This document shows positions 1-64,000 of a stretch of DNA of 64,000 bases, piece by piece. This DNA is from Antedon mediterranea (lineage: Eukaryota > Animalia > Echinodermata), in contig NC_092680.1 of NCBI RefSeq assembly GCF_964355755.1, positions 18,423,045-18,487,044 on the forward strand, written 5' to 3'. Position numbers and translations under genes: made by a program. The notes under the pieces were generated by a model. The model did not search any database and was not told the origin of the DNA. It saw only the letters and a list, made by a program, of their open reading frames with translations. Position 1 is the first letter of the stretch; each line of letters begins with the position of its first letter.

Positions 1-275
1 AGAAAGATTAGCCTGAAGGAATAATCTGAAGTGTTATTTTTGTATCACAAAACATTGTGCTAAATATTTATTTCAGCTTTTTAGATGTAAACAAAACCAA
101 TGCAAAATTAGCATTTCACTTACTATTTTAATTGAACAATATTATTATTTCTTCAAAAGAAGGAAAATGGAAAATTAAGTTTAAAATGATAAAAAGAATA
201 GACTTGTAATTAATAATTTAGATTAATATAAGTTTAAAGCAAGTTTCAATTTTATTTAATTTCATTTGTTTACAG

Positions 276-29771
<29,496 letters not shown>

Positions 29772-32700
29772 CTGCAAACCACCAAGACCTAGCATTATTG
29801 ATGAAGAAAACTGCTTTTTTATCTGCACAAAATACTACTTAAAAGAAGATTTCCTTTAATTAATCTGAATATTTATCATATTATCATATTTGTGTTCTAT
29901 TTGAAAATTATATGTACAGTATAAAACAACCTCATGTTTTCTTTTTTTAGAGAAACGATATGTTTTAAAATAAACATTATTTTGTATGATTTATAAATAT
30001 TTGTAAAATAATGTAGAATATAGAAGGGTTGCATGATCCAATATATTACATAGAGATGTTATATTATCTCTATGTATATAGTTGTAGTGTTGTTATTAAA
30101 CTTACTCGTATATTTCCACAGGAAAAAATATATTTTCAGTTTATCATTCTTATTACTGGATATTCTGATTATTACTAAGTAGAACAATTCAATTCATCAC
30201 AACTTGCAAAGTACAAGGAATGGAATTGTATTAAATGGTTTTATGATTTAAATTTATTCTTGTTTACATTCAAAAACAGGACTCTGTATGCGTCTATGCG
30301 ACTTCCGAAAACAACTCGATTGATTCCAGCAACACAGTCTTTCAGAAAGTAAATATATTCTAATAAAATGGCTTGAAAAATTGACTTGTTAAAACTAGTA
30401 CAAACTGGTTTGAACTAGTTAAACAAATAAATACATGTATACTAGTTTAAACCAGATAAAACTGGTTTTAACTGGCTAAACTAGATGGCACAATCTACAT
30501 TACTGTATACTCATTAGAGTTACTGTCACCTTACATTGTAGATGTTCACTGCACAATCTTATACCTAGCAACAAAATGGTTTAAAACATTTGGTGGACTA
30601 ATTTTTAAATTAATACAACAGGTTATTTTTCTTGCCATAAATGATCATGTACGCTTAAAGAAATGTTATTCGCATGAAAAAAAATGATTGTTTACCCTGC
30701 ATCTTATGAATAACATCATTCCAAAACATTCGCTTAACTTGTGGATTCAACTATCAGGAATGAAAATATAAACAAAAATATGAATGTTTCTTTAATGCAT
30801 GTTTATAGCTGTTTATTCTCCTTACTGCATAGGTGAATGAGTCAGATTGAACTGAACGACATAACATAGCATAATACTGCATATGTTTTCAGGTCAACAA
30901 CAATGTTACATTCCATTACACTGTTATGTTTCAAACAACAGTGTAAAAATCTCATAATTGTTTACTGTACAATATCACTATGTTTGTTTGTTCACTTAAA
31001 AAGCACATAGACCTGAGCTTGATGTGACATGCACAGCATCATATTCTTTCTCATAAAACAAAATTTTGTTCTTATTTTCTGGGGGGAAAAAACAAAAATT
31101 ATTATTTATATGATTCTATCACTCTTGTTTGTTGATGAAATAATTATATTAATTGAAAATCTCATTCATATTTTATTAAAATAAATTTATCCAAACTATT
31201 AATAAATATTTGTCTTATAATACCTTCAACTCAACATTGTTTACACTGTACAAAATAGCCTTAATAATATAATTTTAAAAATATATATACACATAAATAA
31301 GTAATTTCATTTTTAGTCGGTCTATATCTATTTTGACGATTTCTAAAAACAATTGGAAGAATTCCTGAATTATGCAAATAGGAAAATGTTCAGATTTGAT
31401 TATATTTTTTTATTAGAATTTTAAAACAAAACAATTATGTGTTCTTTTTGCTTCCTGCCACAAAATATATTTCTGTTTTGCAACAACTCAGTATTCTGTT
31501 TCTTCCTGCATCATTATACTCTTTATCTAAAATGTGTTGATGTTCCTTTTCTTTTTTGTAATACTAATTCCTCCAAGGTAATACAAATCTACACCATGGA
31601 TATTATTTGTTTCAACACCGGAACTAAACCTCAAAGCTTTTTTAAGTGGAATTTAGCCTAAACCTTATTTTCGTTTCACCATGGATGTAATACTTAATTT
31701 GATATAAACACAATTGAAACAAAATTAATATAAAAACGATTTGGACTATGATGTTTATATTATGAACTCATCAAGGAAATTTCACTTTCTGTTGTCAGTG
31801 AAAATCTTTCAAGCTTGTGATCTGAGTGTTATACTATGGCCTGTCCATGATATCACTATCTGCACAGTACCTTGTCTGTCGATTAACACCTATATTCTAA
31901 TTATTTATAATGTAAAACCCCTATTAAGAGGACACCCTCAGGAACCAACAGAGTGTCACCTGAAGAGGGTTGGCTGCAGTGGTCCCCTTAATAGGGTTTC
32001 CTCTGAATTGCGGTGTCTTCTTTGATTTCCTTATATCATTCATTCATAATGTTGTTCTTTCATTCTGCTTCTTTTCTGCCATGTTTCAATTCATTTTCGC
32101 TTACTAAACGAATCATGCAAAAACAGTGAAATGTTATGGAATGTATTTGCAAGGTGTAATGTCTGCTATAGGAAAATCAGGACGGTACTGGGTATGGTCA
32201 GCTGTTCTCAAAATTAGGCCTACACATAGAAAGAAAGTGATGAATTAATATTCCCATGGATGAAATATATATATATTTTCTCCATCATATTCCTAATAGG
32301 AAAAACATTTTGGCATACATGGCGTGCCATAACTTTAACTGAAATTGCTGTAAATTTGAGAGACTTGTGGTGAACAGTACCTTTGAGACCCTTTTCACAG
32401 GTTAAAATATTTGTTGACTTTTAGCATTTGACCATATCCAGTACCGTTTTAATTTTTTTTATCATTCAGTATATTTTTGTATTGTCTTGAAATGTTTACA
32501 AAAATCAAATAGTTATAAATTTGTGTTGATTTTAAATATTCTATAAAACTATGACTGTAGTTATTTATGTTCAAATGGCGCCTTATTGTATGAATTTCTG
32601 ACTTAATTTAATTGAAATAGTCTGTATGCACCTTGCTTTTGTATGTTTTAATGATGTTATAATATTATGTATAGATATTTATTTCACATTTAATGATTAC

Positions 32701-33336
32701 ATCTCTATAATATTATCTATAATTTAACCGTATATCATGTGAAGAATAAGTATATATCTTTTTTTTGTGATATATTTAATTAATTCTTGAGCATATTCTA
32801 ATAACAAAATGTCCACAAAAATGTTTTTTAATAACAATGCTTTTAGTTTGGTAACTATCTCAAAACAAGCAGTATACAGTTTCTTTTATTTTTATAACAT
32901 CAAAGAAAACTGTTATTTGTCAATTGTTGAGCAATTTCTAATCGGACTCAAAGTATGGTAGTACGCCGGCTATGTTTAAATGATAATTATAGACAAACAT
33001 ACATGTTAAATTTAGCAAAAATTATACCCTTCAGCAACAAACAGCATGCTGCAACTTTGTTTGTATTAAATAATAACTGTGAACAGAACAATGATTTCAT
33101 TGGTTGCTACTGGACACAATGCCACAACATGAGTAATTGTACAAGTGACAGTTTGGATAATCTATCACATGTGATTGGTCAAATATCTTGTGTTGTGTCC
33201 TAGTTAGAACCAAGCTGATGTACTTACAATTATGTTATTCAAGTTGAGAAAATGTTGTGACCTCATTTGCATAATTCGTAGCTGTATTGAAAACTCATGG
33301 ATTTCAAAGTTTAGACATGCATGTTTACATTCAGAA

Positions 33337-33450
33337 TCTTGTTAGATGATCTTGTTAGATATACTCTTGTTAGATAATCTTGTTAGATATACTCTTGTTA
33401 GATAATTTTGTTAGATATACTCTTGTTAGATAATCTTGTTAGATATACTC
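33337..33450. repeat. Short tandem repeat (tcttgttagata + a/tac)
   Basis: About 7-8 units alternating 13 and 15 bp. Confidence 0.85.
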
Positions 33451-36143
33451 TATAGGTGAAAGCTTTAAGTTAATGCAATTCCATTCCAGTTAGACCTAAA
33501 CATAGGTTATCATTCCATTGATAAATAGAAATTCTGTAATAATGTTGTAAATTAAATACTTTATATAATGTATCTGATAGCAATACACAGTGGTTGCAGG
33601 ACTGATCACATCTTCTATGTTCGTCAAAGTAAAGTAAAAGTGTACTAATTCCTGGTTGAATCATCCACAAACTGGTTTGTCATACCTTCCCCTATCATCG
33701 CAATAATTTCATTATATAATCTGAAATACATTGCTGGTCTATGATAATTCAGTTGAGTGTTGTTATGTCGTCAGTGACGTCAACGGGTAGCTGGCTCATT
33801 TGGGTTACAGCGATATATTTTGCTTAAGCTGCCCCTGCCCAACATTTTTCATTTGTGTATGTTACATTATATGTATGGTTTTGACATGTTGGTAATTAAA
33901 CAAAACATAGCGATATTTTCATAATCGTTTGATGGACGTTTTTGTACACATTCATTAAGGTAGTGTTTGTGGTCTCACTGACAATATCATAAGCTGGAAT
34001 ATGAAAGAAAGAGTTAAATGTCTTTTAAATACGAAAAATGTATTTTGTAGGCGTTATCGCCAAATATATCACTATTTTCTCAATATTGTATTTACTTTGT
34101 GATTTCTATGATATTATATGCCATTTGTAACAAAGAAATGTATTTAAGTTACTAATTTTGTATTTATTGGATCAGAAATCATATTAGATATTGTACTTGA
34201 GTGTGTGTGTGAGTGAGCAAGAGCTCAATGTACAGTAACATTCACACTCTAATATATATATATATATAAACTTTGTAGATAGCTTATTACAAATATTTAA
34301 TTTAGTGTTCAAATCAATTTGTATTAAACAAAATGTTTAATTTATAAACTCGTTTTATGCAATTAACTTTCCTTATTATAATTTGTAAAATAAATATATA
34401 AAAGCCTTGTTTAGAGATTAGAATTGCTGCACCAGACGTCAATTAGTAAGGGTACATATTAGACTTAATTTCCAGATGTCTTCCAATTCATTCTGATATG
34501 GAATACATTCAATTGTCCATTGTTTTATCCCACCACCATTTTGAAATAAATTTTTTCACCGAAAAATATCTAATTTTTTTTAATATTTAAAAAAATAATT
34601 GGGTCATAATGGGTGCTTCTAAGTACATAGCGTTGGATTTAGTTTAGTGTTTTTTTAGTTGTTAATTTCATAGTTTGATTTTTCACATTTATTTACTATG
34701 GAGTTGCAACAAAACTGAACACAAATTTTTGAAGTCGTTTGAAGTTATTTAGTCCCACGTTTTTACAGCATTTAGATGAGTAATATTAAGTAATGGAAGT
34801 TTGTTTTCTAATATTACTTCTGTAAATAATATAGGCCTTGCTCGGATATATTTGTATTGTATGTATTTCTACTCTTATATAAAATTTAACAGAATGTATC
34901 AATCAAGATAAATTTGTTTTCCCTTAACAGTTAATACTTAAGTTCCTAATAAAGTATTAATTTAAAGGTTTTAATTAGGCTTAACAAAACTGTATGTGAT
35001 ATATGATTAAATGTAAACATCTTCTAAGTTTACAAGTGTCATTAAGAAACATAATTTGTTTATAATAGCCAGCCCAGTCTACACTTCAAACTTTGTTTTC
35101 AAACTCGAGCAAGCTCTAAGCATGGAGTAACTCCAAGTTTGCAAACACACATTTGAGTAAAGTTTAGATTCTTTGCCAGGCAATACAAAGCCTGGTCTAC
35201 ACTGGAAAACTTGACAGAACTTTGGTTTGCAACAATTGAAGAAGTATTTGGTGCCTGTTTACACTAGTTATTGGGAGACTATCTTACCATCAGGTCATTA
35301 CAAAGACTATTTTCATTTGTTGTGTTGACAAATTAGTTTGTGAAGAACATACTTTTGCAACCTCTCCAGATTTGTTGAAAACAAAGTTCTTTTCCAACTC
35401 TGAGTTTTCCAACCATAAGTTTGCTAGTGTAGTATACATTTTCATTCACTGTGTTTCCAGATTTCGAATCATACAAAAATAACATCAAACCTATTACATA
35501 ACTCTTCTTTCTTTCAGTAGTTATTCTCTGCTTTTGTATTATACATTTCAAACATTTAGTTTTAATTTATAAACAGTATTGTTAATTGATAAATCTGAAA
35601 ACCTTTTTTTTTTTTTTGCTTTTTATTACTTGGTTTTCAGGTAGGCCTACATTGTTTGACCTGTTAGGCTAATGCTTTCAACTCTAGAATTGTATTTTGT
35701 ATTTTTAAAAAGATTTGTACAAAGTTGAGATCACTAACAAATGCTATTGATAACTGTTACAAGGTCAGAATTGCCATTTTTTACATCGAACTTGAAGAAA
35801 GTAAAGGATATTCGTGTGGAAATAGAAATAAAATGTTTATCGTTTTATTTCTTGTTTGTGATTTTTTAACAGTTTTTTTTTCTTCAATTTTGTTAATATT
35901 CGTAGCAATGAATCAGAGGCAAATATAGTCTCGTGCTCTTTTTTTAAACGTTTTAATATCACTTTATTTTTCCCAGACTAATCAATATATAAATTAATTG
36001 TAGAAGAAGGCTGGAATAATAAAAACATTGGTAGTGCTACGTAAAAAATAGTAACTAGAGATGGGGAAAGTTCACCTTACACCATACTTCGTCAAACAAC
36101 AAGCTGTTGTGACAGGCGTAGAATTGATGAGACCTAATCGTCA

Positions 36144-36581
36144 TTAATTTATTGTACCATAAGTTGATGTCGGTGTTGGAGTTCTACTTCCGTGTAATTC
36201 ATGCTCCTCCGGTGATTCATCGCCTAATCCTATAGACCAGATATAATCATATTTAAAGAACGCCCATAAATGAATTGCGGATAAAGTTGTACCAGCGATA
36301 CAAATAAAACTCAACCCAACTATTAAAGTTATATCTAGAGACAGTCTGAGACGATAGAATTTTTCTTCAAGATCCTCGTATTCCCGCGCTGACATCGTTC
36401 CGGGATCCATTTGATGTTCTCGCGGCACAATTGAAGCTATTATCGTGAGCACCATCCCAATTACAAAACACGTGCAAGAAATTGTAATTCCTTTATTGAA
36501 TACTTGTTGTATTCTTTCAATCGGGTCTTTTTCAATTGTATGACTATCGAATCGTTCAAGTCGCTGATGAGATGACGTCAT
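36144..36581 (-). CDS. TMEM74: TMEM74/neurensin-family two-TM membrane protein (145 aa)
   Basis: Two hydrophobic helices flank IVPREHQMDPGTMSAREYEDLE, matching the TMEM74 loop as I recall it (IVPREVTVDPNTVAAREMERLE). C-terminal YGTIN resembles YGSFN. An upstream acceptor at 36811/36810 and a CAG|GTAAGT donor at 37780 on - suggest a non-coding first exon. Confidence 0.85.
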   Translation of the reverse strand: MTSSHQRLERFDSHTIEKDPIERIQQVFNKGITISCTCFVIGMVLTIIASIVPREHQMDPGTMSAREYEDLEEKFYRLRLSLDITLIVGLSFICIAGTTLSAIHLWAFFKYDYIWSIGLGDESPEEHELHGSRTPTPTSTYGTIN

Positions 36582-39500
36582 TTTAATTATGTTATTGTTG
36601 GTACGCAGAATATGTTATTCCTTGCTACGTAGAAAATAAAATACATGTGCGTTTGTAACTTGCCGCCGGAAGTTTCATATGATATGGTAGAATATACCAA
36701 TAGAAGCTGCAGAGTTTTAATGCGGTGAAATATATAGGTCACATGGACCTCATTTTCTCTTGCTTTAAAATGACAGTGATTTCCATGATAACAATGTATA
36801 CAGTATGATCTGGAATACAAAATGATTGTTGTGTTAGCTAGTAGAAGTAGGCCTAAAGTACTTTATAATAAATACAAGATTAAACGAATACATTCTTACA
36901 AAAGACAAAAGACATATGATTGTGTTAAAGAGTGGAAAGAAAAAGACAATTATATTTAGTTTGTGTTTATGGAAAATAATAAAAGTTACATCTGACGCGT
37001 CCGTTGTATTAAATTATTCTTAAAAGTTCTATGTTTGTTTAAGAGAGACGCAAGCACATTGATATGAGACAATATACATTTGGTGTATTTGTTTTGTGGG
37101 CATTCTATTAGTGTTTATTCATTTTAAATGGAAATACAAACAATGAAGTTGAAAAACCAAGTACCTCTTACAACAAATAGGACCTGTATTTGTGGGAAGC
37201 CAAACAAACTGAAATTTTACAATTCTTATTCTTATAATTATTCTCAATCTTTGTGGTATGGATTTAGGTCATATTGGCCCCGGTTGTTGGCCTTAGACAT
37301 TATTCCGATATTAATTTACATACAGAACAATTTCTACCTGTGATATAATACAAGTAGTTAATTACTTAGTATGTTTTAAGCCTTTTGGGTCTATCATGCA
37401 GAGGCAGTCCGGGCTCTTCTTATAATGACCAGTGATGAGTACCAGTAGTATACCGTAAAGTGGTGCTATACTGTTGTGGCTTTGAAAGAAAAGGGGTGGT
37501 GTTTTTTTTCGTGCATATAGTTTATACCACGCCAGAAAGAGAATTCATACAGTAGTTAGTAGACTCCCTACTCCTAATGCTATAAACGCCTTGTATATAC
37601 AATAACTAACTGAACATATTGTTGTATTTCAAATCGACGTGTATACATGTGGTTGAGGCGGAATTAAGGGACATCCCTTAATACAGACCGTAGACAGTAA
37701 TAAGTGAGGTACTTGTGGCTTTACCCTCTAATAATTTGTATATGTTATTGATGTGGCTTATAATTGAAAGTTCACTTACCTGAAATCAGTCGTCTCCGCT
37801 CTTCTTATGCCTAAAATCAAGGTAATATGAAGTTATCGTAACACTATGGTTGTAGGCCTACCATGATAATGTTGGTTTATCGAAAAATCGATTAGTAACA
37901 GCTGGCACGATAAAACAACGGACACTGTTACGGTTGATTGCCATGTAGGTTAGATATAAATCGATAGAGTATTGCAAACGTGTCAATGTGATTTATATGA
38001 CCAGTTTGTTTGATGCATCTACAGTACAGCAGGGCCTACAACAGATTCAGAACTTATGTTAAACTTTGTCATTTAATCTTCAAGTGCGAGTGTACCTCGC
38101 CTATCCAGCCACATGTATTGCAGGAGAATCAATCGAATAAAACATTTATTGTTTGAATACATAATAATGGGTATAAGAAAGTTATATTCTGCTTTATTTT
38201 TCCTTTTTTTCACGGACGGCAAAAAAAAAACAGACCATAAGAACTAAATCTTCATTTACAGTGGTATATTGAGTTTAGTTTGAATTATTTTTACAGGCCT
38301 CCTATTAAGAAAAAAATCAACTTTATCACTTTAAAATTTAAGTAAAAACCTATAGCCTAGATTAGGCCTACTTTTTTTTGTAAACTGAATTGAAAATTTA
38401 ATTTGTAAACCCGATTAATTCTTTTGAATATTTGCCTGGTATACTAGCTAACACATACACACCCTTTCAAGAAGAATGTGATGGTATATATTACAATTAC
38501 ATAAAATAAAATGTTGTTTTTCTGAGATTTTCGCGCGCACCATGAAACGAAATAGCCTGTCTTGAAAATGAAAATGAGTCGTTTGTAAATTGTCTGTATT
38601 TAAAATTAAATAATTATATTGGTAATAGAAACTCTATAATTCGTAGCGGATCCAGGATTTTAGAATACTTGGGGAGCGGGGGGGGGGGGCTGAAAATGGT
38701 ACAGACGTAGTGAACTGAACGTAATGTATCATTTGCATTGTAATGGAGTAACAATTTATTAAACCATCGCATAACTAATGCCTGTATTATCACATTTTAC
38801 GACGTGTAGAAAAAAACTGTTTTAATTTCATAATGTAAAAGAAATGATTTTTCGTTTACGGTAGTAGAATTGGCATTGTAGTAGTAGTAGGCCTCTGAAC
38901 AATGTTCCGGAAATAGTGACAGTTTTTTGTTTGTATATATAGCAGACGTACCTTAGAACATGAATGACATGAATGTCCTGCTTACGATGCATTACGTCAC
39001 ATTATGACGTGGTATAGAAACTGTATTCATTTCATAAACGAATTTCGTAACATTGAAGTATGTTTTCCGGGTAATAAACAATGTTTGAGATGAGACATAT
39101 ACCTTTATTACATTAATGTTCTGTTAGGCCCAGTGCATTACGTGAAATATGCATCGTGGTCGATCAAATAGCTTTGGTAGACATTATGTAGGATTATGAG
39201 AGGTCATTAACCCCCTTACAGACACAAGTCGGATGTGATTGGTTTGAGGTGTATATTAATTGTTTTCTATAGGCATATACTGTACTACACAACACACAAC
39301 ACAAATTGAAAATTGGTCATTGATAATTTTAATCAATAAAGAAAAGAACGGAAGCCTGAATTGAATAAAAAGTAAACATTATTAAAATGCGAATATAAAG
39401 AGGCCTATGTATTAATTAACAATTTAAGTGTCGTCATTTACTTTTCCTTTCCAGGAAACCGCTTAGAGGAAGTTGGTTACGATGAGTATTCTGAGGCTAG

Positions 39501-40457
39501 TACAATAAAGCAATACCCTCATAAAGATGATTTCTGGATTCAATTGCTATATTATTAGTTAGTCTTATTTTAAGTAAGATCGTTTTGAATTTAAAATTAA
39601 CTCATCCGAAACATAATGTTGACCTAATGTTGTAGGAGATTGATGGTATATGACTGCAAGTACATTAATAAATAAGGATTTTCTCGTATTTTTCATTATA
39701 TGTTATTATTATTACAGATATTTCTTCAATTAGTTAAAAACTAATAAAGGAAAAGATTATTACTACGCCCATGATTTCCTGATCAAACAAACCTTTTACA
39801 ATCAAATCAAATCAAAATAAACATTTATTTCCTTCAAGAACAAAATCAGTAACAACAATGAAACGTGGTAAGGTTTAAGAATAGAAAATGTAAGGTACAA
39901 ATCAATCATCAGAGAATCAAAAACGAAAGTCAAAATGTCTGTTCTATTCATGGTATTCCCCCAACTCAATACCTACAGGTATTTATTCCTTTAGTAGAAA
40001 GTAGAACGGTTTATATCATTTTCCTTTCAGACTATAAATCAAAAACATTAATGTGATTTTTATATTGATCTATTAGTTGATGAGTTGCCGTTGGACATAA
40101 TAATTAAAAACCATCGCTCGTCAATATTCGTGACGATTTATCTAGTACAAAGTTTTTCTTTTTTTGTTGTCTATGAAAAGAAATTAGTCTCACTGCGTTA
40201 GTTCTATACCTACTGTATTAGGCCTATCAGAAGAATTATAGTAGGCCATATATATGTATACTCGATCGGATCTGATTTAAAAATGGTTAATCGGATAATC
40301 TTTTACGGAAATGTTTTGTTAACGACGGTGATGCGTTTTCTATTTTGGCAGTACGGCACGACTATGATTCTTGTAGTGGAATCATAACATTAATAATAGG
40401 CCTATAGGCCTACTATAACTTATACAATAAAAAGACCTGCTGTAAAAGCCACATTAA

Positions 40458-40769
40458 AGATATATTGTTCCCTCATTTTTTGTTGGGAATATGCCATTTT
40501 AATGTCACATAATAGTTATTCCCTTTGACCAAAAACTGGATCGAAAAAAAAAATATTTAGGCCTACCTGAAAAATTTAATATAAAGCAAAAAATACTTGG
40601 TTTTTAGTTAAAATCAAACGTTTCTTTTGTGTTTTTATAAGTGAAATACTTGTTTTTTTGGTTTTTTTTATACAGAAGTGAATAACTTAATTAAAACTGC
40701 AAAATGACCTATTTAAAGTCTGATTTTATTAATATTCATTTTTCACGTTTTTGGGGACAATATACATCT
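40458..40769. mobile_element. Kolobok-like non-autonomous DNA transposon
   Basis: TTAA|AGATATATTGTTCCC ... GGGGACAATATACATCT|TTAA. Partial copies at about 12268-12425, 25348-25465 and 49140-49225. Confidence 0.7.
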
Positions 40770-41288
40770 TTAATAGAATTGTATGTCTGGATATCATTAT
40801 CATGAAGAAATCCTGCATTTTACAATCACAACATTTATTTTAGAATCAAATTTATCATATAAGCCTAAATACTAGCCGCAAATAATAGAACTATTGTTTT
40901 TGGATTATATAATCATTCTGTATGCTACATAAAAAAATATTGTGTAAACATATAGGCCTAAAACTCCAATTGAGTTATCACGCGTCAATAAAAACAGACA
41001 GAAACCATACACCTACAATAGGTCAGAGGTTAGAAATTCAATCCTATCATTTTCTACCTCGGAAGTTCCAACCGGAGTTTAGTTAGTTATCAACAAGAAA
41101 CCTGTCGAGAAGGATATTATACACAAGAAACTGTATTCGGAGATAAAACATTCATAGAAACAGTACATTCAAGCTTATTTTCGTCAATCTTTTGACGAGG
41201 CATTAATAATACTCGTGATTTGTCTGCTTGATTACGTGTTTTTGTAGCTTACTACCTATACGCCCATCTACCAACTTAAAGCATTGGA

Positions 41289-44200
41289 ATGTTGTTAAGG
41301 ATGAATTTTCAACTGGCGTTCAACCTTGAAGTCATTATATTTATTCTCTCCCTGTGTTTAGAATTGTTTTTTTGTTTTAATTTGGACACAGCTACGCCGG
41401 TTATTCATTCGGGACCTAACAATAGTCATTTTGGTTTTTCATTGTCAGGATACAGAGGTTTGAACACTAATTGGTAAGAATTTCATATTTCATTTTTTTT
41501 TTAGGAATATTTCATAGATATCACCTGCTGTGTTTATAGATATCAATATATATTACATGTACAGTTAAGGAAATGTGTGCTAATGAATTTTAAACAATAG
41601 AAAACGATTCTTGTAATGTATTGAATCATTACATTAATGGGTATATATACATATAAATAACTGATGTAAAAGCCACATTGTATCAGGGAGTTGTAAAATA
41701 AGACTCCCTGATTGTATTGTCTAAATATAGAATGGATATAACACCATGAAGAAATTTAAAATGTCATGTCGACAACTCCTTACGTGGTTTTAATCTCCTT
41801 TCACACATTGTCCCCTTTGTAACTTTTTCTTTTCTAAAGTATATCTGTTATATTTTGTACAATGTGTAAAGAAATAAATTAAATGTACGTGTACATTAAT
41901 TGACGTGTTATGGAGACTGAGGATCCACAGTTATTTCAAATAAACTTACCGATTTATGAATAAAAGAAGTATTATGTTGTGACTACCAGTGCAATATTTT
42001 AATATAATGTATATCATTATGTAGGCCCATGGTGTATGAACAAAAAATATGTTAGAAATATATACTCTGTGATCACCCGGGGAGTGCTCGGGTTAAGCTA
42101 TATGAACTTTAGTATAGAAGAAAAGCGGAGATTAAGATCTTTGCTCATCGTCTCTCCCTCATCATAAAGCTTGCGGTGTGGTGCGGTTCCAAAATCCGTT
42201 TTGTACCTATCCTTGTGTTTTTATTCAACCCCAACCCTTTCCTTAAGAAAACGAAATGTCTGGTTGTCATCAGTTATGTGTCATAAATGACGTCGACTCA
42301 TTAGAACATAAATACTATCGAGAGGTATTTCCTCGACCACATGGGCTTCATCGTTCTTCGCCCACTTTACAAGTCATATGTTTACTATGATGACGTCCTT
42401 GATTGCACGTTGGGAGACGTGTTAAACCCGCAGTAAGAATTTGATAGGTAATGAATTAGCTGAAGCCGACTCTCATAAATTATCCCAAAATAATTGCGTT
42501 AACAATGCTTCTCACTGTGTGTCATGATAATTCTTTAATTGCATTGACCATTTTAATTACATTGACACAGACCGTGTTCGTACGGCGATTGAAATACACG
42601 TTTATTTGGTTTTTACCCTTGGGGTAAAACCCATACGACGTTCGTACGAATAAACAAAGTACCGGTAAGCTGACACGAAACCAATTAAGATCGGAATTCT
42701 TAGGTCAAAAAGCGCCCTCTGTGCGTCGACCCATATCAATTGACATGGCGTGTTGACAAATTCAACTGGATATTGCATGTCGTTTCGCGCGCGAATCGTT
42801 CAATTATTATTTTTCAATCGACAACCAGACCTATATATTTATAATACATCGAATACAATTTACTTTTTAAATAAATAATGATCGAAAATCCTGCTAACGT
42901 ATGTTGTTTGTTGACCACGTGTATTTATCGTGCGAGCCGAACTATTGTTGTGGAAATTCCATTTAATGTACACGCACTGTACCCCTCTTGTAAAAATCAC
43001 CACGTGTATTTATCGTGCGAGCCGAACTATTGTTGTGGAAATTCCATTTAATGTACACGCACTGTACCCCTCTTGTAAAAATCACCACGTGTATTTATCG
43101 TGCGAGCCGAACTATTGTTGTGAAAATTCCATTTAATGTACACGCACTGTACCCCTCTTGTAAAAATCACCACGTGTATTCATCGTGCGAGCCGAACTAT
43201 TGTTGTAAAAATTCCATTTAACACGCACTGTACCCCTCTTATCGTGCGAGCCGAATGGTCGATGTGGTAATTCACAGACACCAGGCTACCACAATACAGA
43301 ACTCCCTGCCGTTACATGTACATTATAAGCCACCGATTCGCAAGTTCAGGTCACCGGAAAAAAACCAACGAGTTGATTATTTATATATAATTTTACAAAA
43401 CAATAGATATACATTCGCATTAACGAAAAAGAACATTTTAAACAATAATTGTTAAACAATCAGAAAGCTTATTTGAGGTCGCGATTTGACATGATCCCGT
43501 TAACGCTTGATTAATTATACCCCGAGGCAGCGTGTAATTGGAATGGGATTGAAATAACCAGTAAAGTTGGTGGATTTTTCGTCCAGATGGTTTTCTAATT
43601 TTTTATAGCCAGAGGCGTAAGTTAATTGCCACACGCGACCTCACAGTTGGAAGTACACGGTAGTTTCAGTCCCGTCCGAACGGGCCCACAGTGTATTGTG
43701 ACGATAACCTGACGATAACCTGACGATAACCTGACGATATACCTGACGATAACCTGACGATAACCTAGACGTACGACTGTGGGCAGGGCCGTACTACTGT
43801 ACATACATGGGCCACTTCTCTGTATGTTAGGCCTATTTAAAATTTAACATAACATTTAACATGTTTTTGTATTTCTCCCCCAACAACCCCCCGCCTTTCA
43901 CCTCATCATTGTACAAACAAGAGAGGAGATTGTCAAAATTAACTCCTACAATACCATGACCATAGATAAATGATGATGATGATGTCGATGATGATGAGGA
44001 TGATGAAGATGGTGAATGTGTGCCTTCATGACAGACTAGGGACCTAATTAATTAACTAAACACCTAATGCCCGTGATTTACCCACTAAAGTGACATCCAG
44101 ATTGTTTTACAAATCAACCATTAATAGTACATGAATAGGCCTCTTGTTCACAAACGTCGGACTCAAGGTAATGTTCTGCAGTCCAACTGAAAACATTTTC

Positions 44201-47200
44201 AAAATTCCTATAAAATGATAATAATGAACGTGAAGGTCATTATTATGGATGAAAGCATTAGGCTTAGTGACACCATAGACACATCGACGACTTGCTGAAT
44301 GTGTGATGTGTCTACATACTTACAACAAATCATTCAATAAAAGCCTCATTATTCAAAGTAATGCATTTTAAAGAGTAAATAGCAGCAGTTGCCTTCAGTA
44401 CCACACAAAATGTCTATTTCAAAATAGCAATTTTGAAGCCCTATTACCAGTGACGTGTATCGAAAGAGAGATGGGATGTTCCGAAGTTGCCCTTACCTCA
44501 CCCCGCCCCCTCCCTCTTTCTAAATTTCAAGCAAAGCGGACGCACTGATTTAAACACAAAGATGTTGTTAGATTGAGACATGTACACAATAGGCTATACA
44601 TATTGATAACTTCGATGCTATCTACAGAAAAGTCGCTTCTGAATTAAACGGGAAGGAATGCATGACAATTAATGTGTTTATTAATTTACAGGTTGATAAT
44701 CGGAGCTCCTAAAGCCGAGACCAGCCAACCAGAGATAACGGAAGGAGGATACGTGTATAAGTGTAGTCCATCCCAGTCCAATAATTGTACAAAACTTATA
44801 TTCGACAAGGACAATAACGGTACGTTTAAAACACAAGCTTGTTATAAACCTTTGTTGTGTTCTGAAATGTGTAGGCCCTAATGTTTCGATTTTACTTTCA
44901 AAGGAAATGAACAAGGAAATACTTATAGACAACATCCACGTTCGGACTCTGATCAATATCAATTCGATGATAAATCATATCAAATGTTTGGAGCCACAAT
45001 AAAGAGTTCAAGGGATAAAGGAGGTCCCGTGTTGGTAAGATCATAGCTGTTATAGTGTGTAGTGACATCGAGACATGTTGAAACGTTAATTAAATTATCT
45101 GTGTATGCACCATCACACACCGTATACAAAAAAATAAAAATAAAAGAGAGCCAGTAGAACAGTAGCCTTCAACAATAAAGTTTGCTCCGAAATGGAAGAA
45201 GAAAACTAAAATTCTTTAAAACTTAATTATTGAGAATTTTCCAGGCGTTTGATAAGTCTAGCATTATAGTCCTACTACAAAAGTTTGTAAAGATACTTTT
45301 CAAATGTGTATTTTCAATACTTACCTCTTAGGCGTGTGCGCCAAGATACGTTTGGTATGACCTTCAACCCACAAACCAGTATATAATAGGAAAATGTTTT
45401 GCTGCTTTAGATGATCTGGAAACGGTGAAGTCATACACTCCCTTATATTCGACAGACGGTAAGACAGTAAAGCTCTCATAGGCGAACATCATCGCTGAAT
45501 AATGGAAGAGACTCTTGATTGGGGGAAACCACATTCAGTGGCGTAAAACGGCTACAGACAGGGCCCATTTACACTAGGACGATAACGATCGATGATAAAT
45601 GGAAAAATGTGCATTTTTCATACATAAAACAAAAGAAATATAAACACTTTTCATTCTAGAACTATAGAATAACCATCTAGGCCTATGCTTCCTTTGATGA
45701 AAATGATATTTTCACACGTCCAATAAATTACGTCATGATTAGTAAGAGCAATAATATCGTGACAATACATCGATTTTATTGTTCATAACGTCATTTAATT
45801 GGAATTTTAAAAATATTATTTTTATCAAAGACAGCATAAATGCTATAGTTATAGAACGAAAACCTTTCTAATTCCTTTTGTTTTATGTTTTAAAAATGCA
45901 TGCTTATATATTTATCGTCGATCGTACACGTTATAAGCGGAAAAGCTTTCACTTACGAAACACCCTGGGTTCCGAAAGTGTTCACTTATGAGACACCATT
46001 GGGCTGTGAGACACCATGAGTTAGTTTGAACCAAGTGTTCATTTGCAAGATTGGGTTTTTCGGGAAAAGTGTCTTTGAAAAAACCTCTGGGTTCGGTACA
46101 AAATCTGAGAGATGCATACAGTACTAACTTTTGGGTTGAATTTACTTTTCTTTTTAAAATGTGTAATGTTCTTTAATAATAGTTAATAAGAAAAAAAATA
46201 CTGGATACATCTATGGCCTAGCAGGTATGAGTGCTGCAATACCAACTGAGGTAAGCTATTGGTTTTGGTTAAAGTATTAGCTCCTACCACGCTTATTATG
46301 TTTATTTCTCATGGGTGGATACCGAAGTAATATCAACTTCAACTTCCGATCGTTTTTGGAAAATTACCGAATGCATTTGAAGATGAAAAGTGATCCATTA
46401 TAGGCTTATATGTTAAATGTTAATGGAAGATTGAAAACCCCAAAACCGTCGATATAAATAATAATGGAAATACTCTAGGGCCTAATCCAAAAAATCCATC
46501 CTATTGAGTATTCTATATTCGCGCCTATTGTTTCGTGCCTATTATATTGGAAAACGATGATTACGTCCCTCAAAATCTTTTTGTTTACTGGAACCATGTT
46601 TCATTCTTTCTGTAGAGTGGCAGAGATGATTTTATACTTGGCGCACCAGGAACAGGACACTTTAAAGGTAAGAATTATTTATTATGATGAAGTAACGGTA
46701 GAGATAGCTGGAGGAAGAAACCGATTAGCTTTGGTAACATTTAGCGACCGAAAGAGGGCGCACTTTTTGATATTTCAGCCCATAATGAAGATACAGAAAC
46801 TCGAGATTTTATTTATTTTACTAAAACAGTACACTATTATAGATTGTCATGTTAACTTCGTACGTACTTACAAAGCAAAAGGTATTGGTAGGCCTTTGAA
46901 GGAGGAGCAAGGATTAGAAACAGCAAAAGTACAAGTACTGATACCTCGTGGTACTGCACCAACAGGATGGGTAATTTGTTAGGCGAAGTAATGTAATTTG
47001 TCAGATGTGATTCTAACCCTAGCTCAGTCAAGGTCCAGAGGTGGTAGACTAATCATCTGGAGGTCGTGGGTTTGATTTAGGCCTAGGCCCTAGCCTACTT
47101 TACATTTTTTCGCAAGTGTTCTCAATATGTACTCAGACCTCCCAACTTGAAAAAATGGGAGGATTTACGAAAGTGTACCCAAATATAGAGGGCGCTATAA

Positions 47201-50200
47201 TATTTTTTTAAAATCCATCAAACAATTGAGGGCGCTATTGATAATTTAAAGGTACAGTTATTTAACAGTATAATTGTATATAAGGTGGTGGAAACTAATT
47301 ATTAAACATACATTAATTTGTTAAACAAACATCTTGCTGACCAGGCCTATATATATAGTGCCTAATATTGTAAAACCTCTAAGCGCAAAACATTATTACC
47401 CCCAGTCATTTTTTGGATCAAACACGTATGGAAACATACTCTCAAAATGCATCTAGTAAATCTGCGCAAAGTTGTCCCCTTCTTACTCTGTCCAAACTTC
47501 CTTCAACTCCTTGTTCTAAATTCCTCATCTCTGCCCTCCATCGCCCTATGTCTCTTTCAAAGTCAGGTCAACACATGGTTAAAATGTAATAATAGACACA
47601 TCCTATATCATCTAATGTATATTTATTTCAGGCACCGGAATCAAGCTCAATTTTGCAACAGATGATGCGACTTACACACTGTTGGATGATTTAGACAATC
47701 TTCAATACAGCTATCAAGGTATTGTAACAAAGACAGAGTGATGATTCTTGACCAGTTCATTCTGGTGTTAAGAATGCATATGCCTCACAGTACATGTATA
47801 TTTGACATCAATGTTTGCTGAGGAAAAATGAGGGGCTTGTCTGAGCCATAAAAAATCCCCCACCAATCCTACAGGCCTGATGATGTAACCAATAACAATA
47901 TTATGCTTATTTTATTTTAGGCTATTCTATGGACTACATACGCATGGATGACATAGTCCGATATGTCATCGGAGCACCCCGAGCTAAAAATTTGTATGGA
48001 GCGGTACGTTTACATCTCTCTGAGAAACATCCATTTGTTTTAACACCTACTTCTCAATGTACTGGAACAAATTTATCATAAATATAATTCATATATTCAA
48101 TTCAATTTCTGCAAATGCCATCAAGGGCTAATATCTGCTTAAACATACTACATCATACAAACATAATATACATATTTACATTTAAAACTGTTGTTATCAT
48201 TACTATAGCTATTATTATCATTATTATAGTTTGAAAAAAAATAATATCATTTTATTCAATTTATTCAGTTTATATATGTACCTTTTTTTATTATATTTAT
48301 TCCGTTTATGAGATTTAATCATTTTAAATGTTGTTAAACAGGTTTATGTGTTTCCAAATTACATACGTCAATCCCCATTGCTTGAATATGAGGGAGATCA
48401 GTTTGGCGCATACTTTGGACAGAGTCTGGCAGTAGTTGACATTAATGGTGATGGGTAAGTACAGTAGTAGAGCGGTAGCTTGGTGGCTTGCTTTCCAATC
48501 CCAAGGTCCAGGGTTCAATCCTGACCTTTAGTAGTGCCAGAGTTGTAACTCACGACTCTTTCAACTCCACTCCCTAAGCCTCAAATGAGACTTAGCATGA
48601 CCAATTATAAAATAGTTTATCCATTCTGTAATTGGCGAGTTACTTGCTGTTGAATGCGTATGAAATGTTCTTTATATCTTTATCTACAAATGGATTGAAC
48701 AATATATCTGTTCACATTACTCTATAAAAGTCACATACTGTAACAGTACATTTTGTGTTTTCTTACCATTTCAATTTCCACTCAAGCTTCTCCATTTTGT
48801 AAAGTACTGTATTCATGTGACAATAGTAGCAGTTATGATGTCGTTTGCTTCACACTATAACAAGTTGTATTTTTTTTGCTTTTAGGCTTGATGATTTTAT
48901 TGTTGGTGCACCATTTTATGCCAATGATAAGATATGGGAATGTGGCAGAATTTACATTTATTTGCAGGAGCGAGGGGTAAGTTTAGATATCTCTTCGGTC
49001 AGTATATGTCCACACGTTAACACACAACAAATTACAGTGATCCTTGATAAAACAAGAAATATTTCTTACAAAAAATGCTGCTCGCTTATTGACGTAACAG
49101 TTTTAAATTATATATTATATATTTTTTATTTCAAATTTGTTTTTGAATGTGTCATTTTATTGTCACATAATAGTTTTTTTTTTTTTTGGGTTATAATTAA
49201 ACGTTTCTTTTCGCTTTTTATACGTGAATAAATTTTATTTAAGTACATATGAAACAGAATAAATTTCTGTCACATTTATGTTATTGCTAAGGTCAAGTCT
49301 GGGGGTCACTTCATCAAGCATAGATACTACAAGTGTGAAGTATTTCTATTACAACAAAAATTGTAATGGACTGTTTTGATAATAATTCAATGATTATCTG
49401 ACAGCAAATTACAGTATTATATATATCGATTTAGATTGACAGTCAAATGGGACTCATTGTAAATACCAGAAATGCTTTGAGATTTGTAATTTTAGCATGA
49501 CGTGTCCTATTTAACAAAAAAACAAAAACGTTGGTCTCTAGTACTATAACTGCTGCTTGCTTTCAGCTTCTGAATGAGTAGTCCTCTTGGGATGTACCTG
49601 GCTAAAGCAGCAGTGTGAAAAATGTATCATTATCAGTATAGTTGGAACAAGAGTAGTTAAATCTGTTCAGGCCTATTGCTTGCTCCTGGCCTTAATGATA
49701 ACATGCTAAATAAATATTATTATAGACTATAATATAAATAGCAATAAAAAGTAAGTTAAGTTGTACATTATTTTTTTGCAATTGCATTTTATACATTATT
49801 AAGTATACTGTTTTACCAAACATTTAGAATGACTTTAGAAAACCAGTGAAGATTACCGGTCAGAGTGTACATTCTCGTTTTGGATACGCGCTTGCTGCTC
49901 TTGATGACATAAACGCTGATGGTTATAAAGGTATCTGCATGAATATCAATTTTCAGAATGTGTATTTGAGACATTTTAAACAAGAACTATTTCTTACACA
50001 AAAACGTGGCTCGACTTTTGGGCATTACATTTTTCATTATTGTTCTTTCTTCAGAAATAATGATTTAGGTTATGAATCCAGTAAACTCTCTCTTGTGCTG
50101 GCCTAATATGTCTTGTTTTCCAGACATTCTGATATTCACAATGTGTCTTCAATGGTTAAAAAGAAATGACCTTTTGGACCTCAAGAAAATTCTGGTATTG

Positions 50201-53200
50201 GGAGAGTCGACTGTACTATGTTATTATTATGAGATATTATTTCAGCTGTGTTGTTCAAATCATACCATTGATTGAAAGAACATGAAAAGTGTCCCTGTGT
50301 TAAGCTCTGTTTACATTAAAACTTTATGTGACAAAATACAAACAAATCTGATATGCCAATATATGGTAGAGATATGTCCAAATATGGTAGTGATATGTCC
50401 ATATATGGTAGAGATATGTCCATATATGGTAGAGATATGTCCATATATGGTAGGGATATGTCCATATATGGTAGTGATATGTCCATATATGGTAGAGATA
50501 TGTCCAAATATGGTAGTGATATGTCCATATATGGGCACATTACATCTTTTTGTCACAGTTTGATAGTGTAGACAGAGCTTTAGGGAGGCAAACAAATCAA
50601 AATCTAGCTCTTAAATAAAATTAATTTTAGGAAATACACCATTTAATTTGAAAAGTAGGAATATCATGAATTCTTGACCTAGCCATAATTTAATTTATCT
50701 AGGCCTTCATAAATGTTAGATTTAATGTAAATACCTATATATTTAGATTTTGCGGTAGGCGCTCCTTATGGTGGTGATGATGGTTCTGGTGTTGTTTACA
50801 TATACCAAGGCAGTGTACAAGATATTAAGATGATTGAACCATCACAGGTTAGTTGTAGTTGAAGTGCAACTTATTCATGCAAAGCATATGCTATCAGAGC
50901 TCTGAGCTATGTGACAAAAAAAATGTGATGTTCCTATATATGGATATGATGATGTCATATCACTACCATATTTGGGCATATCACTACCATATTTGTTCAC
51001 ATCACACTTTTTGTCAAACTAGTTTGATAGTGTAGACAAAGCTTTACACCAGAAGGTTGAACATAATATAAATGGTGTTTTATTTAAAAGGTATGTGGAA
51101 CCTCACAGTTAACACAACAAAACAAAAATTATTATTTTCTCTAGAGGTAAAGTTAGAAATAAACCCACGCTTATGTTTGGTGATGAACAAATTGAGATTG
51201 TAGATGATTACATTTATTTAGGGACAACCTTTAATTTTAATAGCAAATTTAATAAAGCTATTGACAAGCAAGTAACACAAGCCAAAAGAGCAATGTATAG
51301 TATGTTAACAAAAGCAAAACAATTAAATCTTTTGTTAGACATTGTGTGTGAACTGTTTGACCAGCTCGTTTTGCTTGGTGGTTATGATGCTTGACTACCA
51401 ATCCAAGGTTCTGGGTTCAAGTCCTGTCAGGAATTTTTGTAATGACAAAATTACAACTCCACTCCCAAAGACATGTAATAAGACTTTGTTAATGTTTATG
51501 TAAGAGCATCTTGTGTATATGTTTATCTTTTGAACGGGCTTGCCACCTTTAAGAAGGACAGTGAATGAATTCGCTTATGGTTATCCTTGGCAATTTCATA
51601 CAAATTAAACTGAAAAACTTTTTTTTTTGGTCTGTAGGTTATTACTCCAAATGATCTGGATCAAAATATGACATCATTTGGTGCTGCATTGTCTGGAGGA
51701 ATTGATGTTGATGACAATGGTTATCCTGGTAATTATCATTATTGTTAAAATCATAGTTATACATGCATCTAAAACAAACAGTCACGTGATGGCATTTCGA
51801 CCAATCAGTTCTAGTATTTACATAAGCTATGTAATATAATTGATTATTTTAGAGTTCTAGGATGACAATTTTTCTAGTGTAATTCTATCTATTTATCTAA
51901 ATTCGTTATTATCCAAGTATAACCATTATGTGTTTATCTTTCACGTTTTATTATTATTTTAGTTTTTTTATTTTTATTTATATTACTTATTATTTTATTA
52001 TTTTTTATGTAATATCCTTATTATTTTAACTAAAAACACCTCCTTTCTCATTCTTTCTCTATCAATCAATCTTTCAGAAACACAATTTTATATATTTACT
52101 TTAGATTGAATATTTATTTTATTATTGTCGAAATTGTATACATATATATGTATATATATATTTATTTATAGATGTAGTTGTTGGTGCATATCAATCAGAC
52201 ACAGCTGTTTTACTTCGGTAAGATGATTAAAGTCAGATTTTGTTTACATGATATAATTACTTCAAATAAATAGACAACCTGTTTACATATTAATAAAAAA
52301 TTATTTTAAAATAGGTTAATGATTGAAATGACCTAACGTGACCCCAGAAGTTGCCATGGCAAGGGGTTTCCTCCCTCAAAATTGTAACAATCTGCTCCTC
52401 TTAAACCAAAGATAAATCCAAATTAACAAGCCATAAAAAAAGGATATAACAGAAATTAACAAGATAATATTTTCACTTTCAGTTCTAGACCAGTAATTAA
52501 AATGACATCATCAGTAGAATCGGAACCAACTGGAGTCGATTTAGACATAAAAGATCTTCAACTTGAAGGAGGAACTGGGGTAACAAGGTAAAGTTATGTT
52601 TTTGTAACATTATCTTTGTTACTACGGTAACAAAGAAAGTTGTGTTGTTTAGATAAACCATAGTAACAATATATAAACCTTTTTGTTTTTATAAAACGTT
52701 TGAGTTAAGCCTTCATACTCATAATTAAATGAAATGTGCTTATTTAAATGTTTCTTTAAAAAATAAGTATGCTTGTATAATAAATCACATTTCAAATAAT
52801 CCACAATGTAACATTTTATCGTCACTTTTCTTCTTGTGTTTATAGTTTCAAGGTTAAAGGATGTCTGAGATACACAGGTATAGGCTTACTAGATACACAA
52901 GGTAAAAATCAACTTTAACTTCTTAAAAACTGTGTAACAGCTATGAGCGCTCATTGGCTAAATTCAGGTGGCCCCAGAGAAAACAACAGGCTTTAAAATA
53001 TGGTCCAAATGAAGTGGGCCCTTTCTATGCTCCGAATCAGTCTCAACTTTGAATGAATTGGAGAATCGTCCCATGTTTTATCCTACTCACTATTCACAGT
53101 GGAACATCTGCTCCATTGGTGTTGATATTAGTGGAGTTGATTTGTCAGTTTGTATATATTAGTGGTAGTGGAGTTGATTTGTCAATTTGTATTAGTGGAG

Positions 53201-56200
53201 TTGATTGGTCAATTTGTATATATTAGGGGAATTAACTGGTCAATTTGTATTCATTATTCATAAATTATCTCTTCAGAATTTACAGTAACAATGACACTTG
53301 ATCCTAACCAGCCAGGCGAGTCAAGAACTGTTTTTATGGAAAACGAACTTTCTGAAATTCAAACTTCTGTTACCTTAAATCATGGGGCAGATTATGATTG
53401 TATTGAAGAGACAGCCTATATACAGGTAGGAAAAAGTGACAAATTTGGGCTACAGCTATGGTTTGTGGAACATCAGTTTATCTGAGTCTTCTCGAATAAG
53501 GACTATAAACCATAGGTCCAGTGTACACATCTAGCTCATGTGCACTTTAAAGAACCTAGTACATCAATCGAGACGAGTAGTGGGTGGGGTTACACCGGTG
53601 TACTAGCCACTGATCATAACTGGGCTTTCTGGGAGATCAGTATTTAACTGAAGAGGTTACCCAGTATAAACAAATAAACAAAAAATATAGTAAGTCCTGT
53701 TACTCTGCTTAAATGTTCATATGGGTGTAAATTTCTTCCTGCTCCACGTGTCTCTGGAAATATTAATTTATTTACATATTTATTTCTTTTTATAGACACA
53801 TATTGCAGATAAGCTAACCCCTATTGGAATCAGTATGACTTTTTCCCCAAATAATAAGCAAATCGGCAGTTCTCTTCGTCCTATAATTGATCAAAATGCA
53901 GAATTGCCCAGTTCACAGGTAAATATGTGCTAAGATAGATTGTACTATAATAAACCGTAGGTACACATTTTGCCATGTGCACTTTAAAAAACCCAGTTTA
54001 TCATTCAAGATGAGTTGTCATGACCCAAAACAATTGATATTCTTATTTTTGTTTACGATGTGTATGTTTTTTATATGTGTAATATGTTTTGATATTATAT
54101 GTAGTGTACAGAAAGCAAATTTGTGATATTTTATATATATTTTATAGACAAATAAATGCACATTCATATATAGAAATTAATTAAAATAATTATAATTGAG
54201 TTGCTGTATATATAACCCCTCATATCAATAATAAACACCATTCCATCCCACTATGTATATTTTTGAGTTTAATCTTTTTTATAACTTAGGTGTACTTCTT
54301 GAACAGTTGTGAAAACAATGTATGTATTCCAGATCTGTCTATAATAGCTGTATCGTAAGTGTCAACAAATAAAAGTTTAATACCCTAGTACTTAGTAGGC
54401 TATATACCGATAAAGTATGCATTGGCATATTAGTTCTGCATACCTAGTGTAAAATGGTATAGATATCGTAAATGCATTAAATTAAATCCCTATGACTGTG
54501 ATTTCTTTGGAACAACCAAAATGTCCCCAGAATAGCGATTGTCTGTAGCTTTAAAATAGTATGTATCCCATTAATAGAGGTGACTTCTGAATAGCAATTG
54601 TCTAGTTTTAAAACATACATTATGTATCCCATTAATAGAGGTGAATTCTGAATAGCAATTGTCTAGTTTTAAAACATACATTATGTATCCCATTAAATTG
54701 AAGTGACTTCTGAATAACGATTGTCTGTAGTTTTAAAACATACATTATGTATCCTATTAAATTGAAGTGACTTCTGAATAGCGATTGTCTGTAGTTTTAA
54801 AACATGCAGTGTGTATCCCATTAAATTGAGGTGACTCCTGAATAATGTTTAATTTACTATAGCGCAAAAAATGAATAGGGGTTGTCTGTAGTTTTAAAAC
54901 ATACAGTATGTATCCCATTAATAGAGGTGTTCCCAGAATAGCAGTTGTCTAGTTTTGAAACATATGTATGTGTCCCAACGAAGTGTTTCTACTGACAGTA
55001 TCACAAAGGTCGTCTGATCATGTTTAGGCTTGATTAATAAATTATTTTTATATAATGTACAGTATATAATTTTTATACCAATAAAAGTGATTATTCTTAA
55101 AACCCTTGTAGGCAATTGGACACAGTGACAATTGGTGACAAAGAGGGGCTTGCAATCAACATAACTGTGGAGAACAAAGGTGAAAAAGCGTTCAAATCCG
55201 TTCTCAAATCTGACTTACCTTCAGGTTTCGGATTGATAAACGTACGCCAATCAAAAATCACGGTACGTAGTATCCATAGTATATAACCTGGTATGGGGTA
55301 CATTTTAAGTAGGGACAAGCTCATAACAGTATGAATGAGACCATTAATTATCCCTAGAGCACAACATTTTGTGAATATAGTGGAAAGCCTGTATATTGTT
55401 TTTGGTGAGAATCCAAAGATTGAAAAAAATGGGCTATGATTTACAGCAATAAGCACAACAAGAAATGAAAGCACTCAGAAACTGAGTGAAGTACTTGGCA
55501 AAATTTAGCCACAGAGGGCCACATGTTGATATTTCAGCCCATGTTAAAAAAATACAAATTTTTCTTTTTTTTTATTTGTGAAGTCATTAATAAACAGATT
55601 TTCTTGAATTTCAATAGTTCAAGTTCAAAAGTTATGTAAGTATATACTTATTTACACCGACAAATTCAAAACTATAACTTCAAAATTGTAGGTTTACATA
55701 AAAACAAAGCAAGTACTATATACTTGGCAAAATTAGTAATAAGTAAAAAGCATTTAAAACAGATAAACCAAAGCAGTGATAGTATTAGTTGCTAGAGGAT
55801 GGCAAAATTTCGCCCCCAATATATATATATATATATAATCCAATCTGCAGACAGTACTGTTTCGATCTTATTAGATCTCGTCATTGGAGCTCAGGTTTCG
55901 AAATGAAATCTACCGCAGAACTGGCACAATCTATAGGCTGACCCAGTTATGCGGGACATGGTACACCGATTATGAACACAAAGAGTGCACAAGCTCAACA
56001 AGCGTGCTCTGCAAAATATGTATATAAATATATATAAATGGAGCGACAAAACTCGCAAAGACAAAGAAAACCACTGGGAATTACTACTTAAAACTACAAA
56101 ACCTTTTGTAATTAACTTTAGGAACATACTCCCAGATCGGTAAAATTATTCCATTGACTACCTAAATTTAAATTTCAATATTAACCACCATTTAAGCTGT

Positions 56201-59200
56201 TTTTTAGTTTTATTCCAAAATTGTTTACAGTATATCTACATGTACCAAGCTATCTTCTACACAATACTATCTACACCCTCTATTCACCAGCCTTATGCCT
56301 CTTTTGTTTTATTTCTTTTATTCCTGTCCTCTCAGGCAGCGCTTGTATCTATCTGCAGTATCTTCACTTGCACTTTCGATTTATAACACATCGGGCATAG
56401 AAAATTTATTCTAAACCGCCCGGTACTATACTGAAATTTAATTAATTAATATGATAAAGATGAGGAAATCTGTGAGAATGAGAAAAAGTCGCCCCAACCG
56501 AGACTCGAATCCGGAACCTTCTGCTTGATATGCAGATGTCCTAACCATTAGACTACAGGGGCTTTCATGGTATTGTTCAAACTTGATTGGATAGCGACTC
56601 TTTAACATTCTCGGTGTGGTACGGCGGAACAGCACTAGTCCATCAAATGTACGCACGAGCACCAGAGATCAAATTGATATGCCCTCATCTATATATACTG
56701 TATATATATATCACTTGCACTGATGAAGGGCTAGTGTTGCCCGAAAGCTCTGTTAACTTTTCTGGCTGTTTTACTTTATCATTTTGATTTAGCTTTTCGC
56801 TTTTTTTTCCATTGTGACACAGCATTGTCATTTTTTCAGTATTTTGCCTTTGGATTTATATATACTGTATGTATATATAAACACATCAGGCAAAGAACAA
56901 TATTATAGATGTGTTCCCTATACAGTATATCCAATGGTGCTGATGATTAAAATACTAAGTACTAAGTAAATAAGTATGTTTGTACAGAAATATAAATTCT
57001 CTTTCTATTGTTACATTAATTTAAAAATGTTTTATTTTCAGGATATATTTATAGATTGTGGATTTGATGACAATAAATTAGAATGCGATATTGGCAACCC
57101 ACTGCCAGCTAAGAGGAAGGTATGTTTGTACAGTGCTTAATTACTTATTTTAATTTCTTGTCTTAAAGATGTAATAATGGTAGCATAATGATATCACCCT
57201 AATGGAATACTATTATTATTGGCCTATTTGATTTTTATTTCAGATAAGCATGGTTCTGTATTTGTCTGTTGATGACTTGAATGGTGATGACGACATGCTT
57301 TCTTTAATACTGACTGTTGAAAGGTAAACGAACCATACCATAAAAAAATACTTTGCAATTATATAAAATGGAAGTTTAACATTTGATTCTTGCATGATAA
57401 TGGAATGAGATAATATGGCTTAGCTAGGATGACCATGTGTGAGATCATACTCCCGGTATGAATAACTGTCACTGCTTCCTTTTGCTTGAACCCTTGCCAT
57501 CAGCGCAACCTCGTTGGCCTAGATGTATGAATGCCAGACTAAAGCTGAGTCCCACCAGAAAAGTATTCTGATGTACTTAGAGAAAGGCAATTAATTCAGA
57601 GTAGGGCGAACAAATTAAAATGTTATTGACTCAAAACTAAACTACTTAACATTATGAAAATTTACTGTCTGTAATCTGTAATTGTAAAAAAGTTTAGGTT
57701 TTAAACTTTTTTAAGATTGATTATGTTATGGTGTTATGTTAATTTGTGTCTTGTGCTTATGCCAAAACCGGTATAAATTCTCATGGATTTTGCAAAATAA
57801 CTAACTTCATTTTTCTATTTTTTCCCATAACAGCCAGAATACAGAAAATCAGACCACCAGAAACGACAATAATGCACAGATTGATGTAAAGGTAAAAGTT
57901 GCTGCTACGATTGAGTTAAAGGGGTAAGTAGCAGCTAAGTAGGCTCCTTAAACGACTGCAGTGAACTTGCCTTATATTTCTGGACATTGGTCGCATCACT
58001 GACCCTACCTTTACCTTGTTTTAAGGTATTTTTAGGCCAAAATTATTGGACCTGCTTTATTTAAGCCATGCCTTCACTAACCGTTAAGCTAGGTATTTTA
58101 TCGCTGTATTTCAAATCCCAAATATCTAACATCTAACACGCACAATTTTTAATTGATTCCTTTAGCATCTCTGTCCCAGAACAAGTTACATTTTCTGAAG
58201 ATCCACCAAAAGATGAGTCAAAAATTATAAGAGAAGAAGACATTGGACCTCTTCTTGTTCATACATATGAAGTAAGTTAATAAATGAATGCAGAGTGGTG
58301 GACATGTCCCTCATGTGATGTGCCCATATATGGACATGATGATGTCATATCACTACCATATTTGGGTATATCACTAACATATCTGGGCACATCACTTCGG
58401 GCCTGCCTCACTTCGGGCCTGCCTCACTTCGGGCCTGCCTCACTTCGGGCCTGCCTCACTTCGGGACTGCCTCACTTCGGGACTGCCTCACTTCGGGACT
58501 GCCTCACTTCGGGACTGCCTCACTTCGGGACTGCCTCACTTCGGGACTGCCTCACTTCGGGACTGCCTCACTTAAGGACTGCCTCACTTAAGGACTGCCT
58601 CACTTAAGGACTGCCTCACTTAAGGACTGCCACTTAAGGACTGCCTCACTTAAGGACTGCCTCATTTCTTAGAGTTTTGTTATATTATTATATGGCCTAA
58701 TGTAAATACAGATAAATTTGATACTATTTGCTTCACATCATGATTAATTAAACCTGTAGCTGTACTATTTTAGAAGTTTAAAAATAAAATGTTTTTGTTG
58801 ATAGGTGTTAAATCATGGACCAAGTAGAGTAGGAGTGACAGAAGTTGAAATCCAATGGCCGATGAAAACAACATCTGGAGAATATCTATTTTATCTAACA
58901 GAAGTGACAACAAACATGGGTCATATCTGTAGCGTGGCAGGTGGAGTTGATCCTGAGAATTTAACAGCATCAGTAAGTCGACAATAATTTCGAAAAATTC
59001 ATACATCCTTGTTGGACCAATGTTACTATTAATATCAGTATTGGATTGTGTAAATTACGTATATGTATTAGTATATCTGTCTGTATTGTATTGTCATATT
59101 TTATGTTTTATGCATTGTGTTATTTGGTACATTAGGTAAATTGTGTCTCCTTTTTAAATCCAATTACAACAACATTTATATTGTTAAAGAAAAGGAATTG

Positions 59201-60835
59201 TAAATTTATGGTGTTTTTTTTTTGCAGATACCAATACTTAATGTGCATGAGGAGGTATCCAATAGACTCACAAGAGACGTTGCATTGGAAGTAGCAGAGC
59301 CAATCGTTTCACCCAGTGTCATACCGTTATCTGAATGTTCAGAAGGCTCAAGTTGTGTGAATATCACATGCAGGACCAACACGATCATTGGAACTGGAAG
59401 TCTTGTTATATCATTAAATTCTAGGCTATGGCTAAACACGATTTTAAAGGTAAGAATATTATGGGGAAATAAAAATAAGCACTGTGTACATGTGGAGTCA
59501 TGGAAAGAGACTTCAACAAATATGTTGAAATGTTCTTCATTATTCAAAATCGGTATATTTTATCATTATATGTAAATTAAATACTGTAGTGAATAGGAAA
59601 AACATATGTATTTCCATGGTGGTTCTGCGACCTGGTATATTTGGGCTGTTTACATATAATTCTGTATTCTCTGTGAATGAATGCCTTAATGTCACATGTT
59701 TGCACTTTTGTAAACAGAAGTAATATGATATAAATAATTGTTATTTGTTCCAAAGGATTACCTCATTGTTTCTCAAACTGTTTTGTTTTTTTATTTGACA
59801 GAATAATATCAAAGAATCATTCGCAACATCATCTGCTTTTGCACGTGTTCTTAGCATGCCATATGCAATAGCCCCGGATGTTGTTAGACAAAGTTCACAA
59901 CAGGTAGTACACAACATTCAGAGGGGTAACCTAAATTTAGAAAAAGATGGATATATATATATATACTTCATTTTACAATTTTTAAGCCAAACTCTACACT
60001 ATCAAACTAGTTTGACAAATAAGTGTGATGTGCCCAAATATAGTAGTGATATGCTTAAATATGGTAGTGATATGCTTAAATATGGTATGACATGACATCA
60101 TCATGTCCAAATATGGGCACATCACATTTTTAATTGTCACATAAAGTTTGATAGTGCTTTACATTTACATATGTTAATGGATATGGAAAAAACGTTAATT
60201 GTATTGTATGTATGTTTGGCTAAGACCTAGCTAATTTATGATTTAATGTTGCCTTTTTATTTTTCAGATAACTACAGATATAAATCCAGTCATTCCCACA
60301 ACAGATAGTGGTACTGTTGAAATATGGATAATAATATTAGCTATCATTGGTGGCTTATTACTACTGCTACTGATTGCGGCTATTCTCTATAAAGTATGTA
60401 TATATGGATGAAATCAAATGTATGGGTAAACTTGGTTCCCACTAGGACGCAATGCAAGGGCGTAAGCACAACGTAAACAAGTTAACCTATCATAAGCGAC
60501 AGTTCAGATAATCCATCACTTGTGATTGGTCGAATTTCTAATTTTGCACATACGTTGTTGCGTTGCGTCCTAGTGAGAATCAAGCATTAGGAGGACAGAG
60601 CATTTACGGCAAAAAAGAGGAGAGTATATTGAACGAAGAAGATGAATTACTTGGGAACAGAATTAATTAGAATTATGTGTCATGCAAACAGATATATATT
60701 CACATAGTTATTTTGTTGTTGTTTTAGGTCGGCTTCTTTAAAAGGAAAACGATACCAAACGAAAATGAAACAGATGGAGAGGCAGGTGACGGTGGTGATG
60801 ACAGCGATGATGGATGCAAGAACGGTGCCTTTTAA
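41289..60835 (+). CDS. ITGA: Integrin alpha chain without I-domain, 29 exons, about 1044 aa
   Basis: Exons: 41289-41473, 44692-44819, 44904-45034, 45332-45458, 46183-46250, 46616-46667, 47632-47718, 47921-48003, 48342-48454, 48886-48976, 49828-49930, 50747-50847, 51638-51728, 52172-52217, 52483-52587, 52846-52901, 53277-53425, 53796-53918, 54290-54354, 55112-55262, 57042-57119, 57244-57323, 57834-57923, 58166-58271, 58805-58972, 59228-59449, 59802-59903, 60268-60393, 60728-60835. Total 3135 nt, open and phase-consistent. Signal peptide then FNLD; FG-GAP repeats; Ca loops DINGDGLDD, DINADGYKD, DVDDNGYPD; RSRPV; genu CENNVCIPDL; CDIGNP; TM IWIIILAIIGGLLLLLLIAAILYK; GFFKR; acidic tail. Paralog not assignable by eye. 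Confidence 0.95.
42914..43255. repeat. 85-bp tandem repeat, about 4 copies, in integrin intron 1
   Basis: accacgtgtatttatcgtgcgagccgaactattgttgtggaaattccatttaatgtacacgcactgtacccctcttgtaaaaatc. Confidence 0.95.
43700..43767. repeat. 11-bp tandem repeat (gacgataacct) x6
   Basis: Read directly; flanked by inverted gcccacagt/actgtgggc. Confidence 0.9.
45587..45925. mobile_element. Foldback-type MITE with about 85-bp imperfect inverted arms
   Basis: acgatcgatgataaat...gcatttttcatacataaaacaaaag...ttctagaactatag is mirrored by ctatagttatagaacg...cttttgttttatgttttaaaaatgc...atttatcgtcgatcgt. Confidence 0.7.
48465..48665 (+). mobile_element. tRNA-derived SINE family 1
   Basis: Same head and body; begins about 10 nt after an integrin donor site. 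Partial copies at about 9190-9260 and 51362-51490. Confidence 0.8.
50303..50579. mobile_element. MITE family A copy with internal 21-bp tandem expansion
   Basis: TIRs, TTA TSD, about 8 units of atatggtagagatatgtccat. Confidence 0.9.
51090..51370 (+). mobile_element. Non-LTR retrotransposon ORF2 fragment (RT thumb region, CR1/L2-group-like)
   Basis: WNLTVNTT/KTKIIIFSRG...IEIVDDYIYLGTTF...QAKRAMYSM...ELFDQLV, with a frameshift near the start. Confidence 0.75.
53128..53250. repeat. Degenerate tandem repeat of about 27-31 bp, 4 copies
   Basis: tagtggagttgatttgtcaatttgtat. Confidence 0.75.
53445..53680 (+). mobile_element. SINE with Deu/Nin-domain-like central region
   Basis: gaataaggactataaaccataggtcc...ctttaaagaacctagtac...tcgagacgagtag...ggggttacaccggtg resembles the DeuSINE/Nin domain. 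Second copy at 13110-13250, fragment at 53945-54015. Confidence 0.6.
54520..54975. repeat. Tandem repeat, about 61-64-bp unit, about 7 copies
   Basis: gtatcccattaatagaggtgacttctgaatagcaattgtctagttttaaaacatacattat. Confidence 0.9.
56490..56562 (-). tRNA. tRNA-like gene or tRNA pseudogene (ATC in anticodon position) within the Penelope-like repeat
   Basis: Minus strand GCCCCTG TA GTCT AATGGTTA GGAC A TCTGC ATATCAA GCAGA AGGTT CCGGA TTCGAGT CTCGG TTGGGGC G ac TTTTT. It forms a cloverleaf with A and B boxes and a Pol III terminator. Mismatches in the acceptor and T stems and A at position 32 argue against a decoding tRNA. Confidence 0.55.
56715..56755 (+). ncRNA. Minimal type I hammerhead ribozyme motif
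   Basis: gca CTGATGA a GGGC tagtgtt GCCC GAAA GCTC tgt: complete core, 4-bp stem II, palindromic AGCT stem III, predicted cleavage after CUC (56750), short stem I. Confidence 0.7.
58393..58662. repeat. 16-bp minisatellite x17
   Basis: cacttcgggcctgcct x4, cacttcgggactgcct x7, cacttaaggactgcct x6. Confidence 0.95.
60429..60586. mobile_element. MITE family B (TIR GCTTGGTTCCCACTAGGACGCAA)
   Basis: Inverted ends cttggttcccactaggacgcaa / ttgcgtcctagtgagaatcaag. Related copies at 1501-1637, 6300-6416 (partial), 14143-14170, 21543-21815 and about 33130-33215. Confidence 0.75.
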
Positions 60836-61419
60836 TGTCTCTTCCTCTCCACTTTTCAACAACTGATTTAAAAGAAATTTTATTCACAAATATTTTGCGA
60901 GTTACTGCTGGTGTTTGTTGTAAAAAGAGGGCCATTAAAGCGATAGTAAGAATGCTATCACGCAATGCTGTTTATAAAAACATGCAATGATTGCCTTGTC
61001 GCCATTGCACTGTGCAATTAAATAGGCCCTATTGAAAAAGAAAAAAGGAGGTGTACTTTGATCAAGTAAAAGGGCATGTTTACTGATGATGGATAGGGCT
61101 AAAGTGCACAGAAATGATTTTTATATTATATAGTAAAATTTCACTTATCCATATGAATCGGAAATGTGCCTGCACAAAAACACATTTTACATTCTGCATT
61201 ACTTCTATGAGGAGTGTTGGGGGTGGGGCGTTGGCGGTGTTGTGGAGAGAGAGCCTCTGCATATGCTACCGCGATAATCACCAAACCTGGACGAATTGGA
61301 GAATACAGATAACATCGTCGTAGTTGTAATTTAGCGAAAATGTAGAATCCATCAATTTTTATTATTTTATAAAAAAGCCAGTTATTTATGTGAATTAGTA
61401 ACCTGCAGTAATTCCTGTT

Positions 61420-61585
61420 CAGGGCCGTAGCCAGCATAAGGCAGATAAGGAGCTTGCCTCATTTGAAATTGTCAAGTTTCACTACCCACCTCAATTCCCC
61501 AGCAGAGATCGTCATATTTTATACTTAATAATTAAATTTAAAGCATCTTTGCCTTGTCTGTTTTTAACCCCACACTACGGCCTTG
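61420..61585. mobile_element. hAT-like MITE in putative integrin 3' UTR
   Basis: cagggccgtag ... ctacggccttg TIR; TSD not clean. Confidence 0.5.
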
Positions 61586-62666
61586 CTGTTTACATGTTTG
61601 TTGTTGTTTATGAATAATATTAATGTGATTTACAGTATAGAGTTTTAATTAAGGACACCATAGCATTCTATTTTCTTCCAAAACTACCAAAAAAGAAGTA
61701 ATTTATTAACAGTGTAACATTCCGGCAGCATAGCCTATTGAATATCATTTCCAATGTTATGTTATGTTAATTCCCTTATAGTCCGTCCTTTTCATGTACA
61801 GTATAATATTTGTCAAATGTTTCTTACATTTCATTCTATGTAAAATTTGTAGTTTATTAATTGTTATTATTAATTGTAAAAAGGATGTTTTGTTTTAATG
61901 CACAATTTGCTAAAAATAAGTATTTAAGAACAAAAATCTAAATTAACATAGATTAGTAAGTGTGTATGTGACTTATCAAGAGAACCACTAATGGTGGTTA
62001 TTTGATGTTATATAACACCTAAATAAATTCCTGTCATTTGATTGGATGATTGTGGGTAACATGGCGTGCAATAGTACGCACTATTTGTATAATAATGACT
62101 GTTATCAAAGGCCGATGAAAACTTGTTGCACACATTATTAAATGCTGATAATACAGAGGCCTAATGATAACTTTGATACACTAAAATAAGTACAGGCAAA
62201 TACAAGCAAGGATTGAGAGCAGTCTAGCAACATTACTTATAAAAACAAACTACAGTACAATTCATTTCCTGTTTTTTTTTTATTACAATATCTACATATT
62301 TCTAGTCATTTGAAAATTTGGAACTTTACTGTTTTCATATTTAACAGAATTTTGTTAATATTTAATATTTTATATCCAAATGATTTTCTGTTGAGGACAG
62401 CAATTTTACAATCAACCATTCCAAGTACTCAAAGAAATTCTATACTCAATTTGCATGAGTGTGTATTTGGTTCATCCCTTTCCTACCTTCTTGGTCCTTT
62501 TATTGGAAGTGGTCAATGGTCGAACCCAGATTTGTTAAACGGTTTATCTCAACAGAGTTCATACATAAGCCAAAAAAAATCAGACATTTATCTCATCTGC
62601 TTCCTGATGTGATCAATTTCTTATTGAGAGATATCTGAGCATCAATCTGCCATTTTACCATTTAAC

Positions 62667-63839
62667 TCAATTCATAGGAGATGGAGTATTCCTCTGGCTT
62701 GTCTCTCCCTCTCTTTCCCGTTTGTGTTTATGCTTGTGTTTATTTTTCTTCTTTTTCTTTTTATGTAAAGCGTCTTTAGAAGCTGAATGGGCGAGTTCTG
62801 GTTTTAGCTCTCGGTCTGTAAGAGCTGGAAATGATACCCTTTCTGAATCACCTGTGTAGAAAAAATAATCACTATTTAATATACTGCTTGGTGACTTCAA
62901 TACCTGTGGAGTACACTTGGATAGTTTTGCATTTGTGCCTTCCATACCTGTGCACTTGGATAGTTTTGCCTTTGTGCCTTCCATACCTGTGGAGTGCACT
63001 TAGATAGTTTTGCCTTTGTGCCTTCCATACCCATGGAGTACACTTGGGTAGTTTTGCATTTGTGCATTCCATACCCGTGGAGTACACTTGGGTAGTTTTG
63101 CCTTTGTGCCTTCCATACCCATGGAATACACTTGGATAGTTCTTTATATATTGGAAGACCTCTAAATCCCCCTCTCCCTTCCCCAGAACACAGCATTGTA
63201 AATAAAATTACTTTATGTGCCTACAACTAATGACCATTTAATTAATCCTTGCACTCTTACCTATAACTGGTGATAGGTCTAAATCCTGTTTAATGGAACC
63301 ACCTGGAGTTGGTGGAGAAACAATATCCGATATGTTACAGCCAGGTGTTGGAGGACGAACTTCATCATCGTGTTCATCCATATCATCATGGTGACTAAGT
63401 ATATCAATGTGCAAATGTTCTTGCTTCATCTGTTTAGAGGGAACATCCTAAAAGAAACACATAATAGTATTTTATTCTTTTATTTTCAATGAAATAAACT
63501 GAGATGTTACACAGGGGGCATGGACCGAATCATTAGTCTATGACCCATATCATCCCAGACTACGCACATATACAGAACATTAAATTTAAGAACTATAAAA
63601 CTATTTACAGTAAAGTAAAGGCGAGTCCCGTATTCATTTTGAACAGGGTAATGAGCTGTTAGGAACTCATTGTACTAAGCCTTGGCATTGCAGCAAATTG
63701 GGATAAAATGTACCTTCATTTCGGCAGAGCTTCCGCTGGATGACGATTCCTTCCTGAATGATGGCTCTTTCTTGAAAGCAGGTGAATGGCTGTCAGACTT
63801 CCTTTTGCGTGTATCACTGGACACAGAGTCTACATGCTC
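62667..63839 (-). CDS. TAF2: 3' end (last three coding exons) of probable TFIID subunit 2
   Basis: Exons 63839-63714, 63447-63261, 62851-62667 (TGA), phase-consistent. The C-terminus HKKKKKKNKHKHKHKRERE...PSPMN* resembles the HKKKKKKHKHKHKHK tail of metazoan TAF2. Identity rests on this low-complexity motif only. Confidence 0.7.
62895..63141. repeat. About 44-bp tandem repeat, 5-6 copies, in the last intron of the TAF2-like gene
   Basis: gtacacttggatagttttgcctttgtgccttccatacctgtgga. Confidence 0.9.
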
Positions 63840-64000
63840 CTGAAAAACATTTAAACTGCTATTAAACATTTACTTACAGGAAGGGAGGTGGTATTTATAT
63901 TTATTAACTCAAAAATCCTATAACATTTCTGTTTTGTGTATTTTCTTTACTGCATAAAAACAATTTAAGCTTGCTTTTTTTAAAACAAACTTTCTAAAAT

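Follow-up and report, generated by a model that had tools for sequence, protein, structure and literature searches.

We find that an integrin-alpha intron in a 64,000-nucleotide stretch of the Antedon mediterranea genome (the window) holds what is best explained as the decayed remains of a Penelope-type retroelement inserted as a partial tandem. The terminal repeat (pLTR) of this element likely forms a single unit made of a hammerhead, a hairpin and a backwards tRNA-like gene. On balance, we favour the view that this abundant unit carries a short, self-terminating Pol III module that would operate at the level of DNA.

The host intron is placed at 55263-57041 on the plus strand, based on its GT and AG ends and on the upstream exon (55113-55262), which matches the Pfam family Integrin_A_Ig_2 (PF20805), in agreement with the integrin-intron setting given in a preliminary description of the locus. 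Depth in run X6 is present at 57012-57123 and zero at 56900-57011, consistent with an intron boundary; this run is only guessed to be RNA, and its depth differences were not used as evidence of expression. The insertion starts at a TA-rich tract (56015-56037, no strand assigned), the 5′ junction of copy A, and continues into a 5′-truncated ORF (56036-56143, plus strand), which retains the C-terminal 35 codons (56036-56140) and the stop codon (56141-56143). Using phmmer, the 35-residue tail has three matches at E≤0.001 among 1.84 billion proteins, and by alignment 20 of 32 residues (63%) are identical to the C-terminus of P0003, a protein of 906 amino acids with RVT_1 and GIY-YIG domains. The peptide ending at 56143, described earlier as GIY-YIG-like, is indeed the tail of a Penelope-type RT+GIY-YIG protein, and the identity of the relic as Penelope-like is supported by the same match. 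The tail pairs with the last residues of RT+GIY-YIG proteins, as expected for the C-terminal GIY-YIG of an EN+ Penelope-like element; the telomerase-like RT is missing from the truncated window copy and present in P0003. The 44-aa frame alone gave no Pfam match to GIY-YIG, word-based protein searches returned nothing for the ORF tail and nothing for a host ORF, and ESM Atlas leads, which were integrase-like only, were rejected. The Neptune and Nematis clades are defined by a CX2-5CxxC zinc finger in the segment that links RT to EN, together with RT phylogeny. Within the final 200 aa, 115 of the 126 retrieved homologues have this pattern; it is visible in P0003 and absent from the 35-aa fragment in the window. 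A search with P0003 found no loci in viral contigs and one in prokaryote genomes (L051), which has no similarity to the window pLTR and no Rfam match.

The ORF is followed by the element 3′UTR (56144-56363, plus strand; depth about 1,000x over most of its length and low at 56228-56283) and then by copy A of the pLTR start (56364-56404, plus strand). Copy A aligns to 56711-56719, 56848-56859 and 56880-56899 of copy B, relative to which it lacks 128 nt (hammerhead and tail) and 20 nt of TA-rich sequence, and this alignment confirms that a deleted repeat copy lies at 56364-56404. Next come a high-copy spacer running from the hairpin 3′ arm to the terminator (56405-56482, plus strand; depth 139k-280k in X2 bins 56417-56484), the tRNA-like gene, and the upstream flank of that gene (56563-56688, plus strand), which depth in X2 assigns to the repeat. 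A TA-rich A/B junction (56689-56710, no strand assigned), rare in other copies by contig depth, leads to copy B (56711-56899, plus strand), a short pLTR stub containing hammerhead, pyrimidine-rich tail and hairpin, past which depth drops to near single-copy level. The restart of the repeat after about 495 bp is likewise real, with 16 of 18 letters matching. Copies A and B together make up a partial tandem pLTR of the kind found in EN+ Penelope-like elements. The hairpin 3′ arm is present in both; the intact hammerhead sits in the separate stub, copy B, and the tRNA sits in copy A, from which the hammerhead is deleted.

The hammerhead in copy B (56717-56753, plus strand) is of the minimal type I, with an extra base after A9, a 4-bp stem II and a palindromic zero-loop stem III. 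Its core (56720-56750) fits the minimal descriptor, which has two strict matches in the 64-kb window, where 150 simulated sequences of that length average 0.0; a chance motif was rejected. The full plus-strand core claimed in the preliminary description is real by this descriptor, as a minimal dimer-type motif predicted to cut after 56750 only as a dimer, and a minimal type I hammerhead is what the pLTR of an EN+ Penelope-like element is expected to carry. The Rfam scan of the window did not report the core, and single-strand folding did not recover the hammerhead, in line with its being a dimer-type motif. Stem I becomes Watson-Crick with the allele at 56753 that accounts for 99.7% of X2 depth. 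An ORF start inside the hammerhead was rejected: its ATG meets a stop at 56732-56734, where no variant is found among those listed.

A second hammerhead, overlooked in the first reading, occupies 55828-55901 of the minus strand and faces the Penelope relic head-to-head. It belongs to a different repeat family (about 500-1,500x single-copy depth), has a palindromic stem III, and scores 26.8 bits with Rfam HH9, under the gathering threshold (52). The window copy has lost core C3; alleles at 55884 and 55887 that restore the core C and a stem I pair make up >99% of X1 depth.

The hammerhead tail is linked to the tRNA side by a hairpin with a TA-rich core and an AC-rich 3′ arm (56843-56894, plus strand), found by folding with a z of -7.1 that is inflated by the TA run. 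In PAc, a Poseidon element of the green anole, the RT has been shown to initiate internally, at a stem loop that is AC-rich (PMC11167929), and by likeness to PAc the hairpin is a candidate internal start of reverse transcription.

On the minus strand, ARAGORN and the Rfam tRNA model (51.6 bits; E 3.7e-8 for the window as a whole) find the same 73-nt cloverleaf with A and B boxes at 56490-56562. A T5 run (56483-56487, minus strand), which we predict to be a Pol III terminator, lies 2 nt past its 3′ end and has no substitution or indel at ≥8% among the variants listed; for a site picked at random, the chance that an A5 run begins within 10 nt is about 4%. Of the minus-strand cloverleaf described previously at 56562-56483, the 73 nt, the A box and the TTTTT hold, but the window copy has a B box disrupted at position 53 and forms 19 of 21 stem pairs. 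The majority alleles give 21 of 21 pairs, restoring pair 6-67 (99.9% of X2 depth) and both pair 53-61 and the B-box G (94-98% of depth). The anticodon loop is non-canonical, with A32 and anticodon AUC and no variant among those listed. A34 is avoided in split codon boxes. The module thus has the cloverleaf and the A and B boxes of a decoding tRNA (the B box being whole only where the majority allele is present), and has neither a pyrimidine at 32 nor an anticodon used by eukaryotes; from these features, we predict that it is non-decoding. As weak evidence on origin, Glu(TTC) is the best-scoring isotype among 251 distinct prokaryotic and phage tRNAs with Leu(TAG) set aside, a set drawn from loci selected by the tRNA 3′-end pattern, which itself selects Leu(TAG). 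That pattern matched 50 loci, none of this family (48 unrelated tRNA-Leu(TAG) genes and 2 that are not tRNA-like), the D-arm pattern had no matches in prokaryote genomes, and the hammerhead patterns had none in viral contigs and none in metagenome contigs.

The module might be a functionless passenger, an unprocessed tRNA transcript (body plus U-rich trailer) that template switching by the RT placed in reverse orientation in a master pLTR and that has been carried along in later copies, with the T5 run being the captured trailer. Positions 56483-56562 are the span that a pre-tRNA would cover, and the B box has often decayed at a CpG, the C56-to-U change reaching 24% of X2 depth and 65% of X6 depth, which implies that many copies are decaying. 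Moreover, the six minor stem variants listed (pair kept in four, broken in two, with 61 judged against majority G53) include no two-sided compensatory change, and the perfect majority cloverleaf could have its source in recent capture rather than selection. We nevertheless consider a passenger rather unlikely: the majority has a non-canonical anticodon loop, yet the 21 stem pairs and the tertiary-contact bases are intact. The linker directly upstream of the hammerhead differs widely from one copy to another (loose-end agreement 0.56-0.58), in contrast to the tRNA region, which aligns at ≥80%; this difference is suggestive only.

Copy numbers were obtained from public contigs (three runs, two organisms) as summed contig depth relative to single-copy sequence, and are rough. 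By this measure, depth is 898-1,637x for the ORF tail, 5,110-12,514x for the tRNA module and 10,844-22,398x for the hammerhead. With roughly 5,000-12,000 tRNA copies and 11,000-22,000 hammerhead copies in two organisms, the tRNA module is no one-off SINE insertion, an explanation ruled out by a multi-copy module linked to the hammerhead repeat in public contigs. The order of the parts differs from that in the preliminary description, in which a repeat combining tRNA and hammerhead was correctly recognized, but with the tRNA before the hammerhead. The tRNA-to-hammerhead junction seen in the window is rare in other copies (X2 depth of 3.8k at 56689-56705 versus 56k-290k around it). Instead, 7 of 12 junctions among the matches listed (of 60) join 56864-56899 to 56400-56427, three in X2 and four in X6. 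In other copies, 56335-56346 joins the hammerhead start via varied linkers, and 7 of 12 junctions among the matches listed (of 205) lead from the 3′UTR to the hammerhead start with no intervening tRNA. The sequence of these junctions indicates that the likely order on the element strand is 3′UTR, hammerhead, hairpin and antisense tRNA. The bridging contigs are short, those from the DNA run among the matches listed have only 19-47x depth, and none of the contigs listed covers the whole hammerhead-tRNA unit, of which the window copy is the only whole one seen.

These data bear on whether the tRNA module is instead a separate minus-strand non-autonomous element with its 3′ end near 56385, having some 20 nt in common with the pLTR tail; the two would have fused tail to tail by insertion into each other's TA tracts, and the hairpin would be their junction. 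Depth upstream of the tRNA in X2 drops stepwise toward 56688 (118k-133k to 56620, 56k-62k at 56655-56688), like a minus-strand 5′-truncation gradient. Several long contigs depart from the alignment at varied points from 56581 to 56637, and joints of 56657-56693 to 56868-56877 represent restarts without a hammerhead. However, contigs end at varied points on the other side as well (56464-56522), and the same arrangement is found in both window copies and in the seven hammerhead-tail-to-tRNA-side junctions among the matches listed, one of which has a depth of 662 in X6. Furthermore, the T5 run would halt Pol III 100 nt before this 3′ end is reached, and a Pol III transcript could not include the upstream flank of 125 bp. 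We therefore regard two fused elements as improbable.

The module is also no ordinary SINE head, as had been argued before: it is on the opposite strand, is terminated by T5, and has an equally deep upstream flank. In Schistosoma Sm-alpha and Sj-alpha (PMC6765202, PMC2770079), a tRNA-derived Pol III promoter is similarly combined with a hammerhead in a >10,000-copy repeat, but that promoter precedes and transcribes the hammerhead, whereas the window tRNA is on the opposite strand, terminated, and has its upstream flank inside the repeat. We rejected a classical SINE head: a tRNA-derived SINE of the Sm-alpha type would start at the tRNA 5′ end, whereas upstream depth is as high as in the tRNA body, and it would have its promoter on the strand of the body and hammerhead without a terminator separating them, whereas here the strands are opposite and T5 lies 2 nt past the tRNA.

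A close likeness in layout is to EN+ Penelope-like elements, which share the C-terminal GIY-YIG tail, partial tandem, 5′ truncation and TA-rich junctions (PMC4209133, PMC8557442) and whose hammerheads are minimal, with an extra base after A9 and a palindromic 15.2-16.2 (PMC4209133). What sets the window repeat apart is an antisense tRNA-like gene that is full length and has a T5 run; in the available text of these papers, the word tRNA has no occurrences in PMC4209133 and one, for selenocysteine, in PMC8557442. PAc likewise has a hammerhead, an AC-rich stem loop about 110-170 nt later, AT-rich targets and a 30-40 bp tail, but its ORF begins inside the hammerhead, where the corresponding window ATG hits the stop at 56732-56734, and the description of PAc in the available part of PMC11167929 includes no tRNA. 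Animal non-LTR retrozymes (PMC7229834; bioRxiv 10.64898/2026.07.22.740005) are also short, non-coding, high-copy and pLTR-related, with a type I hammerhead; tRNA is absent from the main text of the latter as far as available. Retrozyme units are arrayed head to tail, and every unit has a complete type I hammerhead; the locus, judged by units within the window sequence, has one intact hammerhead, and its head-to-tail junction is seldom seen in other copies. Helenus and Cassandra TRIMs (PMC10886601) likewise have a small-RNA gene inside a retroelement terminal repeat, but are described there as LTR elements with PBS, PPT and 4-5 bp duplications and no hammerhead, and in Cassandra the embedded gene drives element transcription. 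The Penelope ORF tail and the hammerhead point away from the TRIM class. A whole antisense, terminated tRNA in a pLTR was not found in the literature searched.

For a DNA-level module, we propose that plus-strand element RNA would start near 56711 and that the Penelope RT would copy it from internal starts, at the hairpin (56864/56899) or further on near 56688, giving rise to many short pLTR-only copies and to partial tandems such as A+B. The element RNA would carry the tRNA as its complement only, so that the tRNA is neither promoter nor processing site of the copied RNA; an RNase P/Z processing signal, suggested earlier, is unlikely for this reason, the complement having a partial mirror fold only. 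Conversely, the repeat is traceable to 56688, about 125 bp upstream of the tRNA, and the RNA that is copied thus cannot be a Pol III transcript. In the DNA itself, TFIIIC/TFIIIB may bind to A and B boxes that are intact, keeping the repeat open or insulated, while the T5 run would stop Pol III before antisense RNA is made across hairpin and hammerhead. The product of about 80 nt would not be properly decoding (A32; A34 in a split codon box). It is quite possible, if still doubtful, that this Penelope lineage keeps the self-terminating antisense gene under selection, either as a portable TFIIIC/Pol III barrier or as a source of template-complementary RNA.

A role at the level of RNA, in which the Pol III product anneals to its complement in element RNA to prime or regulate reverse transcription, or in which read-through yields an antisense template trimmed by RNase P/Z, seems to us highly improbable. 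Perfect complementarity is given by the layout, an antisense template has been proposed for rotifer Penelope elements (PMC3846280), and the repeat is exited near the tRNA 3′ end by two joints, at 56490 and 56493. However, each of these joints is from a single contig, depth has no sharp edge at 56490, read-through is disfavoured by the T5 run, and PAc is described as priming from nicked DNA (PMC11167929).

Yeast Ty and Dictyostelium TRE elements are described as seeking out tRNA genes; unlike these, the Penelope repeat would bring one along with it. An active module would represent a new use of a Pol III gene in a Penelope repeat, distinct from SINE-type promoters, would place thousands of potential TFIIIC sites throughout the genome, and would put to the test the antisense activity that has been proposed for pLTRs (PMC3846280). 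If it is also under selection, some 10,000 Pol III sites would be spread genome-wide, and the part that antisense transcription may have in the replication of Penelope elements could be approached directly. Even if the module is passive, tRNA annotation would be inflated by thousands of false Asp(ATC) calls, and the ends of the copies would map the starts of Penelope reverse transcription.

Every part that the preliminary description had named in this Penelope-like relic was confirmed at the locus. The tRNA-like sequence (56490-56562, minus strand) scores 51.6 bits against the Rfam tRNA model (E 3.7e-8, whole window) and is the sole gene found by ARAGORN within 64 kb, with a T5 run starting 2 nt past its 3' end. 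The cloverleaf is real; the B box claimed with it is broken in the locus copy, in which 19 of 21 stem pairs are formed. The prevailing base in other copies at 56557 (99.9% of depth in X2, a public sequencing run) mends one stem pair, and that at 56510 (94-98% of depth) mends a second pair and the B box. No variant of at least 8% is listed for the T5 run or the anticodon loop in the contig variant tables, so A32 and the AUC anticodon are features of the family; with these two features, the RNA is predicted to be non-decoding under the usual tRNA rules. Six minor stem variants were noted, of which four keep a pair and two would break one, in tables that carry no haplotypes. Within the B box, a change at a CpG accounts for 24-65% of depth, so many copies of the module are decaying. 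That a pre-tRNA was simply captured, and has been carried passively since, is a reading we consider possible though doubtful.

By its sequence, the ORF tail of the relic belongs to the Penelope type. Among 1.84 billion proteins searched with phmmer, three match it at E ≤0.001, one of them a 906-aa protein (P0003) with RVT_1 and GIY-YIG domains, to whose last residues the tail is identical at 20 of 32 positions. Majority alleles of other copies at 56109 (92% of depth in run X1) and 56111 (99%) bring the tail nearer to such matches. The closest named relatives of P0003 come from sea cucumbers, and a linker zinc-finger pattern, present in 115 of the 126 homologues retrieved, may point to the Neptune/Nematis type. 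A Penelope-type RT fragment matching P0003 at 56% also occurs in a contig of a bacterial metagenome-assembled genome (L051, 1-4634), and is likely animal DNA contamination.

Public contigs from five of the nine listed runs were aligned to the locus, and their summed depth relative to single-copy sequence serves only as a rough guide to copy number. On this rough scale (three runs, two organisms), the tRNA body reaches 5,110-12,514x and the flank upstream of it 6,552-15,527x; the hammerhead stands at 10,844-22,398x and the ORF tail at 898-1,637x, and the tRNA module exceeds the tail 3- to 11-fold. A one-off SINE insertion is rejected by the thousands-fold depth of the tRNA body. Nor, in agreement with the preliminary description, is the module an ordinary SINE head, since an upstream flank of ∼125 bp also belongs to the repeat and could not be part of a Pol III transcript.

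The order first described, tRNA before hammerhead, holds at the locus, but its junction (56689-56705) is rare elsewhere: X2 depth is 3.8k there, a figure that TA-length variation may lower, compared to 56k-62k immediately upstream and 65k-290k immediately downstream. In contigs that enter the hammerhead from its upstream side (37-64 contigs at 56711 per DNA run, agreement 0.56-0.58), a pyrimidine-rich linker takes the place of the tRNA side. The 3'UTR runs into the hammerhead start in 7 of the 12 junction rows shown (205 in all). In a second set, 7 of the 12 rows shown (60 in all) connect 56864-56899, where the hammerhead tail ends, with 56400-56427, where the tRNA side starts; these joins occur in both runs compared. 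A hairpin (56843-56894) bridges this second join, and its 3' arm is retained in both window copies. From the junctions, the hairpin and the retained arm, the family order is most likely 3'UTR, hammerhead, tail, hairpin, terminator, antisense tRNA and flank, a whole unit spanned by no single contig among those listed. A tail-to-tail fusion of two elements seems to us improbable. At the locus, copy A (∼56036-56688) lost its hammerhead to a 128-nt deletion and retains the tRNA, while the stub that forms copy B (56711-56899) has the hammerhead but no tRNA. In some copies at other loci, 56613-56685 (73 nt) is tandemly duplicated, as joints from 56679/56685 to 56613 show.

On the plus strand, the core of the hammerhead (56720-56750) fits a minimal descriptor, which has two strict matches in the window, whereas 150 simulated sequences gave 0.0 on average; the Rfam search of the window did not detect this core. 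It resembles the minimal hammerheads described for Penelope elements (PMC4209133) in having an additional base after A9, a G10.1-C11.1 pair and a stem III that is palindromic. Because loop 3 is absent, this predicted ribozyme could fold as a dimer only. The minus strand holds a second hammerhead (55828-55901), missed in the preliminary description, which belongs to another repeat family (∼500-1,500x depth) whose core is intact in other copies; the repeat bearing it (55828-56014, minus) lies head-to-head with the relic, flanked by two TA tracts. A third minimal motif with palindromic stem III lies at 10714-10750 (plus), in the region of a kinase gene (4139-23277, plus). Exons there match Pfam kinase, kinase C-terminal, Rho-binding, PH and C1 domains, identifying the gene by sequence as ROCK-like; it is located upstream of the integrin gene. 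A MITE-like element of ∼285 bp, with terminal inverted repeats of ∼50 bp read by eye, occupies 10908-11192. Weak miRNA-family matches at 8699-8850 and 15313-15455, far under gathering score, are probably palindromic repeats, and tandem repeats of ∼61-64 bp (54519-54964) and 16 bp (58360-58663) occupy neighbouring integrin introns.

Penelope hammerheads (PMC4209133), retrozymes derived from Penelope terminal repeats (PMC7229834), Sm-alpha repeats combining tRNA and hammerhead (PMC6765202, PMC2770079) and tRNA-bearing Helenus LTRs (PMC10886601) have all been published. In openly accessible literature, screened mostly at the level of listings, we found no report of a Penelope terminal repeat with a complete tRNA gene that lies antisense and has its own terminator; a curated consensus of the same build could exist in Repbase, Dfam, subscription journals or retrozyme-preprint supplements.

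PAc, a green anole element of the Poseidon type, is the only Penelope element known to have been studied in vitro; its reverse transcription has an internal start in the RNA, at a stem loop that is AC-rich and lies 3' of the hammerhead, and it inserts at AT-rich DNA (PMC11167929). By analogy, RNA of the Antedon element would begin near 56711 and be copied from internal sites, which would yield short copies made of the terminal repeat only, such as B, as well as partial tandems such as A plus B. The excess of tRNA module over ORF tail would follow from such copying, with no separate family needed. The copied RNA would carry the complement of the tRNA, for which no more than a partial fold is predicted, so that RNase P/Z processing of this RNA, one option offered initially, is unlikely; a role of the module in priming at the RNA level appears very improbable. 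Intact boxes, a full cloverleaf and a terminator fit a DNA-level role best. We lean, with modest confidence, towards the module being a small Pol III gene that would bind TFIIIC/TFIIIB in DNA, with Pol III halting at the terminator before antisense transcription could pass over the hairpin and ribozyme. As judged from sequence, the element is real, abundant and oddly built, with a putative function for its tRNA module.
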